Source: Candidatus Omnitrophota bacterium (lineage in GTDB: Bacteria; Omnitrophota; Gorgyraeia; Gygaellales; Profunditerraquicolaceae). From it: a stretch of DNA of 64,000 nucleotides. The stretch is taken from the NCBI GenBank assembly GCA_028715415.1, contig JAQURX010000007.1, positions 11,898-75,897 on the forward strand, read 5' to 3'. A program made the position numbers and the translations under genes. Shown here in pieces: positions 1-64,000 of the stretch (position 1 is the stretch's first letter; each line of letters begins with the position of its first letter). The notes below the pieces were generated by a model. That model saw only the letters and a list, made by a program, of their open reading frames with translations. It had not been told where the DNA came from and made no database searches.

Positions 1-337
1 ACGAATAGCGGCAGTTGCTAAGTCCAAGAAAGCTCAAAAAGTAGTTATCCTGCAGATGTCCGAAGAGGCTGGCTTCTGTGATTATTTTGTTATCGCAAGC
101 GCCACATCTTTAAGGCAGGTAAATGCGGTTGCCCGGGCAATAGAAGATGATTTAGCCAAAGACGGGATAAAATCTCTTTCGAAGGTCTTGCCTAGCGACG
201 AATCTGGTTGGGTTGTTTTAGATTTTGTTTCCATAGTAGTGCATATTTTCTACAAGCCACTAAGAGAATTTTATTCACTAGAACGTTTATGGGCAGACGC
301 TAAGAAAATCAGAGTTGCCCGTAGCAAGAAAATTTAG
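1..337 (+). CDS. rsfS: ribosome silencing factor RsfS (Iojap family), 5' partial; the reading frame is open from the window edge
   Basis: The translation ...KKAQKVVILQMSEEAGFCDYFVIASATSLRQVNAVARAIED...FYKPLREFYSLERLW matches the conserved RsfS DYFVI...R..Y.LE.LW signature. There is no stop upstream of the listed Met, so the gene starts before position 1. Confidence 0.8.
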   Translation, partial: RIAAVAKSKKAQKVVILQMSEEAGFCDYFVIASATSLRQVNAVARAIEDDLAKDGIKSLSKVLPSDESGWVVLDFVSIVVHIFYKPLREFYSLERLWADAKKIRVARSKKI

Positions 338-339
338 TC

Positions 340-373
340 AATGGTCACTGTCTGTATACAGGCAGTGACCATT
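340..373. terminator. near-perfect 34-bp palindrome (aatggtcactgTctgtatacagGcagtgaccatt) immediately after rsfS; a hairpin that is probably a terminator or processing site
   Basis: Read directly from the sequence: only one mismatched pair when compared with its own reverse complement. There is no U-tract after it, so its terminator function is uncertain. Confidence 0.35.
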
Positions 374-449
374 CCTTTCAAAAGCGGCTTCCTTTCTTTA
401 GATTGACCTGTGCTTATGCACAAAATCAAATTTCTTAAAGGATTTGTTA

Positions 450-2090
450 ATGTTAAAAGAAAATATCAATGATTTGTTGGTCGGGGTAATTAAAAACTCA
501 TTAAAGAACCTTGGCATGGATTCTTTTTCTAAGGAAGACCCATACCTTGATTTTTCTACCGATATCCGTTTCGGGGACCTTTCTACGAATATCGCCATGC
601 GCTTAAGTAAGCCTCTCCAGAAGCCCCCCAGAGAAGTAGCTTCTTTGATAATAGATGGCATTAAACAAGAGCTCCAAAAATCTAAATTTGGCGATTATGT
701 TAAGGAGATTAAAGTAGAAGGTGCCGGATTTATTAATTTTTATATAGCAGATAAATATTTTTATGAAAGATTAAGCGAACTTTTGGTTAAAGGCCCGGAT
801 TTCTTGAAATTAGATAAAGGCAAAGGCGCAAAAGCGTTGATTGAATTTGTAAGCGCCAATCCGACGGGTTCTCTTTCAGTTGCGCACGCAAGGCAGGCTG
901 CGGTAGGGGATTGCCTGGCAAATATTTTGCAGTTTCTTGGGTTTAACGTCCAGAGAGAATATTACCTTAATGATGAAGGTAACCAGATAAATATATTGGG
1001 TAGGTCAGTTGAATTAAGGATGAAAGAGCTTTCAGGAGAGAAGATTGAATTTCCTGAAGACCATTATCAGGGCGACTATATCTATGATATTGCAAAGAAA
1101 GCTCAAGAGGAAAAAATTACAGCAGAGAATCTCGGCGATTATGCCGGAAATTATATCTTGGATATCATTAGAAAGGAACTTGATGATTTTGGGGTTAAAT
1201 TTGACTGCTGGTATTCTCAGAAAGAATTAAGGAAGCAGGGTAAAATTGAAGAAGCACTTAATTTTTTAAAGAAGAAAGGTTATCTTTATGATCAGGATGG
1301 CGCTTTATGGTTTAAGTCAACTGAATTTGGAGATGATAAAGACAGGGTAATCATAAAAAGCGACGGATCATATACGTATTTGGCCCCCGATATCGCTTAT
1401 CATCAGGAAAAGTATAAGCGTGGTTTTGAATGGCTTATTAATCTTTGGGGCCCAGATCACCATGGCTATATTAATAGGATAAAGGCTTCGGTCCAGGCTT
1501 TTGGAAAAGATGCATCAAGCCTTTCAATAGTTATTGTTCAACTGGCAACTATATTTAGGGGAGGGAAACCCGTGCAGATGTCCACAAGGCGGGGGCAATA
1601 CATAACTCTGCGCGAGGTGCTTGATGAAGTCGGGGTTGACGCTTCAAGGTTCTTTTTTATTATGCGCAGGACTTCAAGCCACCTTGATTTTGACCTTGAT
1701 GTTGCCAAGAAGCAGACCGCGGAGAATCCTGTTTATTATGTGCAGTATGCCCACGCGAGGATCTGCAGTATCTTACGCTCAAGCGGTGTTGATACGGCCA
1801 AGGACGCTGATTTCTCATTGTTAAAGGAAAAAGAAGAGTTGGCTTTAATAAAGAAGATACTTCAATTTTCATATATAACAAATATTTGCCTTATAACTCA
1901 GGATCCTTATATGCTGACAGTTTATCTGCAGGAGGTTTCCGAGAGTTTTCATAAATTTTATGATTTGCACCGTGTTTTGGGCCAGTCTGATGCATTAACT
2001 AAAGCGCGTCTGGCCTTAATTGATGCAACCAGAATTGTAATTGCTAAAGGTTTGGAACTAGCAGGCGTAACACGTCCAGAGAAAATGTAG
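450..2090 (+). CDS. argS: arginine--tRNA ligase (ArgS)
   Basis: ANPTG motif region (EFVSANPTGSLSVAHARQAAVGD), class I aaRS architecture, and a C-terminal DALR anticodon-binding region ending ...AGVTRPEKM. The ATG at 450 is preferred over the TTG at 444 because AAAGGA lies 7 nt upstream of it. Confidence 0.9.
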   Translation: MLKENINDLLVGVIKNSLKNLGMDSFSKEDPYLDFSTDIRFGDLSTNIAMRLSKPLQKPPREVASLIIDGIKQELQKSKFGDYVKEIKVEGAGFINFYIADKYFYERLSELLVKGPDFLKLDKGKGAKALIEFVSANPTGSLSVAHARQAAVGDCLANILQFLGFNVQREYYLNDEGNQINILGRSVELRMKELSGEKIEFPEDHYQGDYIYDIAKKAQEEKITAENLGDYAGNYILDIIRKELDDFGVKFDCWYSQKELRKQGKIEEALNFLKKKGYLYDQDGALWFKSTEFGDDKDRVIIKSDGSYTYLAPDIAYHQEKYKRGFEWLINLWGPDHHGYINRIKASVQAFGKDASSLSIVIVQLATIFRGGKPVQMSTRRGQYITLREVLDEVGVDASRFFFIMRRTSSHLDFDLDVAKKQTAENPVYYVQYAHARICSILRSSGVDTAKDADFSLLKEKEELALIKKILQFSYITNICLITQDPYMLTVYLQEVSESFHKFYDLHRVLGQSDALTKARLALIDATRIVIAKGLELAGVTRPEKM

Positions 2091-3779
2091 ATGCATAGCC
2101 ACAAAATAGTAAAGGTCTCCCCGCAAAACCCTATCCTTCAGGAAAAATTATCTTCTGAACTAAAAATCTCTAAAGTAATAGCCCAGTTATTAATAAACCG
2201 GTCAATACAAAATGTTGAGGAAGCGCGAAAGTTCCTTCAACCGAACCCCAAAAACCTGCACGATCCTTTTTCTTTCCATGGTATGGAAAAAGCAGTAAGT
2301 ATTATTCGTAAGGCTATTAAGAATAAAGAGAAAATCATGGTTTTTGGAGATTATGATGTAGACGGCATAACAGCTGCTGCCTTGGTTAAGGAAACTATTA
2401 TGAAATTAGGAGGGGATTGCCTGCATTATTTGCCGCACAGGATAAAAGAAGGGTACGGCTTAAGTAAAGATATCGCAAATATAGTTAAGGAAAAAAAGGT
2501 AAAACTTCTTATTACCGTTGATTGCGGGACAAGTAATCATGGCCAGATAGAAGAGTTAAGGCATTTGGGTATTGAGGTAGTTATCACAGACCATCATGAG
2601 CAATCAAGTATGCATCTTCCTTGCGCCTCTAGCATTATTAACCCTAAAACTAAAGCCTCCAGTTATAAATTCAGGGATTTAGCAGGAGTGGGTGTTGCCT
2701 ATAAACTCTGCCAAGCGCTTACTGAGAAGATGCTGCTTGATGATTTGGATTTGGTTTCTTTGGGAACCATTGCTGATTCGGTTTCTTTGACCGGGGAGAA
2801 CCGTATCTTTGCTAAGGAAGGCCTGAAAAGATTCCCACAAACTAAAAGAGAGGGCCTGCGTTCATTAATCAGAAATGCGGGGATAGAAAACAAAAAGTTT
2901 ACTTCTACGTATATTAGCTTTATCCTTGCCCCGCGGATTAATGCAAGCGGCAGGATGGATAGCGCTGAATTATCTTTAAAATTATTGATGGCTAAAGATA
3001 GAGAGGAAGCGGATGAATTAGCCAAGGCGCTTGAATCATTTAATCGTAAACGTCAGCAGGTTGAGTCAAAAATACTTGAAGAAGCGCAGGATTTGATTGA
3101 AAAGGAAGTTAATTTTAAGGAACACAAGATTATTGTCATTGCTAAAGAGGACTGGCATCAGGGAGTTTTAGGAATAGTTGCCTCAAAATTGGCAGATAGG
3201 TTTTATCGTCCGGCAATTGTAATCTCCCTAAGTGAGAATTTATGCAAAGGTTCGGCGCGATCCATAAAGAATTTCCATTTATTTGAAGCGCTCGTAGATT
3301 GCAAGGATTTATTGGATACGTTCGGTGGGCACAGCCATGCAGCAGGGCTTTTGATTTCAAAAGCAAATATTGATGATTTTAGAAAAAGTATTAATAAATT
3401 GGCAAATCAAAAGCTTGTCTTGGAAGATCTATTGCCCAGTATTGATATTGATGTGGATTTGCCGCTTTCTGATTTAAATGAAAAGCTTGTATTGCAGTTA
3501 GAGGCTTTGGAGCCATTTGGCATGGCAAACCCTGAGCCACTTTTCTTTACTAGAAACCTTAAAGTTAAGGGGCAGATGCAAATCTTAAATAGGGCTACAA
3601 TTAAGTTCTGGGTAAGCGATGGACAAATAACTTTTCCTGCCATCGGCTTTGGGATGAGTAGCCTTAAAGACAGCTTGTTAAGTTCAAATAGTTTTGACTT
3701 AGTTTATAGCCCTAGGATTGATTCGTGGCGCGGAGATTCATCAATTATCTTGGAAATCAGGGATATTTTTATCAGGTAG
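2091..3779 (+). CDS. recJ: single-stranded-DNA-specific exonuclease RecJ (DHH/DHHA1 family)
   Basis: GDYDVDGITAAAL motif I and TDHH motif III, typical RecJ length, followed by an OB-like C-terminal region. Confidence 0.9.
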   Translation: MHSHKIVKVSPQNPILQEKLSSELKISKVIAQLLINRSIQNVEEARKFLQPNPKNLHDPFSFHGMEKAVSIIRKAIKNKEKIMVFGDYDVDGITAAALVKETIMKLGGDCLHYLPHRIKEGYGLSKDIANIVKEKKVKLLITVDCGTSNHGQIEELRHLGIEVVITDHHEQSSMHLPCASSIINPKTKASSYKFRDLAGVGVAYKLCQALTEKMLLDDLDLVSLGTIADSVSLTGENRIFAKEGLKRFPQTKREGLRSLIRNAGIENKKFTSTYISFILAPRINASGRMDSAELSLKLLMAKDREEADELAKALESFNRKRQQVESKILEEAQDLIEKEVNFKEHKIIVIAKEDWHQGVLGIVASKLADRFYRPAIVISLSENLCKGSARSIKNFHLFEALVDCKDLLDTFGGHSHAAGLLISKANIDDFRKSINKLANQKLVLEDLLPSIDIDVDLPLSDLNEKLVLQLEALEPFGMANPEPLFFTRNLKVKGQMQILNRATIKFWVSDGQITFPAIGFGMSSLKDSLLSSNSFDLVYSPRIDSWRGDSSIILEIRDIFIR

Positions 3780-3782
3780 GTT

Positions 3783-4010
3783 TTAAGCTTTCTGAAAGTT
3801 ACCCTTTTTGATGCATTTTGCGCAGATATAGACTTTTCTCGGGTGGCCGTTAACCAAAATACGCATTTTTTGAAGGTTCGGAAGGAACCTGCGCATAGTC
3901 CAGCGGCTGATTTTGCTTCCAGTTCCGCCTTTACTTTTGGCTAAACCTTTTCTAGTGACAGTTTTCCCTTTGAGTTCGCCTTTTTTGCATATAGCACATT
4001 TTTTTAACAT
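3783..4010 (-). CDS. rpmB: 50S ribosomal protein L28 (Cys-cluster, zinc-binding type)
   Basis: RRFLPNLQKMRILVNGHPRKVYICAKCIKKG matches the L28 core, and the CxxC...CxxC pairs are present. Confidence 0.8.
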   Translation of the reverse strand: MLKKCAICKKGELKGKTVTRKGLAKSKGGTGSKISRWTMRRFLPNLQKMRILVNGHPRKVYICAKCIKKGNFQKA

Positions 4011-4093
4011 GTTTATTCACTCCTATTATGTAGATTCTTTAGAGCTTAAAGTATACTTGAAAATACGCGATTGTCAAGATAAAATGAGTACCT

Positions 4094-7000
4094 ATGAGTG
4101 AAAAAGACTTAAGATTGCTTAAATTCCCCCAGGTCCTTGTTGTTGAGGCGTCAGCCGGGAGTGGGAAAACCTATTGTTTGGCCAAAAGGTATATCCAGCT
4201 CTTAATTCAGCCAGGGCTTAACCCTAACAATGTCCCTCTTAATACTATCTTAGCTATTACTTTTACGAATAAAGCCGCTCTTGAGATGAAAGAGAGGATA
4301 CTTGAATTCTTAAAAAGAATAGCTTTGGATAAGTTTTCCAGCCAGAAAGAAAAAGACGAATTTCTTTCTTTTTTAAGCCAGGATAAAGCAGAAGCTCAGG
4401 AAAAAGCACGTGTTATTATGGATTACCTGGTTAGAAACTACAATTTTTTTCAGGTTCAAACTATAGATAGTTTTATCAACGCAATTCTTTCCGGATGCGC
4501 TTTCAGGCTTAACCTATCCGCAAATTTCAAAACCGAAGAAAACTCCCGTGATTATCTTAGTTTTAGTTTGGATAAACTTATTGATAAAGCTTCAACTCAA
4601 AAAGATACCCTTAAGCTTTTCCATTCTTTCTTAAGGCAGTATATCTACATTGAAGCTTTTACAGGCTGGTTCCCTAAACAAAATATACTCTCTACGATGA
4701 ATTCTTTATTCTTTGAATTCAATAAGTATGCCGGGGATTTTGTTGGTAATAATGTAGGGGTAGAAGATTTAATTTCAGTAAGGAAAGACATTTTAAGGCT
4801 GATGGCAGAATTAAACAATCATCTTCCTAAAGGCACTGATGCACGTTTTCAAAAGAGCCTCGCTGTTTTCTTAGAGCAAAATAAAGATAACTTTGAGATT
4901 GATAATCTTTCAAATTTCTTTAAAAGAGAGGGTTTCCCTATCAACAAGGGCAATAGCGTGCCTGATGAGGTCAGGGATTTTTGGTCTGAAGTTAAGAAAA
5001 AGATTAAGGGGCTTTGTGAGTTGGAGGCTTCTTCAGCGTTTAATTGCTATATAGATATATTTGAAAAACTTGAAAAAGATTTAATTGAGCTTGCCAGCAA
5101 AGACGACTGTTTATTTTTGGAATCTTTAAATAAAGAAGCGCGCTTTCTTTTTGATAAAAGATCCATGGGGTTGCCGGAACTTTATTACCGCCTTGCTACC
5201 CGTTTCAGGCATTTTTTGATTGATGAATTCCAGGATACAAGCCTCCTGCAGTGGGAAAATCTGTTTCTAATGATTGAAGAGGCTCTTTCCACAAGCGGTT
5301 CATTATTCTTTGTTGGGGATAAGAAACAGGCGATTTACAGATTTAGAGGAGGAGAGGCTTGCCTTATTGATGAGGTAAAAGAAACCTTCAAAGATTTTAA
5401 CCTGATTGAAGAAAGCTTAAACAAAAATTACCGCAGCCGCAAGGAAATCGTTGATTTCAACAATGCGATTTTTTCTTTGGATAACTTGAAACGATTTGTA
5501 AGCCAAAACGAAGAGTTATCCGCTCAAGGTTTGGAATTTGGGGTTGATGATTTAGATAGGCTTACTAATATTTTTGAATCTTCAAAGCAGGAGAGCCGAG
5601 ATGATTTATTGGGTGGATATGTAGAGGGGCAAATTATAGACGTTAAGACAAAAGAAGAAAGAGATGATTTGATAAAGGAAAGAGTCATCGCATTGATTGA
5701 AGATTTGAGAAAAAGATTTTCTCTAAAGGATATCGCATTTTTAACGAGGAAAAATGATGAGGTTGAGTTGTTAACTTCTTGGTTTATGGAAGAAAGGATT
5801 CCTGTTGAATCCGAAAAAACGCTTGATATAAGGCAGAATTCATACATTAAAGAAATTGTTTCTTTCTTGAAGTTCCTGAATTCTCCAATCGATAACCTTT
5901 CTTTTGTTTCTTTTATAACCGGAGAAATTTTCTGCAGGGCTTCTGGATTAAAGTTAGACAAGATTCAGGATTTCCTCTTTGAGCTTAATGAGAATAGAAA
6001 AAATGACGCAGTGTATATTTACAGGGAGTTCCGTTTAAGATTCCCCAAGGTATGGGATGATTTAATTGAAGAGTTTTTTAAGAGCGTCGGTTTCGTCCCC
6101 CTTTATGAGCTGGTAATTAGTATCTTCAGTAGATTTAATGTCTTAAATGATTTTTCGGAATACCAGGGTTTCTTTATGAAATTTCTTGAGTTAGTCAAGG
6201 AGGAAGAAGATAAAACCTTAGATATTGATTCGTTCCTGGAATCGTTTGAAAATACAAATAGCGAAGATTTATATGTTAACGCAACGCAGACCAATGCAGT
6301 TAAGATTATTACCATACACAAGTCTAAGGGGCTGCAATTCCCTGTAGTTATTGTGCCTTTCTTGGAAATGGATGTTAAGGTGAATTCTCACATAGTTAAT
6401 GCTTCCGATGATTGCTTGCAGCTGTTGCGTATTAAAAAAGAATACGCAGAATTCTCTCCGATGCTAATGGGCATTTATAGGCGTAATTATTTAAAGTCAT
6501 TTATTGATGAACTAAACAGTATTTATGTAGCATTCACCCGTCCGGAAGAAGAACTTTATTTTTTTGTTTCTCCAAGAACCGGGAAAAGGGTTAATCCTGT
6601 AAGTTTGCTTGTCGCTAATAATGAATTGATAAGGAGTGGAAAGCTTGAAGTTAAGAATAGGCCGCAAGAAAACCATCCGCCTATGAAAGAAATATCCCCT
6701 TCAAAATACCGTGATTGGATTTGCCAACTGAAAGAAGAATTTATTGAGGAAAAAGTATTGGCTAATAGAGATAAAATCTTAAGAGGAGAAGTATTGCATA
6801 ATATTCTTTGTAACATCGGGAATTTGTATAAGCAGGACAAAGAATTAGCTATAAGCGCGGCATTTAAGAAAGCAGTTTCCATATTCCCTGATTACAATTA
6901 TTTTCAGGAATTGCTTCCTGTAATTAAGAAATTGTTAAGCGATAAAAGATTTACGCAATATTTTGAAGTTGCTTCAGGGAGTGTTTATCTGGAGCAGGAG

Positions 7001-7219
7001 ATTGTGGATAAATATGGGAATGCCAGGCGGATTGATAGGTTAATAATTAATTCAGAAGAAGCCATAGTGGTAGACTATAAGAGTAGCGCAGAAGGCACTC
7101 TTGATTATAAAGAGCAGGTTAAACAATATATGGATATAGTGCGGGGCATATACCCTAAGTTGAAAGTCAAGGGTATCTTGTTGTATTTGGATAATTTAGG
7201 TATAGAAGAGGTTAATTAA
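4094..7219 (+). CDS. addA: AddA-like ATP-dependent helicase/nuclease (UvrD-type SF1 helicase fused to a C-terminal PD-(D/E)XK nuclease)
   Basis: Helicase motifs are present in order: motif I AGSGKT, Ia TFTNKAA, II DEFQD, III GDKKQAIYRFRGG, IV NYRSR, V TIHKSKGLQFPVV, VI YVAFTRPEEEL. The C-terminus carries RIDRLII...VVDYKSS...QVKQY, a RecB-type nuclease signature. Confidence 0.8.
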   Translation: MSEKDLRLLKFPQVLVVEASAGSGKTYCLAKRYIQLLIQPGLNPNNVPLNTILAITFTNKAALEMKERILEFLKRIALDKFSSQKEKDEFLSFLSQDKAEAQEKARVIMDYLVRNYNFFQVQTIDSFINAILSGCAFRLNLSANFKTEENSRDYLSFSLDKLIDKASTQKDTLKLFHSFLRQYIYIEAFTGWFPKQNILSTMNSLFFEFNKYAGDFVGNNVGVEDLISVRKDILRLMAELNNHLPKGTDARFQKSLAVFLEQNKDNFEIDNLSNFFKREGFPINKGNSVPDEVRDFWSEVKKKIKGLCELEASSAFNCYIDIFEKLEKDLIELASKDDCLFLESLNKEARFLFDKRSMGLPELYYRLATRFRHFLIDEFQDTSLLQWENLFLMIEEALSTSGSLFFVGDKKQAIYRFRGGEACLIDEVKETFKDFNLIEESLNKNYRSRKEIVDFNNAIFSLDNLKRFVSQNEELSAQGLEFGVDDLDRLTNIFESSKQESRDDLLGGYVEGQIIDVKTKEERDDLIKERVIALIEDLRKRFSLKDIAFLTRKNDEVELLTSWFMEERIPVESEKTLDIRQNSYIKEIVSFLKFLNSPIDNLSFVSFITGEIFCRASGLKLDKIQDFLFELNENRKNDAVYIYREFRLRFPKVWDDLIEEFFKSVGFVPLYELVISIFSRFNVLNDFSEYQGFFMKFLELVKEEEDKTLDIDSFLESFENTNSEDLYVNATQTNAVKIITIHKSKGLQFPVVIVPFLEMDVKVNSHIVNASDDCLQLLRIKKEYAEFSPMLMGIYRRNYLKSFIDELNSIYVAFTRPEEELYFFVSPRTGKRVNPVSLLVANNELIRSGKLEVKNRPQENHPPMKEISPSKYRDWICQLKEEFIEEKVLANRDKILRGEVLHNILCNIGNLYKQDKELAISAAFKKAVSIFPDYNYFQELLPVIKKLLSDKRFTQYFEVASGSVYLEQEIVDKYGNARRIDRLIINSEEAIVVDYKSSAEGTLDYKEQVKQYMDIVRGIYPKLKVKGILLYLDNLGIEEVN

Positions 7220-10062
7220 TGCAAAGAGTCGTCACTTATAATTTGGCCGATAATTTTATTGAAGAATTCTCCAGTTACTTAGAAAACAACTTTATTAAGA
7301 AAGGCCGTAATTTGAGCAAGGTTGCTATTGTGTTTGGAGGTAAAAGGCCGGCTCTATTTTTAAAGAAAGAACTTGCCGCAGGAATTAAAAAAAGTTTTTT
7401 CCCCCCGCGTTTTTTCTCTATTGATGAATTCGTTGAGTATTCTTTTTCTAAAAAGTATCCTTTCCGGAAAATTTCAGACCTTGAGGCGGCTTTTGTTATT
7501 TATAAGCTTGCGCAAGAATTATCTCCCGACTTATTAAGGGAAAGGGAGAGCTTTTCAAAATTCCTTCCTTGGGCAAGAGAGATAGTTTCTTTTATCGAAC
7601 AGCTTGATTTGGAAGATACGAAATTTGATTCTTTAAAGGGTATCCAGGAAAAAGCTAATATAGGATACGATGTCCCTGAGAGTATCAATCTTCTCTTGGA
7701 AAGAATTATTTCTTTGCGGGAAGCATATCATGAAGAACAAAAGAAGAAAGGTGTTTATTCAAAGGGATTAATTTATCTTCTTACTTCACAGTGTATGGGC
7801 GATATTGATTTTAGCGAATTTGAAGAAATTATTTTTTGCGGGTTTTTCTATATTCACAAAACAGAGTTAGCCGTAATAAAAAGCCTTTATGATGCTAACA
7901 AGGCTTTACTTTTCTTTCAAGGTTCCCAGGATGAATGGAGCGTGCTGGAAAGAAATTCCCGGAGTTTATCTATAGTAATAAAGCCGGAGAATATAAAGAA
8001 ACCAGAATATAAATTATCGGTATCAGCCGGTTTTGATTTGCATTCACAGGTTTGTTTGGCAAGAGACGTATTAAGAGGAATGCAGGAATTTGATAAGACT
8101 GTAGTTGTGTTGCCTGAGCCTGATCATGTAATATCGCTTCTTTCCGAGATTTCAGGTTATGTGAAAGATTTTAATGTTTCTATAGGCTACCCTTTGAAAA
8201 GAAGTTCGCTGTATTCACTTTTTGAGAATATTTTTAAAGCGCAGAATAACAAAAAGAATAGTGAGTATTATGCTAAAGATTACCTTAAGGTGTTGAGCCA
8301 TCCTTTGGTAAAAAACTTGAGAGTTTTAACTAAGCCTTCGGCAACGAGGGTGCTTATCCATAAGATTGAAGAAGTATTGTTGGGTATTGAAAAAACTTCT
8401 CTCGGAGGAAGGTTATTTTTTAATCTATCGGATATTGAAGAATCTAGAGAGTTATTTGATTCTGCCCTTAAGACGATGAATAATATGGATTTGGAAGTCA
8501 GCAGAGATGAGATAAAAACTGCTTTAAAAGAATTACACGGGTTTTTGTTTGTTTCATGGGAGAAATTAAGAAATTTCTATGATTTCTCTGTAAGCCTTGA
8601 GCAGTTTCTTGATCTTTTAGTAAAAAAAGGATTTTTAGCAGGGTATCCGCTAAATCTTAAGATGATTGAGAAGATATTTTTAATAAGGCAGGAGCTTTCC
8701 AGCGCTTCGTTTAGTAAGGAAGATTTTCCGGGAGAAGAAATCTTTAAAATATTTGAAAATAAGTTGGAGAATGAGATGGTTTCATTTTCCGGCTCGCCCT
8801 TAAAGGGGCTGCAGATTTTGGGGTTATTTGAAACCCGTTCTTTAAATTTCAAGAATGTCGTTATTTTGGATGTGAATGAATCAGTCCTGCCTAAGTTAAA
8901 GATTTACGAGCCTTTGATCCCAAGAGAGGTAATGATTAGTTTGGGGTTAAACAGACTGGAGAAAGAAGAAGAGATCCAGCGTTATCAGTTCATGCGCCTT
9001 GTTGCCTCGGCAAAAAATGTCCATTTATTATTTCAGAAGCGCCCTGATAAAGAAAAGAGCAGGTTTATTGAAGAAATCATCTGGGAAAAACAAAAAAATG
9101 AGAAAACTTTGAATGTATTGGAAATCCCACAGGCAAGTTTTAAGGTTAAGGTTCTGCCGAAAAGCGCAGAAGTTAAAAAGAATTCAAAAGTAATCAGATT
9201 TTTAAAGGAGCGCGAATATTCAGCTTCCAGTATTAATACTTATCTTAACTGCCCGTTACGTTTTTATTACCAATATGTATTGGGCCTAAAAGAGAAAGAG
9301 GATTTGCTTGAGGAGCCTCTAGGCAAAGATATCGGAACTTTTGTTCACGAGTTGCTTAAAGAATCATTCTCCTTGTTTATCGGAAAAAGGCCGATAATTG
9401 ATTCGGAATTTAAGAATAAGTTCAAAGCCGATTTAGATAATAGATTTAAAGATGAGTTTGAGAAGAAGATGAGGTCGGATGCTTTTCTTATTAAAGAGAT
9501 ACTTGACTTTAGGATGGAGAAATTTCTTCTTAATGAGGAATACAGGCCGGTAAAAGAAATACTTAGTTTAGAGAAAACATTTAAAGGGGTGCTTAACTTA
9601 AAATCAGGAAATTTTAAATATAAGTCAATAATTGATAGGGTTGATTTGTTAACAGATAACAGTATTTTAATTATTGATTATAAGACTGGGAGTTCTGATA
9701 TCATGCCGTCTTCTTATGAAAAGATTGCTTCGTCGGAATTTACAAGGGCTTCGCTTAAAAATACATTAAAGTCAGTCCAGCTGCCGCTGTATCTGTATTC
9801 TGTGGAAAGCCGGGGAGAATTTGAGAATCAAAAAATCAATGCCTGCCTTTATTCATTAAGAGATATGCAGAAGAACTACGGATTGAATATGCTTTTTAAG
9901 AATGATGCTCAGGTTGCTGACAGAAAAAATATAATGCAGGTATATATTAAAGCTATGGATGCAATTTTGGCTGATGTTATTAATCCGGATGTGCCTTTTG
10001 TGGCGGATGAGGAAGATAACCGTCAATGTGAAACCTGCCCGTTTTTTTATATGTGTAGATAG
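7219..10062 (+). CDS. addB: AddB-like nuclease subunit (RecB-family PD-(D/E)XK nuclease with C-terminal Cys cluster); no recognisable Walker A
   Basis: Translationally coupled to addA (ATG overlaps the addA stop). The C-terminus has CPLRFYY...IIDYKTG...QLPLY and ends ...CETCPFFYMC, the AddB-type Fe-S/nuclease arrangement. The N-terminus VFGGKRPALF lacks GKT/S. Confidence 0.65.
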   Translation: MQRVVTYNLADNFIEEFSSYLENNFIKKGRNLSKVAIVFGGKRPALFLKKELAAGIKKSFFPPRFFSIDEFVEYSFSKKYPFRKISDLEAAFVIYKLAQELSPDLLRERESFSKFLPWAREIVSFIEQLDLEDTKFDSLKGIQEKANIGYDVPESINLLLERIISLREAYHEEQKKKGVYSKGLIYLLTSQCMGDIDFSEFEEIIFCGFFYIHKTELAVIKSLYDANKALLFFQGSQDEWSVLERNSRSLSIVIKPENIKKPEYKLSVSAGFDLHSQVCLARDVLRGMQEFDKTVVVLPEPDHVISLLSEISGYVKDFNVSIGYPLKRSSLYSLFENIFKAQNNKKNSEYYAKDYLKVLSHPLVKNLRVLTKPSATRVLIHKIEEVLLGIEKTSLGGRLFFNLSDIEESRELFDSALKTMNNMDLEVSRDEIKTALKELHGFLFVSWEKLRNFYDFSVSLEQFLDLLVKKGFLAGYPLNLKMIEKIFLIRQELSSASFSKEDFPGEEIFKIFENKLENEMVSFSGSPLKGLQILGLFETRSLNFKNVVILDVNESVLPKLKIYEPLIPREVMISLGLNRLEKEEEIQRYQFMRLVASAKNVHLLFQKRPDKEKSRFIEEIIWEKQKNEKTLNVLEIPQASFKVKVLPKSAEVKKNSKVIRFLKEREYSASSINTYLNCPLRFYYQYVLGLKEKEDLLEEPLGKDIGTFVHELLKESFSLFIGKRPIIDSEFKNKFKADLDNRFKDEFEKKMRSDAFLIKEILDFRMEKFLLNEEYRPVKEILSLEKTFKGVLNLKSGNFKYKSIIDRVDLLTDNSILIIDYKTGSSDIMPSSYEKIASSEFTRASLKNTLKSVQLPLYLYSVESRGEFENQKINACLYSLRDMQKNYGLNMLFKNDAQVADRKNIMQVYIKAMDAILADVINPDVPFVADEEDNRQCETCPFFYMCR

Positions 10063-10089
10063 TTTTATACTTTTAGCTTCGCGCTGAAT

Positions 10090-10578
10090 ATTATTACTAC
10101 ACATTCTTTTAATGAATCTGCCACCTTTTCTCGCTCAGGTAGATTTTGCCCCGCCTTTGGCGGGGGGCCGCCAAAGGTCTTTCGCATTTCGGTGGCTGCT
10201 GAACTCGCGCCTCGTGTTCTCACTCGGCGCTCGAACAGCATCGCCATCCCGATATTGTCCCGCATTCGCGGGACATCGGGATTCCCTCAATGCTCAAGCT
10301 GCTTTGGCTAAAATCTACATTCGCTCGAAAAGCCGACAGATTCATTTAATAACATGATTAGAATTTTAGTATTTTGATTCGAGGCGCATTAGAAAACTTT
10401 CGGCAATGGCTATAACCGGTAGTGCGCAAAGATTTACGAGGAGCGAAGGACGGCTCCCAAGAGAACGCTAAGCCGAAGCGACGTGGTAAATCGCAGCGCA
10501 CGGCGAAAGTTTTCAGCGCCGAGAACAAAATACTAAAATTAAACGAGTGATAAACAAGACAAGGCAGACGCGTGAGCG
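10090..10578. repeat. GC-rich composite repeat element, copy A (core module 10422-10523 in + orientation; 15-bp inverted repeat 10362-10376 / 10526-10540 flanks the core)
   Basis: Shares with 34503-34928 and 63188-63652 a ~100-bp core (gtgcgcaaagatttacgaggagcgaaggacggctcc...gtaaatcgcagcgcac...) and a terminal module aacaagacaaggcagacgcg. GC content is far above the flanking genome, and the reading frame is not conserved between copies. Confidence 0.8.
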
Positions 10579-10663
10579 TTACTTAACAATTCAATTGAAA
10601 AATAGTTCTTTTGATGATATAAATCTAAGAGGTAGACTTAGAAAAGGAGTGCTTTAGGCAGAT

Positions 10664-11656
10664 ATGCTAAGAATTATTTTTTTACTAATATTTTTATCGT
10701 TTAGCGGCCTGGCAAACGCGGATATTATCAATTTTAAAGACGGCACTTCTATTGAGGGAGAGGTTATTTCGGAAGATAATCAGTCTATCAAAGTTAAGCA
10801 GTATATTAATTCTGCGGTGAATGCGATTACTTATTGCTCTAAAGCGGATGTAGCAAAAATTGAAAAAAAACCCTTGCCGCAGATAAAATTAGTTTCTCCA
10901 GCAAAGGAAAAAGAAGAATTTGAGATTATAAAAATCAGTAAGCCTACAAAACCAAAATTGGCGAAGGTAATCAAGAAAGATGAGCCTGTTAATAGTAAGA
11001 AAAGTAATGATAAGGATGTGAAAAAAGAAGTTGTTAAGAATAAAGAGGCAGAACAATTGCCTCAAGAAAAAGAAAAAACAATTCCTGTCAAACCCTCAAA
11101 TGCCGCAAAAGAAAACAGCCCGGAAAAAACAAAAGCCTTAAATAAAATCGTTAAAGAAGTTGTAAAAGAAAAATCAAAACCGGTTGTTGTGCCTGTAGTT
11201 GTGCCTGTAAGAGAGCCTGTTAAAGAAAAATCTGCGGGAAAGAAGAGGGTTGAACCAGTTAAAAAACCCACTCAAACTCCTAAGGAGAAGGCTTCAAAGC
11301 AAGGGTTGACTTTTTTTAAGCCCATACCGAAGGCTTTGTCTGGTTATAAAGTAATTTCGCGGAATGAAAAGGATTTTATCGGCTCTAAAAAGATGGATAG
11401 GGTTGAATATCTGATTTCTGTTCCCGTTCCGGCCAGTAAATCACAATTAAAACAAGTTTTTTCAGACGTTTTAAACCGTGAACTTAGGAATAATAAAAGC
11501 CTGGATGCGCTTTGGGTCACGGTTTATGCTGATGGGTCCACAGTTAAAGATATGCCTCGCGCCTACGGTATTTGGTCTCCTCAGGGGGGTTGGGATGATT
11601 TTGAGGATACCGTTGATAAGTCAAAATACACCTGGAGCTACAGATTTTTGTATTAA
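10664..11656 (+). CDS. hypothetical secreted protein (signal peptide, Lys/Pro-rich low-complexity linker, conserved ~110-aa C-terminal domain)
   Basis: N-terminal MLRIIFLLIFLSFSGLANA signal, KPVVVPVVVPVREPVKEK low-complexity linker, and a globular C-terminus with no recognised family. Confidence 0.55.
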   Translation: MLRIIFLLIFLSFSGLANADIINFKDGTSIEGEVISEDNQSIKVKQYINSAVNAITYCSKADVAKIEKKPLPQIKLVSPAKEKEEFEIIKISKPTKPKLAKVIKKDEPVNSKKSNDKDVKKEVVKNKEAEQLPQEKEKTIPVKPSNAAKENSPEKTKALNKIVKEVVKEKSKPVVVPVVVPVREPVKEKSAGKKRVEPVKKPTQTPKEKASKQGLTFFKPIPKALSGYKVISRNEKDFIGSKKMDRVEYLISVPVPASKSQLKQVFSDVLNRELRNNKSLDALWVTVYADGSTVKDMPRAYGIWSPQGGWDDFEDTVDKSKYTWSYRFLY

Positions 11657-11788
11657 AGTAAGTTTTGAATTTTCCAAGCCACCGTATTTTTAATACAATC
11701 CTATTAAAAGAAAATATTGTATAAGTTTTAAGATGTGTTAGAATTATTACACTATAATTAATTGGATATTAATAGGGAGGAATGAAAA

Positions 11789-11950
11789 ATGGTTGAATTT
11801 GGAGATTATAAGGGTAAGCCGGTAATGATTATAAGAAGAGATGAAAATGACAGGTTCCCTTTTTCCTTTGGCCTAAGTAAGGCTAAGTTAATTCTGGAGA
11901 ATATTGAAGAAATAAGGAAATTTGTTAAAGATAACGATAAACAACCGTAA
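11789..11950 (+). CDS. small hypothetical protein (53 aa), missed by the >=60-aa ORF track
   Basis: GGGAGG 8 nt upstream of the ATG. ORF MVEFGDYKGKPVMIIRRDENDRFPFSFGLSKAKLILENIEEIRKFVKDNDKQP. It sits alone in a 330-bp gap between two + strand genes. Confidence 0.35.
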   Translation: MVEFGDYKGKPVMIIRRDENDRFPFSFGLSKAKLILENIEEIRKFVKDNDKQP

Positions 11951-11989
11951 AAAGCCCGCCTTCCAGTATATAAAACAAGAGGTGAATAT

Positions 11990-12571
11990 ATGAGAAAACA
12001 GTTGATAGTATTTTTCTTTGTTTTTTTCGTTTTTTTTCTTGTAGGGTCCTCAATCGCCCAAGAATTTTCCGCAGACTTGGTAAGTACTACCGGTGGAGTG
12101 GTTTCTACGGGCAAGATCTTTGCTTCCAAAGATAAGGTAAGAATGGAATTGCCTCAGATGATTACGATTAGCAGGCAGGATAAGGGAGTAGTTTGGATGC
12201 TCATGCCTCAAGAGAAGACTTACCTTGAGCAGCCGTTTAAGGCGGATAATTTAATGGCTACTTCAGAAAAGATTGCTAATGAGTTAGAACGTAATTTGGT
12301 AGGCAAAGAAGAGATAGATGGCAAGATGGCTTCAAAATACAAAATTGCTTTTTTGCAATCAGGCAAGAAACTTGAGATATACCAATGGATTGCGTCGGGT
12401 TCAAACATACCATTAAAGACTCAAGCGGTGGATGGAAGCTGGACAATGGAATATAAGAACCTTATAACTCAGGCTCCAAGTGTTTCAATGTTTGAGATAC
12501 CAGCAGGTTATACCAAGCTTGATTACAATATTCCTGCTATGGATAATATTCTAAAGGGTTTGGGGAATTAA
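11990..12571 (+). CDS. hypothetical periplasmic protein (signal peptide; LolA-like / DUF4412-like beta-rich protein)
   Basis: MRKQLIVFFFVFFVFFLVGSSIAQE signal peptide and a ~170-aa mature domain. The family assignment is from memory only. Confidence 0.5.
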   Translation: MRKQLIVFFFVFFVFFLVGSSIAQEFSADLVSTTGGVVSTGKIFASKDKVRMELPQMITISRQDKGVVWMLMPQEKTYLEQPFKADNLMATSEKIANELERNLVGKEEIDGKMASKYKIAFLQSGKKLEIYQWIASGSNIPLKTQAVDGSWTMEYKNLITQAPSVSMFEIPAGYTKLDYNIPAMDNILKGLGN

Positions 12572-12589
12572 ATATTATTATAGAATGTG

Positions 12590-12618
12590 TTGACTTTTGG
12601 GCAAAAATAGCGTATAAT
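12590..12618 (+). promoter_or_regulatory. sigma70-type promoter for rpsO-pnp (TTGACT-N17-TATAAT)
   Basis: Consensus hexamers with 17-nt spacing, about 30 nt upstream of the rpsO RBS AAGGGGGTG. Confidence 0.6.
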
Positions 12619-12648
12619 TACCCATTATGTTAAAGGGGGTGAATTAGA

Positions 12649-12918
12649 TTGACTTTAGTAAAGGATAAAAAAGTGAAGATTATTGACGAATTCAAGGTTC
12701 ATGCAAGAGATACTGGTTCCGCAGAAGTTCAGATAGCAATTTTAACCGAGAGAATTAATCTTTTAGGTGATCATTTTAAATCACACAAAAAAGATTTCCA
12801 TTCTCGCCGCGGGCTGCTTTCGCTTGTTGGCAGGCGCCGCAGACTCCTCAATTATCTCAAGAAAAAAGATGTTAAGAAGTACGAAGATGTCTTAACTAAA
12901 TTAAGCTTGAGAAAATAA
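12649..12918 (+). CDS. rpsO: 30S ribosomal protein S15 (TTG start)
   Basis: [20 protein letters not shown] is the S15 signature, and the gene lies in a classic rpsO-pnp arrangement. Confidence 0.9.
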
Positions 12919-12941
12919 CCGTGGCATAATCAAGGAAAACA

Positions 12942-15035
12942 ATGGCAGAACAAAATAACCTAAGGGCAAAATTTGGGAAAAACGATCTAATCATAGAAAC
13001 CGGCAAGATAGCCAAGCAGGCAAATGCTTCGGTAACCGTTACTTATGGCGGTACCGTTGTGCTTGTGACTGCTTGTATGTCTAAAAAACTCAGGGAAGGG
13101 CAAGACTTTTTTCCTCTAACCGTTGAATATCAGGAAAAGACCTATGCCGCAGGAAGAATCCCCGGAGGGTTTTTTAAACGTGAGGGAAGGCCTTCTGAAA
13201 GCGAAATTCTAACCTCTCGGCTTATTGACAGGCCGATACGCCCATTATTTCCCGAAGGTTTTTTAAATGAAGTGCAGATTATGGCGATTGTTTTATCCAG
13301 CGATGGAGAAAATGATCCCGATATCCTAGCTGTAATAGGCGCTTCCACAGCTTTATCAATTTCCGACATTCCTTTTTTGGGTCCCATTGCAGCTTGCCGT
13401 GTTGCGCGAGTTAATAATGAACTCATATTAAATCCTACATATGCTGAGTTAGAGAAAGCCGATCTGGATGTTATTGTTACGGTGGGTAAGAAGGGTGTAG
13501 TAATGCTTGAATCAAAGGCTAAGGAGATTTCTGAAGAAGAATATATGGAGGCGGTCAAATTTGGCTATGATAATCTCCAGTGTATACTTAGCTTACAGGA
13601 AGAATTCGTCCGTTCAAGCGGTAAAGAAAAAGCTGCTATAGAATGTAAGAAGCTTGATCCCACATTAAGAGAGAAGATAGAAAGTTTATCTAAAGATAGA
13701 TTAAGAGAAGTTTATAAATTAAGCAAAAAAGAAGAGCGTGAAGAGGCGGTTGATTTATTAGCAAAAGAGCTTGAAGAAAAACTTACGCTTGAAGGGCACC
13801 TTGCTTCCGACGTAAAAACAGGGCTTCATGATGTAGAGAGAGAGCAGGTAAGAAGAAAAATTCTTGAAGAAAATGTCCGGGTTGACGGGAGAGGTTTTAA
13901 AGAAATCCGCCCAATCAGTGCTGAGGTTTCAATTTTACCAAGGACTCATGGTTCAAGCCTTTTTACGCGTGGGCAAACTCAAAGTTTAGCAGTTACTACT
14001 CTTGGTACCGGTGAAGATGAGCAGATGATTGAAGCTCTTGAAGGCGAAAAATACAAAAACTTTATGCTGCATTATAGTTTTCCTCCTTTTAGCGTAGGAG
14101 AAACTGGTCCTGTTCGCGGCCCTGGTCGCAGGGAGATTGGCCACGGCGCTTTAGCAGAAAAATCGCTTTTGGCTGTTATGCCTGGTAAAGATAAATTTCC
14201 ATATACGGTAAGAGTTGTTTCAGAGATTCTCGAATCAAACGGATCTTCCAGCATGGCCTCTGTTTGTGCTGCCGCACTTTCACTTATGGACGCAGGTGTT
14301 CCAATAAAATCTGCTGTAGGTGGAGTAGCTCTTGGTTTGGTAAAGTCCAAAGACAAAGCGGTAATCTTAACTGATATTACCGGCTTAGAGGACCATTTTG
14401 GCGATATGGATTTTAAAGTCGCTGGAACCAAAGAAGGAATTACTGCAGTTCAGCTTGATTTAAAGATTGATGGTATTGATTTAGACTTATTAAAGGCTTG
14501 TTTGTATCAATCAAGAGAAGGAAGATTCTTTATCTTGGATAAAATGCATCAAGCGCTTAATGAGCCAAGGACTGAATTGTCAACTTATGCCCCTCGTATT
14601 GAAGTTTTGAAGATTAATACTGAAAAAATCGGTGAGCTTATCGGGCCGGGCGGTAAAACTATTAAGGGCATTATTGCTTCAACCGGCGCTAGCATAGATA
14701 TTCAGGATGATGGCACTGTTTTGGTTGGTTCTAGTGAAGCTGCAAAGTCACAGGATGCTATCAGGATGATTAAGGCGATAACCGATGATGTTGAAGTTGG
14801 CAGGATCTATTCAGCTAAAGTAAAACGTATCATGGCCTTTGGCGCTTTTTGTGAGATTGCCCCTCGTAAGGAAGGCTTGGTACATGTTTCTGAATTATCC
14901 GATAAATTTGTAAAGAATGTAGAAGAAGTAGTAAAGATAGGCGATGAGATTAAAGTTAAAGTTATCGGCATAGATGAATTAGGCAGGATAAATTTAAGCA
15001 GGAAACAGGCGCTTACAGAAAATAGCGGGCAATAA
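12942..15035 (+). CDS. pnp: polyribonucleotide nucleotidyltransferase (PNPase)
   Basis: Two RNase PH domains (FGDMDFKVAGT), followed by KH and S1 domains at the C-terminus; ~700 aa. Confidence 0.95.
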   Translation: MAEQNNLRAKFGKNDLIIETGKIAKQANASVTVTYGGTVVLVTACMSKKLREGQDFFPLTVEYQEKTYAAGRIPGGFFKREGRPSESEILTSRLIDRPIRPLFPEGFLNEVQIMAIVLSSDGENDPDILAVIGASTALSISDIPFLGPIAACRVARVNNELILNPTYAELEKADLDVIVTVGKKGVVMLESKAKEISEEEYMEAVKFGYDNLQCILSLQEEFVRSSGKEKAAIECKKLDPTLREKIESLSKDRLREVYKLSKKEEREEAVDLLAKELEEKLTLEGHLASDVKTGLHDVEREQVRRKILEENVRVDGRGFKEIRPISAEVSILPRTHGSSLFTRGQTQSLAVTTLGTGEDEQMIEALEGEKYKNFMLHYSFPPFSVGETGPVRGPGRREIGHGALAEKSLLAVMPGKDKFPYTVRVVSEILESNGSSSMASVCAAALSLMDAGVPIKSAVGGVALGLVKSKDKAVILTDITGLEDHFGDMDFKVAGTKEGITAVQLDLKIDGIDLDLLKACLYQSREGRFFILDKMHQALNEPRTELSTYAPRIEVLKINTEKIGELIGPGGKTIKGIIASTGASIDIQDDGTVLVGSSEAAKSQDAIRMIKAITDDVEVGRIYSAKVKRIMAFGAFCEIAPRKEGLVHVSELSDKFVKNVEEVVKIGDEIKVKVIGIDELGRINLSRKQALTENSGQ

Positions 15036-15074
15036 AGTTATTTCTAACCAGAAGAACTAAATAACGTAGTTAAG

Positions 15075-17276
15075 GTGAAAGAAAGAAGACTAAATGAGGT
15101 TCGAGGCGTTATTTTAGTTGCAATTGGGCTTATGATTTTAGCAAGCCTGGTTAGATTTGAACGCCTTGACTTGCCGTTTTATACATCTTCTCCTAATTTC
15201 CCCCCTAAGAATCTTCTTGGAGTTTTCGGAGCATACTTCGGCGGAATTATTGTTGCTTTATTCGGTTTCCCAACTAGTTTTGTTATCCCCGTTTTGATTT
15301 TTTTATTAGGTATTAAGTTTTTCCGGCAGCACGAGCCTTATTTGAGCGCCCCACGCCTTATAGGGATGTTTACTTTGCTTTTATCTGTCTGCTCTTTTAT
15401 CGGAATGTTCAATTCCGGGAATGATTACGCGAGGTTTTACGCAGCAGGATTCTTAGGAACCTTGTTTTCAAATTTTATCACTTCTTTTTTTAGCAGGCTT
15501 GGCGGATTTATAATTTTTATTACCATAGCTATTATCTCGCTTGCTGTGGTTACGGGTAACTTGATTTCAGTTTTATTCATTGGCGGCACTAATAGTGTTA
15601 AATCAATTTTTGGACGTTTGCTCGGTAAAGAAAAACAGGGGAAAGAAACAGAGGTTAGGATTAAAGCGCCGGGTGCAATAAAGCCGTTAGACCGCGAAAA
15701 GAAAAGTGAAGTTTCGCTTTTGGATTCTTTAAAGAATAAAATTGCCGCAAGCAAAGAGGATTTTTCTAAACCTAAAATTCAAATTAAACCAAGGCCTTTA
15801 GCCTCGGTAGAAGTAAAAGTTAAGCCTCAAGAATTAAAGATAGGCGATTATCATCTGCCTTCCATTGAGCTTTTGGACCCTCCTCCGCCGTTTGAGGCGC
15901 GTCAGATTAAAGAAGATCTGGAAGGTTCCGCAAGGATCCTTGAAGAGACTCTGGAGGATTTTGGGATTTCAGCTAAAGTGACGGATGTTGAGCAAGGTCC
16001 TGTTATAACCCGGTATGAATTAGTCCCTGCTCCGGGCGTAAAACTTAATCGCATAGTAGCTTTAAGCGATGATGTAGCTCTTGCAATGAAGGCTCAGTCT
16101 GTGAGGATTATTGCCCCAATCCCGGGCAAGGGAAGCGTTGGTGTTGAAGTCCCGAATATGCAAAGCAGCTTCGTTATGTTAACAGAGGTGCTTGCTTCAA
16201 AAGAGTTCCAGTCAGCTCGTTCCAAGTTAACGCTTGTTTTGGGAAAAGATATTACTGGCCAACCTATCGTAGCTGACCTTGATGATATGCCGCATCTTTT
16301 GATAGCCGGAACTACCGGATCAGGAAAAACGGTTTGCGTGAATTCCATGATTTTGTCGCTTCTTTATAAATCAACTCCGACTGAATTAAAGCTTTTAATG
16401 GTTGATCCGAAGATGGTTGAGCTCATGCCTTTTAATGGGCTGCCGCATCTTTTATGCCCGGTTGTAACCGATGCTAAAAAAGCAGCTATTGCTTTAAATT
16501 GGGTAGTAACTGAAATGGAAGAGCGATATCAGCTTTTGGCGAAGATAGCAGCGCGTAATATAGAAAGTTATAATGAAAAAATAAAAGACGGAGAAAAACT
16601 TCCGTATATAGTTGTTATTATCGATGAGTTTGCGGACCTTATGAGCGTTGCGCGCGATCAGATTGAAAATGCGATTACTCGTTTAGCCCAGCTTTCCCGC
16701 GCAGTAGGTATACATTTAATATTAGCAACACAAAGGCCGTCCGTTGATGTTATTACGGGGGTCATTAAGGCTAATCTTCCGGCAAGAGTTTCTTTTAAGG
16801 TGGCCTCAAAGGTGGATTCCCGCACGGTGCTTGATATGAATGGGGCGGATAAGCTTTTGGGAAAAGGAGATATGCTATTCTTACGTCCCGGAGAATCAAA
16901 ATTAATCCGCATTCAAGGGACTCTTGTTAGCGATAAAGAGATTGAAAGAATAGTTGAATTTATCAAGGCCCAAGGCGAACCGATTTATGATGAGGAGATT
17001 CTTAAGGAGCAGCATAAATCAGGAGTTTCTGGAGGCCAAAAAGACGAGCTTTATGATGAGGCAGTCAGGATAATTATTGAAAGCAATCAAGCCTCTGTTT
17101 CAATATTGCAAAGGCGTATGCGGCTTGGATACACTCGGGCTGCCCGTATTATTGACTCAATGGAGGAAGAAGGCCTCGTCGGTCCTTTTGAAGGAAGTAA
17201 GCCCAGGAAGATCCTTGTAGATAGGCAGGCCTGGCTTGAAAAAAGTTTAGTCCCCGAGAATAAGGAGCAAGGTTAA
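15075..17276 (+). CDS. ftsK: DNA translocase FtsK/SpoIIIE
   Basis: N-terminal transmembrane segments, a linker, and a motor domain with Walker A GTTGSGKT, Walker B VVIIDEFADL and a C-terminal gamma (winged-helix) domain. GTG is the tentative start. Confidence 0.9.
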   Translation: MKERRLNEVRGVILVAIGLMILASLVRFERLDLPFYTSSPNFPPKNLLGVFGAYFGGIIVALFGFPTSFVIPVLIFLLGIKFFRQHEPYLSAPRLIGMFTLLLSVCSFIGMFNSGNDYARFYAAGFLGTLFSNFITSFFSRLGGFIIFITIAIISLAVVTGNLISVLFIGGTNSVKSIFGRLLGKEKQGKETEVRIKAPGAIKPLDREKKSEVSLLDSLKNKIAASKEDFSKPKIQIKPRPLASVEVKVKPQELKIGDYHLPSIELLDPPPPFEARQIKEDLEGSARILEETLEDFGISAKVTDVEQGPVITRYELVPAPGVKLNRIVALSDDVALAMKAQSVRIIAPIPGKGSVGVEVPNMQSSFVMLTEVLASKEFQSARSKLTLVLGKDITGQPIVADLDDMPHLLIAGTTGSGKTVCVNSMILSLLYKSTPTELKLLMVDPKMVELMPFNGLPHLLCPVVTDAKKAAIALNWVVTEMEERYQLLAKIAARNIESYNEKIKDGEKLPYIVVIIDEFADLMSVARDQIENAITRLAQLSRAVGIHLILATQRPSVDVITGVIKANLPARVSFKVASKVDSRTVLDMNGADKLLGKGDMLFLRPGESKLIRIQGTLVSDKEIERIVEFIKAQGEPIYDEEILKEQHKSGVSGGQKDELYDEAVRIIIESNQASVSILQRRMRLGYTRAARIIDSMEEEGLVGPFEGSKPRKILVDRQAWLEKSLVPENKEQG

Positions 17277-17280
17277 TTTT

Positions 17281-18198
17281 ATGGAAAGCATAGGAGCAAG
17301 GCTTAAAAAAATACGTTTGGAAAAAGGTGTCAGCCTTGAAGAAATCCAAAAGAGGACTAAGATCCATCCTAATATATTAAAATCAATAGAAGGAGATTCT
17401 CTTAGCGATATTAATCCCGTATATCTTAAAGGTTTTCTAAAGATTTATTGTAATTCTCTGGGGATTGATCCTAAAGATTATATTGTTGATCATAAAGAGG
17501 CTCGAACTTATTCAAAAATTGCAAAAGTTGTCAATTCAGAAGATCAAGAACCAAGCCTTAAGAAAAAAGAAACAACTTCTTTTAAGGCGAATCCAATTAA
17601 CTTGAGTTCTTTCAGGCCTTCTAAAACAGTTAAGAAAGCTATAGTCTTAGGTTTGGTAGTTATTGTTATAGGTTTTGGGTTGATAAAGATAGTAAAGTTT
17701 ATTTCTTTCAAACATAAAGAGAATTTGGCTAAAAAAGCAATTATTTCTCAATCTTTGAGTAAAGCTCCAGGAAAAGAGCAGAAGCCGACGAAGCCTTCAA
17801 AGAAATCAGCTAAACAACAAACTTCAAAATCAAAAGCTTCGACAGTTAATGAACAGAAAGTCCAAGCTAAGGAAACGCCTCGTATTGTTGAAGCCACAAC
17901 TAAGAAGGAAGTCATCCCTTTAAATAAGGAATCTATGCAAGGCATAAGATTGGGGATAAGGGCATTGGAGAATTGTTGGATTTCTTTAAGGGTTGATGGA
18001 AGGGTTGTTTTTCAGCGCGTCCTGGAAAAAGGAAGATTTGAAAGTTGGCAGGCAAAAGATAAGATGGAGCTTTCTTTAGGCAATGCAGGTGTGGTTGAAG
18101 TAGAGGTTAACGGCCAGCGGTTCGAAAGTTTGGGCAGAAAAGGCCAGTCGCTAAAGAATATTTTAGTTAATAAAGAAGGATTAAATATAAATAGATGA
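17281..18198 (+). CDS. rodZ: RodZ-like cytoskeletal protein (N-terminal HTH, single TM, C-terminal DUF4115)
   Basis: An HTH in LEEIQKRTKIHPNILKSIEGD, a TM helix AIVLGLVVIVIGFGLI, and a C-terminus matching the DUF4115 pattern. Confidence 0.65.
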   Translation: MESIGARLKKIRLEKGVSLEEIQKRTKIHPNILKSIEGDSLSDINPVYLKGFLKIYCNSLGIDPKDYIVDHKEARTYSKIAKVVNSEDQEPSLKKKETTSFKANPINLSSFRPSKTVKKAIVLGLVVIVIGFGLIKIVKFISFKHKENLAKKAIISQSLSKAPGKEQKPTKPSKKSAKQQTSKSKASTVNEQKVQAKETPRIVEATTKKEVIPLNKESMQGIRLGIRALENCWISLRVDGRVVFQRVLEKGRFESWQAKDKMELSLGNAGVVEVEVNGQRFESLGRKGQSLKNILVNKEGLNINR

Positions 18199-19442
18199 AA
18201 GCTAAAATTGGAATCCTAAGCTTAGGTTGCCCGCGTAATCTTGTTGATTCCGAGGCTATCCTTGGCCGCCTTAATTTTAAAGGGCATTCTATTGTAGATA
18301 TCAATAAGGCTGATGTAGCATTGATTAATACTTGTGCTTTTGTTGAGGATGCCAAGCGTGAATCTATAGAGGCAATACTTGATTTGGTCCAGCTTAAGAA
18401 AGAAGGTAAATTAAAAAAAATAATTGTTTTCGGCTGTCTTGCCCAACGCTATAAGGATGAATTGCGCAGGAAACTTCCGGAAGTGGATGCTTTTATAGGT
18501 AAGGTTTCTTTGAATCATGAACAAAACAGATACCCTATTACCCCGGAGCATTTTGTTTATTTGAAGATTTGTGAAGGCTGCGTTAATAATTGCAGTTTTT
18601 GTATTATCCCAAAGATAAAAGGAAGATTTACCAGCCTTGATGAGAAATCGATTCTTAGAAAAATAGAGTTATTTGACAATAAAAAGACTTCTGAGATTAA
18701 TATCGTAGGGCAGGACATCTCAGGATACGGGATAGACATTTTTGGAAGGCCCAGCTTAGCCGGGCTTTTAAAGAAAATTGATAAAAAATTAAAGAATACG
18801 CATTGGCTAAGGCTTCTTTATTTAAATCCCGCGCGTATTGATGATGATTTGCTAAAAATTATTAGGGATAACCCTAGGATTTGTAAATATATAGATTTGC
18901 CTATTCAGCATATAAATGATAGAATCTTAAAGCTTATGAACAGGCAAGTTACAAAGAAGCAAATTTCTGCTCTTATTGAGAAGATAAGAAAAACAATTCC
19001 TGGAGTTTGCTTAAGGACATCGGTTATTACCGGTTTTCCTTCTGAATCCGATAAAGAATTTAAAGAGTTGTCAGATTTTATTTCTGAAACAAGGTTTGAA
19101 AGGTTAGGAGCTTTTGTTTATTCCAGAGAGGAAGGGACCAAGGCTTATGATTTTAAGGCTCAGGTTCCTAAGAAAGTTAAGGTAGGGCGTTTTGATAAAA
19201 TTATGCTTATCCAGCAGGAAGTTTCCAGGGAATTTAACAAAAAGCAATTAGGTAAAGTTATTGAAGTTTTAATTGATGAGAAAGATAAAGATATCTATCT
19301 TGGACGAAGTTCTTTTGATGCGCCAGAGGTAGATGGCGTTGTGTATGTTAAATCAAAGAATAAATTAAAGCCAGGTGATTTTGTCAAAGTTAAAATTACC
19401 GATACTTTTGAATATGACCTATCAGGAGAGGTGCTAGAATGA
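18195..19442 (+). CDS. rimO: ribosomal protein S12 methylthiotransferase RimO
   Basis: SLGCPRNLVDSE N-terminal MTTase motif, radical-SAM CxxxCxxC (CVNNCSFC), and a C-terminal TRAM domain. Confidence 0.9.
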   Translation: MKAKIGILSLGCPRNLVDSEAILGRLNFKGHSIVDINKADVALINTCAFVEDAKRESIEAILDLVQLKKEGKLKKIIVFGCLAQRYKDELRRKLPEVDAFIGKVSLNHEQNRYPITPEHFVYLKICEGCVNNCSFCIIPKIKGRFTSLDEKSILRKIELFDNKKTSEINIVGQDISGYGIDIFGRPSLAGLLKKIDKKLKNTHWLRLLYLNPARIDDDLLKIIRDNPRICKYIDLPIQHINDRILKLMNRQVTKKQISALIEKIRKTIPGVCLRTSVITGFPSESDKEFKELSDFISETRFERLGAFVYSREEGTKAYDFKAQVPKKVKVGRFDKIMLIQQEVSREFNKKQLGKVIEVLIDEKDKDIYLGRSSFDAPEVDGVVYVKSKNKLKPGDFVKVKITDTFEYDLSGEVLE

Positions 19443-20017
19443 ATATAGCTAACAAAATAACAATTTCAAGGATTGTCCTTACTTTTGTATTTATGTTCTT
19501 TTTGTTCTGCCATGGGCTATGGGCAAAGGTTGCTTCTTTGATTATTTTTCTTTCCGCAGCACTTTCAGATTTCCTGGATGGAATGATTGCCAAGAAAAGA
19601 AATATGATAACCGATTTTGGACGTCTTATGGATCCTATTGCGGATAAAATTCTTGTGATAGCAGCATTTGCTGCTTTTGTCCAGATGCAGTTGATTGAAG
19701 CTTGGATGTTTGTGATTATAGTTTCCCGCGAAATCCTTATTACATCCTTAAGGCTTTTTGCTTTAAATAAAGGTAAGGTTCTGTCTGCAACGCGTGCGGG
19801 AAAACATAAAACTGTTTCTCAGATGCTGGTTATATTTTCTATTTTAGGTTTTATTGTCACCAAAGAAGTGATGTTGACTTATTTTACCTGGAATCCCGAC
19901 TGGGAGAAAGCATTCCGTGAGGGAATATATCTTCTAATGTTGCTTACAGTAGGACTTACGCTTTATTCAGGCATTTCTTATCTTTGGGATAACCGCAAGA
20001 TAATCGCAAAGTTATAG
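19439..20017 (+). CDS. pgsA: CDP-diacylglycerol--glycerol-3-phosphate 3-phosphatidyltransferase
   Basis: CDP-alcohol phosphatidyltransferase motif DFLDGMIAKK...DPIADK, and a multi-TM protein. Confidence 0.85.
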   Translation: MNIANKITISRIVLTFVFMFFLFCHGLWAKVASLIIFLSAALSDFLDGMIAKKRNMITDFGRLMDPIADKILVIAAFAAFVQMQLIEAWMFVIIVSREILITSLRLFALNKGKVLSATRAGKHKTVSQMLVIFSILGFIVTKEVMLTYFTWNPDWEKAFREGIYLLMLLTVGLTLYSGISYLWDNRKIIAKL

Positions 20018-20027
20018 AGGCATTCCT

Positions 20028-20498
20028 TTGAATTTCTACAATATCCTTGTAAAGATATTAAGTTCATTCTTTTTTGTCGGCTACCTGCCTTTAATCCCGG
20101 GGACTTTCGGAAGTTTAGCCGGGATTTTGTTGATTTATTGTATCGGCGGGAATACCAGCAATGTTTACTTGCCATTTTTACTATTCCTTATATGTATCGG
20201 GTATCTGGTTTGTACTCCGGCAGAAAAATTGATGCAGAAGAAGGACCCAAAGTTTATCGTCATTGATGAAGTTTGCGGTATGCTTATCAGCTTGTTATTT
20301 ATCCCTTTCCAAACGCAATGGGTAATCGCCGCATTTTTGTTGTTCCGCATCCTTGATACTATAAAGCCTTATCCGGCAGGACAGCTTGAAAGATTAAAGG
20401 GAAGCTTAGGTATTATGGGAGATGATATTGTTGCGGGTATTTATACAAATATTATTCTTCAGGTAGTCTTAAGGTTTACTTTAGTTAAAGCTTCATAG
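20028..20498 (+). CDS. pgpA: phosphatidylglycerophosphatase A (TTG start)
   Basis: PGTFGSLAGIL motif, and adjacency to pgsA. Confidence 0.8.
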   Translation: MNFYNILVKILSSFFFVGYLPLIPGTFGSLAGILLIYCIGGNTSNVYLPFLLFLICIGYLVCTPAEKLMQKKDPKFIVIDEVCGMLISLLFIPFQTQWVIAAFLLFRILDTIKPYPAGQLERLKGSLGIMGDDIVAGIYTNIILQVVLRFTLVKAS

Positions 20499-21025
20499 AC
20501 CGGGCCTTGCGAGGTAAGGCTGCTCTTAAAGAGTGTAATCCTGTCTACAAGAAATTCCGCATTAATAGGTTTATTTTCCAAAGCTTTCAAAGCGTTTACT
20601 AATTTATCTTTATTTAATGTTGATTTTACCCTGCCGATTGTAATATGGGAGGAGAATTCTCTTTCTTCTTTTGCAATCCCGATTTTTTCAACCCCATCTT
20701 CAATAGACCTAACAAGGTCTTTAATCTCTTTATCGCCTTTATTAACACCTACCCAGATTATCCTTGGGAAGTTCGGTTTCGGAAATACTCCAATTGATTT
20801 AATATCCATTTTAAAGCAGGTGGTATTTTCTGAGATATTCTTAAGCAGGCGGGAAATTTCTTGAGCTATTCCTTCGTTAATTTCCCCTAAGAATTTTAAC
20901 GTTAGATGGATGTTGGGCGCTTCAGTCCATTTTACCTGAGCACCGGATGCTTTTAATTCATTTTGCAATCCAACAAGCTCTGATTTTACCCTATCCGGTA
21001 AGTCTATGGCGATAAAGCAACGCAT
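20459..21025 (-). CDS. thpR: RNA 2',3'-cyclic phosphodiesterase (2H family, ThpR/LigT)
   Basis: Two H-x-T/S-x motifs (HLTLKFLG and HITIGR). Confidence 0.85.
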   Translation of the reverse strand: MRCFIAIDLPDRVKSELVGLQNELKASGAQVKWTEAPNIHLTLKFLGEINEGIAQEISRLLKNISENTTCFKMDIKSIGVFPKPNFPRIIWVGVNKGDKEIKDLVRSIEDGVEKIGIAKEEREFSSHITIGRVKSTLNKDKLVNALKALENKPINAEFLVDRITLFKSSLTSQGPVYEALTKVNLKTT

Positions 21026-21483
21026 AGTAATAATTCCAAGCTTTTTAGTGCAGCTTTTTTCCTGATTTCAGTGCGAGTCCCCTTAAATAAATATTCATTG
21101 CAAACAATCTTATTTTTCTTTGCGACTGCAATAAACACTGTACCTTTGGGTTTATCTTGGGTGCCTCCCGAAGGGCCAGCTATACCGGTAATGGCAATTG
21201 AAAAATCGGTTTTGGCTAGTTTCATTACTGATTTAGCCATTTTTCTGGCAACTTCTTTTGAAACAGCGCCTTTTTTGAGAATAATAGAGTGATTGATTTC
21301 TAAAATTTTTTCTTTTGACTGGTTGCTGTATGTTACAACGCCTAATTTAAAGTATTTTGAGCTTTGTGGCAGTTGGGTAAGAAGGTTTGAGAGAAAGCCG
21401 CCTGTACAGGATTCAGCAATAGAAATGGTTTTGCTGCGTTTTAAAAGGGCAATATGTACTTGTCTTACAATGTTTTGCACCAT
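21004..21483 (-). CDS. pncC: CinA C-terminal domain protein / nicotinamide-nucleotide amidohydrolase PncC
   Basis: SIAESCTGG signature of the CinA C-terminal domain. Confidence 0.85.
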   Translation of the reverse strand: MVQNIVRQVHIALLKRSKTISIAESCTGGFLSNLLTQLPQSSKYFKLGVVTYSNQSKEKILEINHSIILKKGAVSKEVARKMAKSVMKLAKTDFSIAITGIAGPSGGTQDKPKGTVFIAVAKKNKIVCNEYLFKGTRTEIRKKAALKSLELLLCVALSP

Positions 21484-21501
21484 AAAATTATTATATAACT
21501 T

Positions 21502-21529
21502 TCTTATTGTATTGACAAGTCAAGATTTT
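21502..21529 (+). promoter_or_regulatory. sigma70-type promoter of the rib operon (TTGACA-N16-TATACT)
   Basis: Consensus hexamers immediately upstream of the FMN riboswitch. Confidence 0.6.
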
Positions 21530-21550
21530 ATGGTATACTAACAATAATTA

Positions 21551-21680
21551 ATCTTCGGGGTCCTGCCAATATTAGGCAGGAGGTGAAATTCCTGACCGGC
21601 GGTTAAGCCCGCAAGCCTTAAAAAGGCATGATCTGGTAAAATTCCAGAGCCGATTGTATAGTCTAGATGAGAGAAGGTTA
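21551..21680 (+). promoter_or_regulatory. FMN riboswitch (RFN element) aptamer
   Basis: cttcggggtcctgcc...ggaggtgaaattcctgaccggcggtt...gatctggtaaaattccagagccgattgtatagtctagatgagagaagg matches the conserved RFN strands. It lies 5' of ribBA. Confidence 0.9.
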
Positions 21681-21692
21681 AAAGTAAATTAT

Positions 21693-21727
21693 ACCCGGAG
21701 AACTATCTTCGGGTTTCTTATTTTTGG
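21693..21727 (+). terminator. riboswitch expression-platform attenuator hairpin plus U-tract (acccggagaactatcttcgggtttcttattttt)
   Basis: Stem ACCCG/CGGGU followed by a T-rich run, between the aptamer and the ribBA RBS. Confidence 0.55.
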
Positions 21728-21734
21728 AGAGCTT

Positions 21735-22943
21735 ATGTTTAATTCCATATCAGAGATATTAGAAGATCTTAAGCAAGGCAAGATGGTTATTGTGGTAGAT
21801 GACGAAGACCGCGAGAACGAAGGCGATCTTTTAATGTCCGCAAGTTTTGCCAAGCCTCAGGATATAAATTTCATGGCTAAGTTTGGCAGGGGGCTTATTT
21901 GTGTCCCTATGAAAGAAGATCGTTTAAGCCAACTGGAATTTGAGCCTATGTTAAAGAAAGCAGGGGTTGCTAAGGAAGATCCTTTTGCAACTGCCTGGAT
22001 GATTTCAGCTGATGCGGCTTCCGGTATAACTACCGGCATTTCTGCGTATGATCGTGCGCATACAATTGAAACATTGATTAACCCGCAATCAAAGCCCGAA
22101 GATTTAATTCGTCCGGGGCACATCTTTCCTTTAAGAGCTCGTCGTGGCGGAGTATTAGTCAGAGCAGGGCATACTGAAGCTGCGGTTGACCTAATGAGGC
22201 TTTGTGGCTTATATGAGGCGGGAGTAATCTGTGAAATTATGAATGATGATGGCTCTATGTCCCGCCTTCCGCAATTAATTGAATTTTCAAAAAAGCATTC
22301 GTTAAAGATTTGCACAATTGCTAACTTGATTGAATACCGAAGGCGCTCTGAAAAACTAATTGAACGTTTGACTGAGACAATCCTTCCTACTGAGTTTGGA
22401 AAATATAAATTAATTTTATACCGTGATTTGACAAATAATAAAGTTCATAGTGCTTTAGTTATGGGGGAATTAAAAGAGCCTCAAGTCTTAGTGCGGGTGC
22501 ATTCCGAATGTATGACAGGGGATGTTTTCGGCTCTTTGCGCTGTGATTGCGGAAGGCAATTGAAACAGGCAATGCAATCAATCGATAAAATTAAAAGCGG
22601 AGTTGTGCTTTATATGAGCCAGGAAGGCCGTGGAATCGGGCTTGTCGAAAAGATTAAGGCTTACAATTTGCAGGATAAAGGTATGGATACGGTTGAGGCC
22701 AATGAAGCATTAGGGCATGCTGCGGATCTTAGGGATTATGGGATAGGCGCGCAGATCCTGGTAGATTTAGGGATCAAAGAAATCCGCCTTCTTACAAATA
22801 ATCCTCGTAAGATTGTAGGGCTTGAGGGATACGGGTTAAAGGTGGTTGAGCGCGTTCCTCTGGAGGTTGAGCCTAATGCGGCAAATTATAATTATCTTAA
22901 AACAAAAAAAGAGAAGTTAGGGCACAATTTGAATATAGAATAA
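21735..22943 (+). CDS. ribBA: bifunctional 3,4-dihydroxy-2-butanone-4-phosphate synthase / GTP cyclohydrolase II
   Basis: The N-terminus [32 protein letters not shown] is the RibB start, and the C-terminal half carries the GCH II CxxC...C region (CDCGRQ). The start was moved from the track's TTG at 21654, which lies inside the riboswitch, to the ATG at 21735. Confidence 0.9.
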
Positions 22944-22969
22944 TTTTTATTAATGGGAGGGTTGAAGAA

Positions 22970-23437
22970 ATGATAAAGAAGGCTGAAGGTAATTTGATTG
23001 CAAAAGGAAAGAAGTTTGCTATTGTCGCATCACGCTTTAATGATTTCATCACTAAGGAGTTGATTTCAGGGTGCACGGATACGTTGCTTAGGCATGGAGC
23101 TCAAGATAATGATTTGACTGTAAGTATGGTCCCGGGTGCATTTGAAATTCCTTTGGTCGCCCAGAAATTGGCAAAGTCAAAATCATTTGATGCTATTGTT
23201 TGCCTTGGAACAGTTATCCGTGGGGCAACTCCGCATTTTGATTATGTGGCAGCAGAAGTCTCAAAAGGTATCGCTAAAGTTTCTCTTGATACTGGAATTC
23301 CTGTGGTATTCGGAGTTATCACCGCAGACACAATTGAACAAGCAATTGAGCGCGCTGGGACAAAAGACGGGAATAAAGGCAAAGACGCTGCTTTATCTGC
23401 AATAGAGATGGTAAATTTACTGGAACAGATTAAATAA
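22970..23437 (+). CDS. ribH: 6,7-dimethyl-8-ribityllumazine synthase
   Basis: [14 protein letters not shown]... is the lumazine synthase fold signature. Confidence 0.9.
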
Positions 23438-23438
23438 T

Positions 23439-23855
23439 ATGAGAAAACGCACACAAGCCAGAGAATTCGCTTTACAGGTCCTGTATCAAGTGGATATTAC
23501 AAAAGATAATTATGAAGTTTCTTTAGAAAACTTTTGGGCCTCACATCTTGAGGAGAACATTGAAGAAGAACTAAAACAGTTTGCCGGGGAGCTTGTTAAG
23601 GGAGTTGTGGAGAATCTTGTTGAAATTGATAAAAAGATTTTGCAATTCGCGACCAATTGGCGCCTGGAGCGCATGGCAGTTGTTGATAGAAATATCTTAA
23701 GAATGAGCTCTTTTGAGCTTTTGTTCCGTGATGATATCCCACCGAAAGTTTCAATAAATGAAGCAGTGGAACTTGCCAAAAAATATTCCGGCCTTGAGGC
23801 AGGAAAATTTGTTAACGCTATACTTGATAAAATAAAATTAGAAAAGAATAAGTGA
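23439..23855 (+). CDS. nusB: transcription antitermination factor NusB
   Basis: REFALQVLYQ N-terminus; sits in the ribH-nusB arrangement. Confidence 0.9.
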   Translation: MRKRTQAREFALQVLYQVDITKDNYEVSLENFWASHLEENIEEELKQFAGELVKGVVENLVEIDKKILQFATNWRLERMAVVDRNILRMSSFELLFRDDIPPKVSINEAVELAKKYSGLEAGKFVNAILDKIKLEKNK

Positions 23856-24676
23856 AATTCGCGGACCTGCATTTACATACAGTATATTCAGATGGGACAT
23901 CTACTCCTGAAGAGCTGGTTTTAGAAAGCGCCAAACGCTCTTTATCTTGTATCGCTGTAGTAGACCACGATACAGTCAAGGGGATAGATGGGACTATCCT
24001 TGCAGCAAGCAAAGAGAATATTGAAGTTATCCCGGGGATAGAGTTAAGCGCAGAATACAACGGATTAGAAATCCATATCTTAGGGTATTTTATAGACTAT
24101 AAAAATGAAGTGCTTATAAATAAACTGGAGGCTCTTCGGCAAAATCGTATTGAGCGTGTTTATAAGATAACCGATAAATTGAAAGAATCAGGTATTAATT
24201 TAAATCCAGATTCTGTTTTTGGTATTTCTGGAATGGGTACGGTAGGCAGGATGCATATTGCCCGTGCCATGGTAAAGGAAGGCTTTGTTAATTCTACTTA
24301 CGAAGCTTTTAAAAAATATATAGGCGATAATTGCCCTGCTTATGTTTTAGGTTTTAAATTCAGCCCATTTGAGGCAATTAATTTAATTAAAGATTTCCAA
24401 GGCATACCGGTATTAGCCCATCCTTACATAATAAAGAATGATGATTTAATCTTGGAATTAATAATGAACGGGATTATGGGGCTGGAGATTTATTACCCTG
24501 AACATTCCCAATCCATGATAAATTACTATCTTGAATTAGCAAAAAAATATAATTTAGTAGTAACCGGTGGGTCGGATTTTCATGGTGAAGCCAAGCCTGA
24601 CGTTAAGATTGGCTGCATGAAACTTCCTTATGAATTTGTAGAAAAGATGAAAGAAGCAAGGCAGAAGAATACATGA
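23852..24676 (+). CDS. PHP-domain metal-dependent phosphoesterase (GTG start), embedded in the rib operon
   Basis: ADLHLHTVYSDG...VVDHD... is the PHP signature. Its start overlaps the nusB stop and its stop overlaps the ribD start. Confidence 0.8.
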   Translation: MKFADLHLHTVYSDGTSTPEELVLESAKRSLSCIAVVDHDTVKGIDGTILAASKENIEVIPGIELSAEYNGLEIHILGYFIDYKNEVLINKLEALRQNRIERVYKITDKLKESGINLNPDSVFGISGMGTVGRMHIARAMVKEGFVNSTYEAFKKYIGDNCPAYVLGFKFSPFEAINLIKDFQGIPVLAHPYIIKNDDLILELIMNGIMGLEIYYPEHSQSMINYYLELAKKYNLVVTGGSDFHGEAKPDVKIGCMKLPYEFVEKMKEARQKNT

Positions 24677-25764
24677 AAAAAGATCATCAGTATTACATGA
24701 ATTTGGCTTTAAAATTAGCTCTTAAAGGTAAAGGCAGGACTTCGCCAAATCCCATGGTGGGGGCGGTGGTAGTAAAAGATGGAAAGATTATCGGCAGGGG
24801 GTTCCATGCAAGGGCGGGGTTGGCGCATGCGGAGATAGTTGCTTTAGATGAAGCTGGAGAAAAAGCAAAAGGAGCAACTCTTTATGTTACGCTTGAGCCA
24901 TGTGCGCATTTCGGCAGGACGCCTCCTTGCGTTGACAGGATAATCGCAAGCCAAGTTAAAGAAGTCATCATCGGGATGGTTGATCCAAATCCGGTAAACA
25001 ATTCAAAGGGCTTAAATATTCTTAAACAGCATCATATTAAAGTAGAGGTAGGTTTTCTTGAGGACAAAATAAAGAAACTAAACGAATCATTCATAAAATA
25101 TATTACAAAAAGAATGCCGTTGGTTACGGTAAAAATTGCCCAGTCATTGGATGGCAGGATTGCGACTAAAACCGGGGAATCAAAATGGATAACTTCGGAC
25201 AAGTCGCGTGCATTTGCCCATCGCAGGCGCAAGGATTTTGATGCGATTATGGTTGGTGTAAATACTGTGCTTCGGGATAACCCAAGCCTGGACGCCTGGT
25301 TTTCCGATAAGCATCCAATAAAGATTATTATTGATAGCCAATTGAGCACTCCGGAGAACTCTATTATATTTTCAAATAATCGCCAGGTTATCATTGTTAC
25401 TTTGCCTGCAAAGCCCGGGCAGGAAACAGAAAACAGGAAGATTCTTTCACAGAAAGCAATGATTCTGGAAGTAAAAGAAAAAGACGGGCAGATTAATCTA
25501 AAAAGCATGCTTAAAAGATTAGCGCAGTTGGGAATAACAAACATCCTTGTTGAGGGCGGTGGTACGTTAATCGGCTCTTTATTTGATGAACATCTGGTAG
25601 ATAAGATCATGTTTTTTGTAAGCCCAAAGATTATCGGCGGAAAAGAGGCGATTAGTTCGGTTATGGGAAGCGGTATTTCGCGCATAGATAAGGCGATTAA
25701 GCTTAAAGAATTAACCCTTAAGCGTTTAAGTGATGATTTATTGATAGAAGGATATATAAAATAG
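24673..25764 (+). CDS. ribD: bifunctional diaminohydroxyphosphoribosylaminopyrimidine deaminase / 5-amino-6-(5-phosphoribosylamino)uracil reductase
   Basis: Deaminase motif HAEIVAL...PCAHFGRTPPC, followed by a C-terminal reductase domain. Confidence 0.9.
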   Translation: MKKDHQYYMNLALKLALKGKGRTSPNPMVGAVVVKDGKIIGRGFHARAGLAHAEIVALDEAGEKAKGATLYVTLEPCAHFGRTPPCVDRIIASQVKEVIIGMVDPNPVNNSKGLNILKQHHIKVEVGFLEDKIKKLNESFIKYITKRMPLVTVKIAQSLDGRIATKTGESKWITSDKSRAFAHRRRKDFDAIMVGVNTVLRDNPSLDAWFSDKHPIKIIIDSQLSTPENSIIFSNNRQVIIVTLPAKPGQETENRKILSQKAMILEVKEKDGQINLKSMLKRLAQLGITNILVEGGGTLIGSLFDEHLVDKIMFFVSPKIIGGKEAISSVMGSGISRIDKAIKLKELTLKRLSDDLLIEGYIK

Positions 25765-25765
25765 A

Positions 25766-26332
25766 ATGTTCTCAGGGATTGTTGAAGAATTAGGAGTTGT
25801 TAGGAGTATTTCAAAGCGTGGGGCAGTTAATATTATAGAAATAGAGGCGAAAAAAGTTTTGATTGATGTAAAAATTGGAGATAGTATTGCGGTAAATGGC
25901 GTGTGCTTGACAGCCGTAAAGCAAAAAGATAATTTGTTGTCATTTGAGGCAATGTCGGAGACTCTAAAGGTTACTAATCTCGGGGTTTTAAGGATAGGAG
26001 AAAAGGTAAATCTTGAGCGCAGCCTAAAGATAGGGGATCGTTTATCCGGGCATTTTGTTTATGGCCATGTTGATTGCTCGGGGGTAGTGCGTAAGAAAAA
26101 TAATCTTAATGGTAATCTATGTTTTGAAATAGCTATCCCTCCTAAATTCTTAGGGTGGGTTATTCCAAAGGGTTCGGTAGCAATTGATGGTATAAGTTTA
26201 ACGATAGTTGATAGAAAGCCGGGAACTTTAAGGGTTTATATTATTCCTCATACATTAGCGAATACAACGTTAGGTTTTAAAGGAGTTGGTAGCAAGGTTA
26301 ATATTGAATTTGACATCCTCGCCAAAAACTAG
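25766..26332 (+). CDS. ribE: riboflavin synthase (alpha subunit)
   Basis: MFSGIVEELG N-terminus and duplicated lumazine-binding halves. Confidence 0.9.
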   Translation: MFSGIVEELGVVRSISKRGAVNIIEIEAKKVLIDVKIGDSIAVNGVCLTAVKQKDNLLSFEAMSETLKVTNLGVLRIGEKVNLERSLKIGDRLSGHFVYGHVDCSGVVRKKNNLNGNLCFEIAIPPKFLGWVIPKGSVAIDGISLTIVDRKPGTLRVYIIPHTLANTTLGFKGVGSKVNIEFDILAKN

Positions 26333-26395
26333 GGGACGGTTCTATTTTTTCTAGAACTCAATTCTTCAAAAAATAGAACCGTCCCCTGTTTTTAT
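26332..26395. terminator. long bidirectional rho-independent terminator (19-bp perfect stem ggggacggttctatttttt / aaaaaatagaaccgtcccc, U-tract after)
   Basis: Perfect inverted repeat read from the sequence, followed by tgtttttatt. Confidence 0.7.
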
Positions 26396-26441
26396 TGCCA
26401 ATAGTTACATTTTTTGTTATACTAAAAAGATAAATTTAAGA

Positions 26442-26515
26442 CGGGGCGTGGCTCAGTTTGGTAGAGCGCAGCGTTCGGGACGCTGAGGCCGACAGTTCAA
26501 GTCTGTCCGCCCCGA
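26442..26515 (+). tRNA. tRNA-Pro (anticodon CGG)
   Basis: Cloverleaf: acceptor cggggcg/cgccccg, D-arm gctc-agtttggta-gagc, anticodon arm cagcg-ttCGGga-cgctg, T-arm gacag-ttcaagt-ctgtc. It resembles E. coli tRNA-Pro(CGG), and CCA is not encoded. Confidence 0.85.
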
Positions 26516-26532
26516 CATAACAAGTTTTTAAA

Positions 26533-26805
26533 ATGAAAAAACAAGTTCATTTGTTTTTTAGTGGGCGGGTGCAAGGGATAGGTTTCCGGTATACCGCAGA
26601 GAACTTGGCTAATAAATTGGATGTTACCGGTTGGGTAAAAAACCTTCGTGACGGAAGGGTTGAAGTTTTAGCTCAAGCGGAGGAAGAGGTTTTAAAGGAT
26701 TTTTTAAATAAGCTAAGCGATTACTTTTCTCGCTACATAAAAGATGTTGAAGTAAGTTGGCAGGATGCTTCCGGAGATTTTAGCGGTTTTGAGGTAGAGT
26801 TTTAA
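26533..26805 (+). CDS. acyP: acylphosphatase
   Basis: [32 protein letters not shown] is the acylphosphatase signature. Confidence 0.85.
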
Positions 26806-26821
26806 AGGAGTTTCGCTTAAA

Positions 26822-27550
26822 ATGCGCTACGGAATCTTTTCCGATGTTCATTCTAATATTGAAGCACTTAATGCTGTAGTTAGTGCTTATGAGAAAGAAG
26901 GTATTGATAAATACCTTTGCCTTGGAGATGTAGTTGGTTATGCCTCTTCTCCGAAAGAATGCATTGGTTTGGTAAGCTCTGTTTCAGATGTGGTTATTGC
27001 CGGCAATCACGATTGGGCTTGTGTTGATTTATTCTCAGCTAAATATTTTAATTCACTTGCTGCAACTGCCATTAAATGGACAAAAGAACAGCTTGTTGAA
27101 GAGAACAAACTGTTTCTTAGGTCTTTGAAATTAAGCTACAAGAATCAGGATTTAGCATTAGTCCACGGTTCGCTTGACAACCCGGGTAATTTTAATTATT
27201 TGATTGATAGCAGCACAGCAAAGGAAACATTTGCTCTTATGCAGAATAATATTTGTTTTTTAGGGCATACCCATATTGCAGGAATCTTTATTCAAAACCC
27301 ATCCGGTAAGATTACTTATCAGCAGGATCAGCGCGTTAAAATTCAAGATAATAATAAGTATATTATAAATGCAGGTAGTGTTGGACAACCAAGAGACGGA
27401 AATCCGATGGCAGCATATTGTATTTATGATACACAGGAAAAACAAGTTCAGATTAATAGAATAGAATATGATTGGAGTTTAACAAGAGAGAAAATAATTG
27501 CTTCGGGGCTTCCAAGGTTTCTTGGAGACAGGCTTTTAACGGGGAATTAA
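26822..27550 (+). CDS. metallophosphoesterase (calcineurin-like, YfcE-like)
   Basis: GDVVGY...GNHD...GHTH motifs. Confidence 0.75.
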   Translation: MRYGIFSDVHSNIEALNAVVSAYEKEGIDKYLCLGDVVGYASSPKECIGLVSSVSDVVIAGNHDWACVDLFSAKYFNSLAATAIKWTKEQLVEENKLFLRSLKLSYKNQDLALVHGSLDNPGNFNYLIDSSTAKETFALMQNNICFLGHTHIAGIFIQNPSGKITYQQDQRVKIQDNNKYIINAGSVGQPRDGNPMAAYCIYDTQEKQVQINRIEYDWSLTREKIIASGLPRFLGDRLLTGN

Positions 27551-27557
27551 TAAATTT

Positions 27558-29552
27558 ATGTCTGATATTAAGAAGAAAATAGAAGATTTGAGATCGCAGA
27601 TCCGCCAGCACGATTACAAATATTATGTTTTAAGCCAGCCGGTTATTTCAGATAAAGAATATGATAATCTTATTGTTGAGTTAAAAAAGCTTGAAGATGA
27701 ATACCCGCAATTTCTAAGCAGTGATTCTCCTACGGTGCGCCTTAGCGCAGGGGTTCTAGAAGGTTTTCAAACTGTAGGCCATAAACAAAAGATGTTTTCC
27801 TTGGATAACACTTATTCTTTTGATGAGTTAAAAGAATGGTTTGAAAGGGTGCATAAAGGGCTTAAAGCTCAAGAAAAAGTTGAATATGTGGCTGAGTTGA
27901 AGATTGACGGAGTAAGCGCCAATATTACTTACGAGAAAGGCAGGCTTGTAATTGGTGCAACCCGGGGAGATGGCCAAACCGGTGAAGATGTAACTCAGAA
28001 TATTAAAACTATACGCGCAATACCTTTAATTCTGTTAGGTAAAAATATCCCGGAATTAATTGAAATCCGCGGTGAAGTGTATATGGAAAGAAAGGATTTT
28101 GATTCTTTAAACAAAGAAAGAGAAAATGAAGGCGAAGTTTTATTCGCTAATCCCAGGAATGCGGCAAGCGGATCTTTGAAGCTTCTTGATACAAGCATAG
28201 TCGCTAAAAGGCGGTTGAGTTTTTTCGCTCATTCTTTGGGAGAATTAAAAGGTGATAAGATTCTTAATCATTGGGATTTTCTTGAGTCTTTGAAAAACTG
28301 GGGTGTACGCATAAATCCCGACTCCAAACTTTGTAATAGCCCCGAAGAAGTATTGGATTATTGCAAAAAATGGCAGGAGAAAAGAGATAAGGTTACTTAT
28401 GAAATAGATGGAGTGGTGATCAAGGTAAATAGCCTTAGGCAGCAGGAGGCATTAGGCTCTACTTTAAAAAGCCCGCGTTGGGCAGTTGCTTATAAATTCC
28501 CGGCGCGTCAGGCAACTACAGAAATTCTAAAAATAAATATTAATGTGGGCAGGACCGGGGTTATTACTCCTACTGCAGAATTAAAACCGGTTGAGTGTAG
28601 CGGAGTAATTATTAAGCATGCAACACTGCATAATTTTGATGAAATTAAACGTTTAGGCATAAGAGAAGGGGATAGGGTATTAATTGAGCGGGCAGGGGAT
28701 GTTATCCCAAAAGTTGTTAAGGTTGTGGAATCAAAAGGGAGAAAAGCTTTTTCTATCCCGCATGCGTGCCCGGTTTGTTCCGGTAAAGTAATAAAAGAAA
28801 AAGAGGAAGATGTTGCATACCGCTGTATTAATCCATCTTGCCCTGCTCAGCTTGAGCGTGGCCTTTTGCATTTTTCAAGCAGGGATGCTATGGATATAGA
28901 GGGGATGGGTGAAGCAGTAGTAGCCCAACTGGTTAATTTAAAACTAATACATAGCTTTGCAGATATCTATAAATTAAGCTATAATGATTTATCAAAGATA
29001 GAGTTATTTAAGGAAAAGAAGATTAATAATTTGCTCTCGGCGATTCAAAAAAGTAAACAAAAATCCTTATCGCGTTTAATTTTTGCTTTGGGGATTCGTC
29101 ACATCGGAGAAAAGGCAGCGCTCGTTTTAGCAGGGCAATTTAGAACAATAGATAATCTGATAGCTGCAAAAAAGGAAGATTTAGAAAAGATATATGAAGT
29201 TGGCCCCATTGTGTCAGAATCTATCAAAGAATATTTCTCTCTTGCCTCAACAAAGAAATTGATTGAGGATTTAAGAAAGGAAGGATTAAATTTTAAAGAG
29301 GATGCTGGAAGGATAAAAGAGACTGTTTTTACGGGTAAAACTGTAGTTTTTACAGGAGAGCTAAAAGGATTAAGCAGGTCGGCAGCTGAAAATCTGGTAC
29401 GTTCATGCGGTGGAAATGCCGTTAGCAGCGTTAGTAAAAATACCGATTATGTCGTTGTTGGAGAAAACCCGGGTTCTAAATTTGAAAAAGCAAAAAAACT
29501 TAAGGTTAAAGTTATCAATGAAAAAGAATTTCTTGCTTCAACAAGGAGTTAG
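27558..29552 (+). CDS. ligA: NAD-dependent DNA ligase LigA
   Basis: KxDG adenylation motif (ELKIDGVS), an OB domain, a Zn finger (CPVCSGK...C), HhH and BRCT domains; ~660 aa. Confidence 0.95.
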   Translation: MSDIKKKIEDLRSQIRQHDYKYYVLSQPVISDKEYDNLIVELKKLEDEYPQFLSSDSPTVRLSAGVLEGFQTVGHKQKMFSLDNTYSFDELKEWFERVHKGLKAQEKVEYVAELKIDGVSANITYEKGRLVIGATRGDGQTGEDVTQNIKTIRAIPLILLGKNIPELIEIRGEVYMERKDFDSLNKERENEGEVLFANPRNAASGSLKLLDTSIVAKRRLSFFAHSLGELKGDKILNHWDFLESLKNWGVRINPDSKLCNSPEEVLDYCKKWQEKRDKVTYEIDGVVIKVNSLRQQEALGSTLKSPRWAVAYKFPARQATTEILKININVGRTGVITPTAELKPVECSGVIIKHATLHNFDEIKRLGIREGDRVLIERAGDVIPKVVKVVESKGRKAFSIPHACPVCSGKVIKEKEEDVAYRCINPSCPAQLERGLLHFSSRDAMDIEGMGEAVVAQLVNLKLIHSFADIYKLSYNDLSKIELFKEKKINNLLSAIQKSKQKSLSRLIFALGIRHIGEKAALVLAGQFRTIDNLIAAKKEDLEKIYEVGPIVSESIKEYFSLASTKKLIEDLRKEGLNFKEDAGRIKETVFTGKTVVFTGELKGLSRSAAENLVRSCGGNAVSSVSKNTDYVVVGENPGSKFEKAKKLKVKVINEKEFLASTRS

Positions 29553-29556
29553 CCTG

Positions 29557-30072
29557 ATGATAAACAGAATTAACCGAGTTCTCTCGCTGGTTACTGTTTT
29601 TTGTTTAGTGTTTACTTTAGTTGGATGCGAAGCCTTTGTGCGGAAATTCACCCGTAAAAAGAAAAGAGATGTTTCGCAAGACCAGATGGTCCTTGCTCCT
29701 GAGGAATACAAGGGGCCGGGATTAAGCAAGGAGGCTTTATACCGTCAGTACTTTATGTTCTGGAAGACTTGGCATGAAGAATTAGTTGAGGCGTTATTGC
29801 AAAGAAAAAGCCAGAAGAAAGAGCTGGATTGCATTAAGCAGGTCCTAAGGAATCTTGATAATGTCAGGACGGTATTAAATGCAGAAAAACAAAAGAGCCT
29901 GGATGTTTATATTAATCGCCTAAAACGGCTAAACCAAGAAATTAAGGATGATTTATATAATAATAATAGCGTAAATAACAGGTATAGCGCTGAGAGGATA
30001 AAGCGCGATATCTTAAGAGACTTTTCTTATCCGAAAGTAAAAGATTCATTAGTGGAATACAAATATAATTAA
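29557..30072 (+). CDS. hypothetical lipoprotein
   Basis: AAGGAG RBS and a lipobox LVGC after the signal MINRINRVLSLVTVFCLVFT. The track's longer ORF overlaps the ligA 3' end in the same frame and is rejected. Confidence 0.55.
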   Translation: MINRINRVLSLVTVFCLVFTLVGCEAFVRKFTRKKKRDVSQDQMVLAPEEYKGPGLSKEALYRQYFMFWKTWHEELVEALLQRKSQKKELDCIKQVLRNLDNVRTVLNAEKQKSLDVYINRLKRLNQEIKDDLYNNNSVNNRYSAERIKRDILRDFSYPKVKDSLVEYKYN

Positions 30073-30076
30073 TTCA

Positions 30077-30703
30077 ATGATATTAGAATCTGTACATGTG
30101 GGAGCGATGGATGTAAATTGTTATATCCTTGCTTCTTCTGAAGGCTCAAAAGCGATAATTATTGATCCGGGTGCTCAAGAACGCAGGATCCAGAAGGTTC
30201 TGGATAAACATAAATTAACACCGGCTTTCATTGTGAACACCCACGGCCACTATGATCATATTGGCTGCGATGATAAATTCGGAGTTAAGGTCTATGTGCA
30301 CAAACTCGACTCAGAGATGTTAAAGAACCCGCAGCTTAATTTCTCCGCTTTCTTCTCGATTCCTTATAGCGTTAATTCTGAAATAGAAGAATTAGAAGAA
30401 GGCAGCCTTCTTGAGCTCGATGATTTACAGTTAAAAGTATTGCATATCCCGGGGCACTCAAAAGGAGGTATTGCTTTATTAATGCTAAAGCCCGAAGGAA
30501 GTAATATCGTCTTTACAGGGGATAGCCTGTTTCGCCATAGCATAGGAAGGTCGGATTTAAATGGCGGGAATGAAGATTTACTTAAAAAGAATATAAAAGA
30601 AAAGTTATTAGCTTTGCCTCCAGAAACCATAGTTTATCCGGGCCACGGAGATTCTACTACAATCAGCGAAGAAATAAATAATAACCCATTTTTTCTCTTA
30701 TGA
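30077..30703 (+). CDS. MBL-fold metallo-hydrolase (glyoxalase II-like)
   Basis: HxHxDH motif (THGHYDHIG). Confidence 0.8.
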   Translation: MILESVHVGAMDVNCYILASSEGSKAIIIDPGAQERRIQKVLDKHKLTPAFIVNTHGHYDHIGCDDKFGVKVYVHKLDSEMLKNPQLNFSAFFSIPYSVNSEIEELEEGSLLELDDLQLKVLHIPGHSKGGIALLMLKPEGSNIVFTGDSLFRHSIGRSDLNGGNEDLLKKNIKEKLLALPPETIVYPGHGDSTTISEEINNNPFFLL

Positions 30704-31587
30704 AAGAATTAATTGATACATTTCTTGATTATCTGTCTGTTGAGCGGGGGCTTTCTTCCAATACCATCTCTTCTTATCGGCAGGACCTTAACTTTTATTT
30801 AGATTACATTGCTCAATTGCGAATCGACGCGCTTTCAAAAATTACAAAGAATGATATTACAAATTTCATGATTAACCAGAAAGATAAAGGTATATCGCCA
30901 AATTCTATTGCCAGAAGACTTGCTGCAATTAGGATGTTTCATAGGTTTTTGTCCCGAGAGAGGATTTTAAAGGCAGACCCGACGGATCTTGTTGATACTC
31001 CGAAATTGTGGAAAAAAATTCCCGAAACTTTAAGCTTAAACGAAGTTGAGTCTTTGATAAATCAGCCTGATATAAGGCAAACTCAGGGTATAAGGGATAA
31101 AGCTATTTTGGAAACTTTGTATGCTACAGGGATGCGGGTATCGGAGGCAGTTAATTTAAGATTGGATAATGTGAATTTGGATGTTGGTTTCTTGCGTTGT
31201 ATCGGCAAGGGCAATAAGGAAAGAGTTATCCCTTTGGGCAAGAAAGCAGTTTCCTATATCAAAAAATATCTGGATGAATCGCGACCGAAATTATTAAAAA
31301 AGAGCCAGTCTGATTATTTATTTATAAGCCGTTTAGGAAAAAATATTTCAAGGCAGTCATTTTGGAAGATGATTAAAAGATATGCGCGTCAGGCTGGGAT
31401 TAAGAAGACAATGAAGCCTCATATAATGAGGCATTCTTTTGCTACTCATTTGTTGGAACACGGCGCAGATTTACGTTCTGTGCAAGAGATGTTGGGTCAC
31501 GCGAATATTTCTACAACACAAATTTACACGCATATAAATAAAGAAAGACTAAAGTCGGTGCATAAAATGTTTCATCCCAGGCCTTAG
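30700..31587 (+). CDS. xerD: tyrosine site-specific recombinase XerD/XerC
   Basis: C-terminal R...HxxR...Y catalytic box (HIMRHSFATHLLEHGADLRSVQEMLGHANISTTQIYTH). Confidence 0.85.
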   Translation: MKELIDTFLDYLSVERGLSSNTISSYRQDLNFYLDYIAQLRIDALSKITKNDITNFMINQKDKGISPNSIARRLAAIRMFHRFLSRERILKADPTDLVDTPKLWKKIPETLSLNEVESLINQPDIRQTQGIRDKAILETLYATGMRVSEAVNLRLDNVNLDVGFLRCIGKGNKERVIPLGKKAVSYIKKYLDESRPKLLKKSQSDYLFISRLGKNISRQSFWKMIKRYARQAGIKKTMKPHIMRHSFATHLLEHGADLRSVQEMLGHANISTTQIYTHINKERLKSVHKMFHPRP

Positions 31588-31640
31588 ATTTGAGTAAATA
31601 TAAGTAAGTTTAGTTAATTAAGAGTAAACTTAGGTAAATC

Positions 31641-32909
31641 ATGAAAGAGTATTTAAAAAAACTTCCGCAAGAGATTCAGGGGTTAATTAAATTGGCAGGA
31701 GAAGTTGCCTCCAGCAGAAATATGCCGGCTTATTTAGTAGGAGGGTTTGTACGGGATTTAATTTTAGGAGTCCCTAACCTTGATTTGGATATAGTAGTAG
31801 AAGGCGATGGAATTTCTTTTGCGCAGGATTTTGGCTGTGCTTTAAGAAAAAAGATTATACGCCATCTGCGTTTTGGTACAGCTACGATTATGTATAGCGA
31901 TGAACTTAAGATTGATATTGCTACTGCGCGCAAGGAATATTACCCTAAGCCTGCGCATCTTCCGGTAATTGAAGGCAGCAGCCTTAAAGACGATCATTTC
32001 AGAAGGGATTTTACAATTAACGCTATGGCAATAGCCATAAATACTGCTTCTTTTGGTAAGCTTATTGATACTTTTGGTGGCGTGGAAGATTTAAGGAATA
32101 AAAAGATACGCATATTGCACGATTTAAGCTTTATTGATGATCCGACGCGGATTTTAAGAGCAGTGCGTTTTGAGCAAAGGTATAATTTCAAGATTGAGCC
32201 TAAGACATTAAAGCTTTTAAAACAAGCTGTAAACGCTAAAATGCTAGAAAAGGTTGAGCCTCAGAGGACCCGCGATGAACTTGTTCTGGCATTAAAAGAA
32301 GAGCGGCCTTTAAAAGAGATTAAGCGGCTTAAGGAAATAGCAGGTTTTGGATTCTTAAGCCCACTTCTTATTTTAAAGAAAAACAATTATGATTTGTTGG
32401 TGCAGATTGAGAAAGAAGTAAACTGGTTTAAAAAGAATTATTCTGAGCGCAGGAATCTTGATACTTGGTTAATTTATCTTATCGGTTTAACAGACGCTCT
32501 TAATAAAAAAAGCGTTGAAGATATCTGCCGCAGGTTTTCTTTCCGGCGCGGTGAAACAAAAAGATTGCTAAACTATAAAGAAATCAGTCCGAAATCAATT
32601 ATTAAACTTGCTAAATTAAAGGTTAAGCCATCGTGGATTTTCTCTTTCTTTGAGCCTTTAAGTTATGAGGTTATTATTGCGCTTAAGGCTAAATATAAGA
32701 ATAAATACATCCAGAAGCACATAAAAGATTTCTTTGAAATTTATAATGGTATGAGTATACTTTGCTGTGGGGAAGATCTAAGGAAAATAGGTATTTTGCC
32801 CGGGCCGCATTATCAGAATATTTTCTCAAAGGTTTTAAACGCGAAGCTTAATGGAGAAGTAAAGACAAAGGAAGATGAGCTGTTATTAATTAGAAAATTG
32901 TTTAATTAA
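31641..32909 (+). CDS. cca: tRNA nucleotidyltransferase / poly(A) polymerase family (CCA-adding enzyme head domain, no HD domain)
   Basis: GGFVRDLILG...DLDIVVEGD class II nucleotidyltransferase motif. Confidence 0.75.
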   Translation: MKEYLKKLPQEIQGLIKLAGEVASSRNMPAYLVGGFVRDLILGVPNLDLDIVVEGDGISFAQDFGCALRKKIIRHLRFGTATIMYSDELKIDIATARKEYYPKPAHLPVIEGSSLKDDHFRRDFTINAMAIAINTASFGKLIDTFGGVEDLRNKKIRILHDLSFIDDPTRILRAVRFEQRYNFKIEPKTLKLLKQAVNAKMLEKVEPQRTRDELVLALKEERPLKEIKRLKEIAGFGFLSPLLILKKNNYDLLVQIEKEVNWFKKNYSERRNLDTWLIYLIGLTDALNKKSVEDICRRFSFRRGETKRLLNYKEISPKSIIKLAKLKVKPSWIFSFFEPLSYEVIIALKAKYKNKYIQKHIKDFFEIYNGMSILCCGEDLRKIGILPGPHYQNIFSKVLNAKLNGEVKTKEDELLLIRKLFN

Positions 32910-32929
32910 TTGCATAAGGAGTAATACAA

Positions 32930-33319
32930 ATGGGCAGGATTGACAAAGTAGCAGAAGCGATTAAAAAGGAAGTGAGCCTTATTATCCATGATGAGTTAAA
33001 AGACCCTCGTCTAGGATTTGTTACAATTACGAATGTTGAGGTAACTAAAGATTTGCGGGTTGCTAAAATCTTCTTTAGTGTTTTGGGTAAAGAAGAGGAT
33101 CGTAAGAAAACTAAGGCTGCCCTTGATTCCGCATCGGGGTTCATTCGTAAACACGTTACTGAAACGATAAACCTGAAGTTCTCCCCGGAGATTATTTTTA
33201 GGGAGGACAGGTCAAGCGAATATAGCTGTAGGATAGAAGAAGTGTTAAATGAAATAAAAGAGATGGAGAAAACAGATGAGCCTAAAAAAAGCCGCAGAAG
33301 CAATAAAAAAGTACAGTAA
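32930..33319 (+). CDS. rbfA: ribosome-binding factor A
   Basis: RIDKVAEAIKKEVSLII...LGFVTITNVEVTKDLRVAKIFFSV is the RbfA signature. Confidence 0.9.
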   Translation: MGRIDKVAEAIKKEVSLIIHDELKDPRLGFVTITNVEVTKDLRVAKIFFSVLGKEEDRKKTKAALDSASGFIRKHVTETINLKFSPEIIFREDRSSEYSCRIEEVLNEIKEMEKTDEPKKSRRSNKKVQ

Positions 33320-34253
33320 GTTTTTAATTACGGCGCATACAAGTTTGGAGGGAGATGCCTTAGGCTCGGAATTGGCTTTTTATATGTTGCTTAGGAAGTT
33401 AGGAAAAGAAGCCTATATTGTCAATGAGGACGGGATTCCTTATGAATATGGATTCCTGCCTCGCAAAGAAATTGTAAGAAAATTTGATAAAGGGGTTTTA
33501 AGGTTGGATTTTGATTGTTTTGTAGCTTTGGATTGTTCTGACTTGCGCCGCACCGGAGAGGTCTATAAATTAAATTCAAAGTATGCCCCCGTTATAAATA
33601 TTGACCACCACATCAGCAATGAAATGTTTGGAGATGTGAACTGGGTTGATCCGCATTCTTCTTCAGCTTCGGAGATGATTTATCGTCTTTACAAATATAT
33701 GCATATCGCTTTTACTGACGAGTCAGCGCTATTTTTATATGTAGGTATTTTTACCGATACCGGGTCATTCAGATATTCCAACACAACTTCTTTCACCCAT
33801 AAGGCAGCTTCTGAGCTTTTAAAATTTAAAATTAGCGTTCCTCAGGTGTATAATAATGTTTACGGTAATATCCCTTATCAGGATATTAAAGCGTTAACCA
33901 GAATCTTCCCGAATTTAAAACTTGAATCCGCAGGTAAGATTGCTTGGGTCCAGATTGAACGCGCAATGCTTAAAGAAAGCGAGCAGTCTTTTGATATAGC
34001 AGACCACGTTTTAAGTTTTGCGCGTGCAATAAGAGGAGTAGAGGTTGTCGTTCTCTTCAGGCATAACTTGGGCGTTAAGGATGAAATTAGAATAAATTTC
34101 CGTTCACAAGGCAAGGTTGATGTAAATAAAATTGCCAAGGAATTTGGCGGCGGGGGCCATAAGACAGCTAGCGGAGCAACTGTCCGAGGCGATATTAATC
34201 AAGTCAGGAGAAAAGTCTTAAGTAGGATTAAGGAAGAAGTGTCAAAATTATAA
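33276..34253 (+). CDS. nrnA: bifunctional oligoribonuclease / pAp phosphatase NrnA (DHH-DHHA1)
   Basis: DHH motifs (DGDALGS, NIDHH) and a C-terminal GGGH. It overlaps rbfA as in the infB-rbfA-nrnA arrangement. Confidence 0.85.
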   Translation: MSLKKAAEAIKKYSKFLITAHTSLEGDALGSELAFYMLLRKLGKEAYIVNEDGIPYEYGFLPRKEIVRKFDKGVLRLDFDCFVALDCSDLRRTGEVYKLNSKYAPVINIDHHISNEMFGDVNWVDPHSSSASEMIYRLYKYMHIAFTDESALFLYVGIFTDTGSFRYSNTTSFTHKAASELLKFKISVPQVYNNVYGNIPYQDIKALTRIFPNLKLESAGKIAWVQIERAMLKESEQSFDIADHVLSFARAIRGVEVVVLFRHNLGVKDEIRINFRSQGKVDVNKIAKEFGGGGHKTASGATVRGDINQVRRKVLSRIKEEVSKL

Positions 34254-34286
34254 AAGGGTCAGGATATTAATAAGGAGGGCAAGGCT

Positions 34287-34481
34287 ATGGATCGGAGAGA
34301 AGAGATTAAGAGGCTGGCGGAGTCTTTGTATATTAGAGACGGGCGGAAGAATGATAAGACTTTAGATTATTGGCTTAAGGCAGAAAGAATAGTCCTTCGC
34401 CGCCAGAAGATTCTGAAGTATATGATAGTGGCTATACTTTTGATTGGTATCATGTCTTGGTTATTTCAGCAGAAGATATAA
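34287..34481 (+). CDS. DUF2934-like small protein with C-terminal TM helix
   Basis: IKRLAESLYIRDGRKNDKTLDYWLKAERIV resembles the DUF2934 motif (R..A...W...G.P.G...DW..AE). Confidence 0.45.
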   Translation: MDRREEIKRLAESLYIRDGRKNDKTLDYWLKAERIVLRRQKILKYMIVAILLIGIMSWLFQQKI

Positions 34482-34502
34482 GATTTTTCTATTGTTACTT
34501 CT

Positions 34503-34928
34503 AAATATTCTTTTAATGAATCCGCCGTTTTTAAGTTTGAATTTTAGTGTTTCGCTTTCGGCGCTGAAAATTTTTGCCGTGCGCTGCGATTTACCGCGTC
34601 GCTTCGGCTTAGCATTCTCTTGGGAGCCGTCCTTCGCTCCTCGTAAATCTTTGCGCACTAATCTTAATAGCTGTGCCAAAAATTTTCTAATGCGCCTCCA
34701 GCAAAACACTAAAATTCATATTCGCTCGAATAAACAACAGATTCATTAAAAATAGTAAAGATATTAGCGGCTGACTTGGCTTGATTCTCGCAGCATGTAG
34801 TTTGTGCGAGCGGCCATGGTTCACCCGCTATAAACTCCAGTGAGAGCGAGCGCAAACTCCAAGCGAGTCCCGCCACGGTGGGGCGGGACGAGCGGTGCTG
34901 CGAGAACAAGACAAGGCAGACGCGACAA
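34503..34928. repeat. GC-rich composite repeat element, copy B (core 34557-34658 inverted relative to copy A; 13-bp inverted repeat 34540-34552 / 34704-34716 flanks the core)
   Basis: The reverse complement of 34557-34658 is ~93% identical to 10422-10523. It shares the left module attcttttaatgaatcYgcc and the right module gagaacaagacaaggcagacgcg with copy A. Confidence 0.8.
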
Positions 34929-34940
34929 GTATAATTTATT

Positions 34941-35879
34941 ATGAAAGTAATCTGTGGGTTAAATAAGATTAAGAAATTCCCCAAGCCGGTAGTTTGCCTT
35001 GGGGTTTTTGATGGGATGCATCTTGGCCACATTAGGATTTTAAAAGATGCTGTTAAGACTGCCCGGAGAATAAATGGGACAAGCATCGTTGTAACCTTCT
35101 GTCCGCATCCGCAGAAAAAAGAAAGTTTGTATTCATTAGAGCATAGGCTTAGGTTGATTGCAGAGCAGGGAGTTCAAGTCTGCATTGTTATAAATTTCAC
35201 AGAAAGTTTTGCTAAAACCCTTGCTTATGATTTTGTTAAAGAAATCGTACATGATAAAATTGGCGCAAATTTTGTTTATGTCGGAAAGAATTTTCGTTTC
35301 GGTAAGCATGCCGCAGGCAGTGTTAATTTCTTAAGAAAATTATCCTCCGAATTCAATTTTAAATTGAAATCTTTTGGAGTGCTTAATAGCGACGGAAAGC
35401 CAATCAGTAGTACTTTGATACGTAATTTAAATAAGTCTGGAAAATTAAGTTACGCGGAAAGAGTCTTAGGCCGTCCTGTAAGCGTCCTTGGAACTGTTGT
35501 CCATGGAAATTCTATTGCAAGAAAATTGGGATACTCAACCGCAAACATTAATCCGCATCATGAAGTAATCCCCCCGACGGGTGTTTATGCAGTTGAGGCG
35601 ATTTTAGAGAAAGAGAGATTAAGAGGAATCTGCAATATTGGCGTTCGCCCTACCTTTAGGAAGCCAGGGCCTATAGATGATAGCGCAAAGCATATTGAAG
35701 TGCATGTTTTTAATTTTCACAGGAATATTTATGGAAAATATATTGAGATTCAGTTTTTTAAGAAGATAAGAGAAGAGGTAAAATTCAAAAACTCCTCTTT
35801 ATTAATTAAACAAATTAAAAAAGACATTAATAAAGTCAAAAGCCTGTTTCATCTCCCCAAGAAACACCACAATATATAG
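34941..35879 (+). CDS. ribF: bifunctional riboflavin kinase / FMN adenylyltransferase
   Basis: GVFDGMHLGHIRIL FAD synthetase motif and a C-terminal riboflavin kinase domain. Confidence 0.9.
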   Translation: MKVICGLNKIKKFPKPVVCLGVFDGMHLGHIRILKDAVKTARRINGTSIVVTFCPHPQKKESLYSLEHRLRLIAEQGVQVCIVINFTESFAKTLAYDFVKEIVHDKIGANFVYVGKNFRFGKHAAGSVNFLRKLSSEFNFKLKSFGVLNSDGKPISSTLIRNLNKSGKLSYAERVLGRPVSVLGTVVHGNSIARKLGYSTANINPHHEVIPPTGVYAVEAILEKERLRGICNIGVRPTFRKPGPIDDSAKHIEVHVFNFHRNIYGKYIEIQFFKKIREEVKFKNSSLLIKQIKKDINKVKSLFHLPKKHHNI

Positions 35880-35940
35880 CCATCCTTCATAGTAAAAGCC
35901 ACTAGTAGTTGTATTTATTAAATTTAGGAAAATATTTTTC

Positions 35941-35969
35941 TTGACAATATATGCCTTTTTGTCTATACT
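35941..35969 (+). promoter_or_regulatory. sigma70 consensus promoter of the dcw cluster (TTGACA-N17-TATACT)
   Basis: Perfect -35 hexamer and a near-perfect -10 with 17-nt spacing, ~50 nt upstream of the mraZ ATG. Confidence 0.7.
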
Positions 35970-35979
35970 TTTGTTACAA

Positions 35980-36005
35980 AGTGGCACAGAGTGGAGCAAA
36001 GTGGA
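35980..36005 (+). promoter_or_regulatory. putative MraZ operator: three direct GTGG repeats on a 10-bp register (aGTGGcacagaGTGGagcaaaGTGGaaagg)
   Basis: Direct repeats read from the sequence, lying between the -10 hexamer and the mraZ start. MraZ is known to bind tandem GTGGG-type repeats in its own promoter. Confidence 0.55.
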
Positions 36006-36016
36006 AAGGATAGAAA

Positions 36017-36463
36017 ATGTTCTATGGTGAGTATTCACATAGCATAGACCGTAAAGGCCGCATTATATTGCCTGCTAAATTCCGCGACGTGGCAAAAAGC
36101 CATTTCATTGAAAAGTTTTTTGTTACTCGCGGTTTAGATACTTGTCTTTTTGTTTTCTCTGAAGAAGAGTGGCGTTCGCAAGAAAATAAATTTAAGGCTA
36201 TTTCTTTTACCAAACAGCAAGCCCGTACATTTAACCGTCTGTATTTCTCCGGAGCTCAGGAAGTTACTTTTGATTCGCAAGGGAGAATGCTTATACCGCA
36301 ATATTTAAAAGATTATGCTGCGATAAAAAAGGATGTGGTTATTGTAGGTGTTTCAAACAGGATTGAAATTTGGTCTAAAGACAAATGGCAGGAATTCTAC
36401 GGGAATTCTCGGCAGTCCTTTGAAGAGATCGCTGAAAAATTAATGGATGAAAAAACAGCATAA
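36017..36463 (+). CDS. mraZ: transcriptional regulator MraZ
   Basis: Duplicated SpoVT/AbrB-like halves (DRKGRIILPAKFR ... DSQGRMLIPQYL). Confidence 0.9.
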   Translation: MFYGEYSHSIDRKGRIILPAKFRDVAKSHFIEKFFVTRGLDTCLFVFSEEEWRSQENKFKAISFTKQQARTFNRLYFSGAQEVTFDSQGRMLIPQYLKDYAAIKKDVVIVGVSNRIEIWSKDKWQEFYGNSRQSFEEIAEKLMDEKTA

Positions 36464-36475
36464 GGTTTTTAGAAA

Positions 36476-37378
36476 GTGGATCAAAAATTTCATATTCCAG
36501 TTATGTTAAACGAAGTCTTAAATTATCTTAATTTAAGTCCGGGGAAGGTTGTCGTGGATGCGACTATCGGAACTGGCGGGCATTCCAAGGCAATCTTAGA
36601 AAAGATTCTTCCCGGAGGCAGGCTGATTGGTATTGACCGCGATGAAGAGTCTTTAGCTATTTCTAAGGAAAGGCTTAAGGACTATGCGGATGCTTGCACT
36701 TTCTTGCACGGAAATTTTGCCGATCTTGATACACTCTTAGAAGGAGTGAATATTAAGCAGGTTGATGCCATATTATTTGATTTAGGGATTTCTTCGTATC
36801 AATTGGATTCTCCAGAGAGAGGTTTTAGTTTTCAGAAAGAGGGGCCATTAGATATGCGGCTTGACCGCTCAAGTTATATTTCAGCTTATGATTTAGTAAA
36901 TAATCTTAATGAAGATGAAATCTCGGATATGCTTTGGACTTTTGGCCAAGAGAGGTGGCATAATCGTATCGCACATTTATTGGTTGAGGAAAGGCAAAAG
37001 CATCCGATTGCCACGACTCAAGAATTGGCTAGTTTGGTAGTTAAAGCAATACCATATAGGTATAAGCATAAGCATTATAGAATTCATCCGGCAACAAGGA
37101 CTTTTCAGGCAGTGCGTATCGCGGTTAACAGGGAATTGGAGATCTTAGAAGCCTCGGTAAATAAGGGGGTTGCAATTCTCGGGAAACAAGGTAGAATATG
37201 TGTTATTTCTTTCCATTCTTTGGAGGACCGCGCGATTAAGCATGCTTTTCGTAAGATTGCAGGCGAAGGAACCATTAATATTATAACTCCAAAACCCCTG
37301 ACTCCTTTGGTGTCAGAAATAATGGAAAACCCAAAAAGCCGCAGTAGTAAGCTGAGGGTTGCAGAAAGAATAGAATAA
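36476..37378 (+). CDS. rsmH: 16S rRNA (cytosine1402-N4)-methyltransferase RsmH (GTG start)
   Basis: HIPVMLNEVL N-terminus and a SAM-binding fold (DATIGTGGHS). Confidence 0.9.
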   Translation: MDQKFHIPVMLNEVLNYLNLSPGKVVVDATIGTGGHSKAILEKILPGGRLIGIDRDEESLAISKERLKDYADACTFLHGNFADLDTLLEGVNIKQVDAILFDLGISSYQLDSPERGFSFQKEGPLDMRLDRSSYISAYDLVNNLNEDEISDMLWTFGQERWHNRIAHLLVEERQKHPIATTQELASLVVKAIPYRYKHKHYRIHPATRTFQAVRIAVNRELEILEASVNKGVAILGKQGRICVISFHSLEDRAIKHAFRKIAGEGTINIITPKPLTPLVSEIMENPKSRSSKLRVAERIE

Positions 37379-37379
37379 T

Positions 37380-37745
37380 ATGAGACTATCCAAATTCCTA
37401 TCTTTAGTAGCATTCATTACAGGATTTTCCCTTCTTTACGTCTATCAGCAAACCGAAATTTTCCAACTTGCCTATTCCGGCCAGAAACGAGAGACCCAGA
37501 TGCAGGAATTACTTGATAAGAACAGTATCTTAAGATACAATATCAATAAGAATGCGTCTTTAGTCTATATCGGTAATAAAATATCGGGTAGCAGTGATTT
37601 TCAGATGCCTGATAATTACCGGCTTGTTAGGCTTGAGTCTACAAAAGGCAGGTTAAGGTTGCAAAATGATTCAGGCAACCAGACAGTATTATCCCGTCTT
37701 TTTGGTATTAAGAGGCAGGCCGAAGCAAATACGATCAACCCTTAA
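37380..37745 (+). CDS. ftsL: cell division protein FtsL-like (single TM + coiled coil)
   Basis: Positioned between rsmH and ftsI, with an N-terminal TM helix (FLSLVAFITGFSLLYVY) and a short periplasmic domain. Confidence 0.55.
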   Translation: MRLSKFLSLVAFITGFSLLYVYQQTEIFQLAYSGQKRETQMQELLDKNSILRYNINKNASLVYIGNKISGSSDFQMPDNYRLVRLESTKGRLRLQNDSGNQTVLSRLFGIKRQAEANTINP

Positions 37746-37768
37746 AATTTTCTAACCACATAAATTAG

Positions 37769-39493
37769 GTGTATATAAATAATTCTCGCCGTAGATCTCA
37801 GGCGGTGTTTTTATTCTTTTTTATTTTTTTTATACTTTGCATAGCCCGCTTGTTTTATGTCCAGTTCTTCCGTTCAGAATTCCTCGCCGATATCGCTAAT
37901 AAGCAACATAACCTTTTTGTAGAGCTTGAGCCTGTTAGAGGCACAATCTTTGACAGCAATTTTAAACCTCAGGCGCAAAATCTTTCCGTTGATTCTCTTT
38001 ATGCCTCTCCTAATGAATGTAAGGAAAAAGATAAAGAAATAATTGTACGCCAACTCTCTAATATACTGAATCTTAATCCCGGTTTTTTAAAAGAACGCTT
38101 GAGCCGGAAGAAGTCTTTTGTTTGGTTAGCCCGTAAAATCACTCCTGAACAGTCAAGCGCGATAAAGAAATTAAATTTAAAGGGTTTGGGTTTCTTAAGG
38201 GAAAGCAAACGCTCTTATCCAAATGGTTATCTTGCCAGCCAGATAATTGGCTTTGCGGGAATTGATAATAATGGCCTCGAGGGTGTTGAGCTTTGCTACG
38301 ATAAATATCTAAAGGGAGAGGCTGGATGGGCGATATTCTTAAGGGATGCCCGTCAGAAAAGGCTTGATATCTGGCAGAAGATGGTTTTGCCGAAAGATGG
38401 GGATCATTTGGTTTTGACTATTGATGAGGTTATCCAGTATATCGCGGAAAGAGAGCTCGATAAGGCTTATAAAACTTATCATGCCAAGGGCGCAAGTATA
38501 ATTGTTATGGACCCGTATACCGGAGCGATACTTGCTTTGGCAAGCCGTCCGACATTTGATCTTAATAATCATTCTAATGTAAGTAAAGATCAGATACGAA
38601 ACCGGGCTATCTGTGATATGTTTGAACCGGGTTCTGTTTTTAAAATTGTTACTGCATCCGCTGCTATTGAAGAAAAAAAAGTAAATGAGCAGGACAGGTT
38701 CTTTTGTGAAAACGGTGTTTATCGTGTAGGGCCTCATCTCTTACATGATCACAAAGCTCACGGTTGGCTTACATTTCGTGAAGTAGTTGAGCAATCTAGT
38801 AATATTGGCACAACGAAAGTTGCACAAATATTAGGCCCTGAGATTGTAAGCAGGTATGTAAAACGTTTTGGTTTTGGCTCCAAGCTTGGAATTGACCTGC
38901 CGGGAGAAATTTCCGGCGTGGCTAAGGAACCGCGCCAATGGTCCAAGATTTCTATTGCTTCAATTCCTATCGGGCAAGAGGTAGGTGTCACGGCTTTGCA
39001 ATTGACAAGCGCTATTTCTGTAATTGCAAACGGGGGCAAACTTATGAAGCCGTATATTATTCGTGAAGTCCGCTCCAAAGATGGAGAAGTGCTTGGAAAG
39101 AATTCTCCGGTTTTAATCCGTCAGGTAATTTCTGCTGACACTGCGGCAAGAGTAAAAAAAATGCTTACTGGTGTAGTTGAAGAAGGAACAGGTAAGCTGG
39201 CAAAGATGGAGGGTTTTAGTGCAGCAGGAAAGACTGGGACTGCCCAGAAATTAGAGCCAAATGGCACTTATTCTCATAGTAAATTTGTTGCTTCGTTTAT
39301 CGGTTTCGCCCCGGCAGAAGACCCGATGTTGGCTATTGTGGTTTGTGTTGATGAGCCGCATCCGGTTTATTTCGGCGGTGTAGTTGCCGCCCCGGTATTT
39401 AGAAATGTGTCAAGCGATGCGATAAGGTATCTTAAAACTAATCCGGCACAAAATCAATCAGTTGTACTAAATGAAAATAACCAAGTTAATTAA
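37769..39493 (+). CDS. ftsI: peptidoglycan D,D-transpeptidase FtsI (class B PBP), GTG start
   Basis: SXXK (SVFK), SSN and KTGT motifs, with an N-terminal TM anchor. Confidence 0.9.
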   Translation: MYINNSRRRSQAVFLFFFIFFILCIARLFYVQFFRSEFLADIANKQHNLFVELEPVRGTIFDSNFKPQAQNLSVDSLYASPNECKEKDKEIIVRQLSNILNLNPGFLKERLSRKKSFVWLARKITPEQSSAIKKLNLKGLGFLRESKRSYPNGYLASQIIGFAGIDNNGLEGVELCYDKYLKGEAGWAIFLRDARQKRLDIWQKMVLPKDGDHLVLTIDEVIQYIAERELDKAYKTYHAKGASIIVMDPYTGAILALASRPTFDLNNHSNVSKDQIRNRAICDMFEPGSVFKIVTASAAIEEKKVNEQDRFFCENGVYRVGPHLLHDHKAHGWLTFREVVEQSSNIGTTKVAQILGPEIVSRYVKRFGFGSKLGIDLPGEISGVAKEPRQWSKISIASIPIGQEVGVTALQLTSAISVIANGGKLMKPYIIREVRSKDGEVLGKNSPVLIRQVISADTAARVKKMLTGVVEEGTGKLAKMEGFSAAGKTGTAQKLEPNGTYSHSKFVASFIGFAPAEDPMLAIVVCVDEPHPVYFGGVVAAPVFRNVSSDAIRYLKTNPAQNQSVVLNENNQVN

Positions 39494-40925
39494 AACAGTT
39501 GATGGTTTAAAATTGGAATCTAAGCTTGCGGATTTTAATATCCGTGGCATTGCTTGTAATTCTAAATTGGTTAACGATGATTTTATTTTTGTGGCAATAA
39601 AGGGCAATAGTGTTGATGGGAATAAATATATTTCCGAAGCAGTCGGAAGGGGAGCAAGGGTAGTTATTTATGATTCCTCAGATACTAAGATTGGTTTGTT
39701 AAAAGGCAGCGCTATTTTTATAAAGGTAAAAGACGCGCGTATAACTTTGGCAAAGTTAATATCAGTTTTCTACGGGAATCCTTCGAAAAAGTTAAAAGTT
39801 GTGGGGATTACCGGAACTAACGGTAAAACTACCATTTCGTATTTAATTGAGGCAATAGCAAAAGAAAAATCAGCTGTGATCGGTACGGTTAATTACCGTT
39901 TTAACAAGAAAGTGTTTACTTCTAATAATACAACTCCCGGGCCTGTTGAGTTGCAGTCTTTGTTTAGCCAAATGCTAAAGAATAAAATAAAATATGTTGC
40001 CATGGAAGTTTCTTCTCATGCTTTGGATCAAAACAGGACAGAGGGGGTAAGTTTTCATTCGGCAATTTTTACAAATCTTACTCAGGACCATCTTGATTAT
40101 CATAAGACATTAGGCAGGTATTTTTTGGCTAAGGCGAAACTCTTTAAAAACTTAGCCGGTAATTCTTTTGCTGTAATTAATAATGATGATTTGTTTGGGG
40201 AAAAACTTAAAAAGCTGGTTAAAACTAAAATAATAACTTATGGTATAAAGAATAAGTCAGATGTGATGGCTAAAGATATAATTTTTAATGTTGGATATAC
40301 GCAGTTTACCCTAGTGTTAGAATTAAAAGAAACAAGGTTTAATGTCAGGCTTATTGGTAAACATAATATTTATAATGTATTAGCTGCTATTGCCTGGGCA
40401 AAAAAAACCGGCTTTAGTTTGAATGTTATCAAGAAAGCAATAGAGAATTTTAGCCTTGTCCCCGGAAGATTAGAGAGGGTACCTTTTAAGGGAGATTTTT
40501 CTGTTTTTGTTGATTATGCGCATACGGAAGATGCTTTAAAGAACATCCTTGAATCTTTAAGGAATTTAGCAAAGAAAAGAATCATTGTAGTTTTCGGATG
40601 CGGGGGGGACCGCGATAAGACAAAGCGTCCGAAGATGGGCCGTGTCGTAACTGAACTTGCGGATTATGCGATTATTACGAGTGATAACCCACGTTCAGAG
40701 GATCCTTTGGTGATAATTAATGATATTAAAAGAGGGATAACAAGAGATAATTATAGTGTTATTCCCGAAAGGCTTCAGGCAATTAAAAAATCACTATCGT
40801 TGGCAAAACAGGGGGACATTGTTTTGGTTGCCGGTAAAGGCCATGAAAATTACCAGATTATTAAAGGCAATAAATTTCATTTTGATGACCGTGAAGTTGT
40901 TAGGAGATGTTTAAAAGGAAATTAG
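39471..40925 (+). CDS. murE: UDP-N-acetylmuramoyl-L-alanyl-D-glutamate--2,6-diaminopimelate ligase
   Basis: GITGTNGKTT P-loop and a Mur ligase fold, in the expected position. Confidence 0.9.
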   Translation: MKITKLIKTVDGLKLESKLADFNIRGIACNSKLVNDDFIFVAIKGNSVDGNKYISEAVGRGARVVIYDSSDTKIGLLKGSAIFIKVKDARITLAKLISVFYGNPSKKLKVVGITGTNGKTTISYLIEAIAKEKSAVIGTVNYRFNKKVFTSNNTTPGPVELQSLFSQMLKNKIKYVAMEVSSHALDQNRTEGVSFHSAIFTNLTQDHLDYHKTLGRYFLAKAKLFKNLAGNSFAVINNDDLFGEKLKKLVKTKIITYGIKNKSDVMAKDIIFNVGYTQFTLVLELKETRFNVRLIGKHNIYNVLAAIAWAKKTGFSLNVIKKAIENFSLVPGRLERVPFKGDFSVFVDYAHTEDALKNILESLRNLAKKRIIVVFGCGGDRDKTKRPKMGRVVTELADYAIITSDNPRSEDPLVIINDIKRGITRDNYSVIPERLQAIKKSLSLAKQGDIVLVAGKGHENYQIIKGNKFHFDDREVVRRCLKGN

Positions 40926-40928
40926 ATA

Positions 40929-42296
40929 ATGATTGAAGTAAGTGAATTATTAAAAGCAACTCAAGGAAAGTTAATCTGTGGGGATGCCAGCGGCAGGGTT
41001 AAGGGTATTTCTATTGATTCAAGGTCTATTAATCCATATGAGGCTTTTTGCGCTATAAAGGGGAATAATTTTGATGGGCATGATTTTATTAATAATGTAA
41101 TCAAAAATGGATGCAAGTGCGTTATTGCAGAATCATTTCCAAAGCCGCTTAATAAAGATAAATCCTCGTTAACCCTTATCAAAGTGGAAAATACCACAAA
41201 AGCATTAGGGGATATTGCGCGTTTTAGGCGCGAGAAGTTCAATATACCGGTTATTGCGGTTACCGGATCAAACGGAAAGACTACAACTAAAGAAATGGTT
41301 GCCTGTGTGTTGTCTAAAAAATACAAAGTGCTAAAAAATGAGGGGACAAAGAATAACCATATCGGGCTGCCTTTAACTTTGATTAATCTGGATGAAACGC
41401 ACAGCGCAGCTGTTTTGGAAATCGGGACTAATCATCCGGGTGAGGTAAAGTATCTTGTTGATATTGCAAAGCCAAATATCGGCATTGTGACGAACATTGG
41501 GCTTTCACATCTTGAGTATTTCTGTGATTTAGAAGGGGTTTATAAAGAAAAGTCTGTTTTAATAAACAACCTTAAAACTCCGGGTATTGGGATATTGAAT
41601 GCGGATGATGTTTTGCTTAAGAAAAGAGCGTTTGGGAAAAAAACAGGAAGTGTTGTATTTGGTTTTGGTTTAGTGAATGAAAGCGATTATTTTGCCACTT
41701 GCGTGAAATCCTCTGGAGTAAAACAGCGGTTCTTGGTTCAAGGAAAATATTGGTTTACAATCAATACTTTAGGGCGTTATAATATTTACAACGCTTTAGC
41801 TGCAATTTCTTGCGGGCGTATCCTTGGGCTTAGCTATAGGCAGATAGTTTTAGCCTTGGCTAAATTCAAATTTCCATATAGCAGGCTGAATTTTCTTGAA
41901 ATAAACAGCGTTAGATTTATTGATGATACTTATAATTCTAATCCTGTTTCATTGAAGCAGGCGTTAAACGCTTTGTCTGATTTTGAAGCCAGAGGAAGAA
42001 AGATTTTTGTAATGGGGGATATGCTTGAATTAGGCAGCCGAACGGAAGAATTTCACCGTCAGGCGGGCATTAACGCTGCCGGGATTTGCAACGCGTTTAT
42101 TGCAGTAGGAAAATACTCAAGATTGGCAGCTTCGGCAGCTATCCAGGAAGGATTTAGTATCAAGAATGTTTTTACTTGTGATAATTCTGTCCAAGCCAAA
42201 GAAATTTTATTCAGCAGGCTTTCCCCTAGAAGTGAAGATATTGTTTTGGTAAAAGGTTCTCGTTCAATGAGAATGGAAGAAGTTTTTAATAAATAA
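40929..42296 (+). CDS. murF: UDP-N-acetylmuramoyl-tripeptide--D-alanyl-D-alanine ligase
   Basis: TGSNGKTTTKEM P-loop; in the expected position. Confidence 0.9.
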   Translation: MIEVSELLKATQGKLICGDASGRVKGISIDSRSINPYEAFCAIKGNNFDGHDFINNVIKNGCKCVIAESFPKPLNKDKSSLTLIKVENTTKALGDIARFRREKFNIPVIAVTGSNGKTTTKEMVACVLSKKYKVLKNEGTKNNHIGLPLTLINLDETHSAAVLEIGTNHPGEVKYLVDIAKPNIGIVTNIGLSHLEYFCDLEGVYKEKSVLINNLKTPGIGILNADDVLLKKRAFGKKTGSVVFGFGLVNESDYFATCVKSSGVKQRFLVQGKYWFTINTLGRYNIYNALAAISCGRILGLSYRQIVLALAKFKFPYSRLNFLEINSVRFIDDTYNSNPVSLKQALNALSDFEARGRKIFVMGDMLELGSRTEEFHRQAGINAAGICNAFIAVGKYSRLAASAAIQEGFSIKNVFTCDNSVQAKEILFSRLSPRSEDIVLVKGSRSMRMEEVFNK

Positions 42297-42320
42297 GGTT
42301 TTGTAGTGCTATTAATATAA

Positions 42321-43409
42321 ATGCTCTATCTGCTGCTTTATCCCCTACACGATATATTTTCTGCTTTAAACATATTCCGTTATCTTACGTTTCGTTCTGC
42401 AATGGCGGTATTAACTAGTTTTGTTGTCAGCCTTATCTTAGGGCCGTTTGTTATAAAAAAACTAAAAGAACTTAAGGTCGGAGAGAAAATTAACAAAGGC
42501 GATAGTGAGAAGCTGGATAAGATTCATTCTCATAAACAAGACACGCCTACGATGGGTGGAGTTTTAATAGTTGCCGCGATTTTATTCTCAACTTTACTCT
42601 GGGCGGATATTACCAATAAATATGTAATTGTTGCGCTCTTTAGTATGGTTTGGTTGGCCGTAACCGGCTTTATGGATGATTATCTTAAGCAGACAAAAAA
42701 GAAACCAAAAGGGCTTACCCCTGCAGCAAAATTCACAAGCCAGATTGTTTTGGGGCTTATTCTAGGGGTAATTCTTCTTCTTGATTCGCAGATGAATATT
42801 AAAATTGATGTTCCTTTTTTAAAGAACAGTTATTTGGATTTAGATGGTTTGTATATTTTATTTGTTATCCTGGTTATTTCTGGAAGTTCAAACGCCGTAA
42901 ATCTTACTGACGGGCTTGATGGCTTGGCTATCGGTATAGTGGTAATGGTGGCTCTTGCTTTCGGAGCTATAAGTTATGTTTCGGGAAATATTAAATTCAG
43001 CGATTATTTATTGATTCCGTATATTAAAGGAAGCGGAGAATTGATGGTTTTTTGTGCCAGCATTTTTGGGGCGGGTTTAGGGTTCCTGTGGTTTAATTGT
43101 TATCCTGCTTCGGTTTTTATGGGAGACGTAGGTTCTCTTGCTTTAGGAGGAGCCTTGGGAACGGTAGCGTTATTGATTAAAAAAGAAATACTTCTTGTAA
43201 TCGTCGGGGGGATATTTGTTATAGAAGCTTTATCCGTAATTTTGCAGGTAGCATCATTCAGGCTTTTTAAGAAGCGAATTTTTAAGATAGCCCCTTTGCA
43301 TCATCATTTTCAATTTTTGAATTGGCCCGAGAATAAAATAATCGTGAGGTTTTGGATTATTGCTGGGCTTCTGGCTTTATTTACAATAGTAACATTAAAA
43401 ATTAGATAG
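42321..43409 (+). CDS. mraY: phospho-N-acetylmuramoyl-pentapeptide transferase
   Basis: A multi-TM protein with NAVNLTDGLDGLA and the conserved HHHF. Confidence 0.9.
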   Translation: MLYLLLYPLHDIFSALNIFRYLTFRSAMAVLTSFVVSLILGPFVIKKLKELKVGEKINKGDSEKLDKIHSHKQDTPTMGGVLIVAAILFSTLLWADITNKYVIVALFSMVWLAVTGFMDDYLKQTKKKPKGLTPAAKFTSQIVLGLILGVILLLDSQMNIKIDVPFLKNSYLDLDGLYILFVILVISGSSNAVNLTDGLDGLAIGIVVMVALAFGAISYVSGNIKFSDYLLIPYIKGSGELMVFCASIFGAGLGFLWFNCYPASVFMGDVGSLALGGALGTVALLIKKEILLVIVGGIFVIEALSVILQVASFRLFKKRIFKIAPLHHHFQFLNWPENKIIVRFWIIAGLLALFTIVTLKIR

Positions 43410-43416
43410 GTTCTTA

Positions 43417-44682
43417 ATGCGAAACACTGATTGTTTTAAAGGTAAAAAAATTGCCGTAATCGGGTTAGCCCGTTCAGGGCTTTTTGCTGCAAACCTGCTT
43501 TGTGATCTAGGTGCTCAGGTTTGGGTGACTGATAAAAGCAGCTCCGATGCTACCAAAGAATTCGCTTCCAAAATAAAATCTCCGCAAATTAGGGTTGAAT
43601 TAGGTAAGCACACTCCAGAGTTTATCCAAGGCAAGGATTTGGTGGTTATTTCTCCCGGGGTCACAAATGAAGCCCTTCCGGTGGTTTGGGCGAGGCAGCA
43701 AAAGATTCCGGTCATTAGCGAGATAGAGCTAGGTTGGATTCTCTGTCCTGCGGAAATTATCGCGGTCACCGGTTCAAGCGGTAAAACCACAGTAACAACT
43801 TTGATAGGAAAAATCCTGGAAGCAAGCGGGAAAAAAGTTTTTGTTTGCGGGAATATCGGAAATCCGTTTTGCTCGGAAGTTCATTTGATGGAGAAAGATG
43901 GCTATGTCGTTCTTGAAGTCAGTTCTTTTCAATTAGTGAATATAGAAAAGTTTAAACCCAAGGTTGCTCTTATTTTAAATTTTACCCGCAATCATTTAGA
44001 CTGGCATAAAGATATGCAGGAATACCTTGATGCAAAAAAACGCATATTTATGAATCAGGATAATTCTGATTACCTTGTATTAAACCAGCAGGACTCTTTA
44101 TTAAGGGGCTTGGCAAAAGAGGCAAAAGGGAAAATTGTTTATTTTGAAGAATCCGAGGGGCTTAATCCTAATCAGGCTGCAGTCTGTGCCGTAGGTTCAT
44201 TGTTGGGGGTAGATAAAAAAATAATATTAAAAGTTCTTGGGGATTTTAAAGGCATTGAACACCGCATGGAATTCGTTGCTAATATAAACGGCGTTAATTT
44301 TATTAATGATTCAAAAGCGACAACCGCAGATAGCACGCTTTGGGCATTGAAAAATATTAATAATCCGATTGTCCTTATAGCAGGGGGGAAAGATAAGGGC
44401 GTTGATTATAGCCTTATTCTAAACGAAGCAAGGCACAAGGTAAGAGAGGCGGTTTTAATTGGCGAGGCAAGGGGCGTAATAGCTAAAGCATTAAAAGGAG
44501 CCATTAATATAGATGAGGCTTTGACTTTTGAAGAGGCAGTAAAGAAAGCATTCTTAAAAGCAAAGCCGGGGGATAGTGTATTACTTTCTCCGATGTGTTC
44601 AAGTTTTGATATGTTCAGCAACTATGAAGAAAGAGGTAGGGTTTTTAAAAAGCTAGTGTTGGAATTAGAAGGAAAACTTTAA
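43417..44682 (+). CDS. murD: UDP-N-acetylmuramoylalanine--D-glutamate ligase
   Basis: GSSGKTTVTTL P-loop. Confidence 0.9.
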   Translation: MRNTDCFKGKKIAVIGLARSGLFAANLLCDLGAQVWVTDKSSSDATKEFASKIKSPQIRVELGKHTPEFIQGKDLVVISPGVTNEALPVVWARQQKIPVISEIELGWILCPAEIIAVTGSSGKTTVTTLIGKILEASGKKVFVCGNIGNPFCSEVHLMEKDGYVVLEVSSFQLVNIEKFKPKVALILNFTRNHLDWHKDMQEYLDAKKRIFMNQDNSDYLVLNQQDSLLRGLAKEAKGKIVYFEESEGLNPNQAAVCAVGSLLGVDKKIILKVLGDFKGIEHRMEFVANINGVNFINDSKATTADSTLWALKNINNPIVLIAGGKDKGVDYSLILNEARHKVREAVLIGEARGVIAKALKGAINIDEALTFEEAVKKAFLKAKPGDSVLLSPMCSSFDMFSNYEERGRVFKKLVLELEGKL

Positions 44683-44683
44683 T

Positions 44684-45778
44684 ATGCCGCGCAATGTCAG
44701 GATAAATTTATTTACAGTCTCAATAATCCTTATGTGTATTGGGATAGTAATGATTTATAGCGCATCCAGTATCTATGCTGCGGAGAGATACAAAGACAGC
44801 TTCTTTTTTATCAAGAGGCATATCAGTTTTCTTTTAATTGGGGCTTTGCTTATGTTTCTGGCAATGAGTTTTGATTACAGGTCTTTAAGAAAGTACGCGA
44901 AGCCTTTTCTGTTGGTTTCAATATTCCTCTTGCTTATAGTATTGATACCGGGGATTGGAAGAGAGGTATCAGGTGCGCGTAGGTGGTTTAGGTTTAAGTT
45001 CTTAAGTTTTCAGCCTTCAGAAGCAGCGATACTTGCGGTTATTATTTATACCGCTGATTTCATCAGCCGTAAAGGAAACGAGATAAAGGTATTTTGGAAA
45101 GGTTTTTTCCCTCCGGTCTCGGTTTTTGGCCTGGTGGCAATACTAATCTTAGCGCAACCGGATTTAGGGACTACTGTTTCATTAGCTTTAGTCGTGTTCC
45201 TTATGCTTTATATTGCAGGGACGCGCTTTAGCTACCTTTTATCTATATTTCTTGCAAGTATCCCGGTACTCTATCTTTTAATATTTAGTGTTGCGTACAG
45301 AAGGGCAAGGATTTTGGCATTTTTAAATCCTTGGCTTGATCCGAAAGGAAGTGGCTTCCAAATTATCCAGTCGCAGATTGCTTTAGGTTCAGGAGGCATC
45401 TTTGGCGTAGGCCTTGGGCATTCAAAACAAAAATTATTTTATCTTCCTGCGGCGCATACGGATTTTATTTTTTCTATTATTGGAGAAGAACTTGGGTTGA
45501 TAGGCACCTTGGGAGTTATTGCCCTGTTTATTATTTTTATCCAGCAGGGATTGAAGATAATGAAGAACGCGACGGATAAATTCGGGTATTTTCTTGCGTT
45601 AGGGTTAATTTTGATGATTTCTTTTAAGGCAGTAATAAATATCGGAGTTTCATGTGGAGTATTGCCTACTAAAGGCCTTCCTCTGCCATTTATAAGTTAT
45701 GGAGGATCATCTTTTATTTTTGATATGATTAGTGTTGGATTGCTTGTAAACATCGGTAGGAGTGGAGAGTACCCGTAA
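44684..45778 (+). CDS. ftsW: peptidoglycan glycosyltransferase FtsW (SEDS family)
   Basis: 10-TM SEDS profile, in the dcw cluster position. Confidence 0.9.
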   Translation: MPRNVRINLFTVSIILMCIGIVMIYSASSIYAAERYKDSFFFIKRHISFLLIGALLMFLAMSFDYRSLRKYAKPFLLVSIFLLLIVLIPGIGREVSGARRWFRFKFLSFQPSEAAILAVIIYTADFISRKGNEIKVFWKGFFPPVSVFGLVAILILAQPDLGTTVSLALVVFLMLYIAGTRFSYLLSIFLASIPVLYLLIFSVAYRRARILAFLNPWLDPKGSGFQIIQSQIALGSGGIFGVGLGHSKQKLFYLPAAHTDFIFSIIGEELGLIGTLGVIALFIIFIQQGLKIMKNATDKFGYFLALGLILMISFKAVINIGVSCGVLPTKGLPLPFISYGGSSFIFDMISVGLLVNIGRSGEYP

Positions 45779-45796
45779 AAGAGGTTATTAATAGTT

Positions 45797-46882
45797 ATGA
45801 AAGTTTTAGCAGTTTCCGGATCAAGCGGAGGGCACATATTCCCGGCCATAAGCTTTCTTGAAGCACTATCCGATAAGAAAGAGGGAATTGAAACGCTTTT
45901 AGTGTTGCCGGAAAGAAGCAAGAAGATTCAGGTGCTAACTAGCTGTAGGATAAAATATATTGCTACATCTGTTTTGCGCCCAAGTTTTGAATTAAAGAAT
46001 TTAGCCGCTCTTTTCCAAATCGGTAAGTCTTTTTTCCAGAGCTTATTTATACTAATTGAATTTCAGCCTCAAGTGGTAATTGGGTTCGGGACAATTGATT
46101 CTATCCCGATTTTATTCTTTGCCTGGCTTTTTAGGATAAATACCATTATTCATGAACAAAATGTGGCATTAGGTAAAGCTAATAAAGTTTTGTCAAAGAT
46201 TGTTGACAAAGTGGCTGTTTCTTTTGCGGCGAGCAAAGATTGTTTAAAAGATAATCAAAGAATAGTTTTTACCGGGAATCCCATCAGGCGGCAGCTGGAA
46301 AAAGTTGATAAGTTTAAGGCTTTAAATTCATTTGGTTTTTTAAATAATAAGTTTACTATATTGGTGATGGGAGGAAGCCAGGGTAGCCATCGGATTAATG
46401 AAGCCTTTATTGATGCTTTGGGAACTTTAAAGGATAAGGATAGGCTGCAAATTATCCATCTTACCGGAAGCAAGGATTTTGAGTTTGCGAAAAAAAGATA
46501 CAAAGATCTAAATATTGTTGCGAAGGTTTTTGATTTTTTTGAGTCAATGGAGAATGCGTATTGTGCTTCAGATCTGGCAATCTGCCGGGCAGGGGCAACT
46601 ACGGTTACGGAATTAATGTACTTTAGGCTCCCGGCAATCTTTATCCCATATCCTCATGCTTATGGGCATCAATTGACGAATGCTTTAGAATTAGAAAAGA
46701 AGGGATGCAGCCTTATTTTAGAAGAGGAGAATTTAAATAACGGCAGGCTTAAAGAGGCTATTGAATTATTATTGGCTTCGCCTCAGAAAATAAATGATAT
46801 GAGGCAGGCTTATGATAGCTTATCTGTTGGTAATGCAGCTTTACTTCTGGCTGATGAAGTTGTCTCTTTGGTAAAATCTTAG
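45797..46882 (+). CDS. murG: UDP-N-acetylglucosamine--N-acetylmuramyl-(pentapeptide) pyrophosphoryl-undecaprenol N-acetylglucosamine transferase
   Basis: MKVLAVSGSSGGHIFPAISF N-terminus. Confidence 0.9.
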   Translation: MKVLAVSGSSGGHIFPAISFLEALSDKKEGIETLLVLPERSKKIQVLTSCRIKYIATSVLRPSFELKNLAALFQIGKSFFQSLFILIEFQPQVVIGFGTIDSIPILFFAWLFRINTIIHEQNVALGKANKVLSKIVDKVAVSFAASKDCLKDNQRIVFTGNPIRRQLEKVDKFKALNSFGFLNNKFTILVMGGSQGSHRINEAFIDALGTLKDKDRLQIIHLTGSKDFEFAKKRYKDLNIVAKVFDFFESMENAYCASDLAICRAGATTVTELMYFRLPAIFIPYPHAYGHQLTNALELEKKGCSLILEEENLNNGRLKEAIELLLASPQKINDMRQAYDSLSVGNAALLLADEVVSLVKS

Positions 46883-46885
46883 AAA

Positions 46886-47668
46886 ATGAGAAAAATTATT
46901 CTTACTTTATTGGTTAGTTTAACTCTTTTCAGTTACGCATTTGCTTTGCATACTGATAAATGGAATGAACTAAAGAGCGACCATTTCATTATTTATTATA
47001 AGCATGCCCCGGAGAGTTTTATAAAAGAGATTTCTGATAAGTCAGAAAGATTTTATAATGAAATTGCAAATGAGCTTGGTTTTAACCGTTTTGATTTCTG
47101 GCTTTGGGATAACCGTGCTAAGATTTATATTTATGATGACGCGGCAGACTATCAAAAAACAACAGGGCAGCCTAAATGGTCGGGTGGTGCTGCTATCCCG
47201 AAGGAGAAGACAATCTATTCTTTCCTGTACGCGCAAGGCTTTTCAGAAACAGTGTTACCTCATGAAATGGGGCATATAATATTCAGGGAGTTTGTTGGTT
47301 TTGACAATTACGCGATACCTATCTGGCTTGATGAGGGGGTTGCCAGCCATCAGCAGAAGGAAAAATTTTCAATGGCTGATAGAGTAACAAAAGAAGCTAT
47401 AGAAAATAATTCTTTTATGGATCTTAGGGAATTAACGGGGTTTAACCCCCAGTTGAGCCGGGAGAACAATAAGATTGGAACTTTTTATCTTGAAGCATTT
47501 AGTGTCGTAAGCTTTTTGATTAATGAATTTGGCAGGGACAAATTTGTTCTGTTCTGCCAGAATTTAAGAGACAAAAAGAATTTTAACATAGCTTTATCTT
47601 CAAGCTATCCTTTTGAAGATATAAAACAGTTAAACGAAGCTTGGGTTAAATATCTAAGGGGAAAATGA
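46886..47668 (+). CDS. secreted HEXXH zinc metallopeptidase-like protein (gluzincin-like: HEMGH ... LDEGVA), inserted between murG and murC
   Basis: A signal peptide MRKIILTLLVSLTLFSYAFA, an HEMGH motif, and a downstream Glu ~24 residues later. Confidence 0.6.
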   Translation: MRKIILTLLVSLTLFSYAFALHTDKWNELKSDHFIIYYKHAPESFIKEISDKSERFYNEIANELGFNRFDFWLWDNRAKIYIYDDAADYQKTTGQPKWSGGAAIPKEKTIYSFLYAQGFSETVLPHEMGHIIFREFVGFDNYAIPIWLDEGVASHQQKEKFSMADRVTKEAIENNSFMDLRELTGFNPQLSRENNKIGTFYLEAFSVVSFLINEFGRDKFVLFCQNLRDKKNFNIALSSSYPFEDIKQLNEAWVKYLRGK

Positions 47669-49026
47669 AAAAACATTACCATTTTATCGGCATCGGCGGG
47701 ATCGGCATGAGCGGGATTGCGCAGTTATTCTTAAAGAATGGCGTTAAGGTTAGCGGTTCTGATTTAAAAGAGAGCCATTCTACAAATGAACTTAAAGCTA
47801 AGGGAGCTGAGATTTTTATCGGGCATGATGCGCAAAATATAAATGGCGCAAGCTTGGTAATCTATTCTTCAGCAATAAAAGACAACAATCCGGAGATTAT
47901 CTTAGCGAAAAAACAAGGCATCCCTTTAATAAAAAGGGCAGAGGCTTTGGCCCAGCTGATGAGCGAAAAGTCTGTTGTCGCGGTTTCCGGCAGCCATGGC
48001 AAGACTACGACTACATCTTTAATCTCTTATCTATTAATAGAAGCCGGATTAAACCCCACGGTTGCCGTAGGAGGAATCCTTAGAAATATCGGGACAAACG
48101 CATTTTTTGGCAATGGCAAATTTTTTGTCGCAGAAGCTGATGAATCGGATGGTTCGTTTTTATATTATCGGCCGAAATATTCAATTGTAACCAATATCGA
48201 CCGCGAACACCTTGATTATTACACTGATTTTGAGAGTGAATTAAAGGCCTTTAGGAAATTTATAGACCAAACAGATAAAACAGGATGTGTATTCTATTGC
48301 AAAGATGATGATAATTTAAACAATCTGCTAAAGGGCTACAAACATAAAAAAATTTCATTTGGTTTAAAAGAGAATGCTGAGGTTTATGCGAAGAGCATTA
48401 TTTTTGAAGGCTTAAGCTCGGAGTTTGACTGTTTTCATAAGGAAAAGTTTGTAGGTAAATTTTCCCTTTCTTTGGGAGGACGCCACAATATTTCTAATGC
48501 CCTTTCAGTCATTGCATTGGGTTTAGAGTTAGGATTGGATTTAAAGTTTATCAAGAAGGCATTGAAAGATTATAAAGGCTCCGGCCGCAGAGCGGAAATC
48601 AAATATAAAGATAATGATTACCTTGTTATAGACGATTACGCGCATCATCCTACAGAAATAAAAGCAACGCTTTCGGCATTAAAAAACCTGCAGAAAAATA
48701 GAGTTATCACGGTATTCCAGCCGCATCGTTACAGCAGGACAAAGTTGTTATTGGAAGAGTTTAAAAAGGCTTTTGATATGGCTGATTATTTAATCCTTAC
48801 GGATATTTACGCAGCGAGCGAAGAGCCGATTGAAGGGGTTACCGGTGAGATCTTAGCGGAGTTGATAAAGAAGAATTTAAATGGTAAGACCGTTTGTTTC
48901 TTGCCAAAGAATAAAATAGTTGAACATATCTTAAGCATAATAAAGCCCGGAGACCTGGTGGCTACATTAGGGGCAGGGGACATTACTAAATTAAGCGATG
49001 AATTGGCCCAGAAAATTAAAAGCTAA
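47665..49026 (+). CDS. murC: UDP-N-acetylmuramate--L-alanine ligase
   Basis: GIGGIGMSGIAQLF N-terminus and GSHGKTTTTS P-loop. Confidence 0.9.
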   Translation: MKKHYHFIGIGGIGMSGIAQLFLKNGVKVSGSDLKESHSTNELKAKGAEIFIGHDAQNINGASLVIYSSAIKDNNPEIILAKKQGIPLIKRAEALAQLMSEKSVVAVSGSHGKTTTTSLISYLLIEAGLNPTVAVGGILRNIGTNAFFGNGKFFVAEADESDGSFLYYRPKYSIVTNIDREHLDYYTDFESELKAFRKFIDQTDKTGCVFYCKDDDNLNNLLKGYKHKKISFGLKENAEVYAKSIIFEGLSSEFDCFHKEKFVGKFSLSLGGRHNISNALSVIALGLELGLDLKFIKKALKDYKGSGRRAEIKYKDNDYLVIDDYAHHPTEIKATLSALKNLQKNRVITVFQPHRYSRTKLLLEEFKKAFDMADYLILTDIYAASEEPIEGVTGEILAELIKKNLNGKTVCFLPKNKIVEHILSIIKPGDLVATLGAGDITKLSDELAQKIKS

Positions 49027-49879
49027 AATTTGCATTGCTGAACCTCTTAAAGACAAGACTACCTTTAAAATTGGCGGGCTTGCGCAATTTTTTGTAAGCC
49101 CAAAAGATTTAAACGATTTAAAGCTGTTGGTTTCTATCTCAAAGAAAGAAAAAATCCCGGTCCATGTAATTGGCTCGGGAAGCAATCTATTGGTCAGCGA
49201 CGGATTAATAAAATCAATTGTTATTAAGTTAGACAGCCCTTTTTTTAAGAAAATTCATTTTTCCGGGAATCATGTTGAATTAGGAAGCGGCGTATTATTG
49301 AATCAGGCAATCTTAGCGTCACTTAATAAAGGTTTGTCCGGGTTTGAATTCTTTACAGGAATACCCGGGACTTTAGGAGGGGCCTTGGCTATGAATGCCG
49401 GGGCATGGGGGAAAAATATTGGAGATTTAGTGGAAAATGTCCGCGTAATGGATTATAATGGAAAGATAAGGCTGTTAAAAAAAGAAAATATTATATTTGG
49501 TTATCGTTCGTCAAGCCTGGCAGAGTATATTATTTTGGATTCTTTGATTAAGCTTTCAAAAACAACTAAAAAAGAAATTAGCAGGAAGCTTTTGGAATTC
49601 CGCAGGCAGCGTAGCATAACGCAGGATGCCTCCCGTCCAAATGCCGGATGTATTTTCAGAAATCCTGCTAATGATTCAGCCGGCAGATTAATAGATGCGT
49701 GCGGATTAAAGGGCAGGATGGTTGGTGGGGCATGTGTTTCAAAGAAGCACGCCAATTTTATTTTAAATCAGAAGAATGCCACGGCAAATGATGTTTTAGG
49801 GTTAATGGAAATAATCAATTCACGCGTAAAAAGAAAATTTAATATAAACTTAAAACCAGAGATAAAAATATGGAGATAA
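48998..49879 (+). CDS. murB: UDP-N-acetylenolpyruvoylglucosamine reductase
   Basis: An FAD-binding domain containing TTFKIGG. Confidence 0.85.
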   Translation: MNWPRKLKAKICIAEPLKDKTTFKIGGLAQFFVSPKDLNDLKLLVSISKKEKIPVHVIGSGSNLLVSDGLIKSIVIKLDSPFFKKIHFSGNHVELGSGVLLNQAILASLNKGLSGFEFFTGIPGTLGGALAMNAGAWGKNIGDLVENVRVMDYNGKIRLLKKENIIFGYRSSSLAEYIILDSLIKLSKTTKKEISRKLLEFRRQRSITQDASRPNAGCIFRNPANDSAGRLIDACGLKGRMVGGACVSKKHANFILNQKNATANDVLGLMEIINSRVKRKFNINLKPEIKIWR

Positions 49880-50826
49880 AAGAAATTAAAGATTCAAAAC
49901 AATTCGGACGAATCGGCGTTTTGATGGGTGGGGCTTCCAGCGAAAGAGAGATTTCACTTAAATCAGGAAAAGCCGTATTCGAAGCTTTAAAGCAAGCTGG
50001 CTTTGATGCAATTTCTATCGATATAAAATCAGATGACCATAATGAAAATGCTATCCTATTAAAATATCTTAAGCTTGATTGTGCTTTTTTGGCTTTGCAT
50101 GGTCGCTTCGGAGAGGATGGTCAGATTCAGCATATCCTTGATAAAATTAAATTGCGTTATACCGGTTCAGGAGCGTTGGCGAGTAAAATAGCCATGGACA
50201 AAGTTTCTTCTCATGAAGTATTTCGCAGAGCTTCTTTATTGGCTCCAGATTATTGCGTACTGGAAAAGAAATCCTGGCAGCTAAACTTAAATAAGTGCAA
50301 GAAATTAGGTTTACCATTAGTGATAAAGCCCGCAGCCCAGGGTTCCAGTATTGGTTTATCAATTATTGATGATTGGGATGATTTAAATAAGGCTTTGGAA
50401 ATAGCTTTTCAATTTGATGAGAGAGTAATTGCAGAAGAGTACATAAAGGGGAGAGAATTAACTGTAGGAATATTGGGAGAGTCTGCATTGCCGGTTATTG
50501 AAATCATTCCTAAGAACAAGTTTTTTGATTTTGAAGCTAAGTATCAGGTAGGTTTGACGGAATACAAGATTCCGGCTGAATTAGAGCCTGATGTAGCCGG
50601 TAAAGTAAAAACAGCGGCGCTTCGTGCGCATAAACTTCTGGGTTGTTTTGGATGCTCTAGGGTTGACCTGATGTTAAACTCTGAAAATATTCCTTTTGTG
50701 TTGGAGGTTAATACTATCCCCGGGATGACAGCGACAAGCCTTTTACCGAAAGCCGCGAAAATAACCGGATTGGAATTCAATGAATTATGTTTTGAGCTGA
50801 TTAAACTGGCATATGAGAAAAAATAA
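49870..50826 (+). CDS. ddl: D-alanine--D-alanine ligase
   Basis: ATP-grasp fold with the expected N-terminus IGVLMGGASSEREISL. Confidence 0.9.
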   Translation: MEIKEIKDSKQFGRIGVLMGGASSEREISLKSGKAVFEALKQAGFDAISIDIKSDDHNENAILLKYLKLDCAFLALHGRFGEDGQIQHILDKIKLRYTGSGALASKIAMDKVSSHEVFRRASLLAPDYCVLEKKSWQLNLNKCKKLGLPLVIKPAAQGSSIGLSIIDDWDDLNKALEIAFQFDERVIAEEYIKGRELTVGILGESALPVIEIIPKNKFFDFEAKYQVGLTEYKIPAELEPDVAGKVKTAALRAHKLLGCFGCSRVDLMLNSENIPFVLEVNTIPGMTATSLLPKAAKITGLEFNELCFELIKLAYEKK

Positions 50827-51646
50827 AAACAAATCTTCGCAGGGGACTGGTTTTAAGAAAGCCCGAGCCATGGCTTTAAAAGTTCTTGGGGCGGCGTTAT
50901 TAATTCTTCTTGCTTTATCTTTTATAATAGGATATATTTGGAAGTCATTTATTGTTTCCGATTATTTTAAAATTAAAGATATTGTTACGCGAGATGCTGA
51001 TACCACGATGGACCTTTCTTATTTAAAAGGAAAGAATATTTTTGATATAGATATTTCTTACCATGCGCAGCATATCCTGAGGTCTTGTCCAAGCTGCAGC
51101 GATGTAAAATTAATCCGGGTTTTTCCTAATCGTTTATTTGTAGATTTTCAGAGGAGAAGGCCTCTGGCAATCGTAAAATTAAACAAAGATTTTGTGATTG
51201 ATGAAAACGGAGTTATTTTTTATTCGCTAAATCAGCAATCTTCTAATGAAGACCTGCCTCAACTATTCGGGCTTGAAAAAAAGCTTTCTGCTTCTATGGT
51301 TGGTAAACGCAGCAGTGTAAGAGAGCTTTGGCTGGCTTTAAATATCATTAAAGAGATGAGCAGGAATAATGTTTTAAAAGATTATAAAATCAAAAAGATT
51401 GATGTTTCAAACCCGGCTAACACTTCAATCTTTATCAGGCTTTCGCCTAAGATCCCAGATTATCCTGATGTAAAAGTTGTCCTTGTTAATGATATCCTTG
51501 AGGTTAAAATCGGAGCAGATAATATTAAAGATAAACTGGTTATCCTCGCAGGGGTATTTCTTGAGGGAAAACAGGATTTAGCCGGTATGAGTTATGTAGA
51601 TTTAAGATTCAAGAAACCGGTAATTAAATTAAATAATGATAAATAA
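50813..51646 (+). CDS. ftsQ: cell division protein FtsQ/DivIB (TM + POTRA)
   Basis: Its position, a single TM helix, and POTRA-like FDIDISYHAQHILRS. Confidence 0.75.
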   Translation: MRKNKNKSSQGTGFKKARAMALKVLGAALLILLALSFIIGYIWKSFIVSDYFKIKDIVTRDADTTMDLSYLKGKNIFDIDISYHAQHILRSCPSCSDVKLIRVFPNRLFVDFQRRRPLAIVKLNKDFVIDENGVIFYSLNQQSSNEDLPQLFGLEKKLSASMVGKRSSVRELWLALNIIKEMSRNNVLKDYKIKKIDVSNPANTSIFIRLSPKIPDYPDVKVVLVNDILEVKIGADNIKDKLVILAGVFLEGKQDLAGMSYVDLRFKKPVIKLNNDK

Positions 51647-52892
51647 TAATTATATTTGTGCACTGGACATTGGCTCAAGCAAGATTGCCGCAAGCGTCGC
51701 CTTGTTCAATAAAAAGCGCCTGACAAATGTATTCTTTGATTACGCACCGATTAGAGGCGTGAAGGAAGGCGCTATTGTTGATGCTATAGAACTTGTCGGA
51801 GTAATCACCAAGTTATTAAAGAGCCTTAAAGCAAAATCAGGGATAAATATAAAATCTTTATATGCGAATATTTCCGGGCTCGATATTGATACAAAACATA
51901 GCCGGGCAATCATTCCTCTTGTTGAGCGCGGGAATAAAGTTATAACGGTTTCGGATATCCAAAGAGTAATTGAGCAGGCGAGAATCTTGGGCTCTAACCT
52001 TGAGGAAGAGATAATCCATGAAGTTCCCTCCGGTTACACGATAGATTCAAAGAGCAATATTGCAAATCCCCTCGGTTTATACAGCCATAAACTGGAAGTT
52101 GATCTTTATCTTGTTTACGGGAAACTTTCTTCCATCCAGAGTTTGAGCCGGGTCATTTCGCAGTCAGGCTATGATATGAAAGATTTATTCTTCTCGGGGC
52201 TTGCAACAAGCAAAGTTGTTTTTAATGAAGGCCTTAAGGAAGGAACGCATATTTTTTGCGATATAGGTTCCGATATTACCGAAATTTTAATATTTAATGA
52301 CGGTGTTCTCCGGGATATGGAGATTTTGAATATCGGAGGCGATTATTTTACAAAACAAATTTCCGACGTGTTAAAGATCCCGGTTGAGTTGGCGGAAGAG
52401 ATAAAAAGATCATATGGAGTAATTGGAGATGCGGAGCGTATAGGGGAAGAGAAAGAGATTCTTGTAAAAAAGAGCAATCTTTATAAGCCTATTAAACAAA
52501 AACTTGTTTCGCAAATAATTACATCTTCTGCGCAGCTTATTTGTTCAAGCATAAAAGAATCCATAGAAAAAAGGATTCCCGCTTTTGAAGTCAGGGATTT
52601 TACTGTGGTAGGCCGAACTATTCTTTTGGAAGGTTTCATTGAAACCATGGAGACAATTCTTTCTATGCCTGTTAAGATGGGCAGGGTTAGTAATTCGGAG
52701 ATTGCGCCTTTTGTCCAGGAAAATGATTCTTTATCTGGGCAAAAATACTTAACTTATCTTACTTGTTTGGGTATGATTTGCAAATCCCTCGAAAAAGGCC
52801 CTTTAGGAGTCTTACCTATTCAACAGCCAGCCAAAAACCTCTTTGTAAAAACCTTAAACAGGTTCAAAGAGGCTTACCAGGAGTATTTCTAA
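51636..52892 (+). CDS. ftsA: cell division protein FtsA (actin-like ATPase)
   Basis: ICALDIGSSKIAASVA phosphate-1 motif; ~420 aa. Confidence 0.9.
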   Translation: MINNNYICALDIGSSKIAASVALFNKKRLTNVFFDYAPIRGVKEGAIVDAIELVGVITKLLKSLKAKSGINIKSLYANISGLDIDTKHSRAIIPLVERGNKVITVSDIQRVIEQARILGSNLEEEIIHEVPSGYTIDSKSNIANPLGLYSHKLEVDLYLVYGKLSSIQSLSRVISQSGYDMKDLFFSGLATSKVVFNEGLKEGTHIFCDIGSDITEILIFNDGVLRDMEILNIGGDYFTKQISDVLKIPVELAEEIKRSYGVIGDAERIGEEKEILVKKSNLYKPIKQKLVSQIITSSAQLICSSIKESIEKRIPAFEVRDFTVVGRTILLEGFIETMETILSMPVKMGRVSNSEIAPFVQENDSLSGQKYLTYLTCLGMICKSLEKGPLGVLPIQQPAKNLFVKTLNRFKEAYQEYF

Positions 52893-52926
52893 TTAAAATT
52901 TGCGTTACTAGTTTTTTGTCATTCCC

Positions 52927-52990
52927 GCGAATGCGGGAATCTACGCTATATAGTGGATCCCTGCTTCCGCAGGGATGACAGTGTTACAAT
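52927..52990 (+). other. structured GC-rich element: outer stem tgtcat/atgaca enclosing two hairpins (attcccgc-gaat-gcgggaat and atccctgc-ttcc-gcagggat)
   Basis: Perfect inverted repeats read from the sequence in the ftsA-yggS gap. Its function is unknown (terminator or sRNA). Confidence 0.4.
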
Positions 52991-53026
52991 CTAGCTCCAA
53001 GTAAACGGTCTTTGCCTATTATTTTA

Positions 53027-53054
53027 ACACTATCCATTGACCCATAGGTTTTAT
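53027..53054 (+). promoter_or_regulatory. sigma70-type promoter (TTGACC-N16-TATAAT) upstream of yggS
   Basis: Consensus hexamers ~25 nt upstream of the yggS start. Confidence 0.55.
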
Positions 53055-53078
53055 CGTGTATAATACTATTCCTGAAGT

Positions 53079-53750
53079 ATGGTTAAAGATAATTTAAAGA
53101 AGATTAGAGAACGTATTTTTTCGGTTTGCGCTAAAATTAAGCGTAATCCCGAAACGATAACCATAGTTGCTGTTTCTAAGGGTAGAACTCTTGAGCAAAT
53201 CAAGGAAGCCATTGCCGCAGGCCTATATAATATAGGAGAGAATAGGGTTCAGGAAGCGCTAACCAAATCCAACGAACAGCGAGCCAAATGGCATATGGTT
53301 GGCCATCTTCAGACCAATAAGGTTAAAGAAGCTGTAAAGATCTTTGATTTGATTCATTCGGTGGATAGCTTGCGTCTGGCAGAGGAAATTGATAAACAGG
53401 CAAAAGCATTAGATAAGATTCAGGACATACTAATTGAAGTAAAAACTTCTCCTGAAGCAACGAAATTTGGTTTTAATCCGGATGAAGTTTCCGGAGCGGT
53501 TAAACAAATTTCTGCTTTAATGAATGTGCGGGTATTAGGTTTGATGACTATAGCTCCCGCAGTTGATAACCCAGAAGAAGCCCGTCCTTATTTCCGTCAA
53601 TTGCGGGAATTAAGGGATTCAATTAATTCTTTGCAGCTTGAAACTTGCAGTTTGAAACTTCTTTCTATGGGGATGACTGATGATTTTGAGGTTGCGATAG
53701 AAGAAGGCTCTGATATGGTGCGATTAGGAAAAGCGATATTTGAAGGTTAA
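53079..53750 (+). CDS. yggS: YggS-family pyridoxal-phosphate homeostasis protein
   Basis: Alanine-racemase N-terminal-domain-like fold, AVSKGR PLP-lysine motif; ~220 aa. Confidence 0.85.
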   Translation: MVKDNLKKIRERIFSVCAKIKRNPETITIVAVSKGRTLEQIKEAIAAGLYNIGENRVQEALTKSNEQRAKWHMVGHLQTNKVKEAVKIFDLIHSVDSLRLAEEIDKQAKALDKIQDILIEVKTSPEATKFGFNPDEVSGAVKQISALMNVRVLGLMTIAPAVDNPEEARPYFRQLRELRDSINSLQLETCSLKLLSMGMTDDFEVAIEEGSDMVRLGKAIFEG

Positions 53751-53756
53751 AGAAAG

Positions 53757-54584
53757 ATGAAAACAAAAATTGGAATTATTGGTTTTGGGAATATGGGTTC
53801 TGCGATTGCCCAACAACTAAAGAATGATTATGAGATTCAGTGTTTTGATAAAGATTTTAACAAGACCAAGGATTTACTGGGGATAAAAGTATCTCAAAGC
53901 GTAAAAGATCTTGTAAATGGAGTTAATGTAATAATTATTGCGGTAAAGCCACAGGATTTTAGCGGGATCTTAGAAGAAATAAAGAAATTTATTTCATTAG
54001 ACAAATTAATTATTTCTATCGCCGCAGGGATAAGCACTTCTTATATTGGGGAATATCTTGGTATGGCAAGGGTAATCAGGGTAATGCCGAATATGCCAGC
54101 TAAAATTGGCTCTGGAATGACTTGTTTGTCAAAAGGTAGCTTTGCTACGCAGGAAGATATTGATTTTGCTGAGAATTTATTTGATTATTTGGGCGAGACT
54201 CTCCAAATAGGCGAGGAGTTGATGAATGCTGCAACCGCTGTATCGGGAAGCGGGCCTGGGTTTCTTTGTGATTTAATTGACGGAAAGACTTTGGAAGAAA
54301 TGAAAGATTTTGCCGAAAATAGTTTTGTACCTAGCCTAACCGCTTCTGCTATTAGTCTTGGTTTTACTCCTGAGCAAGCTAAAATATTAGCTAGCGTAAC
54401 TAGTGAAGGAACGATTAAAATTATCGAAGATACACATGCCTCTCCTAAGGAAATTGAAAAACAAGTTACATCGAAAAATGGAACTACAGAAGCAGGGTTA
54501 AAAGAATTAAAACACGATTTTAAAAACTTAGACGCAGCAGCCAAAGCTGCAGCTAAACGTGCTGAAGAGCTATCCAAAGGGTAG
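53757..54584 (+). CDS. proC: pyrroline-5-carboxylate reductase
   Basis: IGIIGFGNMGSAIA Rossmann motif, plus a C-terminal dimerisation domain. Confidence 0.85.
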   Translation: MKTKIGIIGFGNMGSAIAQQLKNDYEIQCFDKDFNKTKDLLGIKVSQSVKDLVNGVNVIIIAVKPQDFSGILEEIKKFISLDKLIISIAAGISTSYIGEYLGMARVIRVMPNMPAKIGSGMTCLSKGSFATQEDIDFAENLFDYLGETLQIGEELMNAATAVSGSGPGFLCDLIDGKTLEEMKDFAENSFVPSLTASAISLGFTPEQAKILASVTSEGTIKIIEDTHASPKEIEKQVTSKNGTTEAGLKELKHDFKNLDAAAKAAAKRAEELSKG

Positions 54585-54604
54585 TTTAATTTTGATACTT
54601 TTCA

Positions 54605-54633
54605 CTTGAAATTTGAAACCTGAAACTTGAAAC
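54605..54633 (+). repeat. tandem array of four TTGAAA(C) heptamer/octamer units (cttgaaa-tttgaaac-ctgaaac-ttgaaac) between proC and mtnP
   Basis: Direct repeats read from the sequence; the same unit recurs at 59166-59237. Confidence 0.6.
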
Positions 54634-54655
54634 AAGCATTTCTAAGGAGACTATT

Positions 54656-55516
54656 ATGGGAAAAATAGGAATTATCGGTGGAAGTGGCCTTTATAAGATT
54701 GAAGGCGTAAAAAACGTTAAAGAAGTTGCCGTTACAACTCCTTATGGCAAGCCGTCCGATAAATTTATTACAGGTAGCCTTGAAGGTAAAGATGTTGTGT
54801 TTTTGCCGCGCCATGGCGTAGGGCATAAATTGTCTCCCAGCGAAATAAATTACCGTGCCAATATTTTTGGGATGAAGAAGCTGGGTGTTGAAAGGATTAT
54901 TTCAGTTACAGCCTGCGGGAGTTTAAGAGAGGATTTTAAGCCGTTAGATTTTGTTATCCCTGATCAATTTGTGGATCGCACAAATCAGGCGCGTCCCATG
55001 ACTTTTTTTGAGAAAGGAATTGTAGCTCACATCGCCTTTGCAGAACCAACTTGTATTGAGACAGCGGCAATTGTAAATAAGGCTGCAGTTAATTTAGAAT
55101 TTAATGTGCATTTGGGAGCAACATATCTTAACATGGAAGGCCCCGCATTTTCCACGCGTGCAGAATCAAATCTGTATAGAAAATGGGGTATGGATATTAT
55201 TGGTATGACAAATATGTGTGAGGCAAAACTTGCAAGAGAAGCGGAAATCTGTTATGTTACTTTGGCTGCAATTACAGACTATGACTGTTGGTATAAATGT
55301 GAAGAAACTGTTACTTTAGATATGATTATCGCTAATCTTTTGAAAAACGTAGATAATTCCAAGAAAATAATCAAGAGAATTGTTAAAGATATGCCTGAAG
55401 AAAGGACTTGTCCGTGTTGCAGTGCATTAAAAGATGCAATTTGTACGGATAGAAAGCTTATTCCGGAGAAAGTAAAAAAGGATTTAAGAATTATTATTGG
55501 GAAGTATGTGAGATAA
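54656..55516 (+). CDS. mtnP: S-methyl-5'-thioadenosine phosphorylase (PNP family 2)
   Basis: [11 protein letters not shown]-terminus and the MTAP-type C-terminal Cys-rich tail. Confidence 0.8.
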
Positions 55517-55518
55517 AA

Positions 55519-58329
55519 ATGGACTACAAAGATACTTTAAATTTACCTAAAACTGATTTTCCGATGAAAGCGGATCTTCCTAAACGCGAGCCGCTTTTAT
55601 TAAAGGAATGGTACGATCAGGATCTTTATAGAAAGATTATCGATAAGTCTACAGGCAAGCCAAAATACGTTTTGCATGATGGGCCGCCTTATGCAAATGG
55701 CGACATCCATATTGGGCATGCTTTAAATAAAACTCTGAAAGATATTATCATAAAATATAAAACAATGCAGGGGTTTGATTCTCCATATGTTCCGGGATGG
55801 GATTGCCACGGGCTTCCTATTGAACATCAGCTATTTAAAGAACTAAAAATCAGCAAATATCAGATTTCACAGGTTGAATTTAGAAAGAAAGCCTATGATT
55901 ATGCCTTGAAATATGTCGCAAATCAAAAAGAGCAATTTAAGCGTTTAGGTGTTTTCGGCGATTGGGAGAATCCCTATTTGACTTTAAGCCGTGATTATGA
56001 AGAGGCGATAGTTACTTCTTTTAATGAATTGTTTAAGAAGGGCTACATTAAGCGTGGGCTTAAGCCTGTTAACTGGTGCTTTAAGTGTGAAACTGCGCTT
56101 GCTGAAGCAGAGGTGGAATATGAAAATCATACCTCGCCATCTATATTTGTAAAATTCAAATTAGAGGAATCAAAAGATTTTTCCTCTGATAGCTACTTGC
56201 TTATCTGGACGACTACGCCTTGGACGCTGATTGCTAATGTTGCGGTAGCAGTGCATCCTGATTTCATGTATTCTTATATTAAGACAGATAAGGGAAATTT
56301 AATTGTTGCAAGCGAGCTTTTAAGTAATGTGCTGGGAAAAGCAGGAATTGAAAATTACGAATTAATAAAAGAATTATTAGGAAAAGACTTGGAAGGTTTA
56401 TCTTATCAACATCCTTTTGGATTAAGAAAAGGAAAAGTAGTTTTAGCTCCTTATGTCTCAAGAGAAGAGGGAAGCGGGTTGGTGCATACGGCTCCGGGAC
56501 ACGGCGCAGAGGATTATCTTACAGGCATAAAATATAAGTTGGAAATTGTAATGCCGGTTGACTCGCGCGGTAAATTTGATCAAAGCGCTGGAGAGTTCGC
56601 AGGCCTGAATGTTTATGATGCTAATAAATTAATTTTAGAAAAATTACTTAGTTTAAATGCACTTCTTTGGTCGGGCTCTATTCAGCATTCCTATCCTCAT
56701 TGCTGGCGCTGCAAGAATCCGATTATATTCCGTGCCACAAAACAGTGGTTCTTGATAATTGACCACAATGATTTAAGGAAAAAACTTACCCAGGCAATAG
56801 ACAAAGATGTGACTTGGATACCATCTGCTGGTCGAGAAAGAATTTCTGCGATGGTGGGCTTAAGGCCGGATTGGTGTTTGTCACGCCAGCGCTATTGGGG
56901 GGTGCCTGTCCCGGCATTGGTTTGTGAAGAATGCAAAGAAGAATTTTTTGATGCAAGCGTAATAGAGAAGTTTGCAAAATTCTGCCAGGCAGAGGGCTCT
57001 GATTCCTGGTTTATAAAAGATGTTAAAGAATTTCTTCCGCAGGATTTAGTTTGCCCGGTTTGTAAAAAAGGAAAAACTTTTTCTAAGGGCGCGGATATTT
57101 TGGATGTTTGGTTTGATTCGGGAGTCAGCAGCCAGGCAGTATTAAAAAAGAGGCCTGAATTAGGAGGAAGCCCTGCCGCATTATACCTTGAAGGCTCTGA
57201 TCAGCATAGAGGATGGTTCCAGTCTTCATTAATTCCTTCAATGTGCATTGATAACCACCCGCCGTTTAAAAATGTATTAACTCATGGTTTTGTGGTAGAC
57301 GGAATGGGTAGGAAAATGTCAAAGTCTTTGGGCAATGTAATTTCTCCTTTTGATATCATCAAAGATTATGGAGCAGATATCTTGAGGATTTGGGTAGCTT
57401 CAAGCGATTATAATGAGGATATCCGTATCTCTAAAGAAATACTCACCCGGCTTTCAGAAGCTTATAGAAAAATCAGGAATACCGCGAAATTTATCTTAAG
57501 TAACCTTTATGATTTTAATCCTGAGGTTGATAAAGTAAAATTAGAAGAATTAAGAAAAATAGACAAATGGATATTATTTGGTGCAGAGCGTTTGGTTTTA
57601 GAGAAAGTAAACAAGGCTTATGATAATTTTGAGTTTTATAAGGCATTTCAGGCAATATATGAATTCTGCAATATAGAATTATCCACTTTTTACTTGGATA
57701 TGGTTAAGGGAAGGCTTTATACGTATGCTGCTAAATCCATTGAAAGAAGGGCTTCCCAAACTGCTATGCATGAAGTGCTTAATGTTTTGGTTAGGGTTAT
57801 GGCTCCGATCTTAGTCTTTACTGCGGATGAAATCTGGAAGAGCATGCCTAAAGAGGAAAAATTAAAAATAATTTCTAGCGTCCATCTTTTGGATTGGCCG
57901 TTTGGAAAATCAGAGAGCAGCTTATATGGCAAGGGAAAAGATGCTTTTGAAGAATTAACTCCGATTATTTCATTGGTTTCCGATGTTACCGAGAAATTAG
58001 AAGAGAAACGTTCTCAGGGCTTAATCGGAAGTTCTTTTGATGCAAGAATAATTCTGTTGACAAAAGACCAAAACCGTTATAAATATTTATACGGCTTAAA
58101 AGATGACTTATTGGAGATTTTTAAGGTTTCCGAAGTGGTAGTTGAGAAAAAAGAAGAGTTGGAAGCCTCTTTAATAGGTAAATCATTCCCAGATGTCGGA
58201 ATTGTTGTAGAAAAAGCTCTTGGAGAAAAATGTGCCCGCTGCTGGAATTACAAAGATTCAGTAGGTAAGCTTAAAGAGCATCCTTTGATTTGCGAGAGTT
58301 GCTTTAAGGCTTTAGCGAGAGGAGTATAA
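55519..58329 (+). CDS. ileS: isoleucine--tRNA ligase
   Basis: HIGH ([11 protein letters not shown]), KMSKS (KMSKSLGN), an editing domain, and a C-terminal Zn finger CxxC...CxxC. Confidence 0.95.
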
Positions 58330-58330
58330 A

Positions 58331-58714
58331 TTGAGAAAGAAATTCAATAAGAAAGAACTTGCGGAGTTTAAGAAGCTGATTATAAAAAGGAAAGAAGAGG
58401 CATTGGATGATATCCAACATATATCCGATGACACTTTAAAAAAATCGCAGAAAGAAGCATCCGGAGATATATCCGGATATACATATCATATGGCTGATGT
58501 TGCTACAGATTCTTATGATAGAGAGTTTTCTCTCGGGATAGCTTCAAACGAAAGAAAAATGATTTACGAGCTTGACGATGCTTTAAAAAGAATTGAAGAT
58601 GGTACATTCGGGATTTGTGAAGACTGCAAGTCTGCGATTGCCAAAACAAGGCTAAAAGCAGTCATTACTGCCCGCCTTTGCGTTAAGTGTAAGGAAAAAA
58701 GGGAGAAAAAGTAA
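58331..58714 (+). CDS. DksA/TraR-family C4 zinc-finger protein (TTG start)
   Basis: C-terminal CEDCKSAI...CVKC four-Cys finger, with a coiled-coil N-terminus. Confidence 0.75.
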   Translation: MRKKFNKKELAEFKKLIIKRKEEALDDIQHISDDTLKKSQKEASGDISGYTYHMADVATDSYDREFSLGIASNERKMIYELDDALKRIEDGTFGICEDCKSAIAKTRLKAVITARLCVKCKEKREKK

Positions 58715-58727
58715 TTTTTTCTTTCCG

Positions 58728-59159
58728 ATGATTCAAATCATCGTAATATCCGTCCTTTTTTTAGACCAACTCACAAAATTTCTTGTTGTTAAAAATCTTG
58801 CCTTGGGTAGTTCTATCCCCATAATCAACGGGATTTTCCATCTAAGCCTTGTCCATAATAAGGGAGCCGCCTTTGGAATCTTAAAGAATCAGGTTCCGTT
58901 TTTAATCGCCACTTCTTTATTTACCATTATTTTATTTTATTTCGCCTTAAAGGATAATAAGCATAAAATATTTTACTGTGTATCTTTAAGCCTTGTTTTG
59001 GCGGGTGCTCTTGGTAATCTCATTGACAGGGTGCGTGTCGGATATGTCATAGATTTCCTTGATTTTCGCATCTGGCCTGTATTTAATATCGCTGACAGCG
59101 CGATAACTATCGGAGCTGTAATGTTGGGGTGGTCTATATTAACGGAGAAAGAAAAGTAG
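58728..59159 (+). CDS. lspA: lipoprotein signal peptidase II
   Basis: Four-TM protein with NKGAAFG and FNIADSAI motifs, in ileS-lspA synteny. Confidence 0.9.
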   Translation: MIQIIVISVLFLDQLTKFLVVKNLALGSSIPIINGIFHLSLVHNKGAAFGILKNQVPFLIATSLFTIILFYFALKDNKHKIFYCVSLSLVLAGALGNLIDRVRVGYVIDFLDFRIWPVFNIADSAITIGAVMLGWSILTEKEK

Positions 59160-59165
59160 TTCCAA

Positions 59166-59237
59166 GTTTCAAGTTGCAAGTTTCAGGTTTCAAGCATTTA
59201 ATCTTGAACCTTGAAACTTGAAACTTGAATCTTGAAA
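59166..59237. repeat. long imperfect hairpin built from heptamer repeats: 4x GTTTCAAG-like units, loop catttaat, 5x CTTGAAAC-like units
   Basis: gtttcaag ttgcaag tttcagg tttcaag | catttaat | cttgaac cttgaaac ttgaaac ttgaat cttgaaac. It lies between lspA and lgt and is related to the 54605-54633 array. Confidence 0.65.
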
Positions 59238-59248
59238 CGGAGTTTAGT

Positions 59249-59983
59249 ATGTTTCCAGAAATTTGTACAATAGGCCCGTTTACTTTATATTCTTTCGGCT
59301 TGATGCTTGTGCTTGCTTTTTTAGTAAGTGCATCTTTGGCAAGCATTGAGGCAAAAAGAGAGAAGATCGACCCGGATGTAATATTCAATGTTTGTTTTGT
59401 AGGGTTTATTTTCGGAGTTTTGGGAAGCCGCATTTTCTATGTAATTGCTAATTTCAAGTTTTATCTAAATAATCCCCTTGAAATATTTATGCTTAACCAT
59501 GGCGGGATGGCCTGGTTTGGCGGTTTAATTTTAGGTTCATTTGCCTCGGTTATCTACATAAAGAAGAAAAAACTTTCTTTGCTTAAAATTTTAGATTTGA
59601 TTGCTCCGTTTATTGCGCTTGCTCAGGCTATCGGCAGGATAGGGTGCTTATTAAATGGCTGTTGTTATGGCAAGGTAGGCTTTGGCTTTGGAATTTATTT
59701 TAAAGTACACGACGCAGTCCTTATCCCTACTCAGCTATATTCTTCTCTGGCGTTGCTTCTAATTTATTTTATCCTAAGGTTTCTGCAGAATAAACCACAC
59801 AAGACAGGGTTAATATTCTTTGTATACCTTTTATTATATTCTGTAAAACGGTTCTCTATTGAATTCTTGCGTGATGATAACGCAAGAATTATTTCTGGGC
59901 TTACGTTGTTTCAATTATTAAGCATTGCGGTTTTTTGCATTGCGATTGCAGGGATTATAATAAAATGGAAGAATACTCGATAA
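59249..59983 (+). CDS. lgt: prolipoprotein diacylglyceryl transferase
   Basis: N-terminus MFPEICTIGPFTLYSFGLM and the Lgt multi-TM profile. The ATG at 59249 (GGAG 8 nt upstream) is preferred over the in-repeat TTG at 59225. Confidence 0.85.
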   Translation: MFPEICTIGPFTLYSFGLMLVLAFLVSASLASIEAKREKIDPDVIFNVCFVGFIFGVLGSRIFYVIANFKFYLNNPLEIFMLNHGGMAWFGGLILGSFASVIYIKKKKLSLLKILDLIAPFIALAQAIGRIGCLLNGCCYGKVGFGFGIYFKVHDAVLIPTQLYSSLALLLIYFILRFLQNKPHKTGLIFFVYLLLYSVKRFSIEFLRDDNARIISGLTLFQLLSIAVFCIAIAGIIIKWKNTR

Positions 59984-60894
59984 AAGTTTTACCGGAAGAT
60001 TCAATAAGAAGGCTTGATTTATTTATTGCTGATTTTTCCCAGAAGAATAAGCTTGGGTTTTCGCGGGAGGCTATCAAGAAACTGATTTCCGGGGGAGCTG
60101 TTAGCTTGAATGGTTCCAATCAATTAAAGCCTCACCATAAGATTAAAGACGGGGATTTAATTAAGATTACTATTGTTGATAAGAAAGAATCTTCGTTGGA
60201 TGGGGAAAACATACCCCTTGATATAATTTATGAAGATGAAGATTTGGCGATAATAAATAAACAATGCGGGCTTGTAGTGCATCCTGCACCGGGTAATTAC
60301 GAACATACTATGGTTAATGCACTTTTACATCATTTTAAGAATCTATCAAGCGTTGATATTAAGCGCCCCGGAATTGTGCATAGGCTTGATAAAGATACTT
60401 CCGGATTAATTGTGATTGCCAAGAATAATAACGCGCATTTAGCTTTAGTGTCTCAATTTGCCGAACACAGTATTAAGCGTAAATATGTTGCACTAGTAAA
60501 AGGGAAAATGGAGTTTGATGAAGGCGTAATTGAACTTCCCATCGGAAGGCATCCTTTTAAGCGAAAAAGCATGGCTGTTGTTTTTAGGGATGATGCAAGA
60601 GAGGCAAAAACATTTTATAGGACTATTAAGCGAAGCGAGGTTTTTAGCCTTTTAGAGTTAGAGCCGTTTACCGGCAGGACCCATCAATTAAGAGTGCATC
60701 TTTCTCATCTGGGACACCCGATTTTAGGGGATACAAAATACGGAAAAAATAATAAGTTTGAACGGCTTGCTCTTCACGCAAGATATTTAGGATTTATCCA
60801 TCCTTCTACAGGAAAATTTGTAGAATTTTCAACTGCAATACCAGAAGAATTCAATAAGATCTCCAAAGACTTAACTCCCAAAAATAAATCTTGA
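59965..60894 (+). CDS. rluD: RluA-family 23S rRNA pseudouridine synthase (RluD-like, S4 domain + catalytic domain)
   Basis: HRLDKDTSGL catalytic Asp motif. The start was moved to the ATG at 59965 (MEEYSIKV), and the gene overlaps the lgt stop. Confidence 0.8.
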   Translation: MEEYSIKVLPEDSIRRLDLFIADFSQKNKLGFSREAIKKLISGGAVSLNGSNQLKPHHKIKDGDLIKITIVDKKESSLDGENIPLDIIYEDEDLAIINKQCGLVVHPAPGNYEHTMVNALLHHFKNLSSVDIKRPGIVHRLDKDTSGLIVIAKNNNAHLALVSQFAEHSIKRKYVALVKGKMEFDEGVIELPIGRHPFKRKSMAVVFRDDAREAKTFYRTIKRSEVFSLLELEPFTGRTHQLRVHLSHLGHPILGDTKYGKNNKFERLALHARYLGFIHPSTGKFVEFSTAIPEEFNKISKDLTPKNKS

Positions 60895-60996
60895 TTTTTA
60901 CGTAACTTTTGATATAGTAAGGGTTAAAGAAAATTATTCTACTTATTTGATAAAGTATCAATTTACCCGTCGAAAACGGGGTCATCGGGAGGATAA

Positions 60997-61866
60997 ATGA
61001 ATAAAAAAGCTGGTGCTCCAGTAATTATCTTAATCGTATTAATAATTATTTCATTAGCTTTGGCTGGCGGCGGTTTTTATTATTATTCGCTTGAGAAGAA
61101 AAAAAGTACCGATCTTGAAGAGAAGTTAGAAGAAGTACAAACAAGGCAGAGGATTACTGAAACGAAGCTTAAGGATTCAGAAAAGCTTATTTCTGATTTA
61201 AAATCAAAATTAGATGAATCTTCCAAGAAAGTCGAGGCGTTAACCGGAGACCTTGAAAAAGAAAAGGCTGCGGGAGAAGAAGCGTTGGCTAAGCTTGAGC
61301 AGATAAAAGCCGACTTGGATCAGCAAAAGTCTTTGCGAGCTGATTTAGAGAAGAAATTTGAAGAATCTCAGGATGACGCAAAGAAGATGCAAGATCAATT
61401 AAAAACCATTGAATCTCAGAAGGCAGATTTAGAATTAAAAGTTAAAGACTTAGAATCAAAATCGCAGGTAGAGCTTGGTAAAATTGTTGTTAACCCTGAG
61501 CCGCCCGCTCCTACAAAAGGGAAGGCGAAAAAAGAAAAAGCTCCTAAAAAAGAGAAAGCTCCAAAGGCAGAAAAAGCAAAGCCAGCCCCTGCTAAGGAGA
61601 AAACAAAAGAAACAGTTTCCGATAAACAGGGTTTGACAGGAAATATTTTAGTTGTAAATAAGGATTATAATTTTGCCGTTGTTAGCCTTGGGACAAAAGA
61701 TGGCATTGAAGTAGGGCAGGTATTTTCAATTTATCGCGGTAATAAATATTTAGGCGATGTAAAAGTTGAGAAGGTGCACGAGACAATGGCTGCAGCTGGT
61801 TTTATGTCCGACGATCTTAAGAATAAGGTTGGCGAAGGCGATAAGGCTGTACAGAAGCTTAAATGA
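60997..61866 (+). CDS. hypothetical membrane-anchored coiled-coil protein (N-terminal TM, long coiled coil, Lys/Pro-rich linker, small C-terminal beta domain)
   Basis: TM helix VIILIVLIIISLALAGGGFYYY, heptad-rich LEEVQTRQR...DLELKVKDLESK, a KKEKAPKKEKAPK low-complexity stretch, and the C-terminus NILVVNKDYNFAVVSLGTKDGIEVGQVFSIY. Confidence 0.55.
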   Translation: MNKKAGAPVIILIVLIIISLALAGGGFYYYSLEKKKSTDLEEKLEEVQTRQRITETKLKDSEKLISDLKSKLDESSKKVEALTGDLEKEKAAGEEALAKLEQIKADLDQQKSLRADLEKKFEESQDDAKKMQDQLKTIESQKADLELKVKDLESKSQVELGKIVVNPEPPAPTKGKAKKEKAPKKEKAPKAEKAKPAPAKEKTKETVSDKQGLTGNILVVNKDYNFAVVSLGTKDGIEVGQVFSIYRGNKYLGDVKVEKVHETMAAAGFMSDDLKNKVGEGDKAVQKLK

Positions 61867-63182
61867 GTTTTTTTGTTGTAAAGCCGCTTTCACGTATCAA
61901 GGGAATTGTTGATTTACCCGGTGATAAATCAATAGCCCACCGCGCGATTATCTTAAGCGCAATTGCAAAAGGCAAAACGCTCGTAAAGAATTTCCCTCTT
62001 AATAAAGATTGCCTAAGCACTATAGAAGCTATTCGTAAATTAGGCGTTAGAATTATAAAAAAAGAAAAAGATTTTGTTGTTTCAGGAAAAGGGCTTTCGG
62101 GGTTAACTAAACCTAAAAGCCCTATTTTTATTGAAGAGTCTGGGACTACTTTTAGGCTCTTCTTAGGCCTTCTTGCCGGCCAATCGTTCCAAACTACTCT
62201 TATAGCAGGTAAATCGCTTTCTAATCGTCCGATGCTGCGTGTCAATGCCCCGTTAAGATTGATGGGGGCTAAAATTTGCGCTAACGAAAAGAAGCAAGCA
62301 GGTAAGCCCGAAGATTATCCTCCGATTGTAATTAATGGTGGGAAACTTAAACCAATTGAATACAGCCTCCCAGTTGCCTCTGCGCAGGTAAAGTCAGCGC
62401 TACTTTTGGCTGCGCTATATGCAAAAGGTGAAACTAAGATTATTGAACCGGTTAATACGAGGGATCATACTGAACGCATGCTTAAGATGTTTAAGGCAGA
62501 TATTGAAACTCAAGGCAGCGTAATATCTTTAAAAGGCGGAAGAGAATTAGAGTCTCCGAATGAAGTCTTTTGTCCCGGAGACATATCTTCTGCAAGTTTT
62601 TTTATTGTTGCATCCATAGTCCTTCCTGATTCTGAAATATTAATAAAAAATGTTTGTTTAAATCCTTCGCGCCTTGGAGTTATCAATGTATTAAAAAGAA
62701 TGGGTGTGGATATTGAAATTAATGAATTAAGAGGCGAGGAATTTGAACCTATAGGTGATTTATTGGCAAAAAGCAGCAATCTAAAAAGCACTATTATCAA
62801 GAAAGAGGAAATTCCTACCTTGATAGATGAACTTCCTGTTTTGATGGTTGCAGCTTCGTTTGCAAAAGGAAAAAGTGTTTTTGAAGGAGTTGAAGAGCTG
62901 CGTGTTAAAGAAACTGACCGGATACAATCAATGTGTGATGGCCTTAAAAAGATGGGTGTTGATATCTTCGTTGTAAAATCTGCAAGTAGAGAAGATGTAG
63001 TTATAAATGGTGGAAATAAACTTAAGGGCAATGAAGTAAGAAGTTTTGGCGACCATCGCACTGCGATGAGTTTGATTATTGCTGGGCTTGCAGCAGATGG
63101 AGAAACCCGCATAGATGATGTTTCTTGTATTGATAAATCCTTCCCTGATTTCTTAAAAATTCTAAAGAATATAACTAAGTAA
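61863..63182 (+). CDS. aroA: 3-phosphoshikimate 1-carboxyvinyltransferase (EPSP synthase)
   Basis: LPGDKSIAHRAIILSAIAKG N-terminal motif; ~440 aa. Confidence 0.9.
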   Translation: MSFFVVKPLSRIKGIVDLPGDKSIAHRAIILSAIAKGKTLVKNFPLNKDCLSTIEAIRKLGVRIIKKEKDFVVSGKGLSGLTKPKSPIFIEESGTTFRLFLGLLAGQSFQTTLIAGKSLSNRPMLRVNAPLRLMGAKICANEKKQAGKPEDYPPIVINGGKLKPIEYSLPVASAQVKSALLLAALYAKGETKIIEPVNTRDHTERMLKMFKADIETQGSVISLKGGRELESPNEVFCPGDISSASFFIVASIVLPDSEILIKNVCLNPSRLGVINVLKRMGVDIEINELRGEEFEPIGDLLAKSSNLKSTIIKKEEIPTLIDELPVLMVAASFAKGKSVFEGVEELRVKETDRIQSMCDGLKKMGVDIFVVKSASREDVVINGGNKLKGNEVRSFGDHRTAMSLIIAGLAADGETRIDDVSCIDKSFPDFLKILKNITK

Positions 63183-63187
63183 AAAAA

Positions 63188-63652
63188 GGTTCCGCGTCTG
63201 CCTTGTCTTCTGTTTTCTCGGGGACGCTTATTTTGCCCCTGCGAGGCAAAATTTCGCTCCCCTGCGGTGCCTCGCTCTGCCTACTTTCTATTTAGCTGGG
63301 CATCCGTGCCCGCTCGGCATCCTCGGAGGCCCCGATAAAACAAAAGCCAAGCCATCCGCTGAAACAGATTATCTATAGCTTTATGGTTTTTGCGGACGGC
63401 ACATTAGAAGATTTTTGGCACAGCTACTAACACTAGTGCGCAAGGATTTACGAGGAGCGGAGGACAGCTACAAGAGAACGCTAAGCCGTAGCGACGAAGT
63501 AAACCGCAGCGCACGGCAAAAATCTTCAGTGCCGGAAGCGAAAACCATAAAGCAAAAGTATAAAGAGCGGTGCTGCGAGAAACAGCCCAGCGAGGGCGCA
63601 CTTGCCAATCCGATATGGCAAGGTGCAAGACAAGGCAGACGCGGAACTACTA
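63188..63652. repeat. GC-rich composite repeat element, copy C (core 63437-63536 in + orientation; 22-bp terminal inverted repeats ttccgcgtctgccttgtcttc / gcaagacaaggcagacgcggaa)
   Basis: The core is ~88% identical to 10422-10523. Both ends carry the gacaaggcagacgcg module in inverted orientation, giving a MITE-like architecture. The element is GC-rich within an AT-rich genome. Confidence 0.8.
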
Positions 63653-63672
63653 TTTTTTAAGTAAGTTTTTAT

Positions 63673-63701
63673 TTGACATAGGGTTTAATCTCTGGTAGAA
63701 T
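63673..63701 (+). promoter_or_regulatory. sigma70-type promoter (TTGACA-N17-TAGAAT) for mreB
   Basis: Consensus hexamers ~50 nt upstream of the mreB ATG. Confidence 0.55.
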
Positions 63702-63743
63702 CCTTAAAATACAGGTAAACTGAATTTATCTGCCTTTCATTAA

Positions 63744-64000
<257 letters not shown>

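Follow-up and report, generated by a model that had tools for sequence, protein, structure and literature searches.

Three families of hairpin-forming intergenic repeats arranged in mosaic arrays in a Candidatus Omnitrophota genome

In the 64,000-nucleotide stretch of a Candidatus Omnitrophota genome that was analysed here (the window), three structured intergenic sites each consist of arrayed modules from as many as three distinct repeat families, which we designated H, T and G, and are not copies of one mosaic element. We consider H, T and G to be best explained as small DNA repeats, non-autonomous and either mobile or recombining, of the MITE, BIME, Correia or ERIC kind, a reading that ranked first and to which we give a probability of roughly 0.55. 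It is based on their restriction to intergenic spacers, their presence or absence at orthologous positions, their nesting, their conserved termini, the deletions that keep these termini and their multi-copy status. The original prediction had described a single composite element of 430-490 bp with one core. The three intergenic blocks themselves were confirmed at 10091-10572 (site A), 34495-34924 (site B) and 63193-63643 (site C), but the composite element was not, because H, T and G occur separately elsewhere, in other orders and orientations. Within these 64 kb of the source genome there are three H, four T and two G pieces, which are placed as follows, together with the mreB promoter that adjoins site C:

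10091..10355, plus strand: full-length G module of site A, a multi-branched hairpin, defined by homology to other loci, alignment A5 and the fold of the whole site.
10104-10122 and 10333-10350: closing stem of this G module, with the arms X (TTCTTTTAATGAATCTGCC) and X' (GACAGATTCATTTAATAA).
10362..10542, plus strand: H module of site A, a ~180-nt hairpin (covariance model (CM) R1, 209 bits; MFE -72.9 kcal/mol, z -8.4).
10553..10572, plus strand: right-end fragment only of a T module (AACAAGACAAGGCAGACGCG), site A, recognised by an exact 17-mer and flank comparison; the homology ends precisely at ...GACGCG.
34495..34526, plus strand: 5' end fragment of G (X arm), site B, 84% identical to 10091-10122 and pairing with 34737-34750.
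34538..34716, minus strand: H module of site B, nested between both G ends (CM R1, 216 bits on the minus strand).
34709..34750, plus strand: 3' end fragment of G including X' (CTAAAATTCATATTCGCTCGAATAAACAACAGATTCATTAAA), site B, 81% identical to 10308-10349; this block is kept in all of the G copies of A5.
34765..34924, plus strand: full-length T module (TAGCGGCTGACTTGGCTTG ... CAAGACAAGGCAGACGCG), site B (CM R2, 134 bits; alignment A4).
63193..63361, minus strand: full-length T module, site C (CM R2, 133 bits on the minus strand; alignment A4).
63377..63556, plus strand: H module of site C with a 1-nt deletion in the core (CM R1, 196 bits; fold; frame analysis).
63565..63643, plus strand: truncated T module, site C, composed of GAGCGGTGCTGCGAGAA, a 45-nt insert and the right end AAGACAAGGCAGACGCG.
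63673..63701, plus strand: mreB promoter TTGACA-17-TAGAAT, which lies outside the repeats, marks the right edge of the site C insertion and is kept in the element-free relatives.

The T module of site B ends 16 nt upstream of the ribF ATG and, together with the minus-strand H module (34538-34716), forms an 'empty' H(-)T(+) unit, while the minus-strand T module of site C begins 10 nt past the aroA stop codon. The terminal sequence AAGACAAGGCAGACGCG, which had been proposed to be shared by the three sites, was found in four exact copies (plus strand: 10556, 34908 and 63627; minus strand: 63193; 0.07 expected by chance), and a small-word BLAST between the sites showed that sites B and C do have GAGCGGTGCTGCGAGAA in common. 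The apparent 22-36-bp inverted repeat of site C is explained by two T modules that face in opposite directions and does not represent the ends of one MITE. The GC content in 400-nt bins was 0.46-0.52 at the sites compared to ~0.33-0.42 around them and reached 0.58-0.61 in the T modules, which aligns well with the GC-richness noted earlier. Moreover, the Logan short-read contigs of the source sample terminate exactly at the module edges, as is expected if the repeats are multi-copy.

The H module corresponds to what had been described as a ~100-bp core. The pattern used for the core, TTACGAGGAGCG...GCTAAGCCG, matches exactly three times in the window and was never matched in 100 shuffles. The core is therefore real and conserved, but its length and orientation had to be revised: the homology spans ~180 nt, with a pairwise identity of 83-87% over 183-185 nt and a mean column identity of 88% for the window copies, and the copy of site B lies on the minus strand, while those of sites A and C lie on the plus strand. 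The proposed pairing of the core ends (GTGCGC with GCGCAC and GATTTAC with GTAAATC) holds as well, both pairs being located inside a much longer hairpin. The window copies fold with an RNA MFE of -73 to -76 kcal/mol (z about -8 against dinucleotide shuffles). In an alignment of eight H copies, 95% of the cells were paired and 19 of the 53 pairs had changed on both sides, which none of 500 shuffles equalled; G:U pairs were very few (~6 of 402 cells). Even among the three window copies, seven stem positions had changed on both sides while the pair was kept. The earlier suggestion of a structured family is supported, and the covariation is real. Outside the window, H was detected with CM R1 (68-96 bits) in L024, L040, L053, L063, L067, L070, L071 and L074. 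It is mostly antisense to the flanking genes, and its sense strand folds better than the complement in all 11 of the copies compared.

The T module is ~160 nt long and runs from TAGCGGATGGCTTGGCTTG to CAAGACAAGGCAGACGCG (alignment A4, 15 copies). In this alignment, 97% of the cells were paired and 11 of the 39 pairs had changed on both sides, with no shuffled or slid register being comparable. Its 16 terminal pairs are interrupted at four to five fixed positions, as can be seen when GCGGATGGCTTGGCTTG is compared with the reverse complement GCGTCTGCCTTGTCTTG, and the fixed mismatches on the sense strand are G.A, A.G, G.G and G.A. Because these differences are at fixed positions, the left and right ends of T are distinct and are not true inverted repeats. 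In the closing stem, the conserved mismatches are between purines, and one of them is a tandem G.A/A.G. The sequence GAGCG is repeated four times in T, compared to about 0.3 expected. In the subtypes T2-T4 the termini differ yet remain complementary. Short forms of 57-70 nt that keep the ends only were found in L027, L053 and L034, so that the length of T ranges from 57 to 168 nt; isolated right or left halves also occur. T typically starts at the upstream stop codon or a few nt past it, its TAG being the stop codon itself in L043 and L072, and its right end typically lies 8-17 nt before the next start codon, which is often without a Shine-Dalgarno sequence. The sense strand folded better than the antisense strand in 15 of 15 copies, and T was co-directional with the flanking genes in ~15 of 22 independent placements (seven were antisense), a bias that is not significant (one-sided binomial ~0.07). 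Taken with the strand bias of T, the better folding of the sense strands of H and T would also fit selection at the level of RNA or of single strands. Three other identities of T were considered and rejected. Its right end cannot generally serve as a -35 box or as a Shine-Dalgarno sequence, because its spacing to -10-like hexamers and starts is too variable; as a TnpB or IscB guide RNA, it would need a partner that the neighbouring upstream and downstream ORFs do not provide, since they are not TnpB or IscB; and a likeness of its end to the E. coli 4.5S RNA received no support from the SRP covariance models.

The G module (~265 nt) is closed by the stem TTTTAATGAATCTG / CAGATTCATT and has homologues at seven loci, L034, L027, L033, L068, L026, L074 and L035 (70-85% identity); the G of site A is 85% identical to that of L034 over 182 nt and 72% identical to that of L027 over 239 nt. 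Of the 54 consensus pairs in alignment A5, 18 have compensatory changes. Apart from site B, where G is reduced to its two ends around H(-), nesting was also observed in L074, in which a G(-) lies inside a T2.

The original prediction had proposed a search of relatives, and all three families were found to recur in other Omnitrophota contigs. A Candidatus Omnitrophica MAG encodes a protein that matches the window's AroA with 100% identity, whereas the next relatives are only ~64% identical. Scanning metagenome contigs with the 18-mer CAAGACAAGGCAGACGCG gave 51 loci, of which ~22 (GC 0.39-0.47) had 70-160 nt of additional homology upstream of the 18-mer that stopped exactly at ...GACGCG in every one of them, while the rest were coincidences in coding sequence. 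As the T collection was gathered with an exact 18-mer, it is not an unbiased sample and the conservation of the right end is partly built in. Six Omnitrophota loci (L070-L075, ~127 kb) were retrieved via a protein and are unbiased with regard to the repeats. They contain four T modules (CM R2) and one T4 recognised by eye, three H modules and one G module (L074, blastn), and all of the repeats found, T and H being sought with the covariance models and G with blastn, are confined to two spacers. Several of the metagenome loci are mutually orthologous and represent few independent events, and the covariance models were calibrated briefly, which makes their E-values rough. L027 encodes an acetyl-CoA synthase whose best matches are all from Candidatus Omnitrophota MAGs, and, judged by sequence, the hosts of H, T and G elsewhere are Candidatus Omnitrophota.

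Wider searches remained at chance level. The window-type H core pattern, which is too specific to the window subfamily to speak for the GTDB representatives in general, had one chance match in the genome contigs, inside a coding region of Clostridia, and its strict form had no matches in the metagenome contigs. Viral contigs gave only chance matches to the H and T patterns (a T 17-mer was located within a long phage ORF and CM R2 rejected the rest), and a blastn search of site C against plasmids and phages returned no match. The original prediction could name no matching RNA family, and no match was found in Rfam: when the whole window was compared with Rfam 15 at the gathering thresholds, only an FMN riboswitch and a tRNA passed, and permissive scans (E up to 10) of sites A and C yielded only chance-level hits (E of at least 0.3) that were far below the thresholds. 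The models of the omega RNA/HEARO and related Rfam families did not match either. In the literature searched, we found no description of such elements or of interspersed repeats in Omnitrophota.

A coding origin, either as genes for small proteins or as pseudogene remnants of a gene that was duplicated, is extremely improbable. The blocks are overlapped by mechanically called ORFs (81-125 aa), but the core of site C carries a frame-shifting 1-nt indel, that of site B is inverted and each frame is broken by stops in one copy or another, which agrees with the earlier view of a non-coding family. Moreover, a six-frame chimeric H peptide had no match among 5.8 billion proteins, and the substitutions in the stems are compensatory rather than synonymous.

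Evidence for mobility or recombination comes from orthologous spacers, which are filled, empty or decayed in different relatives; H, T and G copies were found in intergenic spacers only. The aroA-mreB spacer measures 570 nt in the window compared to 118-210 nt in relatives, in which it is element-free, and in L006 and L004 hardly any sequence separates aroA from the mreB promoter (TTTTTATTTGACA-N17-TAGAAT). Since in the window this promoter lies just past site C, site C is an insertion of ~470 bp between the aroA stop and the mreB promoter. The folD-MTHFR spacer is empty in L072 (7 nt), L070 (25 nt) and L075 (37 nt); it is occupied by a full H(-) and a full T(+) in L074, by a full H(-) and a short T in L053, by a short H(-) and a full T in L046, and by G and a short T in L027. 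In L073, a deletion has left a remnant of ~85 nt, in which just the outer terminus of H and the right end of T survive. The queA-tgt spacer of L072 is 93 nt long, of which 88 nt are a T variant whose first three bases, TAG, double as the queA stop codon, while in L070, L071, L074 and L019 it extends over several kb with ORFan genes that are bounded by H and T. Generally, the ends are better conserved than the interiors, and internal deletions leave the termini in place.

These observations agree in large part with what is expected of MITEs, which had been one of the proposals of the original prediction. The modules are small (57-265 nt, below ~600 bp) and non-coding, without a conserved reading frame, they are present in dozens of copies in related contigs, and they vary in presence and absence at aroA-mreB, folD-MTHFR and queA-tgt. 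The module ends pair with each other, T by its 16 terminal pairs and G by the X/X' stem, but with the fixed differences between its left and right ends T fits the terminal inverted repeats of a MITE only in part. A consistent target-site duplication and an accompanying transposase were not seen. No direct repeat was common to 24 T copies or to the H-T units, and a TA or TAG on both sides was limited to roughly half of the T copies, an ambiguous pattern where the DNA is AT-rich. The right flank of T starts with TTA in four locus groups, TA in nine and AAA in three, and the left flank is not conserved. No autonomous partner in the form of a transposase with matching ends was seen in the loci examined, where ~0.3 Mb held no transposase, integrase or RAYT-like gene and the genes between H and T were ORFans, an HNH nuclease or ORF6N, and no exact or near-exact copy pairs, which would prove recent transposition, were recovered. 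In the mechanism that we propose, an enzyme acting in trans would recognise the imperfect terminal hairpins and move the modules. Because there is no target duplication, the mismatched ends are strand-specific and the boundaries are sharp, a transposase or recombinase that depends on hairpins or single strands fits better than a cut-and-paste DDE enzyme.

The compensatory changes in H, T and G exceeded those in the shuffled and slid controls, as is expected of structured RNA. This covariation does not show that RNA is the active form, because DNA hairpins give the same signal. Nevertheless, the modules could be cis-acting RNA elements of polycistronic mRNAs, namely intercistronic processing, stability or insulator hairpins, with the sharply defined T 3' end being a processing point just before the next start codon and their spread being secondary. 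RNase III sites and REP stabilisers are the known elements with which such a role can be compared. It would account for the strong covariation in all three families, the G:U-dependent strand asymmetry in every copy, the conserved purine-purine mismatches in the closing stem of T, the placement of T mostly along transcription and shortly before starts that often have no Shine-Dalgarno sequence, and the complex, multi-branched and well conserved fold of G. However, the seven antisense placements of T and most of the H placements would put the modules on the wrong strand of the transcript, and since H and T of an H(-)T(+) unit favour opposite strands, a single transcript could not contain the best-folding sense of each. 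The presence of the modules in housekeeping operons also differs among close relatives, their interiors are freely lost or swapped while the ends persist, half-sites cannot fold, H has hardly any G:U pairs and there is no Rfam match. We therefore regard an RNA role as unlikely to be the primary explanation. It does not exclude mobility, and the same applies to the attC-like sites discussed below.

Besides single modules, an ordered unit was recognised. H(-) precedes T(+), separated from it by no more than two genes, at seven independent loci (folD-MTHFR, queA-tgt, L024/L040, L063, L067, window site B and, on the opposite strand, window site C), against one exception, window site A. Such a preference is unlikely to have arisen by chance (~4e-4, a rough estimate over four possible arrangements). 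The unit is empty at sites B and C or holds one or two ORFan genes, one of which encodes an HNH nuclease, and no transposase or integrase could be recognised among the enclosed proteins; the HNH protein resembles IscB in its HNH motif only (17 bits against a cutoff of 175). At queA-tgt, L071 has H(-), an ORFan of 435 aa and a T(+) that ends 16 nt before tgt, whereas L070 has H(-), an ORFan of 225 aa, the HNH nuclease, T(+), an ORF6N gene and a T2 half. Accessory genes (DUF5677, PDC-S31-like and ORF6N) are also separated and flanked by T without H. In L019, the ORFans (DUF5677 and PDC-S31-like) are punctuated by co-oriented T modules, the last of which ends 14 nt before tgt. The ORF6N gene is bordered by T sites in two different contexts.

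Such arrays bring to mind integrons, and T, perhaps along with H, might be an attC-like recombination site of an integron-like cassette system for ORFan or defence genes, with the solitary copies between housekeeping genes being empty or secondary sites. The ORFan array upstream of tgt in L019 with its same-orientation T modules, the differing accessory genes between H(-) and T(+) at queA-tgt in L070, L071 and L074, where L072 has only a T variant, and the recurrence of ORF6N between T sites all point in this direction, as do the conserved ends, variable centre, length range (57-168 nt) and conserved unpaired bases of T, its lack of a target duplication and the start of the next ORF a few nt past it. 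Even so, we consider attC-like sites to be quite improbable. T is without the core sites RYYYAAC and GTTRRRY, its ends being TAGCGG... and ...GACGCG and only some of its right flanks TTA. Although co-oriented T modules lie between the ORFans of L019 and border those of L070 and L071, no tyrosine recombinase or other integrase was seen in the arrays examined. Many copies are anti-oriented or truncated halves, those in the window lie between core genes without a cassette, and selfish repeats that pile up in hot spots of accessory genes would look alike.

A proposal that goes further than mobile repeats, and that we put forward only tentatively, is that Omnitrophota possess an undescribed gene-cassette system that depends on hairpins, with H and T as its structured ends or its recombination sites. 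Such a system would bring ORFan or defence-type genes, one at a time, into spacers that separate housekeeping genes, the 'empty' H(-)T(+) pairs of the window being unloaded sites. In function it would be like integron attC sites or the ends of IS200/IS605, but it would have no sequence relationship to them and would rely on an enzyme of its own.

Among the known systems, the Correia elements (CREE/NEMIS) of Neisseria and the ERIC/IRU elements of enterobacteria are 100-170-bp intergenic non-coding repeats whose inverted ends form long hairpins. They are co-transcribed, occur in both orientations and in full and internally deleted forms, and may have promoter-like junctions. T, H and G resemble them in their size class, hairpin form, intergenic restriction and deletion variants, and in one promoter-like junction. 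They differ from Correia elements in the inconsistency of the TA duplication that is typical of these, and from both Correia and ERIC elements in having no sequence similarity to them, in the conserved asymmetric mismatches of the T ends and in forming three families in ordered gene-bracketing arrays. As in the BIMEs (REP/PU) of E. coli and the BOX elements (boxA-B-C) of Streptococcus pneumoniae, mosaic structured repeats alternate in orientation within intergenic spacers, but the modules described here are 4-10 times longer (160-265 nt compared to 20-60 nt), have multi-helix folds and come from another phylum. With REP/BIME-RAYT systems they share the mosaic arrangement only, as neither 20-40-nt units nor a Y1_Tnp gene was present in the annotated loci.

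The likeness to attC sites, such as the VCRs of Vibrio cholerae, and to CALINs consists of imperfect palindromes whose length and centre vary while the ends are conserved, and which have strand-specific unpaired bases, lie 3' of promoterless accessory genes in co-oriented arrays and have no target duplication. Unlike attC, the modules lack the R''/R' cores and have no IntI nearby, their orientation is mixed, a second hairpin, H, is located on the other side, and most copies, including all three window sites, lie between housekeeping genes. The ends of IS200/IS605 elements and the PATEs and REPINs are comparable in their imperfect-hairpin ends, absence of target duplication, sharp boundaries and strand-asymmetric folding; in contrast to IS200/IS605, no TnpA(Y1), TnpB or IscB gene adjoins any copy and there is no conserved target tetranucleotide in the left flank. 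Structured interspersed repeats in mosaic arrays are thus known from other phyla, but it is unusual for three families to form ordered arrays and for a unit such as H(-)...T(+) to bracket genes.

Omnitrophota are a widespread and almost uncultured phylum. Modules of this kind explain assembly breaks in MAGs and inflate spurious ORF calls, and their covariance models are ready markers of strain-level variation. Moreover, the H(-)...T(+) units that bracket ORFan and defence-like genes at the queA-tgt hot spot provide a handle on the entry of accessory genes into very compact genomes, and they offer a way to test whether, besides IntI and TnpA(Y1), there is another recombinase or transposase that recognises hairpins.

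Because they lie within co-directional gene strings, the modules are probably co-transcribed with the flanking operons and would fold into very stable RNA hairpins. As mobile or recombining repeats, they may thereby have incidental effects on the promoter context or on the processing and stability of mRNAs, as where the T end meets a TATAAT at ribF. When the three sites were scanned for promoters and terminators, the counts did not exceed those of shuffles, except for this junction, at which the T end and its flank form the promoter-like sequence AAGACA-16-TATAAT (34908-34935), 5 nt before the ribF ATG.

In the alignments of the three non-coding, hairpin-forming intergenic repeat families, the pentamer GAGCG occurred four times in the T consensus (alignment A4), where about 0.3 occurrences would be expected. 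H (A3) had one or two copies of it, and G in the plus orientation carried its complement, CGCTC (A5). In the usual G(+)/H(-)...T(+) arrays, the motif on the left side thus faces the other way from that on the right. In its arrangement, this layout resembles that of subterminal binding sites.

At the ribF gene, the T right end and its flank together make up a promoter-like sequence:

34908-34943: AAGACA-16-TATAAT, formed by the T right end plus flank, with 5 nt between it and the ribF ATG

Because this sequence stops 5 nt short of the ATG and the ribF start has no Shine-Dalgarno sequence, the ribF transcript may be leaderless and driven from the element junction. Other T junctions were found in metagenome and relative Omnitrophota loci. 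In L023 (5331-5420), a 28-nt fragment of the T right end lies between a duplicate of about 32 nt of the 5' end of the downstream gene and its real start; this duplication is unusually long and is accounted for by none of the models that were considered. In L065 (232-323), a T end is located 74 nt upstream of a gene that is 58% identical to the ORF at 53079-53750 of the window, and neither the covariance models nor blastn, each run over the entire window, gave a T, H or G match in the corresponding spacer (52893-53078). An ORF6N (KilA-N-like) gene had T-type modules on both sides in two unrelated contexts, L052 (1-1230) and L070 (3284-3975); in L070, a 352-aa HNH_5 protein is also encoded directly upstream of a T module.

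Besides these families, the window contains further repeats:

26325-26393 and 26442-26515 (with tRNA): near-perfect 32-nt inverted repeat, AAAACTAGGGGACGGTTCTATTTTTT / AAAAAATAGAACCGTCCCCT
53622-53660, 54592-54635 and 59158-59233: clusters of TTGAAAC / GTTTCAA heptamer-like repeats, both tandem and inverted (repeat search D2, I4, I6, I22)

The 32-nt inverted repeat resembles a bidirectional terminator and is closely followed by a tRNA gene, which scored 65 bits. The GGGGACGGTTC motif may be a fourth small repeat, as it recurs in L019 (2721-2731) immediately to the left of a T module. The heptamer-like clusters, which occur at several gene boundaries, could be an operator or a further repeat family.

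Almost all of the long ORFs in the window are on the plus strand and the cumulative GC skew rises monotonically across it, which places the window on one replichore with a strong gene-strand bias. One riboswitch was also recorded:

21565-21682, plus strand: FMN riboswitch (RF00050), 82 bits

A 429-aa ORF (21654-22943) has its mechanically assigned start, 21654, within the 3' end of this riboswitch.

Follow-up and report, generated by a model that had tools for sequence, protein, structure and literature searches.

REP units of 20-40 nt and REPINs of approximately 70-110 nt carry a conserved GTAG plus palindrome at their ends. The REPIN/REP-BIME elements (RAYT, HUH Y1) are GC-rich intergenic hairpin repeats that are present in many copies per genome and in either orientation. 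They have neither target-site duplications nor classical terminal repeats, occur in mosaic clusters, remain for long at some loci, and are homogeneous within a genome. The ERIC, Correia/NEMIS, RUP, BOX and bcr1 repeats are intergenic imperfect palindromes of 100-200 bp that also occur in both orientations, exhibit size variants due to insertion at fixed internal sites, and can be modular (BOX A/B/C). Conserved terminal repeats and target duplications are features of Correia, RUP and bcr1. Integron attC sites and IS200/IS605 ends are folded single strands with conserved unpaired or extrahelical bases and variable stems, and in invertible switches such as Hin/Gin/Cin, fim and the shufflons, a segment between short inverted repeats is found in both orientations.

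Here we describe a repeat, termed the core, that shares each of the listed REPIN/REP-BIME traits and is a dispersed intergenic hairpin palindrome without target duplication. However, it is ~173 nt long with variable ends and a conserved interior, and terminal REP units (GTAG plus short palindrome, as inverted doublets) are absent from its termini. Moreover, to our knowledge the nesting of cargo in a hairpin apex is not a described REPIN feature. The core resembles the ERIC-type repeats in its palindromic form, its two orientations, its internal size variants and its modularity, but it has no sequence similarity to them, resides in a different phylum and exhibits far more extensive covariation, and it has neither the terminal repeats nor the target duplications of Correia, RUP and bcr1. 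Its likeness to attC sites and IS200/IS605 ends lies in conserved unpaired bases, variable stems and a function that would depend on the folded strand; there is no nearby integrase, cassette array or TnpA, the R'/R'' motifs of attC (GTTRRRY / RYYYAAC) are absent, and the core is much larger and has multiple helices. Unlike the invertible switches, it has no conserved recombination site, adjoining recombinase, promoter or alternative coding payload, and its two orientations are found at different loci with different architectures.

Three hairpin mosaics in an Omnitrophota genome

The window, by which we mean the whole 64,000-nt stretch of Candidatus Omnitrophota DNA that was analysed, encodes a RibF protein (34941-35879) with a 100% identical counterpart in a Candidatus Omnitrophica MAG. 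A covariance-model search recovers exactly three core copies. The GC content of the window is 38%, and nowhere but in the three repeat regions (A, B and C) do islands reach 55% GC or more. Each region is located between co-directional housekeeping genes:

Region A: upstream, an AddB-like PD-(D/E)XK nuclease; downstream, an unknown protein
Region B: upstream, RbfA, a DHH phosphoesterase and DUF2934; downstream, RibF and MraZ
Region C: upstream, EPSP synthase; downstream, MreB

The original prediction was made for copies A and B and overlooked the third core (63375-63558, + strand). It had placed perfect inverted repeats around each core, and these are present exactly where they were reported: aattttagtattttg (10362-10376) and caaaatactaaaatt (10526-10540) in copy A, and aattttagtgttt (34540-34552) and aaacactaaaatt (34704-34716) in copy B, along with a nested pair formed by ttttaatgaatc (34511-34522) and gattcattaaaa (34740-34751). 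We likewise find that core B (34540-34716) is the reverse complement of core A (10362-10540), with 86% complementarity over 150 nt, and that copies A and B carry the flanking modules L (attcttttaatgaatcYgcc), X (attcgctcgaa...cagattcatt) and R (aagacaaggcagacgcg) on the same strand. The covariance model places core A on the + strand and core B on the - strand with ~131 bits each; because the wrong strand of a core copy scores only ~25 bits, compared with 130-195 bits for the right strand, core orientation is unambiguous. What had escaped notice is that the module order differs, being L-GC1-X-core-R in copy A and L-core-X-GC2-R in copy B. The features of the three regions are as follows:

10104..10350, - strand: copy A frame-1 hairpin with cargo GC1, core not enclosed (DNA fold z = -9.4, motif map)
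10360..10545, + strand: core hairpin repeat, copy A (cmsearch 130.6 bits; fold -73.3 kcal/mol, z = -7.6)
34507..34526, - strand: frame-1 3' arm (module L), reading GGCGGATTCATTAAAAGAAT on the - strand and pairing with 34732-34751 in the DNA fold
34535..34719, - strand: core hairpin repeat, copy B (cmsearch 131 bits, E = 1e-38)
34720..34751, - strand: frame-1 5' arm (module X), reading TTTTAATGAATCTGTTGTTTATTCGAGCGAAT on the - strand (DNA fold)
34764..34925, + strand: second hairpin repeat (E2 frame) with cargo GC2, a separate long hairpin in the fold
63192..63362, - strand: copy C E2 frame with GC3-type cargo (motif map; aligns with the E2 frame plus GC3 of related locus L069)
63375..63558, + strand: core hairpin repeat, copy C (cmsearch 142.8 bits; fold -72.7 kcal/mol, z = -8.8)
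63563..63645, + strand: copy C E2-type 3' arm, GAGCGGTGCTGCGAGAAAC ... AAGACAAGGCAGACGCG, split by a short GC-rich insert (GC4)

Copy B folds as two adjoining hairpins, the first composed of frame 1 plus a core in canonical orientation (the whole unit on the - strand, 34507-34751) and the second of E2 plus GC2. Core B itself has a folding energy of -76.2 kcal/mol (z = -8.7) and is also detected as an inverted repeat, with the repeats at 34540-34552 and 34704-34716 forming its basal helix, P1. The arms of the E2 hairpin are TTAGCGGCTGACTTGGCT..ATTCTCGCAGCA and TGCTGCGAGAAC..AAGACAAGGCAGACGCG, the 3' arm being module R. In the fold of copy A, L (10104-10123) and X (10318-10346) close around 10124-10317, and the core lies outside this frame, followed by the remnant of an E2-type 3' arm that ends in R (10556-10572). 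Copy C carries the R arm in reverse complement at 63193-63209, and its 3' arm has gagcggtgctgcgagaa in common with copy B and forms an inverted repeat with 63174-63209. Core C exhibits a distinct P1 (GCTTTATGGTTTTTGC / GCGAAAACCATAAAGC) and a compensated P2 (GGCAC / GTGCC).

Several other sequences in the window were recorded in passing. Mechanically called ORFs cross the copy B repeats at 34444-34749 (+), 34461-34709 (-) and 34709-35086 (-). A 10-bp direct repeat (ACAAAGTGGA, 3.1 copies) at 35976-36006, just upstream of mraZ (36017-36463), resembles the repeated operator boxes of MraZ that are known ahead of the dcw cluster. Arrays of a CTTGAAA heptamer occupy short intergenic spacers at 59158-59238, 54604-54633 and 53631-53660, and may be protein-binding arrays; the first is an inverted pair with about five AGTTTCA opposite about five CTTGAAA. 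An FMN riboswitch (21565-21682, 82 bits) precedes the ORF at 21654-22943, and this element and one tRNA gene (26442-26515) are the only Rfam matches at gathering level in the window.

Structure and covariation of the core

The core is an imperfect palindrome of ~173 nt (about 175) that forms a multi-helix hairpin. Folding energies of its copies range from -68 to -76 kcal/mol, with z-scores between -7.3 and -8.8, and none of 200 shuffled sequences is as stable. Complementarity is not confined to the 13-15 bp repeats on which the original prediction was centred: five helices span the whole core, and those repeats are the basal helix P1 of its hairpin. P1 is the outer helix (13-19 bp), followed by P2 (for example GCGTGC / GCACGC), an A/T-rich P3 of 11-12 bp, P4 (for example GTGCGC / GCGCAC) and an invariant P5 (GGATTTAC / GTAAACC). 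Helices P1 to P4 covary from copy to copy. A purine-rich internal loop (GAGGAGCG / AGCGACGAA) is invariant, and can be drawn as tandem G.A pairs split by G-C pairs. Across the family the apical domain is variable; within one genome it is uniform while the stems differ, as seen for CAAGAGAAYGCTAAGCCG in all window copies and for the AAATACGGAC apical domain in both core copies of L024.

A covariance model was built from 33 copies. In the resulting model-based alignment, 97.9% of the cells are paired, and double changes are evident in 21 of the 33 pairs (211 cells), a result matched by none of 500 shuffles, with 5-17 cells in slid controls. P1 is too variable for a MAFFT alignment, and its covariation was therefore measured by an arm-swap test, wherein cognate arms pair with -19.7 kcal/mol and non-cognate arms with -11.4 +/- 3.9. 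The variability of this helix is such that 61 copies have 56 distinct 5' arms. The ends are the most variable part of the core, and its conserved sequence is internal (GGATTTACGAGGAGCG ... AGCGACGAAGTAAACC).

Additional small hairpins at fixed internal sites lengthen some cores by 12-14, 20, 28 or 63 nt. These increments are not multiples of three, on which ground we regard the core as non-coding and rejected a coding interpretation. An intrinsic-terminator function was also discarded, given that no T-run follows the GC-rich stems in either orientation. In addition, frame 1, E2 and the invariant loop of the core all contain a short motif, GAGC facing GCGA, with the same strand sense each time (for example 34720-34735 on the - strand, 10318-10330, and GGAGCG / AGCGAC of the core); it could be drawn as tandem sheared G.A pairs with G-C pairs on either side.

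Frames and interchangeable cargo

About half of the cores are naked, and the others reside at the apex of a small frame hairpin. We recognise two such frames:

Frame 1, 5' arm: AATGAATCTG..TTTCGAGCGAAT (also AATGAATCTG..TTTCGAGCG)
Frame 1, 3' arm: GAGCGAGAAAA..CAGATTCATT (also GAGCGAGAAA..CAGATTCATT)
Frame E2: 5' arm TTAGCGGGTGGCTTGGCT..TTTCGAGC; 3' arm GCGAGAAA..AAGACAAGGCAGACGCG or ..AGCCAGGACCCGC

The frame-1 motifs recur well beyond copy B. Those of the 5' arm, AATGAATCTG and TTTCGAGCGAAT, are found 12-78 nt upstream of the core and in the same orientation in 12-14 other copies, and the CAGATTCATT-type motif of the 3' arm is 11-24 nt downstream in 8 other copies. E2 frames related to the one at 34764..34925, with other cargo, are present in L066, L069, L053 and L037 as well as in window copy C. 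Every framed core has one orientation relative to the asymmetric frame motifs, and a reversed core within a frame was seen in none of the 64 distinct copies taken from other genomes and metagenomes. An extra E2-framed core in L066 also has the canonical orientation.

Other GC-rich cargos occupy frames 1 and E2 as well, the core being one cargo among several. The smallest arrangement is a minimal E2 of 72 nt with an 11-nt apex, located just upstream of ribF in L066, and another is present in L037. Each region is a mosaic of GC-rich intergenic hairpin repeats, in which frames hold interchangeable cargo at their apices. The cargos GC1, GC2 and GC3 are repeat families too, forming long hairpins and having relatives in other genomes. 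GC-rich cargo sites were noted at window positions 10124-10317, 34796-34895 and 63210-63344, at 700-940 of L068 and at 2226-2460 of L069.

Distribution and orthologous loci

Pattern scans located the core in one other Omnitrophota MAG, one MAG labelled Planctomycetales and 61 metagenome contigs, and the covariance model yields 67 strong matches in 65 other loci, with up to three per 13 kb. Framed cores of ~250 nt that are nearly identical are present at four different loci beside different genes, which indicates recent dispersal. Relative to co-directional flanking genes, 27 cores are antisense and 14 sense (25 and 14 when duplicates are removed). The 'uncultured Planctomycetales' MAG (CAYOMI01; L002 and L003) has at least three cores, essentially identical to the metagenome copies L023 and L055; the label may be loose, or else the family is not restricted to Omnitrophota.

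The family appears to be previously undescribed. Searches of Rfam gave nothing above chance level for the repeats (the window at the gathering threshold, and 34450-34950 at E up to 10). No match to the core was found by blastn against PLSDB plasmids and INPHARED phages or by pattern scan of IMG/VR viral contigs, and nothing relevant emerged from the literature, whether it was searched by topic or by sequence string.

Loci carrying ribF, chosen for comparison by protein homology alone, provide a view of how one spacer changes. Between the DHH and ribF genes, each genome sampled has a different combination of modules, and every genome sampled has some member of the hairpin families. L012 (RibF 73% identical) has the architecture of copy B, in which an antisense core within frame 1 is followed by E2 and ribF, and it has the same P1 type. 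In L066 (RibF 63%), the antisense core is framed by E2 and accompanied by a small membrane ORF and the minimal E2. In L069 and L070 the core is missing and E2 encloses GC3 cargo, and L068 likewise lacks a core and carries GC1-type cargo in a frame-1 arm. In L001 (RibF 87%), a sense core lies 25 nt from the ATG, and the contig ends within the core. Directly past the DHH stop codon, L066 and L069 have nearly identical E2 arms that enclose the core in one case and GC3 in the other, an exchange of cargo in a conserved frame at this orthologous site. A called 218-aa 'gene' in L066 (1754-2410) is the E2-framed core fused to the real small membrane ORF.

When flanking proteins are clustered, many orthologous spacers with a core are evident across genomes, often with the core in opposite orientation. 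Ahead of a metF-like gene, the core is sense at 2-8 nt in three genomes and antisense at ~240 nt in two. Opposite orientations are also observed for L032 versus L037 and L002 versus L018, among others. Such loci also differ in where the core lies, in the modules that accompany it and usually in P1 subtype. By contrast, window copy B and L012, and likewise L040 and L062, share locus-specific P1/P2 sequences at orthologous sites, which argues for vertical inheritance with fixed orientation. Short-read contigs end within the core in L001 (1-54) and also in L004, L039 and L042, and this tendency of the family to fragment assemblies limits the comparison of orthologous loci.

Inversion, RNA function and domestication as alternatives

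The original prediction took the repeats around the core as the possible bounds of an invertible, shufflon-like segment. In this model the core would flip in situ between its 13-15 bp repeats by site-specific or hairpin-mediated inversion, as in phase variation. Perfect inverted repeats do flank the core, and its orientation does vary: L001 has a sense core ahead of ribF where the window, L012 and L066 have an antisense one, and both the metF-like loci (sense in three genomes, antisense in two) and the L032/L037 pair differ. Nevertheless, we judge inversion to be very improbable. The P1 sequence differs even among the three window copies and covaries as a helix, and therefore it is not a conserved recombination site. 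No recombinase gene was found among the neighbours of regions A, B and C or at syntenic loci. Copies A and B are at different loci with different module order, and so they are not interconvertible by inversion between the repeats: in B the core is framed, canonical and on the - strand, in A it is unframed, on the + strand and beside a frame with other cargo, and the opposite orientation of the two is due to separate insertions with different architecture. The neighbouring modules seem to keep their orientation simply because A and B both happen to carry frame 1 on the - strand. As already noted, no framed core is reversed and the arrangement of copy B recurs in L012. The comparison of the same loci in related genomes that the prediction proposed gave a fixed orientation for B and L012; at loci where orientation differs, so do position, neighbouring modules and usually P1 subtype. 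Five strain-level pairs of loci (L017/L065, L024/L045, L002/L023, L003/L055 and L016/L039), as assembled, each keep one orientation. Between L032 and L037 the whole core-plus-E2 block is reversed, and although its order and orientation fit an in-situ inversion of the block, we rejected this because no repeats are present at the block ends and the cores are of different P1 subtypes. A true DNA switch would have been remarkable, but the evidence gives no support for one, and no switch features were observed.

If the orientations do not reflect a switch, the core could instead function as a structured non-coding RNA, either cis-regulatory or a multi-copy small RNA, and possibly a ribozyme or protein-binding RNA, in which case the invariant GAGGAGCG / AGCGACGAA loop would be the functional centre. 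We regard this as improbable, although the very strong covariation and the invariant unpaired nucleotides are what such an RNA might exhibit. The + strand of the core folds more stably than the - strand in 58 of 64 copies, several copies precede, by 2-8 nt, the ribosome-binding sites of genes that are orthologues in different genomes, and the apical domain is the same within a genome and differs between genomes, as if it were co-evolving with a trans-acting factor. The stability of the + strand and the strand-specific purine loop imply that some single strand, DNA or RNA, is recognised. Several observations speak against an RNA. Cores do not favour either direction of flanking transcription (25 antisense, 14 sense), Rfam yields no matching family even with E relaxed to 10, the core is nested inside other repeats, and its near-identical copies at unrelated loci and its cargo swaps resemble mobile DNA. 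Pairing behaviour points the same way. Compensation in the core helices is essentially Watson-Crick to Watson-Crick, and the mismatches in fixed helices comprise 18 G.T and 12 A.C in 2135 cells; G.U thus accounts for just 0.85% of cells and is not in excess of A.C, which is atypical of RNA helices. This lack of a wobble excess fits DNA hairpins, or neutral decay after insertion with perfect pairing required only at mobilisation, and does not fit a G.U-tolerant RNA. Counts of G.U in minimum-free-energy folds (117 on the + strand, 186 on the - strand) are an ambiguous test of strand. The same Watson-Crick-only compensation, suggesting pairing at the DNA level, could also be expected if the host had domesticated the core as a structural DNA element, much as BIME/REP sequences serve functions in E. 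coli. Such an element might insulate operons, or form a cruciform or hairpin to which a topoisomerase, nucleoid or replication protein binds. The restriction of the family to spacers between housekeeping operons, the presence of some hairpin-family member in every DHH-ribF spacer sampled and the retention of the copy B arrangement in L012 are in line with such a role. However, module identity at a given locus is not conserved, we know of no binding protein for the core, and domestication is compatible with a selfish origin and is not an alternative to one; we consider it quite improbable as the explanation.

A probable mobile hairpin family

We conclude that these repeats are probably a non-autonomous hairpin-repeat family, of the REPIN/BIME and ERIC kind, dispersed in either orientation and nested in the apices of one another's hairpins. 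The elements would be non-autonomous mobile DNA recognised as folded single strands, and are probably mobilised in trans by a structure-specific single-strand DNA enzyme that may prefer to insert them at the single-stranded apices of other hairpins. The most plausible mobiliser would be a HUH enzyme of the REPIN/RAYT-like or IS200/IS605-like type. We found no target-site duplications, there being only A/T-rich dinucleotide direct repeats at helix boundaries, and no conserved terminal repeats in the core family, and in both respects the core is as expected of HUH-mobilised elements.

The original prediction had also raised the possibility of a nested MITE-in-MITE. The nesting is real, given that hairpin repeats do reside in the apices of others, and the core is small, non-coding, multi-copy, intergenic and found in either orientation, as MITEs are. 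It is the MITE label that does not hold, since target-site duplications and terminal repeats conserved in sequence are lacking, with variable ends and a conserved interior instead.

Some observations temper the conclusion that the family is mobile DNA. Neither a transposase or RAYT-like gene nor a gene flanked by frame or E2 arms, which would be a candidate autonomous element, was identified in the DNA covered, 64 kb from this genome together with ~410 kb from related loci. No pair of empty and filled sites was recovered for a naked core, and consequently the ends and target of the mobile unit are not defined. The B/L012 and L040/L062 copies look vertically inherited and stable, which fits a conserved host function and old insertions equally well. 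We also count the better folding of the + strand (58 of 64 copies) against mobile DNA, and the strand-specific G.A-type loop would suit an RNA. A more elaborate version, which we consider unlikely, is a Russian-doll cassette system in which hairpins are inserted and exchanged specifically at apices, or a core that is a new class of structured RNA or ribozyme spread by such a system. In the cassette system, a genome-encoded factor would recognise the invariant tandem-G.A loop together with the genome-specific apical domain.

Implications for Omnitrophota genomes

Regardless of how they move, these elements constitute a strongly structured frame-plus-cargo repeat family that is widespread in Omnitrophota, a candidate phylum in which there is almost no experimental genetics. 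The repeats mark hot spots of intergenic turnover and are a likely source of false gene calls in Omnitrophota MAGs. The family also offers a clean natural data set on the upkeep of base pairs in long DNA hairpins. If the Russian-doll or RNA interpretation were true, the core would represent an undescribed class of mobile element or RNA specific to Omnitrophota. The family could also throw light on structure-specific single-strand DNA transposition beyond the model phyla, should an enzyme that mobilises it or a factor that binds it be discovered.
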